From assembly GCA_965219995.1 (NCBI GenBank), contig CBDCOX010000002.1:2560001-2624000 (forward strand): 64,000 bases of DNA. The letters run 5' to 3'. The number at the start of each line of letters is the position of its first letter. Within the stretch, counting starts at the first letter, position 1. The position numbers and the translations under genes were made by a program. The DNA comes from Candidatus Latescibacterota bacterium (GTDB lineage Bacteria > Latescibacterota > UBA2968 > GCA-2709665). The notes under the pieces were generated by a model. It had not been told where the DNA came from. It worked only from the letters and a program-made list of their open reading frames with translations, and made no database searches. Of the stretch, positions 1 through 64,000 are shown piece by piece.

Positions 1-2
1 TG

Positions 3-2810
3 TACAGGTGGATTATCGACTTCGACCGCCCGTATAAAGTGACGTGTCCCGTGGGTGGAGAAACCTATCCCTCGAACGACTTCGAGGCGTTTCTGGCCAC
101 GGACATGAAAGACAGGTCGCTGCTGACCGGTCCGTACGCCGACGACGGATGGGGGTGGCATCGCCCCGGAGACCCGGTACCGGCGAACTACTGGTTCGTG
201 GCCTATTACGCGCACTGGAGCATGATGCGCTTCCTTATGGATGCGATTGAAGTCCTGGGCCAGGCGACCGTACTTGCGGACGATGGCGACGGTGCGAAGC
301 GGTACGCGCACAAATGTGCGCTGCTGTTGTGGCAGCTTGCGGAATACTATCCGGACTACAAGTACGAAATCCAGTCCAGGGAGTCGAAGGAGCACAATCC
401 CGAGTACACGGGAAAGTTGTTCAACAGGATCTGGGCAACACGACCTCCGCACACCTGCGCGATCGCGTACGACGCGGTGCGCCCCTATCTGGACGGCGAC
501 GTCGAGTTCCACCGTTTGGCAGACAGAACAGGCGCCCAGATTGACGCGACAATGCGCGAGGGTCTGCTCCTGGAAGCGGCCAGGTGCATTATGGACGCGC
601 CCGGCGGGCGTATCAGGGGCAACTACGGAATGCATCAGAAGGCGCTGTTGACGCTTGCCCAGGTTCTTGCGACCCCCAGCGGTCGTCCGCGCAGCGAGGA
701 AATGGTGGAGTACGTTCTGGCGAACCCGAGTCCCTACACGGATACGGATATGGGATTGCGGGACGCGCTTGAGAACCTGGTGTACCGCGACGGAATGCCG
801 CATGAGTCGCTCTCATACAATCGAATCTGGGTGCACGACTTGACGGAACTGGCTGCCCTGATGGTGGATTCGGGTGTGAACCTGTTCGAGCATCCGCGGT
901 ACAGGAAACTGGTGACCTGGACGTTCGACGTTTGCATCGCGGGGAAGTTCACCCCGTCCACCGGAGATTCCGGGGACATGTTCGCACACGGCGGCGCCTG
1001 GGAGCCGGCCGTCTGTCAGCTCGCGCTTCCGTACGTGAACGACGCCCGCCTGGCGTGGGTCCTTAAGACGCAGCCGGGGGTCCGGCAGGACCTGTTCAGC
1101 AAACCGGTAGAGGCGCAGCATTCGGTAATTCAGGAAGGCGAAGCACCGGAGATCGGTCTGCGGTCGTTCCATTTTCCGGCGTACGGCATGGCCAATCTGC
1201 AATGCGGCGATGAACAGAACCGGTCGGCGGTCTCGCTCTTTTACGGAGACCACCAGGCCCACCGACATTTCGACCAGCTGAACATCCTGCTGTTCTCCCA
1301 CGACAACGCGCTGCTGACCGATATCGGGTACCCGGAACAGACCGACGCCTTCAATCACCGGCTCGCCGGTTTTTTCACCAATACCGTGGCGCACAATACG
1401 GTCGTGGTCGATGAGACGAGGCAGGGACGAGGTCCCGGGCGCCTGCACGGTCTGATTGCGGAGGGTTTCGCGCAGGTCGTGGACGCGTCCTGCGAGGGGA
1501 CCTATGACGGAAGGGTTGACGTCTACCGCCGTGCAAACATGCTGGTTGACGCGGCGCCCGGGCAGCACTATCTGTTCGACGTGTTCCATATCAACGGGGG
1601 CCGGCAGCACGACTACGTGCTTCACGGCAACCAGGCCGATTTCGACTGCCTGCCGGCGCTTGGGCCGGTCAGGAAACGTGGCACGCTGGCGGGTGAGGAC
1701 GTGCCCTACGAACAGTTCTACGACGATCCCGAGTTGAAGGACAAGCGGTTGTCCAGCGTGCCGTACAGGGGTTACCGCGGCAGCGGCTACCAGTTTCTGT
1801 ACAACGTGCGGGAAGGAAGATTGAACGGGGAGGCAGCCGCCGAGTGGCGCCTGACGGAACCCCTCGAAGGCCAGCCGGAACGCCCGTGGCGGGGGATTGG
1901 ACTTCGAGCCCATCTCATGGGAAGAGACGAGACGTTGTTCGCATGCGACGGACCGGTACAGAAATACAAGTACCTTCCCGAAAGCGTCAAGTTTCTTGTG
2001 CGCAGGCGAACCGGCGCCGATCTCTCCAGCATGTTCGCCACGGTGTTCGAACCTTATAAGGGCAGGTCATGGATCCGGCGCGCGACACGGTTGCAGCTGA
2101 CCCCGGAGGGCTTCGGGGCGGCCGCGGTCCGCGTGGACCTGGAAGACGGGAGCATTCATTATCTGTTTCACGCCCTCGACGCAGACCGGGAATATTCGAC
2201 GGAGGACGGGATCAGCGTTTCGGGGCAGGCAGCGTTTCTCGCGCTCGATGATAAGAAACGCCCCGTCCGGGCGATGCTGTTCAACGGCAGGACGCTGTCA
2301 ACGGGCGGATTCAGACTGGACGGAACGGGGATGCGCCGGAGCAGAATCGCCTCCGTCGATTACACGCGGGGCACAATCGAACTCGATGAACCCGTGATCG
2401 GCGACGACCTCGTTGCGGGGCAGGCCGTACCGGTCGTCTCGGACGGGTACTCCGACAGCGTAACGCTGTCGAAAGCGATGGATCGACGGCGGATTTCCAT
2501 CGGCGACGAAGACGTGCGGGTCGCGGGCGGACCCGTGTCCGGCGTGCAGGCGGACCGCCTCTTCTCCAGCGCGTCCAATCCGCATGCGTACGCGGGGATG
2601 ACCCTGCTGAACAGCGCGGGGGAACCTCAGGGCAGGTTGGCCGCAAGAGTGGACGGCGGCTGGCGGATTGACCGCGAGGGCAGAGGTCCGATGACATTGG
2701 AACACTTCCCCGTGGCCGACGGCGATCCCGGACCGCGTTATTCGGTCGCGATGGTGGGCGCGGGCGATCGGCTGGAGATTCCGAACCTGGTCATTTTCCC
2801 GGATGGATGA
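3..2810 (+). CDS. Heparinase II/III-family (polysaccharide lyase-like) protein, 5'-partial
   Basis: Frame is open from position 3 (YRWIIDFDRPYKVTCP), so the start lies upstream of the window. Motifs HRHFDQLNI and AHNTVVVD are typical of the heparinase II/III C-terminal domain. Confidence 0.7.
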   Translation, partial: YRWIIDFDRPYKVTCPVGGETYPSNDFEAFLATDMKDRSLLTGPYADDGWGWHRPGDPVPANYWFVAYYAHWSMMRFLMDAIEVLGQATVLADDGDGAKRYAHKCALLLWQLAEYYPDYKYEIQSRESKEHNPEYTGKLFNRIWATRPPHTCAIAYDAVRPYLDGDVEFHRLADRTGAQIDATMREGLLLEAARCIMDAPGGRIRGNYGMHQKALLTLAQVLATPSGRPRSEEMVEYVLANPSPYTDTDMGLRDALENLVYRDGMPHESLSYNRIWVHDLTELAALMVDSGVNLFEHPRYRKLVTWTFDVCIAGKFTPSTGDSGDMFAHGGAWEPAVCQLALPYVNDARLAWVLKTQPGVRQDLFSKPVEAQHSVIQEGEAPEIGLRSFHFPAYGMANLQCGDEQNRSAVSLFYGDHQAHRHFDQLNILLFSHDNALLTDIGYPEQTDAFNHRLAGFFTNTVAHNTVVVDETRQGRGPGRLHGLIAEGFAQVVDASCEGTYDGRVDVYRRANMLVDAAPGQHYLFDVFHINGGRQHDYVLHGNQADFDCLPALGPVRKRGTLAGEDVPYEQFYDDPELKDKRLSSVPYRGYRGSGYQFLYNVREGRLNGEAAAEWRLTEPLEGQPERPWRGIGLRAHLMGRDETLFACDGPVQKYKYLPESVKFLVRRRTGADLSSMFATVFEPYKGRSWIRRATRLQLTPEGFGAAAVRVDLEDGSIHYLFHALDADREYSTEDGISVSGQAAFLALDDKKRPVRAMLFNGRTLSTGGFRLDGTGMRRSRIASVDYTRGTIELDEPVIGDDLVAGQAVPVVSDGYSDSVTLSKAMDRRRISIGDEDVRVAGGPVSGVQADRLFSSASNPHAYAGMTLLNSAGEPQGRLAARVDGGWRIDREGRGPMTLEHFPVADGDPGPRYSVAMVGAGDRLEIPNLVIFPDG

Positions 2811-3807
2811 AAAACAGAAAACGATCGTCGCGCTCCAGGAGGTCCGCAAGAGAGGTGTCGCCTGGCTTCTTCGACATCTGAACGCGGATGGCTCTCTCGG
2901 CGATCCGGCGGAAGGATTCCATTTCTACCGGGCGCCGTGGACGTTTACCATCGTCGGCGAAACCGGAGCGGCGGCGGGAATCTGCAACTGGATCCGGCGG
3001 GAGATGTTGACCGGTGAAGGCAGGATCGAAGGACCGTATCGCGTCTTCGACGACGCGTACGCGTACCGGAATGCCACACTGATCGCCGGCGCGCATCTCG
3101 CGCGCCAGTATGATCTGAGCCATGGTCTGATGCCGGATCTGCTGTCCTGGCATGATCCTGTGTCGGGAGGTTTTCACAACGACCGGACGGCCGACGGCGG
3201 CATGAGCGACTGCATGGACGTTCCATACGCGTGCGGCCCCGGGCTGGCCTGCCAGACGACCGGCCGCCTGGACGTCGCGCGTTCGGTCTATCGATTCTTG
3301 CGCCGGATTTACTCGGCGCAGACGGAAATGCCTGACCGGTTCTATTACGCCTGGTCGTGCGAGGCTGGCGGCACAATCAAGGAATTCCCTGAGAACGAGG
3401 CCTTCTGGCACGTGGTGGAAAACCGCGTTGACCGGCCGCAACGCTGGACCGTCGGGGGCATCGCAGCCGGGTTTCTGTGCAGGTTGTACCTGGCCGACCC
3501 ACGTGCCGAATACCTGGCGCTCGCCCGGAAGTACCAGACTTTTTCGATGGCGGCAACGGATGCGCAGTTCAAGTACGCGCAGGCCTGCAAGAGCAGCTGG
3601 GGAAGTTCGCTCCTGTATCAACTCACTGGCGAACGGGCATACCTGGACTGGTCAATTCGCATGGCCGATTGGTACATGCAGACCCAGCGGAGCGATGGGT
3701 GCTGGCGCTGGGAGGGTTACCTGACATTGGGGTCGCGAATCGAACTGACGCTGGAGTTTGTGATGCACGTGGACACGCTGATCGGCGGACTGGCGTCCGG
3801 GAAGTGA
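2803..3807 (+). CDS. Hypothetical alpha/alpha-barrel protein (QW-like repeats)
   Basis: 334 aa, overlaps the upstream stop. GVAWLLRHLNADGS and DWYMQTQRSDGCW resemble prenyltransferase/cyclase-type repeats. Confidence 0.55.
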   Translation: MDEKQKTIVALQEVRKRGVAWLLRHLNADGSLGDPAEGFHFYRAPWTFTIVGETGAAAGICNWIRREMLTGEGRIEGPYRVFDDAYAYRNATLIAGAHLARQYDLSHGLMPDLLSWHDPVSGGFHNDRTADGGMSDCMDVPYACGPGLACQTTGRLDVARSVYRFLRRIYSAQTEMPDRFYYAWSCEAGGTIKEFPENEAFWHVVENRVDRPQRWTVGGIAAGFLCRLYLADPRAEYLALARKYQTFSMAATDAQFKYAQACKSSWGSSLLYQLTGERAYLDWSIRMADWYMQTQRSDGCWRWEGYLTLGSRIELTLEFVMHVDTLIGGLASGK

Positions 3808-3819
3808 GGAGGATGCTTC

Positions 3820-4833
3820 GTGCGGGTTCTCGTAACCGGGGCGACCGGTCGAATCGGGCGGCACCTCGTGCGCGGCCTGATGGCCACGGGGCACGAGGTT
3901 CGGGCGCTGGTGATGCCGAACGACCGCCGGGCGGCGTGTCTGCCACCCCGCGTCGAGATCGCATGCGGGCGCGTCGAGGAGCTTGACTCGCTTCGCCCGG
4001 CCGTCGATGGCGTGGACGCCGTGTTCCACCTGGCCGGCGCGCTGACGTCGCGAGGCTGCACCGACGAGGCCTTCATCCGGGTGAATATCCAGGGCACGTT
4101 CCATCTTCTGAAGGCCGTTCGCGAACGGGCGCCGGCTCTCGCGCACTTTGTCTACGCCAGCAGCGATGCCGTCTATTTTGAAAGGCCGGACGCGGATGCC
4201 CGGTACCTGCCCGTGGACGAAGACCATCCCCGGCTGTCCGGATCGGTCTACGGCGCCAGCAAGATCGGCGCGGAGGAACTCTGTCTGAGCTTCAGCCGCG
4301 GCATGGGGATCCCGGTGACGATCCTGCGTTTTGGCGCGACGGCGGACGCCGAGGAGCTCGTAGATCCGAGGAGCGTATTCGCACGCTGGCTGTTTCTGAA
4401 CGCGGCGATTGACCACGCCAGGGCATCGGTTGCGGCAACCGGTGAGCGGTCCGAGACGCTGGCGGCGTTGGCAGCGCTGCACTCCGGACCGGAACAGCTG
4501 GTCGTTTTGGCCGATCGCCGCGGCAATGCCGAAGTCCGCCAGTGGGCGGATGCACGTGATATCGCCGCGGGATGTATCCGCGTACTGGGGAGCGCGGAGG
4601 CGGTGGGAGAAGTATTCAATATGGGAGGACGCGAACCGCACTGCGCGGAGGCGTTCGTCAACTTTCTTTCTGCGCGACTGGATTTGACGTCTGTAAAAGC
4701 CTGCATTCCCACCGCACGACGGCCCTGGTATATCACCAGCCGCAAGGCGGAACGACTGCTGGGCTATCAAGCCCGGTACACGGTGTACGATATGGTGGAG
4801 GACGCAGTTCGGAAGCGGGAGACGCCGGTTTGA
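3820..4833 (+). CDS. NAD-dependent epimerase/dehydratase (extended SDR)
   Basis: VLVTGATGRIG Rossmann motif, VFHLAG, YGASK catalytic YxxxK; RBS GAGGAGG upstream. Confidence 0.9.
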   Translation: MRVLVTGATGRIGRHLVRGLMATGHEVRALVMPNDRRAACLPPRVEIACGRVEELDSLRPAVDGVDAVFHLAGALTSRGCTDEAFIRVNIQGTFHLLKAVRERAPALAHFVYASSDAVYFERPDADARYLPVDEDHPRLSGSVYGASKIGAEELCLSFSRGMGIPVTILRFGATADAEELVDPRSVFARWLFLNAAIDHARASVAATGERSETLAALAALHSGPEQLVVLADRRGNAEVRQWADARDIAAGCIRVLGSAEAVGEVFNMGGREPHCAEAFVNFLSARLDLTSVKACIPTARRPWYITSRKAERLLGYQARYTVYDMVEDAVRKRETPV

Positions 4834-5597
4834 ACCTTGCATGCTGTGTATGGGCTATCGAGGGCCCGGAAAACGAGATTGCGGCGCGGGCGGCCGGGCT
4901 GGGGTTCGAGTGGATCGACGTAAGGCCGTTCGCTTTTTCTTCTCGCGGAGCACGGCGCAAAATCCGGGAGCACGGGCTTTCGGTTTCCTGTATCGCGGCA
5001 TCGTTCGGCATGCCGGATGGCGCCCGGCTGAGCAGCCCCGACCGGGACTCCCGGTCAGCAGCCGCATCCCATCTCGATAGGACGCTGGACTTTGGCGCAT
5101 CGCTGGGCGCATCAGCGGCGTACGTCGTTCCGGATGAAGACCCGTCGTCTCTGGACAGATACGCGTCGGCATTGAAGAGGCTGGCCGAACGGGGAGACGG
5201 ACTGGGCGTGCGGGTGTGCGTGGAACATTTCCCCGGTACCGCGCTGCCTACGGCCTCCGGGACGATCGGGTACCTGAGGGAAATCGGGCATCCCAACCTG
5301 TTTCTGCTTCTGGATATCGGCCACGCGCAGATGTCCGGCGAAGACCCCGCCGCGGCAATTTCGGACGCGGGCCCGCTGCTGGGATACGTGCATCTGGACG
5401 ACAACGACGGTTCGCGCGACCTGCATCTTGGCCTGACGGACGGCGTTCTGACCGAAGCAACGCTGGCCGATACCATTTCCGCGCTTACCGATATCGGTTA
5501 CCGAGGGAATCTGAGTCTGGAGTTACATCCGGAATTGCCCGATCCGCTCGATGCGCACAAGCGAAGCCGGGAGATCGTTCTGAACGCGATGGGGTGA
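4830..5597 (+). CDS. Sugar phosphate isomerase/epimerase (xylose isomerase-like TIM barrel)
   Basis: TTG start overlapping the previous TGA; metal ligands in VEH, LDIGH, VHLDDN, SLE. Confidence 0.8.
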   Translation: MNLACCVWAIEGPENEIAARAAGLGFEWIDVRPFAFSSRGARRKIREHGLSVSCIAASFGMPDGARLSSPDRDSRSAAASHLDRTLDFGASLGASAAYVVPDEDPSSLDRYASALKRLAERGDGLGVRVCVEHFPGTALPTASGTIGYLREIGHPNLFLLLDIGHAQMSGEDPAAAISDAGPLLGYVHLDDNDGSRDLHLGLTDGVLTEATLADTISALTDIGYRGNLSLELHPELPDPLDAHKRSREIVLNAMG

Positions 5598-5702
5598 AAA
5601 GCGGACATCCTGCGGAATCGGCGGCGCAACGGCAACAGCACATCATCCATACGTGCATATGAACCGCGGCATTGTGCCACCAAAAGAAACGGAGAGACCG
5701 AT

Positions 5703-5969
5703 TCAGACCCTGTGTTTGGGAGGGCGAGCCGGAACGCCTGCCAGCATGCCCTGAGCGCTTAAATCTTCATCTATGTCGGGCCAGCGGACTCCGATCCCAT
5801 CGCCGATTATTTCGTAGTTGGCGCGTTCCTCCGGTGTGGCTTCCGACAGCCGCCACGACCAGACAAGAGGAACACTGATTGTGCGACCGTCAACAAAGTC
5901 AGCCGTGATGGAGTCATCAGTAACCTCGATAAGCTGAATTCTCGGTTCCGGATTACCCGCAATGTTCAT
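5703..5969 (-). CDS. DUF2442 protein (putative antitoxin)
   Basis: DGRTISVPLVWSWRLSEATPEERANYEIIGDGIGVRWPDIDEDLS is a typical DUF2442 signature. Confidence 0.85.
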   Translation of the reverse strand: MNIAGNPEPRIQLIEVTDDSITADFVDGRTISVPLVWSWRLSEATPEERANYEIIGDGIGVRWPDIDEDLSAQGMLAGVPARPPKHRV

Positions 5970-6189
5970 CCCAGTTCTCCAGGATCAGAATTAGGTTCGC
6001 GCGGATTGCTCGACGAATTCGGTTGAGTTCATGGGGTGAAAAACCCTGATTCTTGCAAAGACTGATCGGTTCGAGCCAGAATTTGCAGATTCGTTTTTCC
6101 CGCTGAACGTGTACATGTTTCGGTTCGTTGCAGTCAAAGCTGAAGAAGAAGAATCGATAGGGACCGGTTATGTCTCTGATAGTTGGCCT
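5953..6189 (-). CDS. DUF4160 protein (putative toxin); expected start codon reads AGG, possible pseudogene
   Basis: PTI...GPYRFFFFSFDCNEPKHVHV...KFWLEP...ENWDEH signature; overlaps the DUF2442 start. The codon before PTI (6189-6187) is AGG. Confidence 0.75.
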   Translation of the reverse strand, partial: RPTIRDITGPYRFFFFSFDCNEPKHVHVQREKRICKFWLEPISLCKNQGFSPHELNRIRRAIRANLILILENWDEHCG

Positions 6190-6294
6190 TCTTCTAGATA
6201 TCGACCCAACAGTCCAAAGATTAGCGAAAATCCGCCACAATGGCAACGGTTCAGCGTTGAGTCGGATTTCCATGACCTGAGACAACCGGTTAGA

Positions 6295-6318
6295 ATTCAC
6301 GTCTGTAACCACGTGAAT
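6295..6318. promoter_or_regulatory. Perfect 8-bp inverted repeat, possible operator between the divergent DUF4160 and DUF362 genes
   Basis: ATTCACGT-ctgtaacc-ACGTGAAT in AT-rich intergenic DNA. Confidence 0.35.
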
Positions 6319-6498
6319 ATATGCTGAATTATTATTGAAATCAATAGCGTTCAGGGTGCCCGATATGGGCTTGTAAACGGGTGTTAGCCGATATGCAATA
6401 GGCTCCGTCGAGGGGAATTAAGTCAAGTCCAACGAAAAATCCAGTGTCTCCCCGTACATGGCATACGGGTCCATTCAGACAAGAGGAAAGAGGCCGGA

Positions 6499-7605
6499 AT
6501 GCGAATAGACAGCGAAAAAGTCTACCTGTTTCGAGCACAGATTGAGGGGAACGAGGCGCCGTTCGAGGCATACAGGGACCTTGCCCAGGCGGCATTGCGG
6601 CGCGTGGACCTTGCGCTGCAGGAAGAGGGAACAATACTGCTCAAGCCGAATGCAACTGTCCTGTTTCCCGCGGAGAAACGAATTGTAACCCACCCGGGAT
6701 TCCTGGCGGGCATGGCCGACGCGCTCGTGGAGAAAGGCGTCAACGCCCGCCGGCTGATGGTCGCCGACGGACAATCCGGCGAACAACCGGAAAACGGGCA
6801 TACCTGGAAGGGGGCGGGTTACTCGAAGATGGCGGTCGAAAGAAACCTGGCGTTGACCGAATTGAACGACCGGCCGAGCAGAACGGTCCCTGTGCCCGGC
6901 GGCGAGGTGTTCGAAGCCTATCCGATCTATCGGGACGTGACGGACTGCGCGTTCTTTTTCAACGTGCCGCTGGCAAAGTGCCACAACCTGGGATGTACGA
7001 CTCTCGCCATCAAAAATCTGATGGGAATCCTGGCGCGGCCGGAGCGCCATCTGTGCCATATTCAGGAAGTCGACCGGCCGTATGAAAACGAGATATGGAG
7101 ACTGACCGATAGCGGATTGAGTCTCTTCGAAGACCGGTTCTACCACAAACTGTGCGACCTGGTGGCCGCCCTGCGTTCCCTGGATATTCCCCGGCTTTGC
7201 ATGGTCGACGGATTGATCGGACGAGACGGCACCGCGTTCAACGAGGGAGACAACTATCCGCTCGGGTGGACGTTGATCGGCGAGAACGAGGTGCACGTCG
7301 ATGCCGTGGCGACCTATCTGATGGGACTGGATCCCGTAAAGACGCCCTATCTGAAATTCGCCGCCGCGCGGGGCCTGGGCTGCAACCGGGTGGAAGAGAT
7401 CGAAGTGGTGGACCTGGCCAGCGGCGAATCCATGGATATGCAGACGCTGGCGGATGTCCGATCGGGAAAGACACTGATGCCCATCGCACGTTACGAGAGC
7501 GGCTATTACGATCGCTATCGCGCCGACGGTTCCGTCGTTCCCTGGCGGATTGACGATGTGAACAGGCAACGGAACGCGGACGGATTGGAGCCTGTTGCGG
7601 TGTAG
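6499..7605 (+). CDS. DUF362 domain protein (putative Fe-S enzyme)
   Basis: ILLKPN, VTHP, NVPLAKCHN..TTLAIKNLMG, MVDGLIG, VHVDAVATYLMGLDP motifs. Confidence 0.85.
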   Translation: MRIDSEKVYLFRAQIEGNEAPFEAYRDLAQAALRRVDLALQEEGTILLKPNATVLFPAEKRIVTHPGFLAGMADALVEKGVNARRLMVADGQSGEQPENGHTWKGAGYSKMAVERNLALTELNDRPSRTVPVPGGEVFEAYPIYRDVTDCAFFFNVPLAKCHNLGCTTLAIKNLMGILARPERHLCHIQEVDRPYENEIWRLTDSGLSLFEDRFYHKLCDLVAALRSLDIPRLCMVDGLIGRDGTAFNEGDNYPLGWTLIGENEVHVDAVATYLMGLDPVKTPYLKFAAARGLGCNRVEEIEVVDLASGESMDMQTLADVRSGKTLMPIARYESGYYDRYRADGSVVPWRIDDVNRQRNADGLEPVAV

Positions 7606-7663
7606 TGTTCGATTCGGGGAGGGAGAATTCGCGGCCGAAGGGTCGGATTAACCAGAGAGCGGG

Positions 7664-10030
7664 ATGAGCCAGACTACCACAGCACCTGTATACCGGATGC
7701 CGCCGGAAGAAATCGCGGCGCTGCTGGACGCGCCGCGCGCACCGGACCTCAGCGTCGACCCCACCGGGCGATGGATCCTGATGCTCACGAAGCCGGGCCT
7801 GCCGCCCATATCCGAATTGGCACGTCCGGAATTGCGGCTGGCGGGACTGCGTATCGACCCCGAGGCCAACGGTCCGAGCCGTTCGGGGTATTATACGGGA
7901 ATGGCGCTGTTACGGATATCGGACGGCATGGAACGCCGCGTGAAGGGTCTGCCGAAAGACGTCCGCATCGGGCGCACGCGATGGGCGCCGGACGGAAGCC
8001 GTATTGCGTTTACGATGCGAGACAGTACGGGGATCCGGCTGTGGTGGGTCGGCGTGGACTCGAGTGAGGCGAGGCAGGTGTCCAATATCCGCTTGAACGG
8101 CGTTTTCGGCGTGCCCTTTGCCTGGATACCTTCGAAAACGGGGTGCTTCCGTTCTCTGGTCGTCCGGGCTGTTCCGGAGGACCGGGGTGAAGTTCCGGAG
8201 GCGCCGCCGTTTCCCGCGGGTCCCGAGATTCGGGAAAACACCGGGCAGTTGGCGCCGTCGCGCACCTGGCAGGATCTGTTGAAGGACGTACACGACGAAA
8301 CGCTCTTCGAATACTACGCGGCATCCAGGATTGTGATCCTGACCGAAGAAGGAAATGAACGGTTCATCGGACCACCGGGAGTCATTCGTCGGGCCGAGCC
8401 GGCGCCGGGCGGCGCCTACGTGCTGGTGGAGACCGTCCACCGGCCGTATTCGTACCTGGTGCCGCACGATCGATTCCCGGTTCGTGTTGAAGTATGGAAC
8501 CTGGACGGGCAAGTGATTCGCGAACTGGCCGATGCGCCCCTCGCGGAAAACGTGCCCATCGCGTTCGACGCCGTGCGCGAGGGTCCTCGCGCGTTCCGGT
8601 GGCGCAACGACGCCGACGCGACGGTGTGCTGGGTGGAGGCGCAGGATGGCGGCGACCCTTCCGTTGCGGCGGACGTGCGGGACCGCGTATACGCGCTTTC
8701 CGAGCCATTCGAGCGCGCACCTGCGACGTGCCAGTCTCTCGAGTTCCGGTACGCGGGGTTGACGTGGGGAGACGGCGAGACGGCGCTGGCGACCGAGCGC
8801 TGGTGGAAGACCCGCCGTACGAGGACCTGGCGGTTCGCCCCGGACGCGGATTCCGGCGTCCGTGAATTGCTTGTCGACCGTTCGTGGGAAGACCGTTACG
8901 CAGACCCCGGTACGCCGCTGTTGACGTCGAATAGCGCGGGGAGGAGGATATTGTTGACGAGCAACGGCGGCCGCCACCTCTTCCGGGCGGGCGGCGGGGC
9001 ATCGCCGGAGGGGGATTTCCCGTTCCTGGACCGGCTCGACCTGCAAACGAGCGCGACGGAGCGGCTGTGGCAATGCGAGCCCCCGTACTATGAGCAGCCC
9101 GTCAATCTGGTCGATGAAGCCGGAGGTCTGTTGCTGACGGTGCGCGAAGCGGCACAGAGCCCGCCGAACGTGTTTTTGCGGTCTCTGAAGACCGGCGCCG
9201 TTCGGCAGCTGACCGCGTTTCCCCACCCGGCGCCGCATCTGGCGGAGGTCAGAAAGGAGATCATCCGTTACCTGCGGGCGGACGGGACCGGCCTGAACGG
9301 CACCCTCTATCTGCCTCCGGGGTATTCCGATGAGCAGGGCCCGCTGCCTCTGCTGATCTGGGCATATCCCCGCGAGTTCAGGAGTGCCGATGCGGCCGCG
9401 CAGGTGAAAGGCTCTCCGTACAGATTCAACCACGTGGCCTGGACGTCGCCTCTGCCCTGGCTGACGCAGGGATACGCGGTTCTGGACGGACCCACCATGC
9501 CGATTGTGGGAGAAGACGGCGAGGAAGCCAACGACACCTACGTGACCCAGCTGGTATCCAGCGCGGAGGCGGCAGTCGAGGAAGTCGTCCGCCGGGGCGT
9601 TGCCGACCGCAACCGCATTGCGATCGGCGGGCATTCCTACGGCGGATTCATGGCGGCGAATCTTCTCGCACACAGCGATCTTTTCAAGGCGGGAATCGCC
9701 CGGAGCGGCGCATACAACCGTACGCTGACACCGTTCGGTTTTCAGTCGGAAGAGCGTACGTTGTGGCAGGCGCCGGACGTATATAACGCGATGTCCGCAT
9801 TTATGCATGCCGACAAAATCGAAGCGCCCCTGTTGTTGATCCACGGGCAGGCCGACAACAATTCCGGGACGTTCCCAATGCAAAGCGAGCGGCTCTACAA
9901 CGCGCTGAAGGGGCACGGCGCGACGACCCGCCTGGTGATGCTGCCCCACGAGAGCCACGGTTACAGCGCGCGAGAATCGGTGATGCATATGTTCTGGGAA
10001 ATGACGGAATGGCTCGCCCGTCACCTGTGA
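7664..10030 (+). CDS. S9-family (prolyl oligopeptidase clan) serine peptidase, glutamyl-endopeptidase-like
   Basis: GGHSYGG nucleophile, DNNSGT Asp, ESHGY His; beta-propeller N-terminus; no obvious signal peptide. Confidence 0.9.
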   Translation: MSQTTTAPVYRMPPEEIAALLDAPRAPDLSVDPTGRWILMLTKPGLPPISELARPELRLAGLRIDPEANGPSRSGYYTGMALLRISDGMERRVKGLPKDVRIGRTRWAPDGSRIAFTMRDSTGIRLWWVGVDSSEARQVSNIRLNGVFGVPFAWIPSKTGCFRSLVVRAVPEDRGEVPEAPPFPAGPEIRENTGQLAPSRTWQDLLKDVHDETLFEYYAASRIVILTEEGNERFIGPPGVIRRAEPAPGGAYVLVETVHRPYSYLVPHDRFPVRVEVWNLDGQVIRELADAPLAENVPIAFDAVREGPRAFRWRNDADATVCWVEAQDGGDPSVAADVRDRVYALSEPFERAPATCQSLEFRYAGLTWGDGETALATERWWKTRRTRTWRFAPDADSGVRELLVDRSWEDRYADPGTPLLTSNSAGRRILLTSNGGRHLFRAGGGASPEGDFPFLDRLDLQTSATERLWQCEPPYYEQPVNLVDEAGGLLLTVREAAQSPPNVFLRSLKTGAVRQLTAFPHPAPHLAEVRKEIIRYLRADGTGLNGTLYLPPGYSDEQGPLPLLIWAYPREFRSADAAAQVKGSPYRFNHVAWTSPLPWLTQGYAVLDGPTMPIVGEDGEEANDTYVTQLVSSAEAAVEEVVRRGVADRNRIAIGGHSYGGFMAANLLAHSDLFKAGIARSGAYNRTLTPFGFQSEERTLWQAPDVYNAMSAFMHADKIEAPLLLIHGQADNNSGTFPMQSERLYNALKGHGATTRLVMLPHESHGYSARESVMHMFWEMTEWLARHL

Positions 10031-10065
10031 GAGATCGCGGGAGAAACCGGAAAAGATCGGGGATT

Positions 10066-11481
10066 ATGACGGACCGAGTAAACACAGCGAGGGGATCAGT
10101 ATACCCGGACCGGGCGCCGGTCATCGATGAACTCCGGTCGCTACTTGGAGATCGGGTGAAGACAGACGTGGATATCCGGGAAGCCCACGCCGGGGACGCG
10201 TCATATCATACGCCGAGAATGCCGGATGCCGTGGTCTTTCCCGCCTGCAATGAGGAAGCGTCGAAGATCGTGGCACTCTGTGCGCGGAACCGGACACCCG
10301 TCGTGCCATACGGGACGGGGACGGCGGTCGAAGGCGGTATCGTCGCCGTCCAGGGCGGGGTGTGCATCGACTTGAGCCATATGAATCGAATCCTGAGGGT
10401 TGGCACAACGGACCTGGACGCAACGGTGGAAGCCGGTGTTACGAGAAAACAGCTTAACAGGCATCTTGCCGAAACAGGGACGGGACTGTACTTCCCGGTG
10501 GATCCAGGAGCGGACGCCTCGCTGGGTGGGATGGCCGCAACCCGGGCGTCGGGCAGCGCGGCGGTGGGATACGGGACGATGCGGGAAAACGTCCTGGGAC
10601 TGACGGCCGTCCTTGCCGACGGCAGCATCATTCACGCCGGCGGAAGGGCGAGGAAATCGTCGGCCGGTTACGATCTGACCCATCTGTTCGTCGGATCCGA
10701 GGGCACGCTGGGTGTCATTACCGAAGTGACGCTGAAACTGGCACGGGTTCCCGAGGCGGTATCCGCGGCGGTCTGTGCGTTTCCCGATATTTCGTCGGCG
10801 ATAAATGCAGTGATTGAAATGATGTCGGCGGGAATTGAAATGGCGCGGATCGAGCTTCTCGACGAGGTTCAGATGGGCGCAATCAACGCTTATTCGGGCT
10901 TTGACTACAGCGTGGCGCCAACCCTGTTTTTCGAGTTCCACGGTTCCGGTTCGTCCGTTGCCGAGCGCGTGGCCGCGGCGAGGCCGGTTGCGGACAGACA
11001 CGGCGGCGAAGATTTCCGATGGGCGACCGGACGAGAGGAACGCGACCGTCTCTGGCAGGCAAGGTACGACGCCTACTACGCGTCACGGACCATGCGGCCG
11101 GGTTCGGTTGGATATGTGACGGATGTGTGCGTTCCGGTTTCAGGACTTGCGGACTGCATCCTCAGAACCAAGGAAGAACTGGAGGAATCATCACTGATTG
11201 CCCCCCTGTTCGGACACGTTGGCGACGGGAACTTTCATGTCGTGTTTCTGATAGATCCCGATCGACCCGGCGAGCTTGCCGAAGCGCGACAATTCGGTGA
11301 GCGCATCGTTGAATTCGCCCTGGAAATGGGCGGAACATGCACCGGTGAACACGGCATCGGAATGGGTAAACTGGCGGCCCTGGAGCAGGAACATGGTAAC
11401 GGGGTGAAGGTCATGCGGGCAATCAAGAAGGCGCTTGACCCGCTCAACATTATGAATCCGGGAAAGGTCGTGAAGGCTTGA
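10066..11481 (+). CDS. FAD-linked oxidase (D-lactate dehydrogenase / GlcD family)
   Basis: PVDPGADASLGGM, GSEGTLGVIT, GHVGDGNFH, GEHGIGMGK, DPLNIMNPGK. Confidence 0.9.
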   Translation: MTDRVNTARGSVYPDRAPVIDELRSLLGDRVKTDVDIREAHAGDASYHTPRMPDAVVFPACNEEASKIVALCARNRTPVVPYGTGTAVEGGIVAVQGGVCIDLSHMNRILRVGTTDLDATVEAGVTRKQLNRHLAETGTGLYFPVDPGADASLGGMAATRASGSAAVGYGTMRENVLGLTAVLADGSIIHAGGRARKSSAGYDLTHLFVGSEGTLGVITEVTLKLARVPEAVSAAVCAFPDISSAINAVIEMMSAGIEMARIELLDEVQMGAINAYSGFDYSVAPTLFFEFHGSGSSVAERVAAARPVADRHGGEDFRWATGREERDRLWQARYDAYYASRTMRPGSVGYVTDVCVPVSGLADCILRTKEELEESSLIAPLFGHVGDGNFHVVFLIDPDRPGELAEARQFGERIVEFALEMGGTCTGEHGIGMGKLAALEQEHGNGVKVMRAIKKALDPLNIMNPGKVVKA

Positions 11482-11512
11482 GTTCGCAGGCACGTAACGA
11501 AATATCCGCGGT

Positions 11513-11533
11513 TGTGAATATTTATTCTTGACA
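11513..11533 (+). promoter_or_regulatory. ARG box overlapping the -35 element of the arg operon promoter
   Basis: TGTGAATATTTATTCTTG matches TGAAT-W4-ATTCA except for the last base and overlaps TTGACA (11528-11533). A second palindrome GGAATAACATTCC abuts the argR ATG. Confidence 0.7.
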
Positions 11534-11590
11534 ACCGGTTATTTTTTGTTTTTATTCGAATATTACACCGGATTTTTGGAATAACATTCC

Positions 11591-12055
11591 ATGGGCGACA
11601 GACAGGAACGACATCGACGCATACTGGATGTGATCTCGTCCCGCGCCATCGGGACCCAGAGGGAGTTGAGCGACGCGCTCGCGGCGGTGGGAATATCCAC
11701 CACACAGTCCACGGTTTCAAAGGACCTGAAACAGCTCGGCATCGTAAAGTCGCCCGACGGCGCGGGAGGTCTTCGCTATCAGGCCCCTGCCGATGCGTCA
11801 ACTGCATATGAAAGCGGGTCGGATCTGCTCGCAAGGGAGTTGAGGGATTTCGTCGTCGAAACGGGCGGGGCGGGGCATACGCTGGTGTTGAAGACGATTA
11901 CCGGTCACGCGCAAGGCGTATGCGAAGCCATCGACCGGGCCGGATGGAGCGAAGTTGTGGGTACGATCGCGGGAGAGAATACAATATTCATCCTGTGCCA
12001 ATCCGTGGACAAGCGAGAGGTATTGAGGGAGCGGGTCCTTGAGATTTCTCAATGA
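11591..12055 (+). CDS. argR: Arginine repressor
   Basis: TQRELSDAL, TTQSTVSKDLKQLG wHTH; VVGTIAGENTIFI arginine-binding motif. Confidence 0.95.
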   Translation: MGDRQERHRRILDVISSRAIGTQRELSDALAAVGISTTQSTVSKDLKQLGIVKSPDGAGGLRYQAPADASTAYESGSDLLARELRDFVVETGGAGHTLVLKTITGHAQGVCEAIDRAGWSEVVGTIAGENTIFILCQSVDKREVLRERVLEISQ

Positions 12056-12073
12056 CGTCGCCGGGGGATTCGC

Positions 12074-13018
12074 GTGGCTCTGAACATCGGCATTTTTGGC
12101 GATACCGGGATGGTCGGCCAGGAGATCGAACGCGTTCTGGCGCATCACGACCGTGCGGAAATCGTCTTTCGGCAGAATTCCAGGCGCCGGCAGGGGACCG
12201 TGGACGAGTGCGACCTGGTTTTCCTGGCGACAAAGGACCCGGAATCCATGCGGTACGCGCCCCAGGCACTGCAGGCGGGCGCAAGAGTCATCGATATGAG
12301 CGGCGCGTTCCGGTTGCCGCGGCGGCTGTTCGAAGCGGGCTACGGACTGGAACACCGTTCGCCGGAATTGCTCGAGGAGGCGGTTTACGGGATGCCCGCG
12401 CTGTTTTCCGACCGGATTGGCGGCGCACGGCTTGTCGGCAATCCGGGCTGCTATCCGACCAGCGTCATTCTGGCTCTGAAGCCGTTGACGGGCCTGCTGC
12501 AAGGGGAAGCGACGATCGTGGCGACGTCGGGAAATTCAGGGGCCCGGAGGGAGGTGGAACCGGAACCCGACGAAGTAACCTACAGTTTCGGCCGGCGACA
12601 CAAGCACGTGCCGGAGATGGAATATTACTCCGGGTTTCGCGTGAATTTCACGCCGGTCGTTCTGAGGTCGGTGTTCGCGGGTATCAATGCGAATATACGG
12701 ATCGAACTGGCCGACAGCCTGAAGTCGGTCCCCGCGCGTGAAACAGGCAAACGGCTGATTGAGGGCATCGCCTCCGCGTATACCGACGAAGACCTGGTCT
12801 GTCCCGTTGAGGACACCGATGACAAGCAATGGGGCACCCGCGACGTCGTAGGCACGCACCGGTTGGCGATCAAGGTGGGCGTGGACGACGGGTTCGCCTA
12901 TATCTGCGCGATGGAAGACAATCTGGGCAAGGGCGCAGCCAGCCAGGCGGTGGAAAACATGAACCTGATGTGCGGTCTTCCCAGACTCTATGGTATTGAC
13001 GGGGTCTACAGCACGTGA
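12074..13018 (+). CDS. argC: N-acetyl-gamma-glutamyl-phosphate reductase
   Basis: VIDMSGAFRL, GNPGCYPT catalytic Cys, DNLGKGAASQAVENMNLM. Confidence 0.95.
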   Translation: MALNIGIFGDTGMVGQEIERVLAHHDRAEIVFRQNSRRRQGTVDECDLVFLATKDPESMRYAPQALQAGARVIDMSGAFRLPRRLFEAGYGLEHRSPELLEEAVYGMPALFSDRIGGARLVGNPGCYPTSVILALKPLTGLLQGEATIVATSGNSGARREVEPEPDEVTYSFGRRHKHVPEMEYYSGFRVNFTPVVLRSVFAGINANIRIELADSLKSVPARETGKRLIEGIASAYTDEDLVCPVEDTDDKQWGTRDVVGTHRLAIKVGVDDGFAYICAMEDNLGKGAASQAVENMNLMCGLPRLYGIDGVYST

Positions 13019-13060
13019 TGCGCCGCGGGCTCAGGCCGTGCGGTATTGAAGGATTGTGCG

Positions 13061-13939
13061 ATGGAGCAGTTCATCCGGAAAGCCGCCACGCTGGTTGAGG
13101 CGTTTCCCTATATCCGGTCGTTTCGGGACAAGATCGTCGTTGTGAAATACGGGGGCAGCACACAGCCGGACGACGGCGGATCGGACACGATTCTGGCGGA
13201 CCTGGTCTTTATGGAAACGGTTGGGATGCGACCGGTGGTGGTGCACGGCGGCGGCAAGGAGATCAGCAGACGCCTGGATGACGCGGGACTGGAGTCGAAG
13301 TGGATCAACGGATTGCGGGTTACGGACGCGGATTCGATGCAGGTGGTTGAACACACACTGTTCGGCGTGGTCAACAGACGGATTGTCGAGGGAATCCGGT
13401 CGCTGGAGGGTTGCGCAATCGGGATGTCGGCGAAGGAAGCCGGCGTGATGCACGTCAGGAAACACGATGCGCGGGCAGCCCCCGATGGAAAGCCGGTGGA
13501 CATCGGGTTCGTGGGCGACGTACACCGGGTGAATCCGGAACCGGTCCGCCGGGCATGCCTGGAAGAGACGATTCCGGTGATCGCGCCGATCGGCCTCGGT
13601 CCCGACGGCAGGAGTTACAACGTGAACGCGGACACGGCCGCGGGAGAAATCGCACGGACGCTGGAGGCGGAGAAGCTGGTTTTCCTGACGGACGTCAATG
13701 GCATTCTGAGAGACAGCGCCGATCCGGAATCCAGAATTTCCACGTTGCACGTCGATGACGCGGTGAGCCTCATTCAGGACGGTACGGCAAAAGGAGGGAT
13801 GATTCCGAAGCTTCAGGCTTGTGTGCGTTCCGTGAGAGGGGGCGTGAAGAAGACCCATATCATCGACGGGCGGGTGCCCCACGCATTGCTGCTCGAAGTC
13901 TTTACGCGCGAGGGTATCGGTACCGAGATTGTTCAATGA
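13061..13939 (+). CDS. argB: Acetylglutamate kinase
   Basis: VVKYGG, VVVHGGG, GLRVTD, YNVNADTAAG, GGMIPK. Confidence 0.95.
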   Translation: MEQFIRKAATLVEAFPYIRSFRDKIVVVKYGGSTQPDDGGSDTILADLVFMETVGMRPVVVHGGGKEISRRLDDAGLESKWINGLRVTDADSMQVVEHTLFGVVNRRIVEGIRSLEGCAIGMSAKEAGVMHVRKHDARAAPDGKPVDIGFVGDVHRVNPEPVRRACLEETIPVIAPIGLGPDGRSYNVNADTAAGEIARTLEAEKLVFLTDVNGILRDSADPESRISTLHVDDAVSLIQDGTAKGGMIPKLQACVRSVRGGVKKTHIIDGRVPHALLLEVFTREGIGTEIVQ

Positions 13940-13991
13940 AGCGGCGACGCGGTCCGGGTCGCACGCAGGAAACCCAACCAACCGGGAGTGG

Positions 13992-15191
13992 ATGATGGAT
14001 ACGAAAGCGATCATCGATCTGGAACGAAACTACATACTGCAGACGTACGGGCGGCCCGACTTCGTCCTGGAGCGGGGAGACGGGGTACACCTGTTCGACA
14101 CCGACGGGAACCGGTATCTGGATTTCGTGAGCGGGTTGTCCGTGAATGCGCTGGGATACAATAACCCGATCATCGGCGATGCGATGGCCGCGCAGGCGAA
14201 GAAGCTGATCCACGTTTCGAACCTGTACCATACGATCCCCGCGCCCCGGCTGGCAAAATTGCTCTGCGAGCGTTCATTCGCGGACCGTGTGTTCTTTTGC
14301 AACAGCGGCACCGAGTCCTGGGAAGCCGCGCTGAAGTTTGCGAGAAAGTGGGGGTACAGGAATTTCGAGGATCGCGCGAAGCACAAGTTCATTGCGATGA
14401 ACAACTCGTTTCACGGACGCACGATGGGGTCGGTTTCCACGACCGGCCAGCCGAAGTACCACAAGGGTTTCGGACCCATGTTGCCCGGAATCTCGTTCGC
14501 GGAATTCAACGATCTCGAATCGGTGGAGCGGCTCGTGGACGCGGAGACGGTGGCGGTACTCCTGGAGCCCCTGCAGGCGGAGGGCGGCATTCATACGGCG
14601 GATCCGGAATTTCTCGAAGGGCTTCGGCAGTTGTGCGACGAGATGAAGATGCTGCTGGTGTTCGATGAAATCCAGTCCGGTCTCTGCCGGACAGGCGCCC
14701 TGTTCTGTTACGAACACTATGGCGTGTCGCCGGACATCATGACGCTGGCCAAGCCCCTGGCCGGGGGCCTGCCGATTGGCGCGACCCTGATGAGCCAGGC
14801 CGTTGCCGATGCCGTGGAGGCCAGCGACCATGCGGCCACGTTCGGGGCGCATCCGGTCAGCTGCGCCGTGGGCATCGAGGTCTTCAAGCAGCTCTCCGAA
14901 CCGGGATTCATCGCGGCCGTAAGGGCGAAGGGCGACCATCTGACCAGCCGGCTGAACGCGCTTGAGGAAAAGTACCCCGATAAGATCAACGAGGTCCGCG
15001 GCAGGGGGTTGATCGCGGGTGCGGTGCTGGCCGACACTCCGGCCGCGGACGTGATGGGCGCCTTTCGGGAAAAGGGGATCCTGGTTTGCGTCGCCGGACC
15101 GGACGTGGTGCGCTTCCTGCCGCCCCTGGTGATCGAACAGGCGGATATCGATCAGGTCATGGACGCGTTCGATGAAATCCTGAAGGGATAG
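13992..15191 (+). CDS. argD: Acetylornithine aminotransferase
   Basis: FFCNSGTE, SFHGRT, FDEIQSG, TLAKPLAGGLPIG (PLP Lys). Confidence 0.92.
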   Translation: MMDTKAIIDLERNYILQTYGRPDFVLERGDGVHLFDTDGNRYLDFVSGLSVNALGYNNPIIGDAMAAQAKKLIHVSNLYHTIPAPRLAKLLCERSFADRVFFCNSGTESWEAALKFARKWGYRNFEDRAKHKFIAMNNSFHGRTMGSVSTTGQPKYHKGFGPMLPGISFAEFNDLESVERLVDAETVAVLLEPLQAEGGIHTADPEFLEGLRQLCDEMKMLLVFDEIQSGLCRTGALFCYEHYGVSPDIMTLAKPLAGGLPIGATLMSQAVADAVEASDHAATFGAHPVSCAVGIEVFKQLSEPGFIAAVRAKGDHLTSRLNALEEKYPDKINEVRGRGLIAGAVLADTPAADVMGAFREKGILVCVAGPDVVRFLPPLVIEQADIDQVMDAFDEILKG

Positions 15192-15229
15192 GAACCCGGC
15201 CGAAAGTCGAAGGGAAAGGAGTACGCGGG

Positions 15230-16483
15230 ATGAAAGTGGCGGATATTCGGGGAAAGCGGATTGCGCTGGCGGCCTCGGGCGGGCTCGACAGTTGCACGGT
15301 CACGCGCTGGCTGGCCGACCAGGGGGTGGAGGTGGTCGGCATCACCGCAGACATCGGACAGCCGGACGAGGACGACATCGCGGATATCGGACGGCGAATG
15401 CTGGACTGCGGGGCCGTGGAATCGGTTATTCTGGATCTGAAGGCGGAACTGGCCCGGGAAGCGATCACCATGCTTCTTGCCAACGCCGTTTATGAAGGCG
15501 GATACTGGAATACCACGGGGCTTGCCCGACACGTGACCGCGCAGGGCATTCTCAACGAGATGCAGGCGCGGGCCATCGACGTGCTCGCGCACGGAGCCAC
15601 GGGCCGCGGGAACGATCAGGTGCGTTTCCAGCTGGTCGCCAATATGCTCTCGCCCACCGTCAAGGTGTACGCACCCTGGCGGGACGACGCCTTCCTGGAA
15701 CATTTCGGCGGGCGCAGGGAGATGATCGCTTACTGCCAGGCCCGGAACCTGCCGATTACCGCCACGCAGGACAAGCCGTATTCGACGGATGCGAATCTGT
15801 TGGGATTGACCCATGAGGCGGGCAGACTCGAATATCTCGACGTGGGGGCGGATTTCATCGAGCCGGGAATGGGCGTTTTCCCCGCGGACGCGCCAGACCG
15901 CCCGGAGACGTTCTCCGTGACGCTGGAAGCGGGGCGTCCGGTCCTCGTGAACGGGGAGCCCGTGGATGCCGTCTCCGCGATCGCCACGGCCAACGACGTT
16001 GGCGGGCGTCACGGCGTGGGCATCGGCATCCACACGGTCGAGAACCGCTTCGTGGGCATAAAATCCAGAGGGGTGTACGAGAGTCCGGGGCTCGCACTGC
16101 TTGGCGCGTGCTACCAGTTTCTGCTGCAGCAGGTGCTGGACCGGAGGGCGCGGCGATTCTACGATTCGCTTTCCTCGGTGCTTGCCGAGCAGATCTATCA
16201 GGGATACTATTTCGACCTGTCGTCGCAGATGATTCGCGGCGCTCTGTCGCCCGTTCGGAAGCTGGCCGAGGGTTCGGTGACTGTTTCGGTCTACAAGGGT
16301 ACGGTAACGTATCAATCCTCGGAAGCCGTGGCCCATTCGCTGTATTCGTCCGAACTGTCCTCGATGGAAGCGATCGGCGACTACGACCATCGGGATTCGG
16401 AGGGATTTCTGAACGTGCTGGGCGTGAGTGCGAAAGCGTTGAATGCTTCGCGCCAGGTGATTGAGGGAGTGTCGGAAGACTGA
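15230..16483 (+). CDS. argG: Argininosuccinate synthase
   Basis: ASGGLDS, HGATGRGNDQVRF, ENRFVGIKSRGVYESPG. Confidence 0.95.
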   Translation: MKVADIRGKRIALAASGGLDSCTVTRWLADQGVEVVGITADIGQPDEDDIADIGRRMLDCGAVESVILDLKAELAREAITMLLANAVYEGGYWNTTGLARHVTAQGILNEMQARAIDVLAHGATGRGNDQVRFQLVANMLSPTVKVYAPWRDDAFLEHFGGRREMIAYCQARNLPITATQDKPYSTDANLLGLTHEAGRLEYLDVGADFIEPGMGVFPADAPDRPETFSVTLEAGRPVLVNGEPVDAVSAIATANDVGGRHGVGIGIHTVENRFVGIKSRGVYESPGLALLGACYQFLLQQVLDRRARRFYDSLSSVLAEQIYQGYYFDLSSQMIRGALSPVRKLAEGSVTVSVYKGTVTYQSSEAVAHSLYSSELSSMEAIGDYDHRDSEGFLNVLGVSAKALNASRQVIEGVSED

Positions 16484-16544
16484 GAAACACACAGTCCGAG
16501 TCCTTTGATCATTTTGAGACCATGGCGGTTTGTTGGAGAATTCG

Positions 16545-17951
16545 ATGGACGGATCCCCAGAAAAACCCTGGTCGGGGCGGTTTGACAAGCCGTCGGACAG
16601 CAACATGGAGCAATTCAATGCGTCGATCGGGTTCGACCGGCGGCTGTACAGGGCGGACATCGCCGGAAGCCGGGCGCAGGCGAAAGCGCTCGCGAAGATC
16701 GGCGTCTTGACGTCTGAGGAACTGGAACGCATCCTGGACGGGTTGGACCAGGTGGAAACCGAGATTGCCGAAGACCGCCTTGAACTGACGGACCGTCTGG
16801 AAGACATCCACATGGCGGTCGAGGCGCGGCTGATCGAGATCGCGGGCGAGGTGGGCGGCAAGATTCATACGGGGCGCAGCCGGAACGATCAGGTGGCGCT
16901 GGCTGAGCGGTTGTATCTGCGGGAGGCGGCAGGGGATACCATTGCCGGTATCGACCGGTTGCAGGCCGTACTGGTGGACTTCGCCGCCAGGCACATCGAC
17001 GTCTTGATGCCGGGATATACACATCTGCAGCAGGCGCAGCCCGTGCGTCTGTCGCACTATGCCATGGCATTGTTCTGGATGCTGGAAAGAGACCGCGGAC
17101 GATTCGCGGCCTGCTCCAATCGGGCAGATGCCATGCCGCTCGGATCGGGCGCTCTCGCCGGAAGCGCCTTTCCGATCGACCGTGAATTCCTGGCATCGGA
17201 ACTGGGTTTCTCGCGGATAACCGAAAACAGTATCGACGCGGTGAGCGACCGCGACTATCTCCTGGAGTACATGTCCGGCGCGGCAATTCTCATGGGACAC
17301 CTGAGCCGGTTCTGCGAGGACCTGGTCGTGTGGTCATCGTCCGAGTTCGGGTTTATCGAACTCGACGACGCGTACAGCACCGGTTCGAGCATGATGCCGC
17401 AGAAGAAGAACCCGGATTCGCTGGAGTTGATCCGAGGAAAGACGGGGCGGGTGTTCGGCAATCTGATGTCGCTGTTGACGGTGATGAAAGGATTGTCCCT
17501 GACCTATTCGAAGGATCTGCAGGAGGACAAAGAGGCCTTCTTTGATACGGTCGATACGATCAATCAGTCGCTGGTGGTTTTTGCAGGCGCATGGGAAACC
17601 ATGACGGTGATGTCCGAGCGAATGCGCGAAACGCTCGACGGCACCGTCGTAGCGACGGATCTGGCGGATTACCTGGTGCGGAAGGGGCTGCCCTTTCGAG
17701 AGACTCACAGAATCGTGGGCGGGTTGGTCCGGAAGGCCCTGTCGCAGGGAACCCGCCTGGACGATCTGGACCTGCAGACGCTCCGGTCTGCGTGCGATTT
17801 GTTCGAGGCGGACGTTGCGGAGTCGCTCCGCATCGAGGATGGAATCGACCGCCGGGACCTGGAAGGCGGGACCGGCTACCGGGCCGTTCTGGCGCAGATC
17901 CGGGAGGGAAGGCGGAACCTTGACCTGAGACGCCGGGGAGCGCAAGGGTGA
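16545..17951 (+). CDS. argH: Argininosuccinate lyase
   Basis: WSGRF, HTGRSRNDQ, PGYTHLQQAQP, GSSMMPQKKNPD. Confidence 0.97.
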   Translation: MDGSPEKPWSGRFDKPSDSNMEQFNASIGFDRRLYRADIAGSRAQAKALAKIGVLTSEELERILDGLDQVETEIAEDRLELTDRLEDIHMAVEARLIEIAGEVGGKIHTGRSRNDQVALAERLYLREAAGDTIAGIDRLQAVLVDFAARHIDVLMPGYTHLQQAQPVRLSHYAMALFWMLERDRGRFAACSNRADAMPLGSGALAGSAFPIDREFLASELGFSRITENSIDAVSDRDYLLEYMSGAAILMGHLSRFCEDLVVWSSSEFGFIELDDAYSTGSSMMPQKKNPDSLELIRGKTGRVFGNLMSLLTVMKGLSLTYSKDLQEDKEAFFDTVDTINQSLVVFAGAWETMTVMSERMRETLDGTVVATDLADYLVRKGLPFRETHRIVGGLVRKALSQGTRLDDLDLQTLRSACDLFEADVAESLRIEDGIDRRDLEGGTGYRAVLAQIREGRRNLDLRRRGAQG

Positions 17952-18583
17952 AGTCCTTCAACGAGCGTGACGTGCGACGGCACTACGACCTCCTGCAGCA
18001 CCGTCCGGAACTCGGCCTCACGCAAATGAAGGCCACGGATGGGGAACACGTTATTGGCATCGGACTGTTCGATAACGAGCCCGATTTCGTATCAGAGTGC
18101 CGGCGCTACAATGGGTTGGGTACGCTGTCCGTGGGTGTGAACCCGAGGTCGAATCGCCTGTTGCACGACTATGGCGGATTGAAGAACCGCATGCGTACCC
18201 TGTTCATGGACGTCGTCGAGGAAGGCGATATCGACTACGTAACCGGATTGGCCGTGCGCGATCCGAAACGGCTCGCCAGACCTCCACGGAAGTACCTGCG
18301 CGACGCTTCGGTCTTCGCGGACGGGGAGGTGTTCTTTCCGCTCGACAAGGCGGTGCCTGTTTCTCGCGATTCCCGGCATAACGTACGGCGGCAGCTGGAC
18401 GTCTGGCTCTTCGGCGCAACCGATTCCGGCGGGATCGATCCAATGCAATTCGTACGGGTTGCGGGAACGGCGACGTCCGATGACGGATGGTTCAGGCGGC
18501 GGACGGCATTCAAGAGATTTCGTCCCTACATCATGGACGGCATCACGTCTGAGATTGAGAAACTGACGGACGAATCGGTTTAA
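17948..18583 (+). CDS. Hypothetical protein coupled to argH (weak primase-like resemblance)
   Basis: GTG start overlapping the argH TGA; 211 aa with globular composition. Confidence 0.6.
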   Translation: MKSFNERDVRRHYDLLQHRPELGLTQMKATDGEHVIGIGLFDNEPDFVSECRRYNGLGTLSVGVNPRSNRLLHDYGGLKNRMRTLFMDVVEEGDIDYVTGLAVRDPKRLARPPRKYLRDASVFADGEVFFPLDKAVPVSRDSRHNVRRQLDVWLFGATDSGGIDPMQFVRVAGTATSDDGWFRRRTAFKRFRPYIMDGITSEIEKLTDESV

Positions 18584-18772
18584 CCGCCACGGAAGCGGAA
18601 CCTTGTGTCCGCCGGGGCGTTTATGGGGCAGTGTTCTGCGCCGGACCGTCGTCTGGCACGCGGGTCGACGACCCGTTTTTTTTCTATATGCCGGTTCGCA
18701 TGCTTGACCTCTTGGAATATCGCGTACATTGAAGTCGCGTCAGGAAGTCACCTCACATCCAGGGAGACGGAT

Positions 18773-19822
18773 ATGTTCCGAAAAACGACCGCTTTGATTT
18801 GCGCCAGTTGTCTGCTTTGGACCAGCCTCATTGGCGCGGGCAATACAATGGCGGCGGAATCCACAGGTACAGAGGCGGAAAAGAAGAACGGCGAAGAACG
18901 CCCCAAAACCATCCGGACGATCGAAGCTCTGGACGACGCCGGCTGGTCGATCGTGGACGTGAGGCAGATTACGGGAAATCTGATCATACTGAGCCCGCTG
19001 GTGGGACCGGAGATCGACCTGGAAGAGAGTAACCGTTATTCTCTCTTTCAAGGGAGAAGCGTCTATAACGAGCGGGTCCACCTGCGGTTTTTCGACATCG
19101 CGATTCCCGGTCTTCAGACAGCCACGTTTCTGAAACTCGGGGAACGCGTGATGGTGAGGATCCGGTATCGGTCGGGTTCGGAGATCGCGGACAGGACGAT
19201 GCCGGTGGGCGATGAGGATGCGCTTCGAAGGCTGCGCGAGTACGTCGAGCATTTTGACGAGGTGAGGAAGGGCGAATACAAGATTGGATTCGAATCCGGC
19301 TTGCCCGAAGATGCGGAATATCCGATGTATACCGATCGGGAGGTCTCTTTCACAGAACGGCGCACCCGGGCGGGGATCACGCGCCGTCTTCGGGGCGGGG
19401 TGGTTCTCAAGGACGGCGAGCGGATACAGGGTCAATTGCTGCCGGAATATGACGACGGGACCATACTGGTCCAATCCGGGCTCGACGCCAGGCGGGTTCC
19501 GGTTGAAGATATCGACCGGGTACTGTTCCATCGGGGGCGGCGATCCAGAAAGCTCGGCACCGCCGTACGAATGGGAGTGGGGGGCGCCGTGTCAGGCGCG
19601 ATTATGGGTACGTTTGCCGCCTGGCAGACGGACTCTCCGGTCAAGGAGACGGCCATTCTGTTCGGCGCAATATCAGGCGGGATCGGGTTTCTCACCGGTC
19701 TGTTCCGCTCTCGAGGCGGTCCTGGCAATCGGGAGTTCGTGCTCGGACCTGTTAGCGACGGTCGGGACAGCAAGAAAGACGGGAAAGAAGACAAGGAAAA
19801 ACGTGAGTCAGGCGGGAAATAG
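18773..19822 (+). CDS. Hypothetical exported/membrane protein
   Basis: RBS GGGAG; signal-peptide-like N-terminus MFRKTTALICASCLLW; two Gly-rich hydrophobic helices near the C-terminus. Confidence 0.65.
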   Translation: MFRKTTALICASCLLWTSLIGAGNTMAAESTGTEAEKKNGEERPKTIRTIEALDDAGWSIVDVRQITGNLIILSPLVGPEIDLEESNRYSLFQGRSVYNERVHLRFFDIAIPGLQTATFLKLGERVMVRIRYRSGSEIADRTMPVGDEDALRRLREYVEHFDEVRKGEYKIGFESGLPEDAEYPMYTDREVSFTERRTRAGITRRLRGGVVLKDGERIQGQLLPEYDDGTILVQSGLDARRVPVEDIDRVLFHRGRRSRKLGTAVRMGVGGAVSGAIMGTFAAWQTDSPVKETAILFGAISGGIGFLTGLFRSRGGPGNREFVLGPVSDGRDSKKDGKEDKEKRESGGK

Positions 19823-19929
19823 GTTGATATTTCGGCCCGGTCGGGAATCTTCCGCGGACAATCCTCGACGAAACCGGTCATGCGCCATCGGGATCCGTTC
19901 GGCATCGGCTTCGATGTGGGGAGGATGAA

Positions 19930-20445
19930 TTGGGAATCTTGCGGTTTCAGGAACTTTCACCGGCGGTAGACGATTCCGCGTTTCTCGCTGAAGGAGCGAT
20001 ACTCGTCGGAGAGGTGTGTGTCTCGGCGGAGGCGAGCATCTGGTTCAATGCCGTGTTGCGCGGCGACGAGGAGCCGATCAGGATCGGCAGAGGGTCCAAC
20101 ATCCAGGACGGAGCGGTCCTGCATACTGATCCCGGATGCCCCTGTACCGTGGGAGAGTACGTTACGGTCGGACACAACGCAATTCTACACGGCTGTACCG
20201 TGGAGCGCGGGTCGACCATCGGGATGGGCGCGACGGTCTTAAATCATGCCCGGGTCGGCGAGGAGGCGCTCGTTGCGGCAAATGCGCTCGTGCTCGAAGG
20301 GATGGAAATCCCGTCCCGGACGCTGGCCGCGGGCGTGCCGGCCAGGGTACGGCGGGACCTGACGGAAGAAGAGATCGCAAATTTCAGGAAGAATACGGAT
20401 GGGTACGTCAGGAGGGGGAAGGTCTACAAGGGACAAGGCCGGTAA
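19930..20445 (+). CDS. Gamma-carbonic anhydrase family (YrdA/PaaY-like) protein
   Basis: IWFNAVLRGD, NIQDGAVLH, VTVGHNAILHGC hexapeptide repeats with three His ligands. Confidence 0.92.
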   Translation: MGILRFQELSPAVDDSAFLAEGAILVGEVCVSAEASIWFNAVLRGDEEPIRIGRGSNIQDGAVLHTDPGCPCTVGEYVTVGHNAILHGCTVERGSTIGMGATVLNHARVGEEALVAANALVLEGMEIPSRTLAAGVPARVRRDLTEEEIANFRKNTDGYVRRGKVYKGQGR

Positions 20446-20566
20446 GATGGGCAAAGAGATTCGTCGAAGGCGGGCTGGATATTGTTCGAGCCCGCTATTT
20501 TTGTACCTGTGGTCGACGCGCAAGAAGAGGCAACCACTGTCGCACGACATCGGTGAAGATCGGGAT

Positions 20567-20595
20567 GCAGGGGCGGGTTTCAAACCTGCCCCTGC
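20567..20595. repeat. REP-like palindromic element
   Basis: GCAGGGGCGGGTTT-C-AAACCTGCCCCTGC, 14-bp arms with one G-T pair; resembles GTAG-type REPs. Confidence 0.65.
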
Positions 20596-20673
20596 GTCCG
20601 GACCATAGGTACCTTTCATATTCCGGCATCGAACCGGATTACGATTTTTTCGTCGAAACACAAGCGAGACACT

Positions 20674-21051
20674 GTGGATCCCATATCCGATATCCGCGAG
20701 AGATTCGAGCGGGGCGTCCGCGAGTTCAATGCCGGCGACTTTTACGCGGCTCATGACACGTGGGAGGATGTCTGGATGGACGTGCGGGGCCCCGAGAGAC
20801 CTTTTTTCCAGGGCATGATCCAGGTGGCCGTTGGCTACTATCATCTGACGTGCGAGAATTACGCGGGAGCGGAGCACCTGTTGAGCCGGGGCGTCCGAAA
20901 GCTGGCGGCATTCACACCCGGCCACCGCGGACTCGATACCGCACACCTGGTCCGCGCGGCGGACGCGGCGCTGGCGGACGTCCTCGAGGTTCGCGCGGGG
21001 AGACGAAAGACGACCAATTCGAATATCGCGCCCAGGATTCGAAGCGCGTGA
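20674..21051 (+). CDS. DUF309 protein
   Basis: FNAGDFYAAHDTWEDVW...FFQGMIQVAVGYYH signature. Confidence 0.9.
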   Translation: MDPISDIRERFERGVREFNAGDFYAAHDTWEDVWMDVRGPERPFFQGMIQVAVGYYHLTCENYAGAEHLLSRGVRKLAAFTPGHRGLDTAHLVRAADAALADVLEVRAGRRKTTNSNIAPRIRSA

Positions 21052-21101
21052 ACCCGCTGCCGTCCGCGTCTATCGGAGCGTTCGTATCCGAGTGATGCGC
21101 G

Positions 21102-21130
21102 TTGACACGATCCCGCGGCTGGTGTATATT
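21102..21130 (+). promoter_or_regulatory. Sigma70-type promoter
   Basis: TTGACA-17 nt-TATATT upstream of the SDR gene. Confidence 0.7.
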
Positions 21131-21217
21131 TTATTTCGTCCGTAAGATGTTATTATTTGACAACGTAGCCGATGGCTCAATTGGTTTGTCAATCCGTCGT
21201 CACCATGGGAGCAGCAA

Positions 21218-22006
21218 ATGCGGTTAGAGGGAAAGGTCGCGTGGATTACCGGCGGCGGCGCCGGCATCGGCAAGGCGGTGTCCATCCGGTTCGCGAAGGA
21301 AGGCGCGAACGTGGTTGTGCTGGAACTCGACGAGGGGCGCGGGGAGGCGGTGGTCGAGTCGATCCGCGGGGCCGGCGGCGAGGCGGCGCTGGCGGTTGGC
21401 AGCGCGACGGACGAAACGGATGTCAACCGGGCGCTGGATGTGGCCCTGGAAGAATTCGGCGGCCTCGATATTCTGGTGAACAATGCCTATTATTGCCATG
21501 GCACCCACGTCCCCGACATCGATCCGGAACTGTGGGATCGGAATATCGAGGGATGCCTGAAGAGCGCCTACCTGTGCAGCCGTGCGGCGCTTCCGCGGAT
21601 GATCCGTCGCGGAGGCGGGTCGATCGTGAATATTTCGTCCGTCAACGCACTGATGTCGTTTGGCGAGGCCGCGTATAGCGCCGCGAAGGCAGGCGTGATT
21701 TCCCTCACCAAGACCATGGCAGTCGATTGCGGGCCCGATGGCGTGCGGGTAAATGCGATCTGCCCCGGTACCGTCATCACGGAAGGGTGGCAGCACGTAC
21801 TTGATAAGGACCCGGAGATATTCGATCGAATCGCAGAGGTGTATCCCCTCAAACGCGTGGGCAGACCCGAGGAGATCGCGAACGTTGCGCTCTTTCTCGC
21901 CTCGGACGAGGCATCGTTCGTTACCGGATCGGTTGTCGTGGCCGACGGAGGCGTGACGTCTGGCAATCCCACGTTTCTGGATCACGTGGAAGGCAAACTC
22001 TCGTGA
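21218..22006 (+). CDS. Classical SDR oxidoreductase
   Basis: TGGGAGIG, LVNNA, NISS, YSAAK, VNAICPG. Confidence 0.93.
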   Translation: MRLEGKVAWITGGGAGIGKAVSIRFAKEGANVVVLELDEGRGEAVVESIRGAGGEAALAVGSATDETDVNRALDVALEEFGGLDILVNNAYYCHGTHVPDIDPELWDRNIEGCLKSAYLCSRAALPRMIRRGGGSIVNISSVNALMSFGEAAYSAAKAGVISLTKTMAVDCGPDGVRVNAICPGTVITEGWQHVLDKDPEIFDRIAEVYPLKRVGRPEEIANVALFLASDEASFVTGSVVVADGGVTSGNPTFLDHVEGKLS

Positions 22007-22926
22007 AACCCACGCTCCGTTTGCGCGACGGGTCTGTCTCGAATCAGGCTCTCGCGGACCTGATCGCGCGTTGTGCCGAGGGTGGAGGCGAACTCACGCC
22101 GCCGGCCGCGGAGACGCTTGAAAACCTGCGGAGCGACGAGATTTTACTGGCGTTCGACGGGTCCGCGCCGGCAGGCATATGCGTGATGTCGTTCACGGGA
22201 GGAGAACGGAAAGCGGCGCTGAGATTCCTGGGGGTGCTTCCCAAGCGCCGTCGTTCGGGGCTGGGCCGGCGGCTGTTGGCGAAAGCGGAAGCGGTTGCCC
22301 GGAGGAACGGTTATCATACGCTGCAGACGGCCTCGGTCGTTGCCAGCGATAATGCGGCCGCAACCGGGCTCCTGAAACGAACCGGCTGGGAACCCGTGTT
22401 CGGCGCGGGCCTGAGGATGTGGCGGAAACTTACGGACCTTCCTGACGCGAATCCGCCGTCGGGCTACAGAATTCGGACTTTCGAAACCGGCGACGACGCG
22501 GCATTCGTACGGATCAAGAACGCGGCCTTTCAGAGTGGGAACGGTGGCGGTCGGCCGTGGACGGTTGCGGACTTTGAAAAGGAATATCTGGACTCTCCGT
22601 ATTTCGATCGGAAGCGCGTCCTGTTTGCGGTTTGCGGCGACGAACCCGTGGGCACAACCACGGCCTGGTCAGCGACGTATCGAGGCAGGGAAGTCGGACT
22701 GATTCACTGGGTCGCGGTTGTACCGGAACACCGGAATAAGGGGCTGGGCTGGGTATTGAACGTGCGGGCGTTGCACAAGTTGAAAGCGCTGGGTTACCGG
22801 GAAGCCATACTGAATACCAGCGAAACGCTGGAATCGGCCGTTCGCCTGTATCACCGGCTGGGTTTTAAGGTCGTCGTCCGGCGCGCCCACTATCGCAAAA
22901 CGTTGAACAGCGCTACCACCCATTAG
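22003..22926 (+). CDS. Tandem-domain GNAT N-acetyltransferase
   Basis: Two acetyl-CoA motifs (VLPKRRRSGLG; VVPEHRNKGLG) and AVRLYHRLGF. Confidence 0.85.
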   Translation: MKPTLRLRDGSVSNQALADLIARCAEGGGELTPPAAETLENLRSDEILLAFDGSAPAGICVMSFTGGERKAALRFLGVLPKRRRSGLGRRLLAKAEAVARRNGYHTLQTASVVASDNAAATGLLKRTGWEPVFGAGLRMWRKLTDLPDANPPSGYRIRTFETGDDAAFVRIKNAAFQSGNGGGRPWTVADFEKEYLDSPYFDRKRVLFAVCGDEPVGTTTAWSATYRGREVGLIHWVAVVPEHRNKGLGWVLNVRALHKLKALGYREAILNTSETLESAVRLYHRLGFKVVVRRAHYRKTLNSATTH

Positions 22927-22986
22927 TGTACTCCGTTCCATTTGCACCGGATGTGCGGCGGCCGGCCGGGTCCGGGGACAGCGACA

Positions 22987-23505
22987 ATGAAACGATGCCT
23001 GGGAATGCTGCTGATCGTTTGCACAGGCTGCGGATCATCGGATCCCGTCGGTGTGGTCGAACCGTCACCGTATCCTTCGGGTGCGATGGTATCGGTTGCC
23101 GCCACGGACTTCAATGCGTACCTCGTAAACGTCTCGCGAACCTATGAAACCGTGAATGTGATGAACGCCGAGTTCGGCTCCATCACACAGGGGTGGTCGG
23201 GCGGCGTGGTTTCGAGGTACTGGACACGGCAGTTCATGTCCAACCTGATTGCCCGCCTGGAAACGCTTCAGGTACAGGTGCGGGACATCCGGCCGGACGA
23301 TAGCGAATTGCGGAGGATTCACGGTAGTTACGAGCTGGGGCTGACCACCTTCCACGAGGCGTTTGTCGCCTTTCTCGACCAGATCGACTTCCCGACAACG
23401 GCAGGGATTGAAGGCGTGAATCTGCTGATATTCAGAGGCAACAGGCGCATGGATGAGTTTCAACTGATGCTGAGCAATCTTGCAGGGCGGCAAATTCAGT
23501 TCTAG
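22987..23505 (+). CDS. Hypothetical lipoprotein
   Basis: MKRCLGMLLIVCTG-C lipobox-like signal; helical body. Confidence 0.6.
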   Translation: MKRCLGMLLIVCTGCGSSDPVGVVEPSPYPSGAMVSVAATDFNAYLVNVSRTYETVNVMNAEFGSITQGWSGGVVSRYWTRQFMSNLIARLETLQVQVRDIRPDDSELRRIHGSYELGLTTFHEAFVAFLDQIDFPTTAGIEGVNLLIFRGNRRMDEFQLMLSNLAGRQIQF

Positions 23506-23566
23506 CCGCTTTTTGCCAAACGGAAAAAAGATATAAAATATTAATAAATATCAGCTTATATATCCC

Positions 23567-23602
23567 CAAAGAAGGGTCCGTTCAGGACCCTTCTTTGTTT
23601 TG
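23567..23602 (+). terminator. Intrinsic terminator
   Basis: CAAAGAAGGGTCC-gttca-GGACCCTTCTTTG followed by TTTT. Confidence 0.8.
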
Positions 23603-23816
23603 GCCGTTGACGCCATGCCTCTAGGGTGGATTATTCACGAAAACCCTGGTTTTGATGCATAACGGGTTGTTTTTCAATAGATTCTGCGAAATATCACGCG
23701 TCAGCATCTCATGAATCACGAAATTGATTGGTCAGGGAGATGTTTCGTAGCCCACCGAGGTAAGGATCCATCGGTTTGGCCCGGTATAGTGAGCATTTGT
23801 CCTGCTCCTGGTCTTT

Positions 23817-23842
23817 ATCCTGTTCATCCTGTCCATCCATGT
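23817..23842. repeat. Short 9-bp-period intergenic repeat
   Basis: ATCCTGTTC-ATCCTGTCC-ATCCATGT. Confidence 0.5.
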
Positions 23843-24043
23843 AAGTTCATGCCTGGTGAATTATTCAGGCTAGGCGCTCCATTTCCGTGAAAGAGTACCG
23901 GATTGCGATTCGATAATTTGAACCGGATCCCACCGCAATGTGTCTTACGAAGGGGAAGAGATGGATCACGGACATTGCGACGTGCAAATCCGTCCTGTTG
24001 TCCGTCCGGACATCTGGCTTGCGGGGAGCAAGGAGATCCTTGT

Positions 24044-26080
24044 ATGGTTCGACTCGCAATACTGATTGGGCTTCTGGCGTTGCGCGTTCCCGCCGTTGAG
24101 GCCGGACGATCGGATCCTGCGAAGGTGGACTCGCTGCTGGCCGCGGCGGCGGATACGCTGCTCGAACAGGACCGGCGGGAAGCCCTGATGAAGCGTGCGC
24201 TCAGGCATGACCGGTCCGGCAGGACGATGCACGCCCTGGCGCGGTTTTACATGGCGCAGGGCACGCCGGTTTCCCGTCAGACGGCGGGCCACTGGCTGCT
24301 GCGCGCCGTGATGCGTGAGCGCGAGAACCCGGAATATCGGGCAACCCATGCTGAGCTGTTATGGCGGACGTTGAAACGTCCGGAATCATACAGAAAAGCG
24401 CTCCAGGTTCTGGAACTGGATCCGGACCACGTAGCGGGCCTTTTCTGGGCAGGGCGTTTCGCGGTCTGGGCATGGGAGTATACCTATTATACAGACAGGC
24501 TTGATGACGACACCGAAGCGGCAATCGGGATGTATTCGATCCGAGGCGGAAAGACACTGACTTTCGTCGAGTATCCGGATCTCGGCATCGAAACCGGAAT
24601 CGGTTACCTCACCCGCGCCATCGGCCTGGATCCCGTCCACTGGCCGTCGCATCAGTATCTTGGGCTGGCCTATTACGCCGCCGACATGCCCGGGCCTCTG
24701 ATCGAGCTCTTCGAAGCCTACCGAAAGCGGCGGCCGGAGAACTGGAACGCCCACTTTTTCGCGGGCCTCGGCTATCAGATGAAAGGCGACCTGGAAGCGG
24801 CGTACCGGGCCTACGTGGACGGCCTGAACCGTATGACCGATACGGCGCGGAGGTTCATGCAGTCGATTTTCCTGATCCGGAGCCCTGCCGAAACAAAGGG
24901 TGAACCGCCCCCGGGCGACGAGGAAATCCGCAAGTTCTGGCTGGGAAAGGACCCGATCTACCTCACATCGGTCAACGAACGCCTGCTGGAACAGTGCCGG
25001 CGCGTGGCCTACGCGAACCTGCGGTTCTCCGATCCCACGCTCGGGCGGGAAGGATGGCAGACCGACATGGGTCAGACCTATATCCGGTACGGAGACCCGC
25101 GCGTCCGGTACATGGACGGTCCCGGGAGGGGCCGGAAGGACGTCTGGGACTACGGCCCGTTTACAGCAATATTCGTCCCTACGGTTACATGGGACTCCTG
25201 GCGGTTCGCAACGGCCAGGATGGGTAATAAACGGCTGAAATTCGAACAACTGGTGGAGGCGGTACCGGACTTATATCAGCATCCTCTACAATATGATGCG
25301 CCATGCCAGACTGCGCAGTTCCGGCATGACAACGGAAATACCCGCATCGAGGTGTATTACGCGCTGCCGGAAGAAAACCTGCGGCATACCGTATCGGGAG
25401 GCAATGGAAACGCTGGAGTGGACGCCAGGCAGGCGCTTTTTCTCTTCGACTCCGATTGGGACACCGTCCGGCACAGCGTCGTAAACGTGGAGCGGATGCC
25501 GCGGGTCGTCTATGAATCCACGGAAGAGGCCTTCCTGCTGGCTGCGGAACGTATGATCATTGATCCGGGGACCTATTTCCTCGCGGCTGAAGTTGAAGAC
25601 CGGAAGACAAAGCGGACAGGCACGTTCCGGGAACGGCTGAGTGTACGATCGTTCGGTACGGACACACTGGAAATCAGCGACCTGTTGATGGCGCGGCGCA
25701 TCCGGATGCGGGAGAACGCCCCTTACGGCAGGGAGCAATTCGCGGTACTCCCGAATCCGCTGCAGGTGTGCCGCGCGGAAGGGCAGGCCTGGTTCTATTT
25801 TGAAATCTACAATCTGTCGCGTGACGAATTTGGCGCCACGCACTACCGCATCAACTATCAGACGCTGTCGCTGCCGGAGGATGCGGGCGACGGTTCCCCG
25901 GCCGACTGGACGACGGCTGTATCGTATTCCTACCGGGGCGTCCGGGACTGGGAACCGCGCGACCTGCGCGTGGTTATGGACGGCGCATCGCCGGGGCCGC
26001 GGGCGTTTCGAGTTGTGGTGGAGGACCTGCACACCGGTCGAAGAGCGCTGGCGGACACCCGTTTCAGAGTGAGATGGTGA
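24044..26080 (+). CDS. Exported TPR + GWxTD domain protein
   Basis: RBS AAGGAG; signal peptide; TPR-like helices; RRVAYANLRFS...EGWQTDMGQTYIRYGDP signature. Confidence 0.88.
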   Translation: MVRLAILIGLLALRVPAVEAGRSDPAKVDSLLAAAADTLLEQDRREALMKRALRHDRSGRTMHALARFYMAQGTPVSRQTAGHWLLRAVMRERENPEYRATHAELLWRTLKRPESYRKALQVLELDPDHVAGLFWAGRFAVWAWEYTYYTDRLDDDTEAAIGMYSIRGGKTLTFVEYPDLGIETGIGYLTRAIGLDPVHWPSHQYLGLAYYAADMPGPLIELFEAYRKRRPENWNAHFFAGLGYQMKGDLEAAYRAYVDGLNRMTDTARRFMQSIFLIRSPAETKGEPPPGDEEIRKFWLGKDPIYLTSVNERLLEQCRRVAYANLRFSDPTLGREGWQTDMGQTYIRYGDPRVRYMDGPGRGRKDVWDYGPFTAIFVPTVTWDSWRFATARMGNKRLKFEQLVEAVPDLYQHPLQYDAPCQTAQFRHDNGNTRIEVYYALPEENLRHTVSGGNGNAGVDARQALFLFDSDWDTVRHSVVNVERMPRVVYESTEEAFLLAAERMIIDPGTYFLAAEVEDRKTKRTGTFRERLSVRSFGTDTLEISDLLMARRIRMRENAPYGREQFAVLPNPLQVCRAEGQAWFYFEIYNLSRDEFGATHYRINYQTLSLPEDAGDGSPADWTTAVSYSYRGVRDWEPRDLRVVMDGASPGPRAFRVVVEDLHTGRRALADTRFRVRW

Positions 26081-26125
26081 TTCGGATGACCCGATACGGC
26101 GGACTCGCGCTCAGTTCCGCCGTGT

Positions 26126-26168
26126 AACAGAAGAGGCCGGAGGTTCTCCCCGGCCTCTTCTGTTTTTT
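26126..26168. terminator. Intrinsic terminator between convergent genes
   Basis: AACAGAAGAGGCCGG-loop-CCGGCCTCTTCTGTT, 15-bp stem plus T-tract. Confidence 0.85.
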
Positions 26169-26205
26169 CCGCCCTTCAACCTCAGGATGCCGTCGGTCGG
26201 CACGG

Positions 26206-28608
26206 TCACGCCAGGGCGACGATTTCCCCCTGCGGCACCAGGGTCTCCTCGCCGTTGTGCGCCAGCCGTGCCGGGGCGTCGCCGTTGTTTCTCACCCAGA
26301 CCTCCCCGGTTTCCGCGGCGTTGACCTCAAACGAACCCGTCGTTTCAACGTTCAGGATGGCCTTCTGAAGCAGGGCCTCGCCCGCGCCGAGGTCTCTCGA
26401 CCAGGTGACAGTATCTTCGTCCACGCGGGTAACACCACTGAATACGGGAATCGCGCTGAATTCGGAGCGCGGCGCTTTAAAGGTGATCGAACCGGCGCTT
26501 TCGCCGAAGTTCGCCACGGCCAGATGCCCGTCGGCCATAAGGCCCGCCGCGGACCGCCGTGTTTGCATGACCACAACGTCCAGGCCGGCCGTTTTTCGAG
26601 GCGTGCTGTCCGGCGCGATGAGCGCCGTGAGTTCGGAAATGGTCCTTCCGGCAGTAACCTGGAACGGTTCGTCCACAATGCTGAGCGTGAGGTCGTCCGC
26701 CACGGCGCGCCAGACCTTGTAAAAGTGCCGGTTGTGGTACATGGTCTTCCCGGTACCCGTAAAGACGATGCCCAGCCGACTGTCGACGTTGAGCCATGCC
26801 GGATGTTCGTACGTCTTGATGACATCGCTTTCCGGGTCGGCGGTGACGTAACTCCGGAAGCGATCGGAACCCTCCGGCGTGTGAACGGTACGGGTTCCGT
26901 TGCAGTTGCCCTTCAAGGCTTTGAAGTTTTCGTTGACGATCCGCAGAAAACCCTGATCTACGCTTTGAACGGTGATCGTCTCTCTTGCGGTGAGCCGCTC
27001 GCAGGAAAGTGAAATCCCGGAGGGCAGCCCTGCGAAGAGTACTTCCTGGCGCACCGAACGTTGAGCGCGATCCAGGACCATGGCGGCCGCGAATCCATCC
27101 TGGTGTTCGTCCACGCGAACCGAGACCAGGTCGTGGCTATCGGGCTTATCCTGAACGTCAATGCTGGCCAGATATGAGTTTGACGCCGGCGCGACCGTAT
27201 AGAGGCCGTCCCTGTTCAACGGCAGCGCCATGATGTCGTTGCGCCATGAAAGTGAAGACTGACCGGTCCGGTGCCGGTGGAAGACAAAGCCGGAGTGGGG
27301 ATAGACCTTGACGCCCCTCAGCTTGCGTTCGACCGCCGCCCCGGACGTCGGTTCGGGGCCGTCGCCGAAGATCCTGTGGAGGAAATAGGTGTGGGCGGGA
27401 TTGACGATGTTGTGTTCCCGGATGATCAGAGGGTCCTGGGGTCCGTGCACGGTCTCGGCAATCTGGCGGTCGTGCATTCGTCCGCCGGTGCTTTCGGCGC
27501 GCTGTTCCAGCGTTTCGAGTGCCCGGCGCTCAAAACAGGCCCCGTCCGGATCGTCGAGGAGCAGTGCGGCCGTCGCGTGGGTCAGCGTTCCGGAATCGGG
27601 CGGAATATACGGCCAGTCCATGCCCTGCACGGGATGCATCGAGCCGGTCCGGTCCGTCGTACGTTTGAGCTGGTCGTAGATTTCCCTCCGATTGAAGAGG
27701 GCGTGTTCCGGAACCCTCGCGCCGAACGATCCGTAGATGATGCCGAGCCGCCCGGTGAACATGACCGAACTGCCGGTGTAGCTGGGATGCACCATTCCGT
27801 GGTTCTCGGCCATGTAGTCCGGCAGTGCGACGAACGTCTGGCCGGTCAGTTCCCTGACCGTCTTCCGGTCTGAGAAGCGCGCAAGGTTCTTCGTGTCCTG
27901 CTGGGTGGTGGTTGTCGAAAACATCCACTGGCGGGCCGTTTCGGCCCAGGATTTGACGTTGGGAGAGTTGCTCAGGAAACATTCAACCGAGGCCAGGCCG
28001 CAGGACGTCCATCCGTTCTCTTCCATCTGGGTATTGGTGTACACGCCGCTCTTGGGAGCCATGGCGCCGAACCGCTCGGCATAGTCTTCGTGCATGCGCG
28101 CGATCATGCCCCAGGTCTCGTCGTCCACCATATCGCCCAGCATGAGGGCGGTGAGGGCAATGTCGGCAACGTTCGTGCCGCACTGGCTCTCGGGGAAGAA
28201 GCCCCGCCCGCGTTCACCCCACTTCGTGCCCCATGTTCGTGGATTGCCAAGGCTCTTTTGGGGTCGGATACACTCGGCCGGACCCGTGTCGTGGGTAAAG
28301 CAAAGGTACCGGATCCCCTTCAGCGCGAGTTCCCTCAGTACTTCTTTCGAGCATCCTGTCCTTTTCGAATCGTATTCGGGCGAGTTCGCAAGCGCTGCAA
28401 ACACGAAGATCGGCGAGGCCGTGTCGCTGCCGTACCAGTGGGCCCCGCCGAAGAAATGCCCGCAGTTGGGCCGCTCCGGCCAGTCTTCGAAGTAGTTCAG
28501 GCCGATCGGCACCCAGTTCTCCAGGATACGTTTATATCTCCGGCTGAGCGGGGTTTCCCTGGCAGGCACGGACGTCCGCTTCCGGTTCGTCAGAATCTCG
28601 GGGCGCAT
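26206..28608 (-). CDS. Hypothetical 800-aa protein, possibly polysaccharide lyase-like (helical N-domain + beta-sandwich)
   Basis: RBS AAGGAG; long clean ORF; NTQMEENGW and ENHGMVHPSY motifs. Fold is inferred only. Confidence 0.6.
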   Translation of the reverse strand: MRPEILTNRKRTSVPARETPLSRRYKRILENWVPIGLNYFEDWPERPNCGHFFGGAHWYGSDTASPIFVFAALANSPEYDSKRTGCSKEVLRELALKGIRYLCFTHDTGPAECIRPQKSLGNPRTWGTKWGERGRGFFPESQCGTNVADIALTALMLGDMVDDETWGMIARMHEDYAERFGAMAPKSGVYTNTQMEENGWTSCGLASVECFLSNSPNVKSWAETARQWMFSTTTTQQDTKNLARFSDRKTVRELTGQTFVALPDYMAENHGMVHPSYTGSSVMFTGRLGIIYGSFGARVPEHALFNRREIYDQLKRTTDRTGSMHPVQGMDWPYIPPDSGTLTHATAALLLDDPDGACFERRALETLEQRAESTGGRMHDRQIAETVHGPQDPLIIREHNIVNPAHTYFLHRIFGDGPEPTSGAAVERKLRGVKVYPHSGFVFHRHRTGQSSLSWRNDIMALPLNRDGLYTVAPASNSYLASIDVQDKPDSHDLVSVRVDEHQDGFAAAMVLDRAQRSVRQEVLFAGLPSGISLSCERLTARETITVQSVDQGFLRIVNENFKALKGNCNGTRTVHTPEGSDRFRSYVTADPESDVIKTYEHPAWLNVDSRLGIVFTGTGKTMYHNRHFYKVWRAVADDLTLSIVDEPFQVTAGRTISELTALIAPDSTPRKTAGLDVVVMQTRRSAAGLMADGHLAVANFGESAGSITFKAPRSEFSAIPVFSGVTRVDEDTVTWSRDLGAGEALLQKAILNVETTGSFEVNAAETGEVWVRNNGDAPARLAHNGEETLVPQGEIVALA

Positions 28609-28716
28609 GGGTGGCTCCTTTTTTGGTTTTGGGACCGAATCGAGAGGTCCCGCCGGCTATTTCAGTTTGACGTTGGGATCGTCGTCATACGCGGAATCTA
28701 TTTGAACCAGCCGCCC

Positions 28717-29457
28717 TTACTCCACCGCGAACAGCCGGTTGCGCGCCGGGAGGCTGACGATCTTCGAATAGTGATGTACTCCCAGATCGGGATTATCGGG
28801 ATCCACGGGGGTGGGCGCCTCAATGACGAAATCGGCGAAGTGCGGCGCGTTGAAGGCCACGTAGGCCAGCGACAGGCAGTCGACGAGCCGTTCGCGCCGC
28901 TTCAAGAGGTCCGGAAAGGCGATCGGACCGGTATCCACCTGATAGAGATCGCCTTCGCGGCGGGTGTTCATGGTCTTCACCGGACATTCGATGACGGCCC
29001 TGAGCCCGGTGTCCTCGTTGTGGATTTCGGTCTGCGAGACCAGCGGCGCGAAGCGGTACGTTTCCTCGCGGATGGCCGCGTTCGACGGCAATTCTAGAAT
29101 CCTGTCGCCCTCGACCAGGTGAAGGTCGTAGCCGCCGAACATCTCCTCATACGGCCGCGTTTCCCGGTACCGGTCACTCAGGCGGGCGTGACGGCGGAAG
29201 ATGAGTCCGTAACGTGCGCTGAAGATCGGAAGGTAATCGTAGTTGTCCTGCTGAAAGAGGTCATTCTCGCGAAACGTGTTCTCGCTCTTGCACGAGCCGG
29301 TCTGGTAGAAATCCTCGCTGTTCCCCCCGGTCTCGTCGATGACGCGTGTTCGCGACTCGATCCAGAAGCGAACCTCGTTGCTGGACCCCTTCCCGATCAG
29401 AAACGAACGTCCGTAGTCCAGCGGGGTCATTTCGATTCCAGCCTCGCGAGTCCCCAT
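28717..29457 (-). CDS. Hypothetical protein
   Basis: ATG 1 nt after the SulP stop, GGAG RBS; 246 aa; GSCKSENTF motif. Confidence 0.65.
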   Translation of the reverse strand: MGTREAGIEMTPLDYGRSFLIGKGSSNEVRFWIESRTRVIDETGGNSEDFYQTGSCKSENTFRENDLFQQDNYDYLPIFSARYGLIFRRHARLSDRYRETRPYEEMFGGYDLHLVEGDRILELPSNAAIREETYRFAPLVSQTEIHNEDTGLRAVIECPVKTMNTRREGDLYQVDTGPIAFPDLLKRRERLVDCLSLAYVAFNAPHFADFVIEAPTPVDPDNPDLGVHHYSKIVSLPARNRLFAVE

Positions 29458-29458
29458 G

Positions 29459-31657
29459 TTATCGCTCCGTTCCCGGTTCGACACGGAGACGCCCGGCGAG
29501 AAGATATCGATACAGCTTGAGGGTAAGCTCCTGCTCCCTCTCCTCCAGCCCTTCAAGATCAACCGGCGTCAGCACCAGGGTTCGGCAGGGTTCGTCCGCG
29601 ACAATCAGGGCTGCAGTCTGCTCGGGCGCGCCCGCCGGCCAGATCGAGTCTCCCGGGCCGAGTTGAAAAAGGCGGGCGCCCGCGGAATCGTAACCGGAAG
29701 CCCTGCCGGAGAGCAGCAGCTGCAGACCGGCTTTCGGCACCTCCCGTCCTGCAAGTAACTCGCCGGCGGAGTACTGACGAGGGCTCAACCACCTCTGCAG
29801 TTCCTCCGTAAGGCGTTCGAAATCGATCTGACGCGCCAGGTAGCGTTCAAGGTCTTCCGCGGTGTGTTCCAGCAACGACGCGCGACGCTCGTCTGCCCCC
29901 TCTTTTTCCTCCTTCCAGGCCGACAGGAGGATCTCCTCGCCGCGCTCAAGGGCGCGGTCCGCATCCGGCTCAACCTGAAGCCCGGCAAATGCGGCGGGCG
30001 GAAGGTTGTGCTCGAGCCCGGTCTGCAAACCCACGGATAATCCGCTGAGAACGACCCGTACTCCGGCCGCGTTCGCCGCCTGCAGAAACCTGCTCAGGAC
30101 GTTTACCGCCGAGTAATCGTAACCCGAAACGGCGCTGAAGTCCAGGATCAGACATACGGGTCGCGAATCTCCTTTCAGGGACTTCCTGAGATGGTCCACG
30201 AGAGGGCACACGCTCCCAAAAAAGATGTAGCCCCGCAGCCGGTAGGCCTGCGCCCGCTCCCCTTCTTCCATCAGTATGGCGCGATCGGGGACAGGACGGA
30301 CCCTGATACTCCTCCGTTCGCGTGCGGTGAACTGCGATTCGATCGGGTCGACGCGGCTGAGGCGTACGGCGAAGAACACCAGTGTGGCGAGCAACCCGAC
30401 GCCCACGCCCTCGATCATTCCGAAAGTCGTGATCACAACGAAGATCAGGAGAATGATGCCGTATTCAGACCAGGGGAGCCGCCTGCGGCTTGCCACGAGA
30501 CCCTGGTCCAGCAAGCCCACGCCTGCAAAGACCAGGATTCCGCCGACGAGCGGCGCAGGAACCAGTTCCAGCATCCCGTCACCAAGAAACAACGCCCCCC
30601 CGATCACCAGCGCGGCGACCACTCCGGTCAACCTTGTTGTGGCCCCGAGCAACTTGCTGCGCAGGGAGGCCGGCACGACAAGCGTCGCCACCGTGCCGCC
30701 GCCGAGACCTGCGGCCATTGTCGCGACGCCCGTCACCCGGAACTCCCTGTCCCAGTCCAGCTCCTGACTCACTGCCAGCTCCAGCCCGGCGAAGTTCATC
30801 ACCACGGCAATAAAGGCAACCAGCATCAGCGTCAGCATGTGTGGTGCCTGTCTGACCATGGAGGACCATTGCACATTTTCCAGGTCGGCCGGATACACGG
30901 CCGGCCACAGGTTCCCGTCAGTCGTCCTGCTGAGCAGCAGGCCCTCCGCACGCGCGGTCTCGCCCGCAATGCCGAGGCTGGCGAGCGCGAAATGGTACGC
31001 GACGACGGCAAACGCGACGCTCACCGGCAGGATCAGCGGGTTCGCCCAGCGCTTCATCGCGAAATAAAGCGCGACCCCGTACACCGCACCCGGGCTCCAT
31101 TTCCAGAACGCGGATGGGTCGAAGAGCGCGGGAATCGCGTGCCACTCCGGTTTGGATCCCATCAGCGACATCGCGGCGAGGCACACGGCCCCACCGATTC
31201 CGGCCACGAATCCACCCGCCACCGGATAGGGGATAAAGCGCATCAGGTTTGCCAGCCGGAAACGTCCGATGATGAGACAGCCCGCACCGGTTACCACCGC
31301 GGTCAGGATGAGCGCGACCGTCGTTGTGACGAAAAGCGCGTGGCCCTCGGCATCCATCGTGGATCCCACCGAAGCCATCACGACGACCAGTACTGGAGAC
31401 AATCCCGCAATGGCTCCGCGGTACCCGCCACCGAGAGCGATAACAAGACACGCCGCGAAATTCCCGAAGAGCACCAGCCCGATTCCCTGCGAGGAATGGG
31501 CCGCAAGAGGACCCGAGAAGATAAAGCTCGCGAAGGCGACCTGGGCGACCAGCAACCCCAGACCCGCCGTGAATCCGGCCGTCAGTGCCGGAACCGCCTT
31601 CGCGGACCGCAGGTCGGCGCAAAGCTCGAACAAGAGATTTCTGAGAAAGGAGCTCAT
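29459..31657 (-). CDS. SulP-family anion transporter with STAS and C-terminal cNMP-binding-like domain
   Basis: Multiple TM helices, RFIPYPVAGGF, RLRGYIFFGS / LILDFSAVSGYDYSA STAS motif. Confidence 0.88.
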   Translation of the reverse strand: MSSFLRNLLFELCADLRSAKAVPALTAGFTAGLGLLVAQVAFASFIFSGPLAAHSSQGIGLVLFGNFAACLVIALGGGYRGAIAGLSPVLVVVMASVGSTMDAEGHALFVTTTVALILTAVVTGAGCLIIGRFRLANLMRFIPYPVAGGFVAGIGGAVCLAAMSLMGSKPEWHAIPALFDPSAFWKWSPGAVYGVALYFAMKRWANPLILPVSVAFAVVAYHFALASLGIAGETARAEGLLLSRTTDGNLWPAVYPADLENVQWSSMVRQAPHMLTLMLVAFIAVVMNFAGLELAVSQELDWDREFRVTGVATMAAGLGGGTVATLVVPASLRSKLLGATTRLTGVVAALVIGGALFLGDGMLELVPAPLVGGILVFAGVGLLDQGLVASRRRLPWSEYGIILLIFVVITTFGMIEGVGVGLLATLVFFAVRLSRVDPIESQFTARERRSIRVRPVPDRAILMEEGERAQAYRLRGYIFFGSVCPLVDHLRKSLKGDSRPVCLILDFSAVSGYDYSAVNVLSRFLQAANAAGVRVVLSGLSVGLQTGLEHNLPPAAFAGLQVEPDADRALERGEEILLSAWKEEKEGADERRASLLEHTAEDLERYLARQIDFERLTEELQRWLSPRQYSAGELLAGREVPKAGLQLLLSGRASGYDSAGARLFQLGPGDSIWPAGAPEQTAALIVADEPCRTLVLTPVDLEGLEEREQELTLKLYRYLLAGRLRVEPGTER

Positions 31658-31667
31658 CGTCAATCTT

Positions 31668-31716
31668 CCAGCGGCAGCCTTATCGCCTCGCCGGTCTGCG
31701 ACGATCGGTAAGCGGC
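31668..31716. repeat. Direct repeat, left copy (duplicated 3' end of the Gfo/Idh/MocA gene)
   Basis: 47/49 identical to 33153-33201. Confidence 0.9.
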
Positions 31717-31797
31717 TGTGATATAGCGGGGTCTGGGTCGCGCGAAGGTAGAACGGGAACGGCAGGCGTATCGTACCGCGAAGACCTGCCAGACGCA

Positions 31798-31830
31798 GTA
31801 CAATATTCAAATTGAACTTGAATTTTGTAC
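31798..31830. promoter_or_regulatory. 13-bp inverted repeat upstream of the AAA ATPase gene (candidate operator)
   Basis: GTACAATATTCAA-attgaac-TTGAATTTTGTAC, 12/13 symmetric. Confidence 0.5.
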
Positions 31831-31884
31831 CGATTCTCCTTACCTTGTCCGTAAGGAGCGCCCACTCAGAAAAGGAGCGGAACC

Positions 31885-33042
31885 GTGTTCAGCCGACAAC
31901 TCGCCAACGAGTTGGCCGCGACGGCAAGAGAATTCCCCGTGGTTACAATCATCGGACCTCGGCAGGCGGGAAAAACCACGTTGGCGCGAATGCAATTCCC
32001 CCACCACGCGTATGCGAACCTTGAAGCGCCCGATATACGAATGCTCGCACGAAGCGACCCCCACGCTTTCTTCTCGCACTTCCCGCCGCCCGTAATCATC
32101 GACGAGATTCAGCGTGTGCCCGAATTGCTCTCAACGATCCAGGTTCTGGCCGACAGCAGCCGCAAGCGGGGGCAATACATCCTCACAGGCAGTCACCAGC
32201 TGGGCCTTCAGGAAGCGGTTGTCCAATCCCTGGCCGGACGCACGGCTCTCTTGCGTCTGCTGCCACTGTCGATCTCGGAGCTCGGCGCAAACGGCATCAC
32301 ACACACGCGCGATGAATATATATATCAGGGTTTTATGCCACGACTCTACAGCGAAAAAGTCAATCCCACCCGCCTGTACAGAAGTTACTGTCAGACCTAT
32401 ATCGAGCGCGACATCAGACAGATGATCAACCTCAGGCGCCTGGCAGACTTCGAGAACTTTACGCGCCTGCTGGCCGGACGCGTCGGTCAGGTTTTGAATC
32501 TGAATTCTCTGTCTAACGACGTGGGTGTCTCAAGTACCACGCTAAAGGAATGGCTCTCCGTGCTCGAAGCGTCTTACACCGTGTTCAGATTAAATCCTTA
32601 CTTCGAGAACTTCGGAAAACGCATCATCAAATCGCCTAAAATCTATTTTACCGAAGTCGGGCTTGCGTCCTATTTGCTCGGCATTGAATCGCCAGCGCTT
32701 GTTGCCCGTGACCCACTGATCGGTAATCTCTTTGAAAACCTGGTCGTGATCGAAGCGTTGAAGGCCAGGCTGAACGCGGGAAAAGAACCGGAACTCTATT
32801 TCTACCGTGACAACAAAGGCAATGAAGTGGACCTGCTGTTCAGGAAGAACAGGCGTTTGGTCCCAATTGAGATCAAATCGGCCATGACGTTTCATCCGGA
32901 ATTCGCAAAAGGAATCGCGCGGTTTCGAAAAATCGCGTCAGACACGGTGGAAGGCTATGTCGTATACGCGGGGAATCTGACACCCGAACTGCCCCATGCG
33001 CGCGTATTGCACTTTACGGATGTAAAGAAAATCTTCCGATAG
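31885..33042 (+). CDS. AAA_14 ATPase with DUF4143 / PD-(D/E)xK-like C-terminus
   Basis: GPRQAGKTT Walker A, IIDEIQR Walker B, ILTGS, KSPKIYF, FYRDNKGNEVDLL...PIEIKS. Confidence 0.92.
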   Translation: MFSRQLANELAATAREFPVVTIIGPRQAGKTTLARMQFPHHAYANLEAPDIRMLARSDPHAFFSHFPPPVIIDEIQRVPELLSTIQVLADSSRKRGQYILTGSHQLGLQEAVVQSLAGRTALLRLLPLSISELGANGITHTRDEYIYQGFMPRLYSEKVNPTRLYRSYCQTYIERDIRQMINLRRLADFENFTRLLAGRVGQVLNLNSLSNDVGVSSTTLKEWLSVLEASYTVFRLNPYFENFGKRIIKSPKIYFTEVGLASYLLGIESPALVARDPLIGNLFENLVVIEALKARLNAGKEPELYFYRDNKGNEVDLLFRKNRRLVPIEIKSAMTFHPEFAKGIARFRKIASDTVEGYVVYAGNLTPELPHARVLHFTDVKKIFR

Positions 33043-33141
33043 TCGAAGCCGCCTGGACCGGAGCAAGCTCCCGGACATATCTCACCCTGACAACCGTACT
33101 GGCGCGAGCGCTCTCAATTAGCCGACGTCATCCGGCCCCCG

Positions 33142-34185
33142 TCAAAGGTCGCCCAGCGGCAGCCTTATCGCCTCACCGGTCTGCGACGATCGGTATGCGG
33201 CCAGGGCGATCTCGACCGCCGCCCTGCCGTCTTCTCCGGTAACCGGAGGAACGGTGTCGTTGACGATGCAGTCGATAAAGTCCCGCACCTCGTCTGCAAA
33301 CGCTTTTTGCCGCGGGTCCTCCACCGCCGCGTGGTCGTACACGGTTTCCCAAGCCGACGCGCCGTCGCGGGCGACTCTGACTTTATTGTACGGGTCGACC
33401 TCCATCAGGCCTTTGTCCCCGATGAGTTCAGCGGCGCAACTGAAGCCCCTCCAACCCGGCGGCGGAAGCGCTTCGGAGTAGATGAGATGGGCGCTGCCGC
33501 CGTTCCGGAAGCCGATCATGACCATGTTGGACGTCACGTCTCCCGGCACCTCGGTGCGCAGCGAATAGGACCGGGCGAAGACATAGTCGGCCTCGCTTTC
33601 GAACCACCAGCGCAACCGGTCGATATTGTGTACGCCCCACCCGATAAGGCCGCCCGGACCGTAGAGATCCAGGTCCGTGAACCATGCCCGGTTGGGATCG
33701 GGCTTGCGGTAGCCCGGCGTGGCGAGTGTGTCCCGGCACATCAGAAGCCGGCCGATGGCGCCTTCGTCCAGCAGGCGTTTGGATATCGCGTCCCCTTCCC
33801 AGTACCGGTGGCTCTGTGCAACCATGAGCTTCCGATTCATGCGCCCCGCCGTTTGAATGATGGCGTCGCACTTCTCCAGCGTAATTTCCAACGGTTTTTC
33901 CACGAGGACGTGTTTGCCCGCTTCAAGCGCGGCGGTGGCGTGTTCGGCATGCATGGCATGGGGCGTGGTTACGATCACGGCGTGGATATCGTCTCTGGAA
34001 ACCAGAGATTCCGGGCTTTCCTCGTAGTCCAGGCCGTATTCGCCGGCGAGGGCGGGACCGACTCCAGGCAGGCGGGCCGGGTCGTTCACGGCGACGGCTA
34101 TTCCCTGCGCCACGTCTCTCAGGGCGTCTATATGCGTACGCCCCATTTTACCTGCGCCGACAATGCCCACGCGTACACTTTCCAT
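33142..34185 (-). CDS. Gfo/Idh/MocA oxidoreductase
   Basis: VGIVGAGKMG, GKHVLVEKP, DWGVHNID. Confidence 0.92.
   Translation of the reverse strand: MESVRVGIVGAGKMGRTHIDALRDVAQGIAVAVNDPARLPGVGPALAGEYGLDYEESPESLVSRDDIHAVIVTTPHAMHAEHATAALEAGKHVLVEKPLEITLEKCDAIIQTAGRMNRKLMVAQSHRYWEGDAISKRLLDEGAIGRLLMCRDTLATPGYRKPDPNRAWFTDLDLYGPGGLIGWGVHNIDRLRWWFESEADYVFARSYSLRTEVPGDVTSNMVMIGFRNGGSAHLIYSEALPPPGWRGFSCAAELIGDKGLMEVDPYNKVRVARDGASAWETVYDHAAVEDPRQKAFADEVRDFIDCIVNDTVPPVTGEDGRAAVEIALAAYRSSQTGEAIRLPLGDL
33153..33201. repeat. Direct repeat, right copy (within the current 3' end of the Gfo/Idh/MocA gene)
   Basis: 47/49 identical to 31668-31716. Confidence 0.9.
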
Positions 34186-34399
34186 AGGGTCCTCTCAACT
34201 TTGATCCGTCATTATTCGGGGACGTTAATTCGAAGTTGTGCAAGTGAATAAAGGCGATTTAACTGCTGATTTCAATGAACCTTCAGGTCACTGGACGTGA
34301 ACGGAAAAAAATGTCCTTGCGGACCACCTCTTCGGTCCGGTGAGGAAAGAACTGCAGGGTCACCGCGTTATGACACACGTCGCTTTTCACGGATGCTTA

Positions 34400-34425
34400 T
34401 TGTGCCTTTTGTGCTTTTTGTGGCC
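34400..34425. repeat. Short 9-bp-period intergenic repeat
   Basis: TTGTGCCTT-TTGTGCTTT-TTGTGGCC. Confidence 0.5.
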
Positions 34426-34493
34426 AATTTTTCGATGTTCTTTTTTCGCATTGAGGTTGATCGATGGGCAAGAACAAAAGCGGCGGTTCCGGT

Positions 34494-35390
34494 TTACATC
34501 AGACGTTTGCGTTTGGCCAGGTAGTTGAACAGCACGGTATCGAAGGGTCTGGCGGTATCAAGCAGCACGTAGTCGATGAGGCTTTCCCGGCATTCGAGAC
34601 CGAATTGCCGGGTGAGGGCGTCCATGCGGTCCCTGTAATCGGATGCGATATGCCAGGGCTCGGTGGTCACGGAAGCGCCGGATTCGAGGTCGACGAATCG
34701 GGTTTCGCGACCGAAATGGAGGTCCCGTTCCCTCGGGTCCAGCAGGTGGAAGACGATGACTTCGTGCTTGCGGTGACGGAAGTGTTTCAGGCCGGAAAGC
34801 AGTGAACGCGGGTCGTCCATCAGATCGGAAAGAACGATGATGAGGCCGCGGCGGACAATGCGTTCGGCAAGACTGTGGAAGGTCGCGGCCAGGTCCGTGT
34901 CTTCGCCCTTCGGATCGGTATTCTGAAGCGTTTCCAGCAGGGCCGGCAGATGGGTCCCCGCGGACCTTGGCGGCAGGTAGGACCGGATCCCGCGATCGAA
35001 GGACACCAGACCGACCGCGTCGCGCTGGCGCAGCATCAGGTACGACAGCGCCGCAGCGGTATAGGTGGCGTACTGGAATTTCGTCACGGCGCTCGATCCA
35101 TAGGCCATTGACGCGCTGGCGTCCAGCAGGATGTAGGCCTTGAGGTTGGTTTCCTCTTCGAATTGTTTCACGTAAAGTCTGTCGGTCTTGCCGAAGACCT
35201 TCCAGTCGACGTTACGCAGCGGGTCACCCGGTATATACTGACGATATTCGGAGAACTCAACCGAGAATCCGTGATACGGACTCTGATGCAGGCCCGTGAG
35301 GAAGCCCTCGACCACGAGGCGGGCGACCAGATCGAGGCCCGACAGGCGGGCGACAACTTCGGGCTGGAGATAGGTGCGGAAATCGGGCAT
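34494..35390 (-). CDS. DUF58 protein (MoxR-associated, vWA-like)
   Basis: GLHQSPYHGFSVEFSEYRQYIPGD, DWKVFGKTD, LDASASM, VLSD. Confidence 0.93.
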   Translation of the reverse strand: MPDFRTYLQPEVVARLSGLDLVARLVVEGFLTGLHQSPYHGFSVEFSEYRQYIPGDPLRNVDWKVFGKTDRLYVKQFEEETNLKAYILLDASASMAYGSSAVTKFQYATYTAAALSYLMLRQRDAVGLVSFDRGIRSYLPPRSAGTHLPALLETLQNTDPKGEDTDLAATFHSLAERIVRRGLIIVLSDLMDDPRSLLSGLKHFRHRKHEVIVFHLLDPRERDLHFGRETRFVDLESGASVTTEPWHIASDYRDRMDALTRQFGLECRESLIDYVLLDTARPFDTVLFNYLAKRKRLM

Positions 35391-35411
35391 GGACGCGGTG
35401 AGCCTGCCGTG

Positions 35412-36407
35412 TCAGTTGGTTTCATCCAGAAGACGCTGCACGAGTTCAAGTGCCGTGACCCCCTCGGCCTCGGCGTTGAAACTGGTGACGATGCGATGGC
35501 GCAGAACCGGAACGGCGACGAAATTGACGTCGTCGATCGCAGCCGCGTACCGTCCTTCCAGGACGGCACGGGCTTTGGCGCCCAGAATGAGGAACTGAGA
35601 AGCCCGCGGCCCCGCGCCCCAGTTGACCATGCGGGTGACATAGTCCGGCGCGCCGTCCGCGCCCGGCCGGGTCCTGCGGGCCAGGCCCACGGCGTAGTCA
35701 ATGACATAATCGGCGACCGGAACCTTTCGGATGAGATGCTGGAGTTCGACGATTTCACGCGCGTCGAATACCGGTTCGATTTCCGCCGCGTAGGCGCTGG
35801 TGGTCGTGCGAACGATCTGTCTTTCCTCTTCTTCGGCGGGATAGTCGATCCAGAGGTTGAAAATGAACCGGTCGAGCTGCGCTTCCGGAAGCGGATAGGT
35901 GCCTTCCTGCTCGATCGGATTCTGCGTGGCCAGCACAAAAAACGGCTCTTCCAGCCGAAACGTGTCGCCGCCGGCCGTCACCTCGTGCTCCTGCATAGCC
36001 TGGAGCAGTGCCGCCTGGGTCTTCGGCGGCGTGCGGTTGACCTCGTCCGCCAGAATGATGTTCGCAAAGAGGGGGCCCTTCACGAAGCGGAAGGCCTTGT
36101 GGCCGGTTCGCTGGTCTTCTTCCAGGACTTCCGTGCCGGTAATATCCGACGGCATCAGATCCGGCGTGAATTGAATTCGGCTGAAGCGGAGGTCGAGCGC
36201 ATTGGCAAGCGTGCTGATGAGGAGCGTCTTTGCGAGGCCGGGAACCCCCACGAGCAGGCAATGACCGCCGCACAGGAGCGCAATGAGCAATTGGTCCACG
36301 ATCTCCGTCTGCCCCACGATGATCTTGCCGATTTCGTCCCTGATACGGGCGTGAGCGGTCTTCAGTCTTTCGACGGCTTCGAGGTCGTTGGCGGGCTGTT
36401 CTGGCAT
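35412..36407 (-). CDS. moxR: MoxR-family AAA+ ATPase
   Basis: GVPGLAKT, RIQFTPDLMPSD, LADEVNR, ATQNPIEQEGTYPLPEAQLDRF. Confidence 0.93.
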   Translation of the reverse strand: MPEQPANDLEAVERLKTAHARIRDEIGKIIVGQTEIVDQLLIALLCGGHCLLVGVPGLAKTLLISTLANALDLRFSRIQFTPDLMPSDITGTEVLEEDQRTGHKAFRFVKGPLFANIILADEVNRTPPKTQAALLQAMQEHEVTAGGDTFRLEEPFFVLATQNPIEQEGTYPLPEAQLDRFIFNLWIDYPAEEEERQIVRTTTSAYAAEIEPVFDAREIVELQHLIRKVPVADYVIDYAVGLARRTRPGADGAPDYVTRMVNWGAGPRASQFLILGAKARAVLEGRYAAAIDDVNFVAVPVLRHRIVTSFNAEAEGVTALELVQRLLDETN

Positions 36408-36475
36408 GATTGGGCATTCCTTCGCGGTGCGAATCCAACCCTGGTCGCGGACGCACCCGGAGGCCGGGGTCGCGT

Positions 36476-37834
36476 TCAGGTTTTCCGTTTCTGTTTTTTT
36501 GCCGCCGGGAACAGGATGTTGTTCAATATAAGGCGATACCCTGGCGAGTTCCGGCGTAGCGCGAGCTGGGTGGGAGGGTCTCCCACGTAGTGGCGATAGT
36601 CTTCCGGGTCGTGTCCGGCGTAAAAGGTAAACGTGCCGCGGCCTACATTTCCGTGGATGTATTTCACCTGATCCGTACCGCTGACCTCGCCCATAATGGT
36701 AACGGACTTCTTGATCCGATTCCTGCGAAATGCCGTGGTCTGACCCAGAAATCCGCGGACGACAGGCACGTGGTTCTGCGTGAGCATGGCGGGCACGGGA
36801 TCGAATTTGGCCGAGAATTCAAACAGGGTGAACGCGTCGGCGTCGGGACCCATAGGCCGCGCGACCGTGGTGGGCGAGACGTCGATGTCCGCGTGTTCAT
36901 ATTCCATCGGGTCCGCGACCAGGGAAAAGTCCTCGAAGGCGACCGTCCTCGAAAAGTCCAGTCTGGACTGCGCCTGAGGGTGGGGCGGGTCGCCGTCGTA
37001 GACGGTATCCACGATGTCGACACCGGTTGCGGCCAGGGCAATATCAAAGGTATCCGTTGCGGAACACATTGCAAACATGAATCCCCCGTTGGAGATGTAT
37101 GCCAGAATGGCGCGGGCAACCGCGCCTTTTTCCTCGGAGACCTTTTTAAATCCCAGGCGCGTGGCGAGGCTTTCGAACTGGGCCTGCTGGCGCCGGTACC
37201 AGAGTTCATGACCATGGCTTCGGTAGAACTTTCCGTACTGACCTGTGAAATCCTCGTGATGCAGATGCAGCCAGTCGTACTCGGCAAGCTTCCCCGCCAG
37301 CACTTCTTCGTCCCAGAGAACGTCGTACGGGATTTCGGCGTATGACAGGGCCAACGTGACGGCGTCGTCCCAGGGCTGTTTGTTGGGCGGCGTATATACC
37401 GCGATTCTCGGCGCCTTCTCCAGGCGCACGGCATTCATGTTTCCCTGCTCGATCTCCGCGTAAATGCGTACGGCATCGGCTCCCGAGATGCGCTCGTAAT
37501 CGACCTCCCGCAGACGCGCTTCGCCGGCCGCCGATTCGACGTAGTCCATCAGGAATGCGCCGCCCCGGTAGTTGAGCAGCCACTCCACCAAGAAGTCCTG
37601 CTCAAGCGCCCAGTAGGCCAGACCGTAGGCCTTGAGGTGATTCGTCTGCCCGAGGTCCATGGGAACGAGCAGCTTGTTCGCTGCCGCACTCGAAGGGGCG
37701 CCCAACAGACACACACTCAGGACGAAAGCCCGGACAATAATGCCGGTGCTGGCGCCAGAAAGGTTCGGTAAGCCCGGTTCTCCGGGCCAAACCGCGCCAT
37801 TCGTCTTTCGGTTCGTCCGTCCGTGAGGTTTCAC
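36476..37834 (-). CDS. Exported class-I GATase-like protein (family often labelled 'asparagine synthetase B'); start uncertain
   Basis: Signal-like segment before NKLLVPMD; HLKAYG, WDDAVTL, WLHLHHEDFTGQYGKFY, FAMCSATD, GHDPEDY. Confidence 0.75.
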   Translation of the reverse strand: MKPHGRTNRKTNGAVWPGEPGLPNLSGASTGIIVRAFVLSVCLLGAPSSAAANKLLVPMDLGQTNHLKAYGLAYWALEQDFLVEWLLNYRGGAFLMDYVESAAGEARLREVDYERISGADAVRIYAEIEQGNMNAVRLEKAPRIAVYTPPNKQPWDDAVTLALSYAEIPYDVLWDEEVLAGKLAEYDWLHLHHEDFTGQYGKFYRSHGHELWYRRQQAQFESLATRLGFKKVSEEKGAVARAILAYISNGGFMFAMCSATDTFDIALAATGVDIVDTVYDGDPPHPQAQSRLDFSRTVAFEDFSLVADPMEYEHADIDVSPTTVARPMGPDADAFTLFEFSAKFDPVPAMLTQNHVPVVRGFLGQTTAFRRNRIKKSVTIMGEVSGTDQVKYIHGNVGRGTFTFYAGHDPEDYRHYVGDPPTQLALRRNSPGYRLILNNILFPAAKKQKRKT

Positions 37835-39661
37835 CTATCCGGGCTCCTCGCGGTTGGTTTCCAGGGTCTTGATTTTATCTCGAAGCGCTCGAACCCGTTC
37901 CCGCGCCTCCCCGGCCTCCAGGCTGTGCGGATATGCCGCCAGCACGGACTCGTAGGCCTGTAAAGCGTCCTGGTATTGTCCGAGTTTTCGGTCGTAGATC
38001 CTTCCCGCGGTCAACATCGCCTGGGGACACAGCGGACTCCAGGGGACGCTTGCCAGCAGGCGCCGGGACATCCGAATGGCCTCGCCGTACCTTCCGAGTC
38101 TTTCCAGGAGTGTAATCTGAGTTGCGAGGGCACGGTCCAGAAGGCCCGATTTCGGATGGCTTTCCACAAATCTGCGGAACGCGATCAAAGCCGCTTCGGG
38201 CATCTGCCGGCGAACGAGCCTGGACGCCGCGGCGTAGGTTCGAAGCACCCCGGCATCCTCGCGGTCGGCATGCTCGAGCAGAACCGAAAGCGCCAGCGCG
38301 TCGTTGTACGCGAATCGACTCGACGCCCCCGACAGCAGCGTGTCGATCATGGCCCGGGCGGCAACGATGTCGCCCGAGAGATAACGGCATTCGGCAATGC
38401 TGAAACGAGCCTGGACGGCGTCTTCCGTCCCCTGCTGTTCCCTGGCAACGCGAGCATACACCAATTCGGCCTCGTCAAGCCGGTCCGCAATGACCATGAT
38501 ATCCGCAATTTCGAAGAGGGCTCGATAGCGCCAGGAAGTGCGCCTTTTCGAGCCGGCGACCGCGCGGAATGCATCCAGCGCAGCCGTGGCATCCCCGTAG
38601 TCGCGGCGCAGGAGGCGCCCCAGCCGATACCCGGCCTCCTGGGCATAGCGGGTCCCGGGATATCCGCCAATCAGGCCCCTGTACAGGGCCGCAGCCGTGT
38701 CGACCCTCGCCAATCCCTCGTTGGCCCGACCCAGGCCGAGGAGTACGCCGGGCGGGCCCGCAGCGGTCTCGGAGCCCGCCAGGAGCATCCGATAGCCGGC
38801 GGCCGCCGTCTCGAACCGGCCGGCATAGAAAGCGTGGTTGGCGAGACGCAAGAGAAACGTCTCCTGTACCGGATGAAGACGTGAAGACGCCGCGATAACC
38901 CGCAGCGCCGACGCCTCGCGACCTGCCGCAATGGCGTACTCCGTAAACAGCCTCAGAGAGATGTCGTCCCGCGGATGCGCCCGAATCTCCCGGCCCAGGG
39001 CGGCAAGAATCCGGTCGTGCCGGTCGCCCTCGCGCGCGTAACGCCTGAATCGTGCTTCGATCGACCCGACGGCATGCGGCTGCTGACGAACAAAAACCAG
39101 GTACTCAGCGACAGCATCGGGATAGCGCGCGTGCCGCTCTGCGATTTCAGCCATCTCCCTTGCGAAAAGCAGCGGGTTGTCCAGAGTCTTGCGTCCCTGC
39201 CGGCACACGGACAGCGCCCGCGACGGAAGGTTGTGTTTCAGGAAACGCCGGGCAACCAGCGCAAAGGTGCCCTCGTCGGAAGCATTGGCGACGATACGTT
39301 CCCAGTGGGCAATGGCTCCCTTCAGATCGCCCGTTTCGGACTGGATGTCCGCCAGCCTGAGACGGACCGACCGGTCTTGCGGTCTCTCCTTTAGATGGGA
39401 CTCAAGAAGGCGTCCGGCTTCGACGCGGCGCCCGGTACGGACGAGAATCGATTCAATACGCAGGAGAACGTCTGCTCGGTAAGGAACCCGCTTCAGAACC
39501 TTCCGGTAAAGGCGCAGTGCGCCCCTCAGGTCGCCTGAGGCTTCCATTGCATTGGCCTGTCTCAGGGTTTCTCCGGGCGTGGCGGCGGGGAGATCCACCG
39601 GCGCGATCAGGAGAAGCGCAGCGAGAACGGAAACGGTATGGGGTAGAGACCGCATGTTCAC
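37835..39661 (-). CDS. Exported tetratricopeptide-repeat protein
   Basis: Signal peptide; repeated TPR/BamD-like helices (YPGTRYAQEA, HPKSGL, YPHSLEA). Confidence 0.85.
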   Translation of the reverse strand: MNMRSLPHTVSVLAALLLIAPVDLPAATPGETLRQANAMEASGDLRGALRLYRKVLKRVPYRADVLLRIESILVRTGRRVEAGRLLESHLKERPQDRSVRLRLADIQSETGDLKGAIAHWERIVANASDEGTFALVARRFLKHNLPSRALSVCRQGRKTLDNPLLFAREMAEIAERHARYPDAVAEYLVFVRQQPHAVGSIEARFRRYAREGDRHDRILAALGREIRAHPRDDISLRLFTEYAIAAGREASALRVIAASSRLHPVQETFLLRLANHAFYAGRFETAAAGYRMLLAGSETAAGPPGVLLGLGRANEGLARVDTAAALYRGLIGGYPGTRYAQEAGYRLGRLLRRDYGDATAALDAFRAVAGSKRRTSWRYRALFEIADIMVIADRLDEAELVYARVAREQQGTEDAVQARFSIAECRYLSGDIVAARAMIDTLLSGASSRFAYNDALALSVLLEHADREDAGVLRTYAAASRLVRRQMPEAALIAFRRFVESHPKSGLLDRALATQITLLERLGRYGEAIRMSRRLLASVPWSPLCPQAMLTAGRIYDRKLGQYQDALQAYESVLAAYPHSLEAGEARERVRALRDKIKTLETNREEPG

Positions 39662-42600
39662 CGGGCATCTTCGCGCGTCAGCGCGTCCTGCATCAATGAC
39701 TCGAAGTAGCTCCGGATGAGCCGCTGGTATTCGATCGCGAACCCTGCATCGAGCGCCTCCCGGAGACGTTTACGGAGCGGGTTGTCGGCTTCGCCCAGAT
39801 TCGGGGGCAACGAGCCCGGACCCCGGTACGCCAGGTCTGAACCCCTCCGTGCGCGCCGTTCCGTGCTTCGGCCGCGTTGGCGGATCGATCGCTGGGCATC
39901 CAGCAGGCGCGAGAGAATCCTGCGCTGGCGCTCCAGCGTTCCACTGCCCGCGCGCCGGTCCTGCATCTCCTGAACGACGGCTTCCATCTCGGATGCGATA
40001 TTGTCCAGATCGCCGAGCAGCGCCTGCCGCCGGCCGCCCATCCGCCGGCGGACTTCCTGTAGCGCCTGCAGGATGGCTCTCTGTCTGGCCGCCATCCGGG
40101 AGAGGCTCATCTGGCCGCCTCGCCCCTCGGACGAGGGGCGCCGCGAATCGAGCAGGGACTCGCTCTGGGCGTTCAGGTCCGACTGTTGGCCGGCCAATTC
40201 CTGCATGCGCTGGAGCATTTCTTCCAGGCCCACCGAAGAACCGGCAGCGGAGATGTCCTCGATAACCTTTCGGAGCGCGAGCGCGGCGTCATTCAGGGCG
40301 CCCATGGCGTCCTTGCCGGCATCGGCGGCCCGGGAACCGGCGCCGGCCTGGATATGACCGGCAGCCTCCCTGATCCCGATGAGCGCCCGACCCAACGAGG
40401 CGCCGGTTTCGGGCGTGACGAAATAGGTCCTGTGAGCGGCTTCCATCAAGTGGTTGGCCAGACGCGTCGCACCGGCCAGTATACGTGCCTGCTCAGTTGC
40501 CAGCACTGCCGGATCGCTGTCCCGGGAGAGTCCTTCCGCCTTGCGCAGGGTCTCTTCCTGAGCGGTGGACAGGCCCAGCAGGTTGTGGATCAACTGACCG
40601 AGTTGACGGGTCAGCGCTTCCTTCCGGCGGTTGACAAAAGCCTGCCTGACCGCGTCTAATTCCTTCGCGAACCGGTCGAGATCTCCGGCGATACGTGCGC
40701 CCCGGGTTCGAGCCGACCGTGCCGATTCCCCGCGCAGGTCGCGGCTGACGAGACGCATTCGTTCGGTTATGCGCTGTGCTTCGAACCGATCCGTCAGGCG
40801 TCCCAGTTGTTCCGCGGCCGCGGGGTGCTCCGCTAACTTCCCGGCGGATTGCGCGAGTTCGTCTTCAAAGGAGTCTGTCCGTTTTCGGATCGCGTCCTGA
40901 CGGCCTGCCAGGGACGAAGGAACGCGTTCATCGCCGATGTTTTCGACCACGCGACGCTGCTCTTCCGAAAGCGCTTCCAGTGCCCGGGCCAGGGCCTCGA
41001 GGGTCTGTTCCGTGCGAAGTTGCCGCAGCAGGTCGATCGTCCGTTCCAGAGACTGCTGGAACCCTTCCTGTTCGCCGCGAAACGCCTTCAGGGCTTCCTC
41101 CACGGCTGCGGGATCGACGCGCTGCATTGCGTCCCGGAGTTCCTCCATAGCTTCTTTCAATCCGGGCGTCTCGATTTCGGTGAGCAGTTCCTGTATCTGG
41201 TGCAGCTTCTGCAGAGTTTCGTCCCCCAGAAGTCCGCTCTGTTCCAGCCTGTCCAGTGTTTCCTCGAGTTTCTCGCTTACATTCTCAAGACGTTCCGCGG
41301 CGTTGGCCTGGTCGTCGACCGCGGTTTCCAGTTCCTTGCCGTGCTGCCATTGCATCTTTCGTTCTTTCAACAGTCGATGTGCGAACGCTTCAAGGCGTTC
41401 CCGTACCGCCTCCCCCTCCTCCCGGATGGCGGTCATCTGTTCCAGACCCTCTTGTTGGGCCTGTTGCGCTTGCCGATGGATCTCCAGCAGAGAAGGAAAA
41501 CGGATGGTGAATCCCGGTGTTTCCGTTATGCCTGGTCCGGAAACCGTGTTGCCGTCGTACGCGCGCAGCCTGAAAACGACCCGATCCCCCGGCAACAGGT
41601 CCAGGCCTGAAAGATCCCACACATAGGTCCGGGTGAGTTCACCGACATCCGGTTCATCGAGGGGAAAGGGGAGGATCTCAGCTGCCTCGTCATCGTTCAG
41701 GCGGTATCGAATTTCGATTTTTGCAACGCCGAAGTCATCACGGGCTTCCGCGAACAGGGGGACCTGCATGTCTTCCCCCAGTTCGGTGTCTTTTCCCGGC
41801 CGGAGCAAGCGGATTTCAGGAGGATGGTCCTGCAGCGCCACGATGCGGTATTCAACAGGATCGGTGCTGGCGATATCGTGCGTATCCCGCAGCGCGACTG
41901 TATATCGCCGGTTCCGGCTGACCATCAGATCGAAGAGAGCGGATCGTCCGTCTGTTCGCGCCCTTGAAGTGACGCTGTCGTCAAAGACGATTTCCGCGGC
42001 GCTCAGCGGCAGGCTGGATTCCACGTGAAGGGTGGTCGAGGTTCCGGCGACGGCCACAATGTCGCCGCCATCCACGTCGCGGACTTCCTCCAGGCGGGTA
42101 TAGGCCGGATAGCGGTTGTCGTGGCGGAGCCGCAACACCATCGGCCGCGGTTTCGCCGTAACCGTGTAGACCGGCGTTTCCGCGTCGTTTGCTTGAAGTC
42201 GGTACTGAAGCGATCGGGTAACGGCGGGAATTCTGTGTTCGATCCGCCCGTTGCGCACCAAAAGCTCGAGGAACGTCCAGGCGTCATCTTCCCGCAGATA
42301 GATCCCGGCCCGGAGGGGCACGAGACCGGTGAGCGTCGCCGTAATTGCAAACGGCTCGCCGGCGATGATTTCAGCGCTTCCGGGATGGACTGCGATAAAC
42401 GTCTCGGGCGGGCGGGCGTAGGCGGTGTGCGGACGAGCCAGCCGGCCGGCGGCAGCGGTCAGCGGCCCGGGAAGTATCGCGAATGCGACGAGAATGGCGA
42501 TGCCGAACGCACCGCAGAGACCGGCCATCCGAAGGGGTTGGTTGCGGGCGACCAGCGGATCCAGGTTCAGCCTCGCGAGGGCTTCGTCCGCCTGAATCAC

Positions 42601-42993
42601 CGCGGCGTCGACCATCCGGGCAGAATGGTCGGCGCGCCTCTCCGGACTCCAGAGCTGCAGCGCGCTGATCAGACGCTGATGAAGTCCGCCGAACGCGTGT
42701 TCGACCTGCAGTGCGACGTCTTCCGGTGAAGGCGGAAGGAATAACGGACGAAAGCAGTACAGTACCGCGAGAACGGCCAGAACAAGCCCCGCAACACCCA
42801 CCACGGCCACCTTGACTGCCGGCGGGAGATAGAGGGCGGTTTCAAGGAGAAGCAGAACGAAAAAGCATCCCAGCGCGCAGCAGAGAGTCAGTCCCGCGCC
42901 GTACATGACGCGGGCGGCAATCTGCCTTTTCCGAAGCGCGTACAGCCTGCGCAGCAGGTTCCGGTACGCGGCATTTGCGGATAATCCGGACAT
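39658..42993 (-). CDS. DUF4175-family membrane-anchored coiled-coil protein
   Basis: Three N-terminal TM helices, Ig-like middle (ARDDFGV), long Q/E-rich coiled coil, ILSRLLDAQRS...YQRLIRSYF end. Confidence 0.8.
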   Translation of the reverse strand: MSGLSANAAYRNLLRRLYALRKRQIAARVMYGAGLTLCCALGCFFVLLLLETALYLPPAVKVAVVGVAGLVLAVLAVLYCFRPLFLPPSPEDVALQVEHAFGGLHQRLISALQLWSPERRADHSARMVDAAVIQADEALARLNLDPLVARNQPLRMAGLCGAFGIAILVAFAILPGPLTAAAGRLARPHTAYARPPETFIAVHPGSAEIIAGEPFAITATLTGLVPLRAGIYLREDDAWTFLELLVRNGRIEHRIPAVTRSLQYRLQANDAETPVYTVTAKPRPMVLRLRHDNRYPAYTRLEEVRDVDGGDIVAVAGTSTTLHVESSLPLSAAEIVFDDSVTSRARTDGRSALFDLMVSRNRRYTVALRDTHDIASTDPVEYRIVALQDHPPEIRLLRPGKDTELGEDMQVPLFAEARDDFGVAKIEIRYRLNDDEAAEILPFPLDEPDVGELTRTYVWDLSGLDLLPGDRVVFRLRAYDGNTVSGPGITETPGFTIRFPSLLEIHRQAQQAQQEGLEQMTAIREEGEAVRERLEAFAHRLLKERKMQWQHGKELETAVDDQANAAERLENVSEKLEETLDRLEQSGLLGDETLQKLHQIQELLTEIETPGLKEAMEELRDAMQRVDPAAVEEALKAFRGEQEGFQQSLERTIDLLRQLRTEQTLEALARALEALSEEQRRVVENIGDERVPSSLAGRQDAIRKRTDSFEDELAQSAGKLAEHPAAAEQLGRLTDRFEAQRITERMRLVSRDLRGESARSARTRGARIAGDLDRFAKELDAVRQAFVNRRKEALTRQLGQLIHNLLGLSTAQEETLRKAEGLSRDSDPAVLATEQARILAGATRLANHLMEAAHRTYFVTPETGASLGRALIGIREAAGHIQAGAGSRAADAGKDAMGALNDAALALRKVIEDISAAGSSVGLEEMLQRMQELAGQQSDLNAQSESLLDSRRPSSEGRGGQMSLSRMAARQRAILQALQEVRRRMGGRRQALLGDLDNIASEMEAVVQEMQDRRAGSGTLERQRRILSRLLDAQRSIRQRGRSTERRARRGSDLAYRGPGSLPPNLGEADNPLRKRLREALDAGFAIEYQRLIRSYFESLMQDALTREDAR

Positions 42994-43029
42994 AGGTGAG
43001 GGGAGCGTTATTACGGAGGCGTCGCGCGG

Positions 43030-43734
43030 TTAGTGGGAAAGCGCCCAGACGATAACGTTTGTGCCCATCTTCAATGCGGCATCCCGCTTTTCAGGCGGAT
43101 CTTCGTGAACATCCGCGTCGTTCCAGCCATCCCCAAGGTCGCATTCGTAATTGTAAAAGACCACAAGCCGTCCTTCGTGAAAGATGCCAAAGGCCTGTGG
43201 TCGTTTCCCGTCGTGCTCGTGGATCTTGGGAAGGCCGTCCGGGAACGGGAACGGGTGTTGAAAGATACCGAACGAGGGCGGCAACTCCACCAGTTCCTTA
43301 TCCGGGAACGTCCGTTTGATTTCACGGCGGAACGCACTGTCGAGTCCGTAGTCGTCGTTGGCAAACAGGAAGCCGCCGTGTTCAAGGTACGTGCGCAGGC
43401 GCCTGACCTCGTCTTCGGAAAATCGGATATTTCCATGCCCGGTGAGGTAGAGAACGGGATAAGCGAAGAGATCCTCGTCCATGATTTCGACCCTGGCTTC
43501 CCGGTCTGCCGTATGGATCGTCGTCTGACTTCGGATGAATGCCAGAAGGTTGGGAATTTCGGTGGGCCCGTTGTACCAGTCGCCCCCGCCGCCGAACTTG
43601 AGCCGTGCTATGGTAAACGTCGCGGGAGGTTCCGGCAGTTGCGCCGGAATGCGGACGGCGCCAACCGCCAGAAGGAAAAACAAGGCACAGGGCACTCCCC
43701 GTCGGCCGGATCGTCCTGCGGCGTTGTATGGCAT
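43030..43734 (-). CDS. DUF4159 protein
   Basis: ARLKFGGGGDWY, YLTGHGNI, GGFLFANDDYG, GLPKIHEHDG, DLGDGW. Confidence 0.92.
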   Translation of the reverse strand: MPYNAAGRSGRRGVPCALFFLLAVGAVRIPAQLPEPPATFTIARLKFGGGGDWYNGPTEIPNLLAFIRSQTTIHTADREARVEIMDEDLFAYPVLYLTGHGNIRFSEDEVRRLRTYLEHGGFLFANDDYGLDSAFRREIKRTFPDKELVELPPSFGIFQHPFPFPDGLPKIHEHDGKRPQAFGIFHEGRLVVFYNYECDLGDGWNDADVHEDPPEKRDAALKMGTNVIVWALSH

Positions 43735-43881
43735 TGAAATCCTGTTTATCCGTCTTCAGGATTGCGACCGGAATCAGTGAAACTGGGGCCGGGCGAGGGG
43801 AACGGAGGCATGTGTGGCCCGCGTTCCGGCGCCCGGCCCCAGTTTAGACGTGACAGGCAATCGGAAGTTCCAGGGCTCCGG

Positions 43882-44229
43882 TCAACCGGAATCGATCTGA
43901 AGCAGTCGTCTCGCCCCGTCCGGCGACGGCGCGGGATTCTTCTCAAAACTGAACGTGCAATCGAACCCCACGTCGGCCAGACATCTTTCGTCGATCGGAA
44001 ACGCGTTGCACTGGAGAGGCCGGTTTTCGTAGATGCTGCAGACCGAGAATCCATCGTCCTGTTTGACCAGGAAGGGACATTTGAAGAGAATCTCGCAGCA
44101 ATTGCCGCACCTGTTGCATTCGCCCGCAAGGAGCGTTGCCTGCTGCGCAACGTAGGACTTCCGAAAATGAACCAGGAACAGTCGGCGAATTTTCCCTGCG
44201 GCCTGACGAGCCCTGAACGGCAAATTCAT
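43882..44229 (-). CDS. CxxCxxCC (YkgJ-like) zinc/iron-chelating protein
   Basis: GECNRCGNCC...CPFL...CSIYENRPLQCNAFP. Confidence 0.75.
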   Translation of the reverse strand: MNLPFRARQAAGKIRRLFLVHFRKSYVAQQATLLAGECNRCGNCCEILFKCPFLVKQDDGFSVCSIYENRPLQCNAFPIDERCLADVGFDCTFSFEKNPAPSPDGARRLLQIDSG

Positions 44230-44269
44230 GCGTGCTCCGTTTTTCATCTGTCGCAGAGGCTTCTTCAGG

Positions 44270-45793
44270 TTAGCTCCGCGACGTGGGGTCCCGTTCTACA
44301 CCTGCCGGAGTCGACAGCCGGAAGAGTTGCCGGATCTCCTGCCACTCTCCGGTTTCAAGGAAGTTCCAGCCCCACAGCACGAACGGATAGGCCAGCAACA
44401 GAATGCACCGGGTCGCGACACCGGACGGGCTGGCATCGGAAACCGTTCCGGACACGACAAGAAAAACGATGCCCCCGGCGACCGCGACCTTCGCCAGGCG
44501 GGCGTACTCGTAGGAGACCGGGTAAAACCGTCGGGTGTGGAGATAAAGGAAAACGACCATGACCCCGTAGGCGGCCAGCGTACTCCAGGCCGCGCCAAGC
44601 ACGCCTATGCGCGGGATGAGCAATAGGTTGAGTCCCACATTGATGACCGCGCCCAGGCCCACAACGAAGGGCAGCATGCGTGAACGGCCCTCCGCGTAGA
44701 CGCCGGCCGTCAATATAATGTATATGCCGGACAAAAGGAACGCAAGGGTTACAATAGGGATGACGCCCTGTGCCGGCAGGTATTCGGAGGCCCTGTCACC
44801 GCAGCCCAGCAGGATGAGATCCCGGGCAAAGGTGGAAAGTATCAGCAGCAGCAGGGTCGCTCCCGCGGCAAAGTAGGTGGTCATCCGGGCGACGACGTTG
44901 CGGGCCTCCGTTCTGTCCGGAATGGCCAGGACCCCGGGCGCCCACGCGGCGCGGAATACGCGCGTAAGCATCTGCATGGGCAGACAAAAACGGAAGAGGA
45001 TCTGAAGGATCCCGACGGGGTCCTTGCCAATGAAAAGATTCAGAAGCAACCGGTCGGACAGGTTAATCAGCAGAAGGGCCGCGGCGGAGGGAACGAAGGG
45101 CAGGCCAAAGTGCAGAAGCTCGCGCAGGATCGCGGGCGAATAGACGGGCCGGAGTTTGCGAAAACCCACCGGACACAGGGCCAGAAAGGCAAACGTCGAG
45201 CTTGCCAGGTTGCTCCAGAATATGGCACGTACCCCGTGTCCTTCCCAGGCAATCAGATAAACGGTGAGGCCGAGCTGCAATGTGTGCTGGATGAACCGGA
45301 CAGCCGCGTAAATTCCGGAACGTTGCCGCACCCTGCACAGCGTAAAAAAGGGTTCGGAAAGGGTGTCCAGCAGCAGAATGACTGCGATGATCCGGAAGAT
45401 ATCGGCGTAGGACGTGGAATTGAGAAAGAAAACAGCGAGGGGTACCGCGGAAGTCCATACGAGGACAGAAAGCAGGACGCCGACGACCAGAAGTGTCCAA
45501 TATGCCGTGCTGAACTTGAGGCGAATGACTTCGACGCCGCGCTCGACGGAAAGATGGCGGACAAGCGCGTGGTTCAGACCCAGTGCGTACAGGAGAACGC
45601 TGAAACTGACAAAGGCGTACGCCAGGGCCATGTCGCCGTTTTCGGAAGGCGAAAGGAGGCGGGCGTAGACCGGCACCAGCAGGATGCCCGTCGCCTTGCC
45701 GAGCAGGTCGCCCATCCCGTAAACGGCAGTGTGTTTTGCGAGCGATTTGACGTGACGCAAGCGCATGGAAAATTCGCGGCCATCCATCTTCAC
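44270..45793 (-). CDS. Oligosaccharide flippase (Wzx/MOP family)
   Basis: KHTAVYG start, about 14 hydrophobic segments, SDR motif, LLIPRIGVLGAAWSTL. Confidence 0.88.
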   Translation of the reverse strand: MKMDGREFSMRLRHVKSLAKHTAVYGMGDLLGKATGILLVPVYARLLSPSENGDMALAYAFVSFSVLLYALGLNHALVRHLSVERGVEVIRLKFSTAYWTLLVVGVLLSVLVWTSAVPLAVFFLNSTSYADIFRIIAVILLLDTLSEPFFTLCRVRQRSGIYAAVRFIQHTLQLGLTVYLIAWEGHGVRAIFWSNLASSTFAFLALCPVGFRKLRPVYSPAILRELLHFGLPFVPSAAALLLINLSDRLLLNLFIGKDPVGILQILFRFCLPMQMLTRVFRAAWAPGVLAIPDRTEARNVVARMTTYFAAGATLLLLILSTFARDLILLGCGDRASEYLPAQGVIPIVTLAFLLSGIYIILTAGVYAEGRSRMLPFVVGLGAVINVGLNLLLIPRIGVLGAAWSTLAAYGVMVVFLYLHTRRFYPVSYEYARLAKVAVAGGIVFLVVSGTVSDASPSGVATRCILLLAYPFVLWGWNFLETGEWQEIRQLFRLSTPAGVERDPTSRS

Positions 45794-45894
45794 CGGTGTC
45801 GGACACGACGGCCGCCGCGCCGCGTTGGAACCGGAGAATGCAGGTCGGATTCCGTGCCCGGGCCGGCCTGCGCCGGGTTGGAAGGATGTGATGT

Positions 45895-48324
45895 CTACAA
45901 CATGGAAACAGGATCGATATCCACGTCCAGGGTCACTGCGGCGCGGCGATTTCGGCCGAATTCGCGCATGGCCATGTGGGCGAGGACGTTCAGGTGTCTC
46001 GATGAGGGCGTCTTAAGCACGACCTGCCACCGGTAGCTCCTTCGTATACGGGCAAGCGGCGCCTGCGCGGGGCCCATCACGTCAATGCGCGGCAATGCCA
46101 TTGCGCGCATGGCCTCGGCGCACAGCCCTGCGGTTCGTGCGACGTCATCTTCACGTCTGCCCTTGAAGAGAAGCAAGGCCATACGGCCGAACGGCGGATA
46201 GCTGACGCTGCGTCGTCCTTCGAGTTCAAGTTCGGCGAACCTGTGAAAGTCATGCTTCCGCGCACACTGCACGGCTTCACTCTCCGGCAGGTGAGTCTGT
46301 ATGACGACCTCGCCGGGAGAACGTCCACGACCGGCCCGTCCGCTTACCTGCGTGAGCAGTTGAAACGTGCGCTCGCCGGCTCTGAAGTCCGGCAGATGAA
46401 TGCCGGTATCGGCAGAAATGACGCCGACAAGGGTGACGCCGGGAAAATCCAGGCCCTTGGCTACCATCTGCGTGCCCAGCAGAACGTCAGCCTCGCCGAG
46501 CCTGAAGGACTCGAGAATGCGGTCGTGCGCCCCTTTTCGACGGGTCGTATCGACGTCCATGCGAAGGAGGCGCAATTCAGGGTACTGCTCCTTGAGCGCC
46601 TCTTCCACGCGCTGCGTACCCACACCGGACATCCGCAGATTCGTTCCCTCGCAAGCGCGGCATGCGGACGGCGCAGGCGTTTCGAAAGCGCAGTAGTGAC
46701 ACACCATCCGCCGGCCAGGGGCATGGTAGGTGAGCGTGACCCGACAATTCGGGCATTGTACACCCGCGCCACAATCCAGACATTGGACGAATGGAGCATA
46801 TCCTCTGCGGTTCTGCAGCAGGATGACCCGCTCCTTCTTTGCCAGGCGGTCCCTGAGTTTCTCCCGCAAGATCCCGGAAAAGAGGCCACCGCTCTCTTTC
46901 CTCATATCAACGAGGATGACATCCGGCAGGGGACGGGAATCGATCCGTTCCGGCAGAGGAAGCAGATGGAATTTTTCGGTGTCGACGTTGTGATAGGATT
47001 CGAGCGCGGGCGTTGCCGAGCCTAGAATGATGGGGATATTCTCCATTTTTGCCCGCATCACGGCAACATCGCGCGCGTTGTACCGGGGCGCCGGATCCGA
47101 CTGTTTGTAGGCGCCATCATGTTCCTCGTCCACAACAATAAGGCCAAGATTTGAGACGGGCGCAAAGACCGCGGAACGCGCGCCGATGACAACGGTCCGC
47201 CGGCCCTCCCGGATGTCCCGCCAGGCGTCGTAGCGTTCGCCTTCCGAAAGGGCGCTGTGGATAACGGCGACCCGGTCGCCGAAGTGGGACCTGAAGCTGC
47301 GCACCGTTTGAGGGGTGAGCGAAATCTCGGGTACCAGAATCAATGCGCCAAGTCCGGATCTCAGTACACGTTCGACGGCCCGGATGTAGACCAGCGTCTT
47401 GCCGCTGCCGGTAACTCCGTGAAGGAGAAAGGAACTGAATCTGGGGGGGGTGAGCGAATCCTGGATTTCCTCTAAAGCTCCTTCTTGATGCACGGTGAGC
47501 CTAAGCTGCTCTGGCGTGGCGGACGCCAGGTCCGCGTATGGGTCCCGCCGGACTTCCCGCTGGAAGATCCGAACCAGTCTGCGGTCTGCCAGCGCTTTCA
47601 GGATGCCCGGCGCGATCCCTGCCCGGCTGAGTGCGGCGGCGGACATCGCGCCCCCGCATGCCCGAAGGCGCTTGAGACATTCCGCCTGCCGCGGCGCCCT
47701 GCGTTTCAGCGCGGGCCATTCCACTTCGAACCACCGCGCATCCGGAACCAGTTGAACCACGCGCTCCCGTTTGGACCTGACCCGGGGATCTTCGATGATC
47801 TGATGGGTTGTGAGCATACCCCGTCGAAGCAGGCCGTAGACGGCACTGCGGACCCCGTTCCCGCGCAGACGACGCTGCAGCTGGCGGAGGCTGGCCGGTC
47901 CATGCGACTGCAGGTGGTCGAACACCTGCCGTTGGCCGGGGGTAATCGCATCGCGACCGGCGCCGTTGAGGGCGTTGACGGCGATGCGTTGCCCGCTGTG
48001 GGTATGGATGCCGGCGGGAAGGGCGGCCGTAAGCACTTCGGACAAGGTGCAGACATAATAACCCGCCATCCACCGGCAGAGGTCCAGGACGCCTGGAGAG
48101 ACGACGGGATAGGGGTCGAGCAGGATGCCGATGGACTTGATGTTTTCCAGGTCGGTCGTGTCCTGAAAGCCGACCACGATGCCCGTCGTCCACCTGGGTC
48201 CCAGTGGAACGAGCGCCCTGTATCCGACTTGAACCTGTTGTCTCAGGTCGTCGGGAACCAGATACGTCATCTCGCTGTCGATCGGCGTCGCAAGGGGGAC
48301 AATTTGCGCGTAGTTTGAATCCAT
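45895..48324 (-). CDS. priA: Primosomal protein N'
   Basis: GVTGSGKT, VPEISLTPQ, DEEH, four CxxC, GTQMVAKGLDF, QVSGRAGR. Confidence 0.97.
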   Translation of the reverse strand: MDSNYAQIVPLATPIDSEMTYLVPDDLRQQVQVGYRALVPLGPRWTTGIVVGFQDTTDLENIKSIGILLDPYPVVSPGVLDLCRWMAGYYVCTLSEVLTAALPAGIHTHSGQRIAVNALNGAGRDAITPGQRQVFDHLQSHGPASLRQLQRRLRGNGVRSAVYGLLRRGMLTTHQIIEDPRVRSKRERVVQLVPDARWFEVEWPALKRRAPRQAECLKRLRACGGAMSAAALSRAGIAPGILKALADRRLVRIFQREVRRDPYADLASATPEQLRLTVHQEGALEEIQDSLTPPRFSSFLLHGVTGSGKTLVYIRAVERVLRSGLGALILVPEISLTPQTVRSFRSHFGDRVAVIHSALSEGERYDAWRDIREGRRTVVIGARSAVFAPVSNLGLIVVDEEHDGAYKQSDPAPRYNARDVAVMRAKMENIPIILGSATPALESYHNVDTEKFHLLPLPERIDSRPLPDVILVDMRKESGGLFSGILREKLRDRLAKKERVILLQNRRGYAPFVQCLDCGAGVQCPNCRVTLTYHAPGRRMVCHYCAFETPAPSACRACEGTNLRMSGVGTQRVEEALKEQYPELRLLRMDVDTTRRKGAHDRILESFRLGEADVLLGTQMVAKGLDFPGVTLVGVISADTGIHLPDFRAGERTFQLLTQVSGRAGRGRSPGEVVIQTHLPESEAVQCARKHDFHRFAELELEGRRSVSYPPFGRMALLLFKGRREDDVARTAGLCAEAMRAMALPRIDVMGPAQAPLARIRRSYRWQVVLKTPSSRHLNVLAHMAMREFGRNRRAAVTLDVDIDPVSML

Positions 48325-48331
48325 TGACGGA

Positions 48332-49261
48332 TCAACGCACGGGGGGTTGGGCCACGGAATCAATCTCTTCAACCCAGATGGTGGATCGGGAGATGAACAG
48401 ACGGTGCTTGCGGCCGTGTTTTGTAGGCAGGGAAACGGGCTTGTCCTGCAGGGAGAGGGAGATGGCTGCGGGGTCTTCAATTTCCACACGGAACCGATCG
48501 CGTGCGGTCCACTGGAGGCTGGTACCGGAGAGCAGGCGATCTGCAAAGGTGGAATCGCCGTCGCTGAAGACGCTCATGCGGGTGTCCACCAGCGCACGTG
48601 CGGAAAGGATGATCTCGTCTTCCCAGATACCCGAATACTGCTGGGGAAGCGAATACGACGAAACCACCTTTTCGCCGCGTGGGGAGTTCCCGGTACTGTC
48701 CGGTTCCAGTGGCGGAGCCGAAACGGATTCCGGGTTCGCTGCGGCCATTTGGACGTCGATCGTTTCACGGGGGATCACGGGCTCAGGCGCCGTTGACGTA
48801 TCCGGAGCGGATGTCGTCGACTGGTTGACGTTCCCCGACATCGGCGTTTCCGTCGCGACGGGTGGCGGGGACGTCGAGTCCTGCCTCAGGAAAACGAACG
48901 CGATTACGACGACGAGCGCCAGCACGCAAAGAATCCCCAGGATGCGCCCGAAAGGCAGGGAACGATCGCGCGGGTGGCGTGCAACGAACTGATTGGATTC
49001 CGGAGAGGGCCTGATTTTATCGTATTTATTCAGAGTTTCATCGACATCGAGACCGACTTCCTGCGCGTACTTTTTGATGAATAGCCGAACATATATATCC
49101 GGAAGAATGGCGTAGTTGCCGGTTTCGATGGCCCGGAGATACTCCGGGTTGATCCGCGTCCGTTCGAACAATTCTTCGAGGGACATCCCGCTGGCTTCAC
49201 GATGTGCCCGCAACTCTGAAGCGAATTCCCGCATTAAAGGCTCCGAAATCAGTCCTTGCAT
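48332..49261 (-). CDS. RodZ-like HTH-TM-DUF4115 protein (alternative start 49234)
   Basis: N-terminal HTH (TRINPEYLRAIETG...YVRLFIKKYA), single TM helix, Pro/Thr linker, C-terminal beta domain. Confidence 0.8.
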   Translation of the reverse strand: MQGLISEPLMREFASELRAHREASGMSLEELFERTRINPEYLRAIETGNYAILPDIYVRLFIKKYAQEVGLDVDETLNKYDKIRPSPESNQFVARHPRDRSLPFGRILGILCVLALVVVIAFVFLRQDSTSPPPVATETPMSGNVNQSTTSAPDTSTAPEPVIPRETIDVQMAAANPESVSAPPLEPDSTGNSPRGEKVVSSYSLPQQYSGIWEDEIILSARALVDTRMSVFSDGDSTFADRLLSGTSLQWTARDRFRVEIEDPAAISLSLQDKPVSLPTKHGRKHRLFISRSTIWVEEIDSVAQPPVR

Positions 49262-49854
49262 TGCCCGTCGGCAACCGTCAACGTCGACCCGCCCACCAAG
49301 CGTTCGAGGAGTGAGCAGAAGAGCGAAAGCGGCAACCCCACCACATTGTAGAAACAGCCGGAGATGGAGTGAACGAACGCCGCCGCCCTGCCCTGAACCG
49401 CGTACCCGCCGGCCTTGTCCATGGGTTCCCGCGTTTGAACGTACTGCCGGATTTCCCCGGGTGTGATCGGTCTCATGGAGACATCCGTGACAGCCACGTC
49501 GTGGATTGAACGGCCGGACCCGGTATCGATCAACGCCAGGCCGGTATACACGCGGTGCGTCTTTCCGGAGAGTCTGCCCAGCATTTGTACCGCTTCGTCT
49601 TCCCCTGCCGGCTTTTCAAGAATGTCGCCTTCCAGCACGACAACGGTGTCGGCAGCAAGGACGATTTCCTCGCGAAAACTGGCGGCGACCGCCCGCGCCT
49701 TCCGGCTGGCAATTTCGCGGACGTATTCTGCGGGTGGAATCGATCTGTCCAGGTCTTCCGAAACATGGCTCGGCACAACGTCAAAGGACATGCCGAGAAG
49801 ACGCAGAAGGTCGGACCGCCTCGGTGATGCTGAGGCCAGGATGAGCTTTTTCAT
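49249..49854 (-). CDS. maf: Maf-family nucleoside triphosphate pyrophosphatase
   Basis: LILASASPRR, AADTVV, ILEKP, DKAGGY, NVVGLP. Confidence 0.95.
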   Translation of the reverse strand: MKKLILASASPRRSDLLRLLGMSFDVVPSHVSEDLDRSIPPAEYVREIASRKARAVAASFREEIVLAADTVVVLEGDILEKPAGEDEAVQMLGRLSGKTHRVYTGLALIDTGSGRSIHDVAVTDVSMRPITPGEIRQYVQTREPMDKAGGYAVQGRAAAFVHSISGCFYNVVGLPLSLFCSLLERLVGGSTLTVADGQCKD

Positions 49855-49905
49855 GGTGGGAAGGGTATTGCCCGGTTCGGCCGCGCGACAGCGACGTCCC
49901 GCATC

Positions 49906-50343
49906 TCAGGTCTCTATCATGAGGGTAACGGGGCCGTCGTTGTGAATCTCAACCTGCATGTTGGCGCCGAACTGCCCCGTGCGTACGGACACGCCCCGGC
50001 TGCGCAGCGCTTCCACGAAATCGTTATAATACGCCTCGGCCATCTCGGGTGGGGCCGCGCCGGAATAGCCGGGGCGGCGGCCCTTCCGGGTATCTCCATA
50101 GAGCGTGAACTGCGAGACAACCAGTGCCTGCCCTCCGACGTCGACGAGGGAACGGTTCATCTTTCCCTGCTCGTCTCCGAATACTCGAAGGTGGATGCAC
50201 TTATCGGCCAAATACTGAACGTTGTCGGGGGTGTCCTGCCGACCGACGCCCAGGAGAATCAGCATCCCCCGGCCAATTTCGGCGCTGAGCTGCCCGTTTA
50301 TGGACACCGCGGAACGGCCGACCCGTTGTACAAGCGCGCGCAC
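49906..50343 (-). CDS. dtd: D-aminoacyl-tRNA deacylase
   Basis: RALVQRV, VSQFTL, NDGPVT. Confidence 0.97.
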   Translation of the reverse strand: MRALVQRVGRSAVSINGQLSAEIGRGMLILLGVGRQDTPDNVQYLADKCIHLRVFGDEQGKMNRSLVDVGGQALVVSQFTLYGDTRKGRRPGYSGAAPPEMAEAYYNDFVEALRSRGVSVRTGQFGANMQVEIHNDGPVTLMIET

Positions 50344-50514
50344 CCTGGTTCCCGGAAATCGAAAAACGCCACCATCAGGCGGGTTGCGTGGAAAAATCGC
50401 GGCACGCGGCGCAAGCCGTCATGCCAATGTCCAATTTAGCCGATTCACGAGGTCGAAGCAAGGGAAAGAACACGCGGGACGGCGCGGCCGGACCCGGTTC
50501 CCTGACCGCCGTAC

Positions 50515-52887
50515 TCACAGCCCGAAGCCGCCCCGCCGATGTTCCAGTTTGATCTGGGGGAAATCCTTTATATTGACCTTGAAATGGAATCCCTTGTTGA
50601 AGCCCGTGGGATACCAGCTGAACGTGGCCTGCCAGCAGTGAAGGTCTCTGTAGACATAGATGGACTGAGAGATGAGCCGGGTGTTTATCGGATCGAAGTT
50701 GACGGAGTAGTTGACGCGCCAGGCGCGCGTGGGATTCAGGGCCAGATCTGCCTTTACCCATGAGCGCTTCGTGGATCCGAAGCCCGCCACAAGAGACTCC
50801 CGATGGCTGAAATAGTGTCCCAGGTTGAAATGCCACGGTTGTGTGACGTCGCCGAAGTCTCTGTAGATGTCGTCTTCAAAGTTGAAGCCCGTACCGGCAG
50901 AGGGCAGCATGGTTCTGTGGGTTCGGAGCGGATCGGATCCGCGATCGGTCCTGCCGCTGAAGCGAAGGCTGGTGTTGACGGTGAGGCTGCGCAGTCGCGG
51001 GCGATGCAGGTTCAGACGGTCGGCCGCGTCGTAGAACGTGTGGGACATATTGAGCCGAACGTCGATCCGGCGGGCGGGCTTTATCGAAGCTGACGTGCGC
51101 AGATCGCGCCATCGACGCATCGGGTTGGTGTCGAAGTCGTATCCTGTAGAGAAGCTGGCAGTGGCGAATGTGGACCTCCGCACTTTGTCGTCCACCTCGG
51201 TCTTGATTTCGATTGTGTTGTTGAGCCGCATATTGAGGGTTCGCCTGGGGTCGTTCCAGTCGCGGCGGCCGTGAAAGCCCAGAGTAGCGCCCTCGACCCT
51301 CGCGCTTTGGGAATACCTGAAGTCGACCTGGGGCTGAAACCGGTGCCGGATACCCCTGAGCCGCCCAACGTGCGGTTTGAAGATGCCATACAGTGCGGTA
51401 CCGGCGGCGAGACTGGCGTTGTAGGATTCCCGGCGCGTGCGCGCATCCCGGTTCAGACGCGAGGAGGACTGACTGACGTTGACTCGATGAGCGAGATCCA
51501 GCCATCCGAATGGGCGGTGCTGGCTGCTGAGCCCGAAGCGGGAGTTGAGCGCCAGATTGTGCGTGTTGTCCGACTCGTCCTCGTTTCGTGTGAAGGCGTT
51601 CGTGAGGCCGCCGGAAAGGTCGTAGTAAAACGCGTGGTACCATTGGGCTTCGTTCGTTTTTTCAGGCTGGCCGAAAACACGCCGCCTTCCCTGGCGGAAC
51701 GACAGGCGGGGAAATCCCTGATACCGGTTCTGGTTCTGGTCGAGGTCCCGGTAGTAGTTGAGATTGAAATCCATGCTTCTCCGGGCTTCCGTCCAGCGCT
51801 TGTCCATGGAAAAAGACGACCTGAGTTGTCGATTCAGATATCGATAGAGGTTGTTGGAATTGTGACGGTCGAAACTGGAGCTGTTCGTAAAGTCCCCCCT
51901 GGCCCTCATGTTGAGCGTGGGGTTCAGGCGGTGTTGATGGTGGAAGTTCAATCGCCAGGCCCGGTGCGAATCACCCGACGGCCGACGGCCCCTCTCAAGG
52001 GAAAAATTCATATATCCGCTGAGTCGTCGACGCACGGCGTAGTCGATGCCCGTGTCAAAGAGGAACCCGTTGTGCTCGCGCAGGGCCGTCTTCAATGTAG
52101 CGTCCCAATAGTCGCTGGGCGCCCAATAGTAGCCGACATTGCTTACGGTGATTCCGTCGCGGCTGTTGCTGCCGATACGTGGGGTCAGAATTCCGGAACG
52201 CCTGCCCTGCGTGAGCGGAAAGACGTAGAACGGAAGCCACATTATCGGGACCGGACCGACGCGAAAGGTAACCGAGCGTGCAATGGCCTTGTCGTTCTCA
52301 ACCACCTTCAGCGCCTGGCACAGAAAGTCGTAGTGGGTGTGGTCCTTGTCGCAGGAGGACATGGAAATTGTACGGGCGTGAAGTTCACGCTGGCGATCGA
52401 GGAGGATCTGCTCGCCCCGATAATATCGACGCCGGTGACGCGCCCGGCCCCCCTGCACCCGGCCGCGGCCGGTCTCCAGGTTGTAGACCATCGACGAACC
52501 GGTGAACCGTTCTCTGCCGCGGACGAACTCGGGCATTCCAATGGTTTTCGCCCCGGAAGAATCCGGCAGAGCCTCGGCCTCCAGGCGCTTCGCTTCCCGG
52601 TACAGGACGATACGACCGGCCCGCAGTTCCACGTCTCTATATTTGAGGACGACGTTCCCCGTGAAGACGACGCGACCCGCCGCAACGTCGTCCTCAATCC
52701 GGTCCGCCGAATACTCGTAGAGCATCGAGTCCATCGCGGTTGCCGCCGGACGGAAGAGAAAGGGCCCGGGCGCCGTCCGCGCAATCGTCGTACTGACCAG
52801 AAACGGCGCCAGGAAGAGAAGCGCGCCGGAAGCGCGGCGGATCGCCTTCCAGCGAGCGGTTGCAGGATGTAGCTGATGCGAGTTCAT
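50515..52887 (-). CDS. lptD: LPS-assembly protein LptD (FCB-type)
   Basis: OstA-like N-domain, SSCD, RRSGILTP, GYYW, beta-barrel strands, RDLHCW near the C-terminus. Confidence 0.85.
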   Translation of the reverse strand: MNSHQLHPATARWKAIRRASGALLFLAPFLVSTTIARTAPGPFLFRPAATAMDSMLYEYSADRIEDDVAAGRVVFTGNVVLKYRDVELRAGRIVLYREAKRLEAEALPDSSGAKTIGMPEFVRGRERFTGSSMVYNLETGRGRVQGGRARHRRRYYRGEQILLDRQRELHARTISMSSCDKDHTHYDFLCQALKVVENDKAIARSVTFRVGPVPIMWLPFYVFPLTQGRRSGILTPRIGSNSRDGITVSNVGYYWAPSDYWDATLKTALREHNGFLFDTGIDYAVRRRLSGYMNFSLERGRRPSGDSHRAWRLNFHHQHRLNPTLNMRARGDFTNSSSFDRHNSNNLYRYLNRQLRSSFSMDKRWTEARRSMDFNLNYYRDLDQNQNRYQGFPRLSFRQGRRRVFGQPEKTNEAQWYHAFYYDLSGGLTNAFTRNEDESDNTHNLALNSRFGLSSQHRPFGWLDLAHRVNVSQSSSRLNRDARTRRESYNASLAAGTALYGIFKPHVGRLRGIRHRFQPQVDFRYSQSARVEGATLGFHGRRDWNDPRRTLNMRLNNTIEIKTEVDDKVRRSTFATASFSTGYDFDTNPMRRWRDLRTSASIKPARRIDVRLNMSHTFYDAADRLNLHRPRLRSLTVNTSLRFSGRTDRGSDPLRTHRTMLPSAGTGFNFEDDIYRDFGDVTQPWHFNLGHYFSHRESLVAGFGSTKRSWVKADLALNPTRAWRVNYSVNFDPINTRLISQSIYVYRDLHCWQATFSWYPTGFNKGFHFKVNIKDFPQIKLEHRRGGFGL

Positions 52888-52941
52888 ATTCTCAAGGCGC
52901 CGGACGGGAACGACACCGCGTTCAGGAGAAGACGATAGCGG

Positions 52942-52971
52942 TTGACTTTTTTGTGGTTTTCACGTTATTAT
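52942..52971 (+). promoter_or_regulatory. Probable sigma70 promoter for tRNA-Leu
   Basis: TTGACT-18 nt-TATTAT. Confidence 0.5.
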
Positions 52972-53053
52972 AGTCGGTTGCTCTATAGTACGACATCTTT
53001 TCGAGATGATTGGCAGTGCGGATGATTTCGAGGGGTAACGCACTGTAATTCAT

Positions 53054-53139
53054 GCGGAAGTGGTGGAATTGGCAGACACGTCAGATTTAGGATCTGGTGG
53101 GCATTGCCCGTGGGGGTTCGAATCCCCCCTTCCGCACCA
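53054..53139 (+). tRNA. tRNA-Leu (anticodon TAG)
   Basis: GCGGAAG/CTTCCGC acceptor stem, TCAGA-TTTAGGA-TCTGG anticodon arm, long variable arm, GTTCGAATC T-loop, encoded CCA. Confidence 0.97.
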
Positions 53140-53325
53140 TTGTTAAAGCCGGTCGCCGGGCTCCGAAGCCTCGGGCCGTGCGCTGCTGCACTTCTGGCGC
53201 ACGGCTTTTCCATTTTACAGACGGGAGGCGGACCTGCCCGCAGCACCGGATGATTTTATCAATATTCCGTTTTTCGGAAAGTGAGTCAAGCCGAATTCCG
53301 GAAATTCGAATCCCGGGGAGCGACG

Positions 53326-54612
53326 ATGGATCAGCTTGCATTCTTGACCGAGGAAAAAATCCGTGAGATCGGGCGCCGGTTCGACACGCCTGTCTTCGTC
53401 TACGACCAGGCGACTTTGGAGGCCCGGGCGAGGGACGTGCTGGATTTTCCGCATGCCTTTGGATTGACCGCCAGGTACGCAATGAAGGCGTTACCGACAG
53501 CGGCCGTTGTGCGGATTCTCAACCGGGCGGGGTTGCACATCGATGCCAGCAGCGGGTTCGAAGTGGAGCGGGCCATGCGGGCCGGCGTACCTCCCGAGCA
53601 GATCCAGCTTACCGCTCAGCGGACGCCCGGAAATCTGGAGAGCCTGGTGAGACAGGGCGTCAGATTCAATGCCTGTTCTCTGCAGCAGCTAAGGGATTAC
53701 GGGGAACTGTTTCCTGGATGTTCCCTGACCGTACGAATGAACCCCGGTCTTGGATCGGGCCATAGCAAGAAAACCAATGTGGGCGGTCCGTCCGCCAGTT
53801 TCGGAATCTGGCACGAGCATCTGGATGATCTGCTGGCAATCGCCCGGGCGTGCAACTTGAGGATTTCGAGTATGCATACCCACATCGGTTCGGGCAACGA
53901 TCCCGAGGTCTGGGAACACTGCGCGATGATTTCTCTGCGCATCGCTGCCAGGCTGCCGGAGGTGGAAGTGCTCAGCCTGGGAGGCGGATTCAAGGTGGGA
54001 CGTATGCCAGGGGAGGCGTCTACCGACCTGAAGCGGATCGGGACGCATGTTATGGAGGCGTTTCGGGCCTTTCGAGGCGAGCATGGGCGCAGGCTTCGGC
54101 TGGAGGTCGAACCCGGCACCTTCCTGGTAGCCAATGCGGGAGTGCTGATCTGTTCGGTGATCGATTGTGTCGATACGGGCAGGGACGGGTACGAGTTCCT
54201 GAAGGTCGATGCCGGTATGACCGAGCTATTGCGAATCAGCCTCTACGGTGCGCAGCACCCGATCATGACCGTTCCCGCGCGGCCGGGGTCGCGGCGCCAG
54301 AGAGAATACCTGGTTGCGGGACATTGCTGCGAGAGCGGGGATGTGCTGACGCCGGCCCCTGGAGATCCCGAGGGATTGCGGCCCCGGCTGCTCGCCGAAG
54401 CCGGCATTGGCGATTTGCTGGCGGTGGGCGGGTCCGGCGCGTACTGTTCCGGCATGGCGTCGAAGAATTACAATTCGTTTCCCGAGGCCGCAGAGGTTCT
54501 GCAGGCTTCCGACGGCACGCTGCACCTGATTCGGAAACGACAAACGCTTGAGCAGATCACGGCGAACGAGGTGATGCCGGACCTGCCGGATACCGGGCCC
54601 GGCCGTTTCTGA
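53326..54612 (+). CDS. lysA: Diaminopimelate decarboxylase
   Basis: TPVFVYD, RYAMKA (PLP Lys), HTHIGSG, LGGGF, EPG, GHCCESGD, GAYC...NYNS. Confidence 0.88.
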   Translation: MDQLAFLTEEKIREIGRRFDTPVFVYDQATLEARARDVLDFPHAFGLTARYAMKALPTAAVVRILNRAGLHIDASSGFEVERAMRAGVPPEQIQLTAQRTPGNLESLVRQGVRFNACSLQQLRDYGELFPGCSLTVRMNPGLGSGHSKKTNVGGPSASFGIWHEHLDDLLAIARACNLRISSMHTHIGSGNDPEVWEHCAMISLRIAARLPEVEVLSLGGGFKVGRMPGEASTDLKRIGTHVMEAFRAFRGEHGRRLRLEVEPGTFLVANAGVLICSVIDCVDTGRDGYEFLKVDAGMTELLRISLYGAQHPIMTVPARPGSRRQREYLVAGHCCESGDVLTPAPGDPEGLRPRLLAEAGIGDLLAVGGSGAYCSGMASKNYNSFPEAAEVLQASDGTLHLIRKRQTLEQITANEVMPDLPDTGPGRF

Positions 54613-54750
54613 ACGCGTCACGTTTCTCAACCCAGGCGCGTTCCCCAGAGAAGACTGCCTGCCGAATTTCCTCCGACCCGCGTGCGGACAATCCACTCCC
54701 ATCGTCGGCGGCTACTGCCCTTCAGGGAACGAAAGTGCATCCGTGATTTC

Positions 54751-56613
54751 CTACGCTTCCGGGACCCTGTAGCTGTAAACGTGGGACCCGCTGCCGAAAT
54801 AGATGCGGCCGTTGAGGATGTCTCCTCCCGGACCGATGGGCACGGGCGATTCCGCCAGCATCCGGATGGCGTATGTATCGGTTTCCACGACGGCGACACC
54901 CTTCGTGAAGAGGATGTAAACGGCGCCGTCCGGCGCGGTGACGAACACCCTCGGACCCTGCTGGGACGTTGTGGGTCCGAACTCGGATTCGAGCTCCTCC
55001 TGGTGGACCACCCTCCTGTCTCCGGGATCGAAGACGAAAAAGCGCCTGCGATTGACGATGCCGTAGACGACGCCATGCGGCCCCGAACACAGGTCGGTAT
55101 ACCCCTGCACGCCGGGGAACACCGCGGCGTGCCAGTCGAGCCGCTTCGTTTCCATGTCCATGATGTAGAGTTCCGCTTCGCGGGCTTTCTGTTCGCCGCC
55201 CGTACCGGCGCTGGTCGTGGTGCCCCCGAGTAGTTTGCCGCCGGGCAGAGGCACCAGGCTCATTGTGGATTGGTCGGGCAGGACGTCGGTATGCTCGAGC
55301 AGGGTGTGCTTGCGGGTCTGCCTGTCCCAGAACAGCATCCCGCCGCCTGTCAGCCCGTAACCGGGGGTACCGGCAAGCACGACGGTTCTGCCGTTCGGAT
55401 GAGCAAGCAGCATGTGAGGCCGGTTGATCACCTCATGGCATTCGAATAGCAGATCCGGGTTGCAGCCGGTTTTGCCACGCTCGGTGTGTACCCACGGTCT
55501 GGCCGGGTCCCACTCTTCAAGCAGTCCGTGGGTGTATGCGCCAATGAAGAACATGCCACCTTCTCTGGCGACGGTATTCCACTGCCCCAGTGCCGGTCGA
55601 TTCGTCCAGGTATCGTCTTCCGGATTGAAGCTGAAGAAGTGCATGGGAAAGGCGGTGCCCCCGCAGACGGTATTGTCGGGAGCCGTTGCCACGCCCATAA
55701 TGTGGGCGCCTTCGCTCGAATAGTCGAATGAAACCCGGCGGGTTTCCCCGGAACGGGGATCCTCCACGTCCAGAGTACGGTCGACCAGGCTGCATGCGAC
55801 CATACGCCTGCCGTCGGGGAAATCGGTGTGGAAGAGGCCCTGGCTGCCGGCGATGATGGGTTTCTCACGTCTGTTCTCGATCTTGCCGACGTCCGTTCTC
55901 ACACCTCGATACAGCTCCATCCACCCATCTTCCGATCCGCCGCTTGTGTGCCCGTAGACCTTACCGTTCAGGTCACGATACACCGGCGCGTGGGCCTGGC
56001 TTCGCTCGCTTTCTACAAGGAGGGGTTCCGCCTTTCCGGTATCCGGATCCAGGGAAATGATCTGACTGGCGGTGCTGCCAATTCCGAAATAGACCCAACC
56101 GGTATCGTCGGCTGCGATGGCCCGGGGATACTGACGCCAGTTCTGGTCGTAGAGGTTGCCGTAGTCGCGAAACTCGCCGGTCCGCGGGTTGTAGGATGCC
56201 ACCGCGCTGTTCGGATACGTTCCGGACCAGATGCGGCCGTCGTCGTCCTCGGTCATGCTCATGGCCATCTGCGGCACGGTCTTGTGATGGAAGGTGAATG
56301 TGCGCTTTTCGGGGTCGAATTCCACAAAGTGGCTGTTGAAGTGGGTGTAGTACCTGTTGCGGTTGGACAGGATGGCCGCAAAGGGACCGTCGCCGCCCGG
56401 CGGATACGGCATGGGGAATTCTTCGCTCTTGCCGGTTTCCGCATCGATCATGAGGAGTGCGTATCCGCCGCGGTGGTCGTAGAGCCAGATCAGAACGACA
56501 TTACGCCCCTCGCCGTCCACCGTTACGGCCGTGCCGCGATGGTTGCTGATCGGTGTGGCCACGCCGTGATGAAAAAAGCCGTTTCCCATCGCTTCGGTAA
56601 TGGGACCAGACAT
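54751..56613 (-). CDS. Hypothetical beta-propeller protein
   Basis: GGAGG RBS; repeated blades (DGRIWSGTYP, TGWVYFG, NGKVYG, GRIYFGSG). Confidence 0.7.
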   Translation of the reverse strand: MSGPITEAMGNGFFHHGVATPISNHRGTAVTVDGEGRNVVLIWLYDHRGGYALLMIDAETGKSEEFPMPYPPGGDGPFAAILSNRNRYYTHFNSHFVEFDPEKRTFTFHHKTVPQMAMSMTEDDDGRIWSGTYPNSAVASYNPRTGEFRDYGNLYDQNWRQYPRAIAADDTGWVYFGIGSTASQIISLDPDTGKAEPLLVESERSQAHAPVYRDLNGKVYGHTSGGSEDGWMELYRGVRTDVGKIENRREKPIIAGSQGLFHTDFPDGRRMVACSLVDRTLDVEDPRSGETRRVSFDYSSEGAHIMGVATAPDNTVCGGTAFPMHFFSFNPEDDTWTNRPALGQWNTVAREGGMFFIGAYTHGLLEEWDPARPWVHTERGKTGCNPDLLFECHEVINRPHMLLAHPNGRTVVLAGTPGYGLTGGGMLFWDRQTRKHTLLEHTDVLPDQSTMSLVPLPGGKLLGGTTTSAGTGGEQKAREAELYIMDMETKRLDWHAAVFPGVQGYTDLCSGPHGVVYGIVNRRRFFVFDPGDRRVVHQEELESEFGPTTSQQGPRVFVTAPDGAVYILFTKGVAVVETDTYAIRMLAESPVPIGPGGDILNGRIYFGSGSHVYSYRVPEA

Positions 56614-56862
56614 GGGATTGCCTCCGTTGGGTTTCCGCGCGGGATCGGGGAGCGGATGTTTCAGATGGAAGGATTGATCGATCGGGTCAAATATAACAAC
56701 GGGACACCCGGAGAAAAACCAAAATTGGCGCACGGTTTCTGATGATACCGCGTACGTTTTCGGATTCAGTTTCGGGGTATCCCGGGTTGGTTTCGCAGGG
56801 AGAACGGCGTGCAGATCCCGCAGACGCGGTGGGCCGGCCGGCCCTGGCAGGGAGAGATTACG

Positions 56863-58374
56863 CTATTTGGGATGGGCGGGCGCCGTCATAGGGCAATGCC
56901 AATATGAATGCGCTTCGCAATCGGCAACAGGCCGGGTGGCGCGAGGGCTCTGAGCCGCTGGAATTCCGTGCTCTTGTTCCGGTGCGATCGGCCGGATGTG
57001 CGCAAGGGCGAGCGTCAGCGCGGCTTCAGGATCAGCCGCCGCGAGGAGCCCGCAGGCGAACAAAACGTGATTCCGGTCCAGCAGCAGCCGCGGCTTCCCG
57101 GGTTTCAGCGAGAATGGATCCCCGGAATCCGCGACGGCCGTTTCAAGGATTTCTTCAGGCTTTTCAGATGCGGCCAGAGCGCCGCCCGTACCCACAACGA
57201 CGCCGACGTCGGAAAGGTCTTTGCCCCGCTGGACGACGACCGACCCGTTTGCCGTTGGGACGGCTTCGACCGTTCCTGTATGCCGGCCCACGGCAATGCG
57301 AACCGCCGCGCGGGCGAGGGCGCGGTCGACCTTCCGTTCGTCGCTGTCGCCCGGCAACCGCGCTGCGCAACCGTGAACGGCGCGGACGATTGACTTCACC
57401 CGGCTGGCCGGAAGTCCGGCTGCGGAGGCCAGTGCGTCCAGACCCTCCGCCTCCACGATCGATAACGCGTTTCTTCGCATCCCCAGGTCGCCCTCCACCG
57501 TTCGCTTCGCACGGGGTTCGGGCAACGGGTCGGCCGACACGCTGCCCAGCGTGGACGTACCCGAGCAGATGGAGTGGACGTCGGTCGTCGTTCCGCCCAC
57601 GTCGATCGCCAACAAGGTTCCAACCCCCGGGCGCCGACCGTCGCCGTCCGCCAGCAGTCGCGCACCTTCCAGGACGGCAGCCGGGGTGGGCATCAGCACC
57701 AGATCGAACATTCCCGCCGCGCGATCGATTCCTTTGGTGTGTCCGATGCGATTGATGAAGATTCGACGGATTTCGTCGCGTGCAGGCTCGATATTCAACA
57801 TGCCGTACGACGGCATTACGTTTTCCGCGATGGCAACCGGCTTGCCGGCGGCTGTGAACACGTCGTGAATCGCGGCGGCGGCGGTCCGGTTTCCCGCGAC
57901 CACCACCGGGCAGCAAATCGGAAGGCTCGCCAGCATCCGCGCATTGGCGACGATGATCTCGCTGTTTCCCCCGTCCGTGCCGCCAGCCAGCAGAATGATG
58001 TCCGGCCCGAGGCGGTCGATCCTGTCGACGTCCGCCGCGGTCAGTTCATACGCGAATGTGTCGATCAGCCTGGCGCCGGCCCCCAGGGCCGCCCTGCGCG
58101 CCGCTTCCGCGGTCAATTCCCGAACCAGGCCCACAGCAACAAGACGGAGGCCCCCGGCCGCGCTGCTGCAGGCCAACCGGTAGCGGATGCGCGGCGATTC
58201 CCGAAGACGCCGGCGGAGGTCCATAAACGCCTCGGCATACCCCCGTGTGACGTCGGTGTCTACCGTGGAAGGCGCCTGGCTGGCCGCCAGAAGTCGTCCG
58301 TTGGCCAGATCGACGGCTCTCAGCTTGGTATAGGCATTTCCGAAATCGATGAGCAGTGCGACCGCAGCGCTCAT
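56863..58374 (-). CDS. glmL: Glutamate/methylaspartate mutase accessory protein GlmL (MutL-type, actin-like ATPase)
   Basis: IDFGNAYTK, ACSSAAGGL, LLAGGTDGGN, MPTPAAV, DVGGTTTDVHS, KRTVEGDLGMR. Confidence 0.9.
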   Translation of the reverse strand: MSAAVALLIDFGNAYTKLRAVDLANGRLLAASQAPSTVDTDVTRGYAEAFMDLRRRLRESPRIRYRLACSSAAGGLRLVAVGLVRELTAEAARRAALGAGARLIDTFAYELTAADVDRIDRLGPDIILLAGGTDGGNSEIIVANARMLASLPICCPVVVAGNRTAAAAIHDVFTAAGKPVAIAENVMPSYGMLNIEPARDEIRRIFINRIGHTKGIDRAAGMFDLVLMPTPAAVLEGARLLADGDGRRPGVGTLLAIDVGGTTTDVHSICSGTSTLGSVSADPLPEPRAKRTVEGDLGMRRNALSIVEAEGLDALASAAGLPASRVKSIVRAVHGCAARLPGDSDERKVDRALARAAVRIAVGRHTGTVEAVPTANGSVVVQRGKDLSDVGVVVGTGGALAASEKPEEILETAVADSGDPFSLKPGKPRLLLDRNHVLFACGLLAAADPEAALTLALAHIRPIAPEQEHGIPAAQSPRATRPVADCEAHSYWHCPMTAPAHPK

Positions 58375-58811
58375 GGATGGCCCCTGCGAATTCCGCCGGC
58401 GCGTCCCCGGACGTCGCAATCCAGCGCGGAATTGATGACGTATGCAGGCGTTTCCGGTGGAAACGCACGGTCGAATCCCATGTTCAGGAGACGTACTTCC
58501 ACGTCGCGCCAGTCTTCGTTGCCTTCAAGCAGGTTGCCGCCGACATAGACCAGAATCTCTCCGATGCCCGCTTCGATGCAACGTTCGCGGAAGCCGCGGC
58601 AGTCGAGTCGGCCCTGTGCGTACAGAGAGAAAATAAGGATCGCGTCCGCATTCGTTTCCACAGCCGCGCTGACGAAATCAACCGGCGGAGCGAGGGACGC
58701 CATCGACACGACACGGTATCCCGCCCTTTCCAGAGCGCTGCCGAAACTCCGCGTGTCCGCGGTATGTCGGTCCGATCCGATTGCTGCGATGATCAGTGTT
58801 TTTCGATTCAA
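58371..58811 (-). CDS. Glutamate/methylaspartate mutase S subunit (B12-binding), divergent
   Basis: KTLIIAAIGSDRH, AAVETNADAIL, SLYAQG..DC, YVGGNL, MGFDRAFPP align with clostridial MutS/GlmS. Confidence 0.85.
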   Translation of the reverse strand: MNRKTLIIAAIGSDRHTADTRSFGSALERAGYRVVSMASLAPPVDFVSAAVETNADAILIFSLYAQGRLDCRGFRERCIEAGIGEILVYVGGNLLEGNEDWRDVEVRLLNMGFDRAFPPETPAYVINSALDCDVRGRAGGIRRGHP

Positions 58812-58875
58812 TGGACTGCACCGAACACAACCGGTCGTCTCTTCGTGAAATCAGATTGGTCCGGAGGCGGACGTT

Positions 58876-60072
58876 TCAAACGTACCGCCACGCCCATCGG
58901 CGCACAGCGCGGCTCAATCTGGCGAGGCGGACCCGCCCCACGAGGGGGTAAACAGGAAGGAACAGGAGTTGGGGCCACAGCGCCAATACGCTGGTTGGCG
59001 CCTGGTCCGGCAGATTCCGGTATGGCGGAACTACGCAAAGAGACGGTGGCCACAGATGTGCGTCAAAGCCGGCGTCCCAGAGTCGCCGGCACAGGTCCGC
59101 GGCATTACCGACGCGGACGACGAAGAGCCAGTAGGAGTGGTCCGCGCGACGACCCGGATAACAGAGCTCCGGAACGCTTCGGTGAAACGCCATGGCCTCC
59201 GTACGGCAGCCTGTGCGCTCCGGTGCATTGGAGCGCAGTCGCCTCGACAATAAATACAAATGGGCGCCGCATGGTTGACGGCGGATTTTCTTGAGCAGTT
59301 CCAACCCCCGGAAACCGCGGGTTGCGCGGTAACTCACGGCATCGTGCGACCTTCCCAACAGACGGCACGCGGCGCATAGAAGCGTATATGGACCGGGCAT
59401 GTTGAGCAGGAGAACGACGCCGTATTTCGCGAGGCGCAAGAAGAACCGCGCCTTGCCCTGGACCGGATAGCTGTAATGCAGCCGTCTGACCTCGTCCCTA
59501 AGGTCGGGATCGCGCACAAAGAGCAGGCCGCCGCCCAACGCGGTATTGTATTTGATCGGGCCGAAGCTGAACATACGCACGTGGCTCTCAGGATGTCCTG
59601 TAAAGTCGTCACCCCGATAGGCCTGGGCGCAGTCCTCGAACAGCACAAGGCCATGCTTCCTGGCGAAGCGTACCACAGGATCCATGGGGATCCGGGCGCC
59701 GAACAAATGGGTGGCCAGCAGCGCAACGGCTTTCGGCGTAAGCCCGTCGTTCAGGCTGTCCGGGTCGGGTTCGAGCGTTTGGGGATCCAGATCGACCGGA
59801 ACGGGTACGAGACCGTGGCTCCGGATGATTTCGAGTATGTCGGGGATGGTGATGGCGGACACCAGGATGTGCGAACCACGCGGAAATCGGGCAGCCTGGA
59901 GAACGGCATCGAAGCCGCTGCGAAGCGAAAGGAAGAAAAGGGCCTCGTCCGGATTGCCGGTGCTTTCGCGGCAGGCATCGTGCCCTTTCGCGCGACGGTC
60001 GCCCGAGAGGCATTGGCCCATGCCGAAAAGGAGATCGCGCCAGCCGATATCCAATCTCTTACGGGGAATCAT
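58876..60072 (-). CDS. DegT/DnrJ/EryC1/StrS-family PLP aminotransferase
   Basis: PVPVD, THLFG, EDCAQA, FSFGPIKYNTALGGG (PLP Lys); likely start MIPRKRLDI. Confidence 0.85.
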   Translation of the reverse strand: MIPRKRLDIGWRDLLFGMGQCLSGDRRAKGHDACRESTGNPDEALFFLSLRSGFDAVLQAARFPRGSHILVSAITIPDILEIIRSHGLVPVPVDLDPQTLEPDPDSLNDGLTPKAVALLATHLFGARIPMDPVVRFARKHGLVLFEDCAQAYRGDDFTGHPESHVRMFSFGPIKYNTALGGGLLFVRDPDLRDEVRRLHYSYPVQGKARFFLRLAKYGVVLLLNMPGPYTLLCAACRLLGRSHDAVSYRATRGFRGLELLKKIRRQPCGAHLYLLSRRLRSNAPERTGCRTEAMAFHRSVPELCYPGRRADHSYWLFVVRVGNAADLCRRLWDAGFDAHLWPPSLCVVPPYRNLPDQAPTSVLALWPQLLFLPVYPLVGRVRLARLSRAVRRWAWRYV

Positions 60073-60246
60073 GGACGATTCACTCGTTCGCGGGCGCGGT
60101 CGGACACGATGATGCGGTATGGGAGGACTGATGCAGCATGGGGTGAACGCTTTGTCGGGTTGTGCAAGTTCTTCCGGCCCCGTAGAATCATACATCCTCA
60201 ATATTTGCGCATGAACATCCCGATTCCCTCCAAAATACCGACATCC

Positions 60247-60263
60247 TGTCGCAATCTGCAACA
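60247..60263. promoter_or_regulatory. Palindromic operator-like site upstream of the DegT-glmS-glmL unit
   Basis: TGTCGCA-atc-TGCAACA, 6/7 symmetric. Confidence 0.45.
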
Positions 60264-60425
60264 CATTAATTGACTTCGAAATCGCAATGCAGGGACGCCG
60301 ACGTGCGCTATCCATGTTTCGCATGCGTGGATCGTAGACGCGCGTTTCTTCCCCTGCTTCGTCCTTTTCCCGGGAGAGCGTCGTAGACGATTGCCCGGGC
60401 GAGGGCATCTGTGCGGGACGTGCCA

Positions 60426-61253
60426 TCAGGCGGGCTCCTGTTCATCGGGCGTTTCGACCGGCTTCGCTTCGCGCTGCGCCATTTGATTGAACCACCACAG
60501 ACCGGCCACGGCCAGGACGATGCCACTCACAAACAACCACCAGGGAAGAAACTCTACAACCTGCCAATCCTCGATAGGTCGGAATAATTCCATACGCACC
60601 GTAATCAACGACAGAAAATTGTTCAGCGCGTGACCGAACAACGCGGGCAGCAAGGAACCTGTATGTACGACCCACCACGCAAATGCGAGACCCAGTGTCA
60701 GAGATCCCGGAAATTGCCAGGGATTCATATGGAGCGCGGCAAACAGAAACGCGGACCACAGAATGGCACGCCGCCGGGTACCGTGGGCTAACAGCCCGCC
60801 CAGAATAACACCTCTGCAGAGGACCTCCTCGGTAAGAGGCGCTTGAATCGCCAGAACATAAAACGCAAGACCAAATGGTGTTTTGCTGCCCATTATATCA
60901 AGGAACATGTCGAGAAATTCTTTGGGGACTGGAATCAGATACTGCACGAAGCTTGCAAGGTTGGACAAGAAAATGCCCAATCCCACGATCGAGACGGAAA
61001 CGGGTAAGTACAACTTCCACGGAACTGGCTTGAAAAGCAGGACGTCGGACCACGGCCGACCGGACCGACGTTGCGCATATAGCACGATCAGACCAATAGC
61101 GGGCAGATTTACAATCAATACCAGGTAATCGAAGATCCGTGTCGCATTGCCCGACGCGACGCCGAGGAAATGAAGCGCCAACCCCAATGCGTTCATTGCT
61201 ACCAAAAGCAGGACCATCAACCAGACGGATTGCTTCAGATTCGGATAAGCCAT
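60426..61253 (-). CDS. CPBP (CAAX/Abi) intramembrane metalloprotease, copy 2
   Basis: EEVLCRG, FAALH, HALNN motifs; multiple TM helices. Confidence 0.92.
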   Translation of the reverse strand: MAYPNLKQSVWLMVLLLVAMNALGLALHFLGVASGNATRIFDYLVLIVNLPAIGLIVLYAQRRSGRPWSDVLLFKPVPWKLYLPVSVSIVGLGIFLSNLASFVQYLIPVPKEFLDMFLDIMGSKTPFGLAFYVLAIQAPLTEEVLCRGVILGGLLAHGTRRRAILWSAFLFAALHMNPWQFPGSLTLGLAFAWWVVHTGSLLPALFGHALNNFLSLITVRMELFRPIEDWQVVEFLPWWLFVSGIVLAVAGLWWFNQMAQREAKPVETPDEQEPA

Positions 61254-61391
61254 CCTCTTCCTCGTTTCTTGTTGAACGGATGACAACACATCGAGCGGTC
61301 CGTTTTCCCTTAGAGTCGGGCGACGATGTGTGCCCTGTCTTCTTTGCTGACTCATACAACCTGCAGCGACTGATCTTCCCTTTGACGCCGG

Positions 61392-62231
61392 TTACAACGC
61401 AGCGCCATCAGACTCGTCGTCAACCGGTGTTTCCACTTGCGCCTCGTGGCCTTTCGCCATCCTGCAAAACCACGTCAATCCGATAACGGCCAGCGCGATC
61501 CCGCACAACTGCAGCCACCAGGGAAGATACACCAGAACATCCCAATTCTCCATGGGTCCGAACAATTCCAAACGAACTGACGTCAGCGACAGGAAATTGT
61601 TCAGCGCGTGTCCGACCAGTGCCGGTATCAGCGAACCGGTCTGGATCACCCACCAGGCGAAAACCAACCCCAATATAAGCGCGACAGGGAATTGCCACGC
61701 GTTTGCATGGAACAGCGCAAACAGGACCGCCGACCAGACAATGGCCCTGTTTCGCGTTCGGTGGGCCAGCAACCCCCCGAGGATGACCCCTCTGAAAAAA
61801 ACTTCCTCCGCGAGCGGCGCCTTAACTACCATCACAAAAAAGGCAAATGGATAGGGAGTTTCCTTCCCTGCCAGATCCCCGATTAGATTCAGCAATATTT
61901 CCGGCACCGGGATCAGCTGCCGCATCAGAGTTCCAAGGTCCGTGCAGACGATCGCCAATCCGACAACCGACACGACGAGCGGAAGGTACAGCATCCGGGA
62001 AACTGGTTTGAGGAGCAGAATCTCGTCCCAGTTCCGATCGGTTCGTCGGTGTGCGTAGATCACGGTCAAAACGAAGCTTGCCAAACTCAGGATCCACATT
62101 AGATATGGACTCTGTTGTAACGGCACGTCGAGGATAAATTCCAGTATCGCAACAGGTACACCAAGTGCCATGCCAATAAGCAAGAGCAATATCAGTAGCC
62201 ATACGGATTGCTTCAGGTTCGGATACGCCAT
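61392..62231 (-). CDS. CPBP (CAAX/Abi) intramembrane metalloprotease, copy 1
   Basis: EEVFFRG, FALFH, HALNN motifs; RBS GAGGAGG. Confidence 0.92.
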   Translation of the reverse strand: MAYPNLKQSVWLLILLLLIGMALGVPVAILEFILDVPLQQSPYLMWILSLASFVLTVIYAHRRTDRNWDEILLLKPVSRMLYLPLVVSVVGLAIVCTDLGTLMRQLIPVPEILLNLIGDLAGKETPYPFAFFVMVVKAPLAEEVFFRGVILGGLLAHRTRNRAIVWSAVLFALFHANAWQFPVALILGLVFAWWVIQTGSLIPALVGHALNNFLSLTSVRLELFGPMENWDVLVYLPWWLQLCGIALAVIGLTWFCRMAKGHEAQVETPVDDESDGAAL

Positions 62232-62273
62232 TGATTCCCTCCTCGTTCGAACATCATCTGCCGGCAGGTTCAT

Positions 62274-62402
62274 TTATCCGGATGCCGCAGCGGCCGCGGA
62301 AGAATCTTCGTTTTCCACTAAATCCAGGTTCGCGCGCCCGAATCGAGCGGCGGGCTTCTCGAGTTCATCATTCCGGAAAATCCCTTGCAGGGAACGGGTC
62401 AT
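62274..62402 (-). CDS. Small 42-aa ORF, candidate peptide precursor
   Basis: MTRSLQGIFRNDELEKPAARFGRANLDLVENEDSSAAAAASG; AGAGGAG just before the ATG (short spacing); sigma54 motif upstream. Confidence 0.45.
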   Translation of the reverse strand: MTRSLQGIFRNDELEKPAARFGRANLDLVENEDSSAAAAASG

Positions 62403-62438
62403 GTCTCCTCTTGCGATCGTGAACAACCCGAATCGACG

Positions 62439-62454
62439 TGCAAGAAACAGGCCA
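62439..62454 (-). promoter_or_regulatory. Sigma54 (-24/-12) promoter
   Basis: Minus strand TGGCCTGTTTCTTGCA: GG-N10-GC with TGGC and TTGCA flanks. Confidence 0.65.
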
Positions 62455-62646
62455 GACTTGAGATAAATGGCAATGTATCGTCTATACATCATTTAATTGA
62501 AGGATTCCGGATCGAAGGAGCCCGGCTGTGTCGCAAAAAGCGCCTGACCGCGGTGACGGGTATTCCAGTACGCGCGCACGGAGGGACATAGGCTGCGGTC
62601 CGTGAAGAGATTTGGTGGGCAGTCGAGGGGGCGTACGAAAAAGCGG

Positions 62647-62676
62647 TGCATTCTGCAGCGCCGGATGCATTCTGCA
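62647..62676. promoter_or_regulatory. Tandem palindromic sites, candidate upstream activator sequence
   Basis: TGCATTCTGCA twice (62647-62657, 62666-62676), about 200 bp upstream of the sigma54 motif. Confidence 0.5.
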
Positions 62677-62731
62677 ACGATCGGCGCCGGCCGGAAACCG
62701 CGCGGAAGCGCACGGATCGGCGAGCGGGCAT

Positions 62732-62946
62732 AAAAAAATCCCGTTCCATCCCCTCGCGATTCAGCAATGAACTTTCCGGCGGCACCCCGATTAAAGGGTG
62801 CCGGGCAGTGTCACCACTCACGCAGCTTTGAGGATGCGGGAAGGTCCTGCGTATTCGCCGGGAACGTGGGAGCTACCCATGCCCCTTTGAGTCGGCTGTT
62901 GTATTCGGCAGGCTACCCGACATACGGGTACTGCCCGAGTGGTGAC
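62732..62946 (-). ncRNA. Candidate structured ncRNA / attenuator (family not recognised)
   Basis: Perfect 11-bp inverted repeat (62937-62947 / 62809-62819) enclosing three hairpins, then an 8-bp hairpin and a U7 tract; promoter directly upstream. Confidence 0.6.
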
Positions 62947-62952
62947 AACCGG

Positions 62953-62981
62953 AATATAGATTCCGAGACCGGGAATGACAA
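62953..62981 (-). promoter_or_regulatory. Sigma70-type promoter for the candidate ncRNA
   Basis: Minus strand TTGTCA-17 nt-TATATT; predicted start about 62946. Confidence 0.65.
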
Positions 62982-63169
62982 GGGTTAATTTGCGACTCTC
63001 AAAAAGGGAAATCGCGGAGCCGTCCGAACGCGTGCATCACCAGGGCCGAAAACCGCATTGACGACGGGCTGCAGATGAATTTCTTGCCCGGAAACGGAAG
63101 TCGCACAGCGAGAGGTTGACCGTCGCCGTTGGCGAATGGAACCGCGACGCGCCTCCTCTTCGCCTGACA

Positions 63170-63982
63170 TCACGTGTCCGGCATCCGCGACGCCAGCACT
63201 GGATAGCGTATATCCGCCCTCTGTAACTCCCGCTGCAGCCACTGGCTGAACAATGTGTCGCGAATCTCATTGACGACACGATCGTCCAGCGTTGCCGGAT
63301 AGCGCCGCTGCAGCAAATACAGCGCGAAACCGCCCGGCGCCTTTTCAGGACCGAAGATCTCGCCCGGTTCAGCAGCGAAGAGTCGCGCGGCAATACCCTT
63401 CGGCAACTGCTCCCGTCGCAACCGCCCCATAAACCCGCCGGCCGGCCGCGTGCGCTCATCCTGTGAGAACTCGCGCGCCATTGCGCAGAAATCCGCGCCG
63501 TCCTCTCTCGTATGCAGTCCGATTTCGTCTATTACGCCTCGATCCCGGTGGTGAATCCAGCAGACTTCCGCCTCGTCGAAATCCAGCGTGTGCTGTGCGA
63601 AGTACGGTTCGATCCGTCCCTCCGAGACTTTTTCGGACATCATGCGCTCCGATCGCCTCGCGTGGGCGTCTTCCGCAACGTCGCCGAGCGTAATTCCTCC
63701 GGACCGGAGCCAGGCTTCCGTATCTTCCACGCTTTCAAGGCGGTGTCGATACCGCCAGTCGTCGACGTCGCTCTGGATGTCTTCGGGCTTCGGGTGGATG
63801 CCCTCCCTCTCCGCGAGTTGCCGCACGAGTTCTCTTCGAGCGTACTCGCCGAAGAACCCGAGCTTGTCTGCAACGCCCAGATGTCGTACAACCTGCGTCA
63901 GGGACACGTCGATGCCATTGACCCGAACCAGCGATACAGCCCTGGCCGCGTTTGCGGAGTCGTGTTCCTCCGGACGGCGCAT
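63170..63982 (-). CDS. PpiC/parvulin-type peptidyl-prolyl isomerase-like protein (type linked to peptide/T1SS export clusters)
   Basis: Helical N-domain (DWRYRHRLESVEDTEAWL), FCAMAREFSQD...GGFMG...FAAEPGEIFGP rotamase core, IRDTLFSQWL end. The ATG overlaps the TGA of a frame entering from outside the window. Confidence 0.8.
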   Translation of the reverse strand: MRRPEEHDSANAARAVSLVRVNGIDVSLTQVVRHLGVADKLGFFGEYARRELVRQLAEREGIHPKPEDIQSDVDDWRYRHRLESVEDTEAWLRSGGITLGDVAEDAHARRSERMMSEKVSEGRIEPYFAQHTLDFDEAEVCWIHHRDRGVIDEIGLHTREDGADFCAMAREFSQDERTRPAGGFMGRLRREQLPKGIAARLFAAEPGEIFGPEKAPGGFALYLLQRRYPATLDDRVVNEIRDTLFSQWLQRELQRADIRYPVLASRMPDT

Positions 63983-64000
63983 CACGTCCCGTCCTGGCGC

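Follow-up and report, generated by a model that had tools for sequence, protein, structure and literature searches.

A relative of sRNA-Xcc1 in Latescibacterota with two mutually exclusive folds as a putative self-masking leader upstream of CPBP protease genes

The first description of sRNA-Xcc1, from Xanthomonas campestris, was of a small RNA of 88 nt that is seen on Northern blots (PMC2996969). It has been held in Rfam (RF02221) for years as a trans-acting sRNA with a little understood mechanism. Several other groups of structured RNAs invite comparison. The C4 RNAs of phages P1 and P7 are structured RNAs encoded at the 5' end of a transcript, with segments complementary to downstream sites of that transcript (at the ribosome-binding site) and to upstream sites; the phage P1 annotation runs a1/b1, c4, a2/b2 and then icd-ant. 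The CI RNA of phage P4 is grouped with C4 by its working principle. Transcription-terminating riboswitches combine a conserved multi-helix sensor with closing helices that share bases with the terminator. In Bartonella, the RNAs Brt1-9 are described as 194-203 nt in length, with their own promoters, each with its end close upstream of a gene that is little transcribed (PMC5387305), and were proposed to act as terminator/antiterminator switches and additionally in trans (Tu et al. 2016, PMC5387305).

Here, we analysed an RNA on the minus strand of a 64,000-nt stretch of a Candidatus Latescibacterota genome (the window; all positions refer to it). A sequence-only reading had proposed a structured RNA between 62732 and 62981, transcribed from its own promoter, TTGTCA-17-TATATT. 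This sigma-70-type promoter (62953-62981) was found on the minus strand, placed for a start at 62946, and was the sole promoter-like site returned by a scan of both strands of 62300-63300 (0.4 expected), with no further one between the RNA and 62300. Judged by the promoter position, the RNA would start at 62946 and measure 215 nt to the U7 tract, with a core of about 147 nt including the closing stem P0 (both ends predicted). The register of the promoter is a family-wide feature: with the -10 hexamer ending 6-7 nt ahead of the RNA, a promoter of at least 8/12 matches occurred in 25 of 38 family representatives, compared to 6.3% of shuffled upstream regions. The 215-nt RNA folds with -90.2 kcal/mol, versus a mean of -75.2 kcal/mol for shuffled sequences (z -3.0), and beats 200/200 shuffles. 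A folded, strongly conserved RNA with its own promoter is real at this locus.

Whereas sRNA-Xcc1 is found on integron cassettes, transposons, plasmids and prophages, the RNA in the window occupies a syntenic chromosomal position. In 13/13 loci of the same genus, a PPIase gene is followed by the RNA and then by a CPBP gene. Across the genus, RNA and promoter are 85-97% identical, and none of the four neighbouring genes checked in the window is a phage or integrase gene. The RNA is single-copy in its own genome by BLAST as well as by a covariance model built here, and a repeat or MITE was rejected on these grounds. In this genus, the element stands ahead of genes for CPBP (Rce1-like) membrane proteases and probably attenuates transcription into them; for this genome, it may be annotated as an RNA gene, probably an attenuator, upstream of two CPBP protease genes. 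Depending on the ortholog, between about 145 and 600 nt separate the RNA from the CPBP start, and no reading frame following the RNA is conserved in the genus, which leaves room for a stand-alone RNA gene and speaks against a bistable leader. A candidate sigma-54 promoter in the spacer (GGCGCC-N5-TTGCA) was discarded, as its GG-to-GC spacing is one base too long and it is present in some orthologs only.

RNA libraries covered the locus as assembled contigs, which show neither ends, strand nor true transcription. X18, from a sample in whose DNA run the whole window has a close relative, yielded contigs at 62917-63067, crossing the promoter, and at 62506-62692, beyond U7; the RNA body, including 62780-62894, had no cover in this sample. 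X19 covered 62780-62883, and X20 contained the core of a relative over 62787-62939 with 14 differences. The stretch 62693-62779 (tail, U7 and the sequence just below) had no contig from any RNA library, such gaps being uninformative. This pattern fits read-through or DNA carry-over equally well as a discrete 215-nt RNA.

All pair counts and covariation data were obtained from an alignment of 44 relatives, in which compensatory changes were found at P0, P1, P2, P3 and P4 (Table 1). In the closing stem, which had been recognized before as GUCACCACUC (62937-62946) pairing with GAGUGGUGAC (62810-62819), double-sided changes occurred at 11/11 pairs. The helix P1 (GUCGGGUAG/CUGCCCGGC) was paired in 99.2% of the cells, with one pair present as AU in 35, GC in 5 and GU in 4 relatives; full 9/9 complementarity was kept in 92 of 119 distinct copies from two phyla (shuffled mean 7.7). 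P2 (CCUGC/GCAGG) was 99.1% paired and covaried at one pair (AU 18, GC 15, GU 11). The middle arm of the earlier description, GCCG..GGGCAUGGG/CCCACGUUC..CGGC, was also recovered: its outer part P3 was 97.7% paired with covariation at 3/4 pairs, and the inner helix was 80.4% paired with double changes in 6/8 pairs. Likewise, the hairpin CGGCACCC/GGGUGCCG was confirmed at 62796-62803 and 62780-62787. The two remaining arms fared less well. GGCAG/CUGCC had its central pair unpaired in 20/43 cells, and ACGCAG/CUGCGU had one pair unpaired in 28/43; both were dropped on these counts, as CCUGC/GCAGG, CGCA/UGCG and GUCGGGUAG/CUGCCCGGC fit better. Of the first arm, the inner part UACCCG/CGGGUA was retained for the terminator state: it forms when the loop-tail pairing is forced, and its pairs are kept to 75-98% in the family with little covariation. 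A UGUCGGG/CCCGCA pairing suggested by RNAalifold was not adopted, since its columns are near-invariant and since P1 and P4, with which it would conflict, are better supported.

The unpaired parts are conserved as well. Within the GAAUACAA region, A42, A43, T44, A45, A47 and A48 (numbering of the first sequence) were invariant in the 44 sequences. Both repeats that had been pointed out, GAAUAC and CUCAAAG, do occur twice; GAAUA is invariant family-wide, while the first CUCAAAG varies even within the genus, so that this second repeat is probably due to chance.

Table 1 Predicted features of the RNA in the window, in the order of transcription.
Feature	Position	Strand	Remarks
-35 hexamer TTGTCA	62976-62981	-	promoter scan; 10/12 matches together with -10
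-10 hexamer TATATT	62953-62958	-	promoter scan; predicted RNA start 62946
P0 5' strand GUCACCACUCG, closing stem	62936-62946	-	11 pairs, 98.6% of cells paired
UACCCG in 5' linker	62925-62930	-	partner CGGGUA at 62914-62919, in the terminator state only
P1 5' strand GUCGGGUAG	62913-62921	-	equals P1 of sRNA-Xcc1; crosses P0
P2 5' strand CCUGC	62908-62912	-	pairs with GCAGG
Internal-loop word GAAUACAA	62899-62906	-	invariant; also in the alphaproteobacterial motif
P3 GCCG/CGGC with inner hairpin GGGGCAUGGG-UAGCU-CCCACGUUCC	62857-62896	-	covariation
Second conserved loop word GAAUAC	62851-62856	-	invariant columns A92, A93, A95 (numbering of the first sequence)
P2 3' strand GCAGG	62846-62850	-	pairs with CCUGC
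Masking segment CCUUCCCGCAUCCUC ("anti-TIR")	62830-62844	-	contains P4 5' strand CGCA; partner in the rod is the tail
P4 hairpin CGCA/UGCG	62835-62838 / 62821-62824	-	97.1% paired; one GC-for-AU double change
P0 3' strand UGAGUGGUGAC	62810-62820	-	partner is P0 5' strand or its downstream mimic
P1 3' strand CUGCCCGGC	62800-62808	-	overlaps 5' half of the apical hairpin
Apical hairpin CGGCACCC-UUUAAUCG-GGGUGCCG	62780-62803	-	87.7% paired; double changes in 3 pairs
Degenerate copy of P0 5' strand, GUUCAUUGCUGA	62761-62772	-	partner in the rod is P0 3' strand
Tail GAGGGGAUGGAACGGGA	62739-62755	-	complement of the masking segment; directly ahead of U7
U7 tract	62732-62738	-	predicted 3' end of the terminated RNA

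The sequence-only reading could not match the RNA to a family. It does, however, have a named relative. In Rfam searches at E ≤ 1 of the window, 20 Latescibacterota loci and 16 alphaproteobacterial loci, sRNA-Xcc1 alone recurred; single weak matches elsewhere in these loci (His_leader, EF3314_EF3315, sR42) were regarded as noise. The match of the window to RF02221 stays below the gathering cut-off (28 bits versus 53; E 0.068 in 4 kb) and is the only one in the 5.4-Mb genome (28 bits, E 0.02). In the alignment given by cmscan, which is in register, P1 (GUCGGG.../...CCCGGC) surrounds the P2-P3 arm with the loops AAUACAA and GAAUA and a hairpin, and ...CACCC comes next, which is the order of elements in sRNA-Xcc1. 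RF02221 scored short forms from Alphaproteobacteria at 44 bits, the covariance model built here scored them at 50 bits, and a bona fide sRNA-Xcc1 of Escherichia coli (62.9 bits) aligned in register with our model at 11.5 bits. These intermediate forms and the E. coli member link the two families: the RNA in the window is an extended, sub-threshold relative of sRNA-Xcc1. This kinship lowers its novelty, as had been foreseen for a hit to a known family. In contrast to the ~88-nt sRNA-Xcc1, the RNA here is about twice as long (core of ~147 nt with P0, 215 nt to U7), the extra parts being the 11-bp P0 interleaved with P1, 25 nt inserted into P3 and, together with U7, a roughly 70-nt expression platform.

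Since the rod described below shares sequence with P0 and P1, the RNA can be drawn in two mutually exclusive folds. In the first, the 5' and 3' ends of the core would close the 11-bp P0, and the sRNA-Xcc1-type core of P1, P2, P3 and P4 would then form. In the second, the 3' half would become one long rod in which CCUUCCCGCAUCCUC pairs with the tail, the 3' strand of P0 pairs with the degenerate downstream copy of its 5' partner, and CGGCACCC/GGGUGCCG sits at the tip. The complementarity of the third loop UUCCCGCAUCCUC (62830-62842) to the tail GAGGGGAUGGAACGGGA before U7 had been noticed at the outset and holds. The full-length minimum-energy fold has P0 closed (-93.3 kcal/mol), and enforcing the loop-tail pairing gives -89.2 kcal/mol, a difference of about 4 kcal/mol. 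By itself, the 3' half forms the rod at -48.5 kcal/mol directly ahead of U7, and the same rod, incompatible with both P0 and P1, was obtained for 13/13 orthologs of the genus (-47.8 to -54.2 kcal/mol) with the apical hairpin at its tip in all 13. A simple terminator scan called no compact hairpin before U7; the candidate terminator is a long-range rod, as had been suspected. The rod ending at U7 would be an intrinsic terminator whose formation releases the 215-nt RNA, and formation of the core would block termination. Termination at U7, the CPBP genes as the regulated genes and the identity of the default fold are what we infer. A terminator stem enclosing about 70 nt is unusual. Also to be set against a bistable leader is P0 itself: its 11 pairs are all perfect and it is made earlier in transcription than its competitor, so that the rod would hardly be expected to win.

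The RNA is common in this uncultured phylum: among 151 genomes sampled, the covariance model had matches in 64, and a single genome carried as many as 14 copies. The core motif is shared with Alphaproteobacteria. Among 38 representatives, the masking segment bound its own downstream region more strongly than those of others (-16.6 versus -14.9 kcal/mol; 0/5000 permutations as low), and so did the 3' strand of P0 (-9.3 versus -7.7 kcal/mol; 0/5000 permutations). The P4 loop alone did not act as a "barcode" in the comparison of own and other downstream regions (p = 0.12, not significant). That all members carry an exact copy of the P0 5' strand downstream was rejected, as the ungapped match was 6.47 versus 6.31 of 10 in the control and reached at least 8/10 in 5/38 representatives; for this copy, only the gapped duplex test was significant. 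At least six closing pairs together with z < -2 were found in 33/38 of the 3' halves; their end points were those of the best duplex, a choice biased towards closing pairs. In paralogs, the rod pairing extends over the ribosome-binding site and the start codon. In 17/38 representatives, the masking segment had its best target at most 12 nt from a start codon with a Shine-Dalgarno sequence ahead of it, and in 7/38 the target was followed by a T-rich tract. In paralogs elsewhere in the phylum, and in the bona fide E. coli sRNA-Xcc1, the rod would bury the start codon of the following gene together with its Shine-Dalgarno sequence. The E. coli RNA shows the same overlap of P1 and apical hairpin and the same rod, and an exact 8-nt complement of its loop abuts the Shine-Dalgarno sequence. 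No common pathway emerged among 42 downstream ORFs. Of these, 30 had no Pfam family, and the others include a CPBP protease, outer-membrane beta-barrel, WD40, LRR and ankyrin proteins, a transposase and a methyltransferase.

Taken together, we give a probability of about one half to the reading that this promoter-proximal RNA of about 215 nt is bistable and self-masking, a leader or attenuator with a C4-like mode of action though not a C4 member. The conserved structure, the mutually exclusive pairings and the family-wide promoter register are shown, and the switchable leader that had been among the original suggestions is well supported by the exclusive folds, the rod in 13/13 orthologs and the masked start sites of paralogs. 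A stand-alone sRNA, in which a stable 215-nt RNA would direct its exposed C/U-rich segment (CCUUCCC, CCUC) against ribosome-binding sites of distant mRNAs and the adjacent CPBP genes would be unrelated to it, appears rather doubtful. The identity of RNA and promoter across the genus, the variable spacer and the non-conserved frames behind it would suit such an RNA, as would the downstream frame of the paralogs, which by eye seems decayed here, and the Northern-blot detection of sRNA-Xcc1 (PMC2996969). The Bartonella Brt RNAs also lend it some support, being of similar size, abundant, terminated and proposed to act in trans too (PMC5387305). As described there, they resemble the present RNA in size, own promoter and proposed terminator switch, and differ in preceding one gene family (HTH regulators) and in being reported as genus-specific (PMC5387305). 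The genome of the window, however, contains 29 complements of the 15-nt masking segment with at most two mismatches, versus 13 for the reversed control, and none of the 11 examined sites lies at a convincing start, all being within longer open frames. The best complement of the masking segment is the RNA's own tail, and as termination at U7 requires the rod, the switch architecture would be needed even for a stand-alone sRNA. sRNA-Xcc1 is filed as a trans-acting sRNA, whereas a cis-acting switch fits better here.

In a ligand-sensing riboswitch, the invariant junction nucleotides of the Xcc1 core would bind a small molecule or ion, stabilize P1/P0 and so block the terminator or masking rod; we consider this unlikely, and to the same degree the wider proposal of an undescribed riboswitch-like class, found in at least Latescibacterota and Pseudomonadota (Alpha- and Gammaproteobacteria), whose sensor would be this core. 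It would respond to a small molecule, an ion, a second messenger or a dedicated protein, and stabilizing the interleaved P0/P1 would switch accessory genes on. The core is conserved in the manner of a sensor domain: the unpaired GAAUA.AA, GAAUA and GUCGGGU do not vary in 44 sequences, the helices between which they lie covary, and the motif spans two phyla. As in classical riboswitches, part of P1 also belongs to the apical hairpin of the expression platform, and this platform is predicted to exclude the closing helix of the presumed sensor. Moreover, genomes harbour several copies ahead of secreted or surface-type proteins, which is reminiscent of second-messenger riboswitches. On the other hand, no coherent gene set was found, and as the downstream genes, mostly lacking a Pfam family, have no common pathway, they suggest no ligand and none can be inferred. 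The rod of about 110 nt also differs from the compact hairpin of transcription-terminating riboswitches. The bona fide E. coli sRNA-Xcc1 lies upstream of an antirepressor gene with an adjacent integrase, and the phage/antirepressor setting of such members suits a ligand-free antisense mechanism. If the riboswitch-like proposal were true, the accessory genes would be the CPBP membrane proteases here and surface or secreted proteins and prophage antirepressors elsewhere, and Xcc1 would have been miscategorized as an "orphan sRNA" since 2010. This antirepressor setting also recalls the immunity RNAs of mobile elements. An RNA of the C4/CI type would be processed from a leader and act in trans, repressing incoming or sister copies at their identical start regions. 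The promoter, upstream targets, structured RNA and downstream targets over the ribosome-binding site ahead of icd-ant in phage P1 offer a parallel. Masking segments and start regions (AUGCGG...) are alike between paralogs, so that cross-talk is possible, and one relative has four identical copies within a repeat of at least 730 nt. Yet Rfam C4 (RF01695) had no match in the genome of the window at E ≤ 10, nor in 37 loci at E ≤ 1, and our covariance model failed to recognize the c4 gene of phage P1. The RNA here is a single-copy gene of a conserved chromosomal locus outside any phage immunity region, and its start is predicted at the 5' end of P0, so that 5' processing, as by RNase P for C4, would not be needed. 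The C4/CI suggestion of the sequence-only reading thus stands as an analogy of mechanism, with the masking segment aimed at Shine-Dalgarno and start sequences in 17/38 representatives and at the tail before U7 in the window, and fails as homology, the searches being empty both ways; as an actual immunity RNA, it is very improbable.

For sRNA-Xcc1, the self-masking leader would mean that the known core is the front end of a larger cis-acting module of promoter, interleaved closing helices and rod, the latter either ending transcription or hiding the start site of the next gene. Current family models miss this module at their curated thresholds; its recognition would allow hundreds of "empty" intergenic regions to be annotated and would provide a testable model for the Xcc1-type RNAs of plant pathogens and E. 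coli prophages.

A coding function was considered for a frame whose start lies in the tail (MERDFF...) and was rejected, as the orthologs diverge within a few residues and the Shine-Dalgarno sequence abuts the AUG. The tail looks like a decayed ribosome-binding site with start codon, and by eye it resembles the real start region of one of the paralogs (L031).

The closing stem of the RNA (P0, 11 bp), proposed in the sequence-only reading, is kept throughout A1, an alignment of 44 relatives on which these pair counts were taken: it is 98.6% paired and shows double changes at 11/11 pairs. Of the three inner arms proposed alongside it, the middle one (P3 and its inner hairpin) covaries on A1, and the other two gave way to better-fitting helices. 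The arm GGCAG/CUGCC has its central pair unpaired in 20/43 alignment cells, and ACGCAG/CUGCGU has one pair unpaired in 28/43. The helices that fit instead are P2, CCUGC/GCAGG (99.1% paired; one pair is AU in 18, GC in 15 and GU in 11 sequences), P4, CGCA/UGCG (97.1% paired), and a long-range helix P1, GUCGGGUAG/CUGCCCGGC (99.2% paired; one pair is AU in 35, GC in 5 and GU in 4). In a wider set of 119 distinct copies, which spans two phyla, P1 is complementary at 9/9 positions in 92, at 8/9 in 24 and at 7/9 in 3, compared to a mean of 7.7 in a shuffled control. As the strands of P0 and P1 are interleaved (P0-5', P1-5', P0-3', P1-3'), these helices either combine into a pseudoknot or replace one another as alternatives.

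Taken alone, the 3' half from CCUUCCCGC to U7 is predicted to fold into one long rod (-48.5 kcal/mol). In it, CCUUCCCGCAUCCUC, the masking segment, is paired to the tail GAGGGGAUGGAACGGGA, and the P0 3' strand to GUUCAUUGCUGA, a degenerate repeat of the P0 5' strand further downstream; the hairpin CGGCACCC/GGGUGCCG makes up the tip, and U7 lies directly 3' of the rod. The same rod is predicted in 13/13 genus orthologs (-47.8 to -54.2 kcal/mol), linker differences notwithstanding. Since it uses the P0 3' strand, the P1 3' strand (which supplies the apical hairpin's 5' half) and the P4 5' strand, the Xcc1-type core and the terminator would be mutually exclusive. For the full-length RNA, the P0-closed minimum-energy fold reaches -93.3 kcal/mol, and -89.2 kcal/mol results when the loop-tail pairing is enforced. 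The folding model hence confirms the pairing of a loop with the stretch just ahead of the U-tract, as read from the sequence before, and extends it to a rod that would exclude the core. We put the probability that the RNA is a bistable, self-masking leader or attenuator at about one half. Located at the head of a transcript, it would pair with downstream sites of that same transcript, a likeness to phage C4; a further likeness is to the terminator/antiterminator model that passages of PMC5387305 propose for the Bartonella Brt RNAs.

Positions of the RNA's features and of associated loci (window coordinates unless a locus is named)
Feature	Position	Strand	Remark
-35 hexamer TTGTCA	62976-62981	minus	sigma-70-type promoter, 17-nt spacer
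-10 hexamer TATATT	62953-62958	minus	sigma-70-type promoter, 17-nt spacer
Predicted RNA start, first base of GUCACCACUC	~62946	minus	placed by the promoter
Masking segment	62830-62844	minus	
Tail	62739-62755	minus	
U7 tract, predicted RNA 3' end	62732-62738	minus	sequence
TGCAGAATGCA, twice, 19 nt apart	62600-62650	minus	RNA-CPBP spacer
Tandem pair of CPBP (Rce1-like) intramembrane protease paralogs	60426-62273	minus	
IS1595-type transposase after one RNA paralog	L030:827-1423	minus	zinc-ribbon domain, E 2e-8
E. coli sRNA-Xcc1	L187:1501-1590 (NZ_CP027390.1)		unannotated; directly upstream of 'phage antirepressor Ant' gene, integrase adjoining

The pairing with downstream sites is also predicted across 38 family representatives (clusters at 85% identity). 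Their masking segments pair more strongly with their own downstream regions than with those of others (-16.6 versus -14.9 kcal/mol; 0/5000 permutations as low), and so do the P0 3' strands (-9.3 versus -7.7 kcal/mol; 0/5000 permutations); the P4 loop alone showed no such preference in this set (p = 0.12). In 17/38 representatives, the best masking target is no more than 12 nt from a Shine-Dalgarno-preceded start codon, and at these start-site targets the invariant GCAU is often paired with AUGC. A T-rich tract follows the best target in 7/38. The masking segment closes the fold of the 3' half, with z < -2, in 33/38, a count favored by end points picked by best duplex. Compared by eye, the window tail looks like the genuine start region in paralog L031 minus its AUG, as if it were the remnant of a decayed reading frame. 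No conserved reading frame accounting for the RNA region was found among the close orthologs compared; a frame beginning in the tail was rejected, as the sequences part within a few residues.

The sequence-only reading could match the RNA to no family. The Rfam search does return a known one, sRNA-Xcc1 (RF02221), as the sole match, at 28 bits, below the cut-off of 53; across the whole genome, the RNA is likewise the only RF02221 match (E 0.02). With one genome per species, a 23-letter core motif occurs in at least 114 stretches, among the matches listed from Latescibacterota and Alphaproteobacteria (Acetobacteraceae, Sphingomonadales, Caulobacterales, Kaistia and others). Sixteen alphaproteobacterial loci were picked by this motif, so that model scores are not independent of it: 12/16 gave sub-threshold Xcc1 matches (best 44.3 bits), and R1, a covariance model built from A1, scored 34-61 bits on the 16. 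By BLAST, one alphaproteobacterial short form weakly matches an E. coli element lacking annotation, which at 62.9 bits is a bona fide sRNA-Xcc1; R1 aligns to this element in register at only 11.5 bits. Because of the sub-threshold match and these linking forms, we conclude that the window RNA is an extended, divergent relative of sRNA-Xcc1, not a member by the Rfam threshold.

The E. coli RNA carries a hairpin loop, CTTTGAAG, that is the exact complement, over 8 nt, of CTTCAAAG, a stretch adjoining the Shine-Dalgarno sequence of the phage antirepressor gene. Its apical hairpin is overlapped by the P1 3' strand, and its 3' half is predicted to form a rod, as in the window RNA. Weak BLAST matches to its core occur in 170/5426 complete E. 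coli genomes. Passages of earlier accounts describe how sRNA-Xcc1 was discovered (PMC2996969). They also place it ahead of symE in integron cassettes of Xanthomonas, where its orientation opposes that of the cassette promoter (bioRxiv 10.1101/2025.06.18.660453), and, in APSE phages, ahead of an ORF6N gene (bioRxiv 10.1101/2020.03.17.996009); in these passages, supplements aside, an extended fold or switch is absent. Among the 12 best matches listed, supplements aside, no literature combining Latescibacter with riboswitch or RNA motifs was found.

All sequence words quoted in the sequence-only reading were located at their positions, and its predicted start site, placed by the promoter, gains comparative backing: in 25/38 representatives a promoter scoring at least 8/12 ends 6-7 nt ahead of where P0 begins, compared to 6.3% of shuffled upstream regions. 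TTGTCA-17-TATATT was the only promoter-like site on either strand of 62300-63300 (expected 0.4). The predicted 215-nt RNA folds at -90.2 kcal/mol, surpassing 200/200 dinucleotide shuffles (mean -75.2, z -3.0). RNA libraries were compared as assembled contigs, which show neither ends nor strand and may include DNA carry-over. One holds a contig of a relative's core (62787-62939, 14 differences), another a contig over 62780-62883. The third, from a sample whose DNA run includes a close relative of the whole window, has contigs at 62506-62692 and 62917-63067 and leaves the RNA body uncovered.

If anything, the promoter-crossing contig 62917-63067 counts against a clean stand-alone transcript. A stand-alone, trans-acting sRNA, for which a convincing target was not found in the own genome, is a rather doubtful alternative. 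A true ligand-sensing riboswitch appears less likely still: 30/42 downstream ORFs of the family lack a Pfam family, and the remainder include CPBP protease, DUF1232, outer-membrane beta-barrel, WD40, LRR, ankyrin and dockerin-bearing proteins, an IS1595-type transposase zinc ribbon and an FkbM methyltransferase; Pfam gave no common pathway among the 42 and therefore no ligand is suggested. Least probable is an immunity RNA of the C4/CI type that belongs to a mobile element, the likeness to C4 notwithstanding. The Rfam C4 model matched neither the window, the relatives' loci (alphaproteobacterial ones included) nor the whole own genome, and R1 did not recognize c4 as annotated in phage P1.

The RNA is single-copy in its own 5.4-Mb genome (one copy each by BLAST and R1). 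Relatives by DNA similarity occur in 32/61 related genomes, including 14/14 other genomes of the genus, and R1 has matches in 64 of the 151 genomes sampled across the phylum, the highest number of copies in one genome being 14. The gene order PpiC-type PPIase, RNA, CPBP (Rce1-like) protease on one strand was found at 13/13 genus loci examined, with ~145 to 600 nt between RNA and CPBP start. Four relatives (L060, L073, L078, L132) are labeled 'Gemmatimonadota bacterium', the others 'Candidatus Latescibacterota'; the genome search assigns the four to the window's own genus, probably a labeling discrepancy between taxonomies. One relative's genome (G040) has four copies (L049-L052) inside a repeat identical over at least 730 nt. 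An upstream gene's end with its terminator and the beginning of a gene for a secreted protein also lie within this repeat, which is probably a mobile or duplicated element present in several copies. sRNA-Xcc1 has been reported in association with transposases, which the arrangement at L030 echoes.

In the window, a DegT-family aminotransferase gene follows the second CPBP gene, overlapping its stop by 1 base. In the RNA-CPBP spacer, the TGCAGAATGCA pair is preceded by GGCGCC-N5-TTGCA, which has a sigma-54-like look; a sigma-54 promoter was rejected, the GG-to-GC spacing being one base over. Counting the window, 6/13 distinct sequences of the genus have a similar motif, in each case with a long spacer (546-693 nt), and 4 other long-spacer sequences lack it. 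The repeat and motif may represent an operator or an inserted element.
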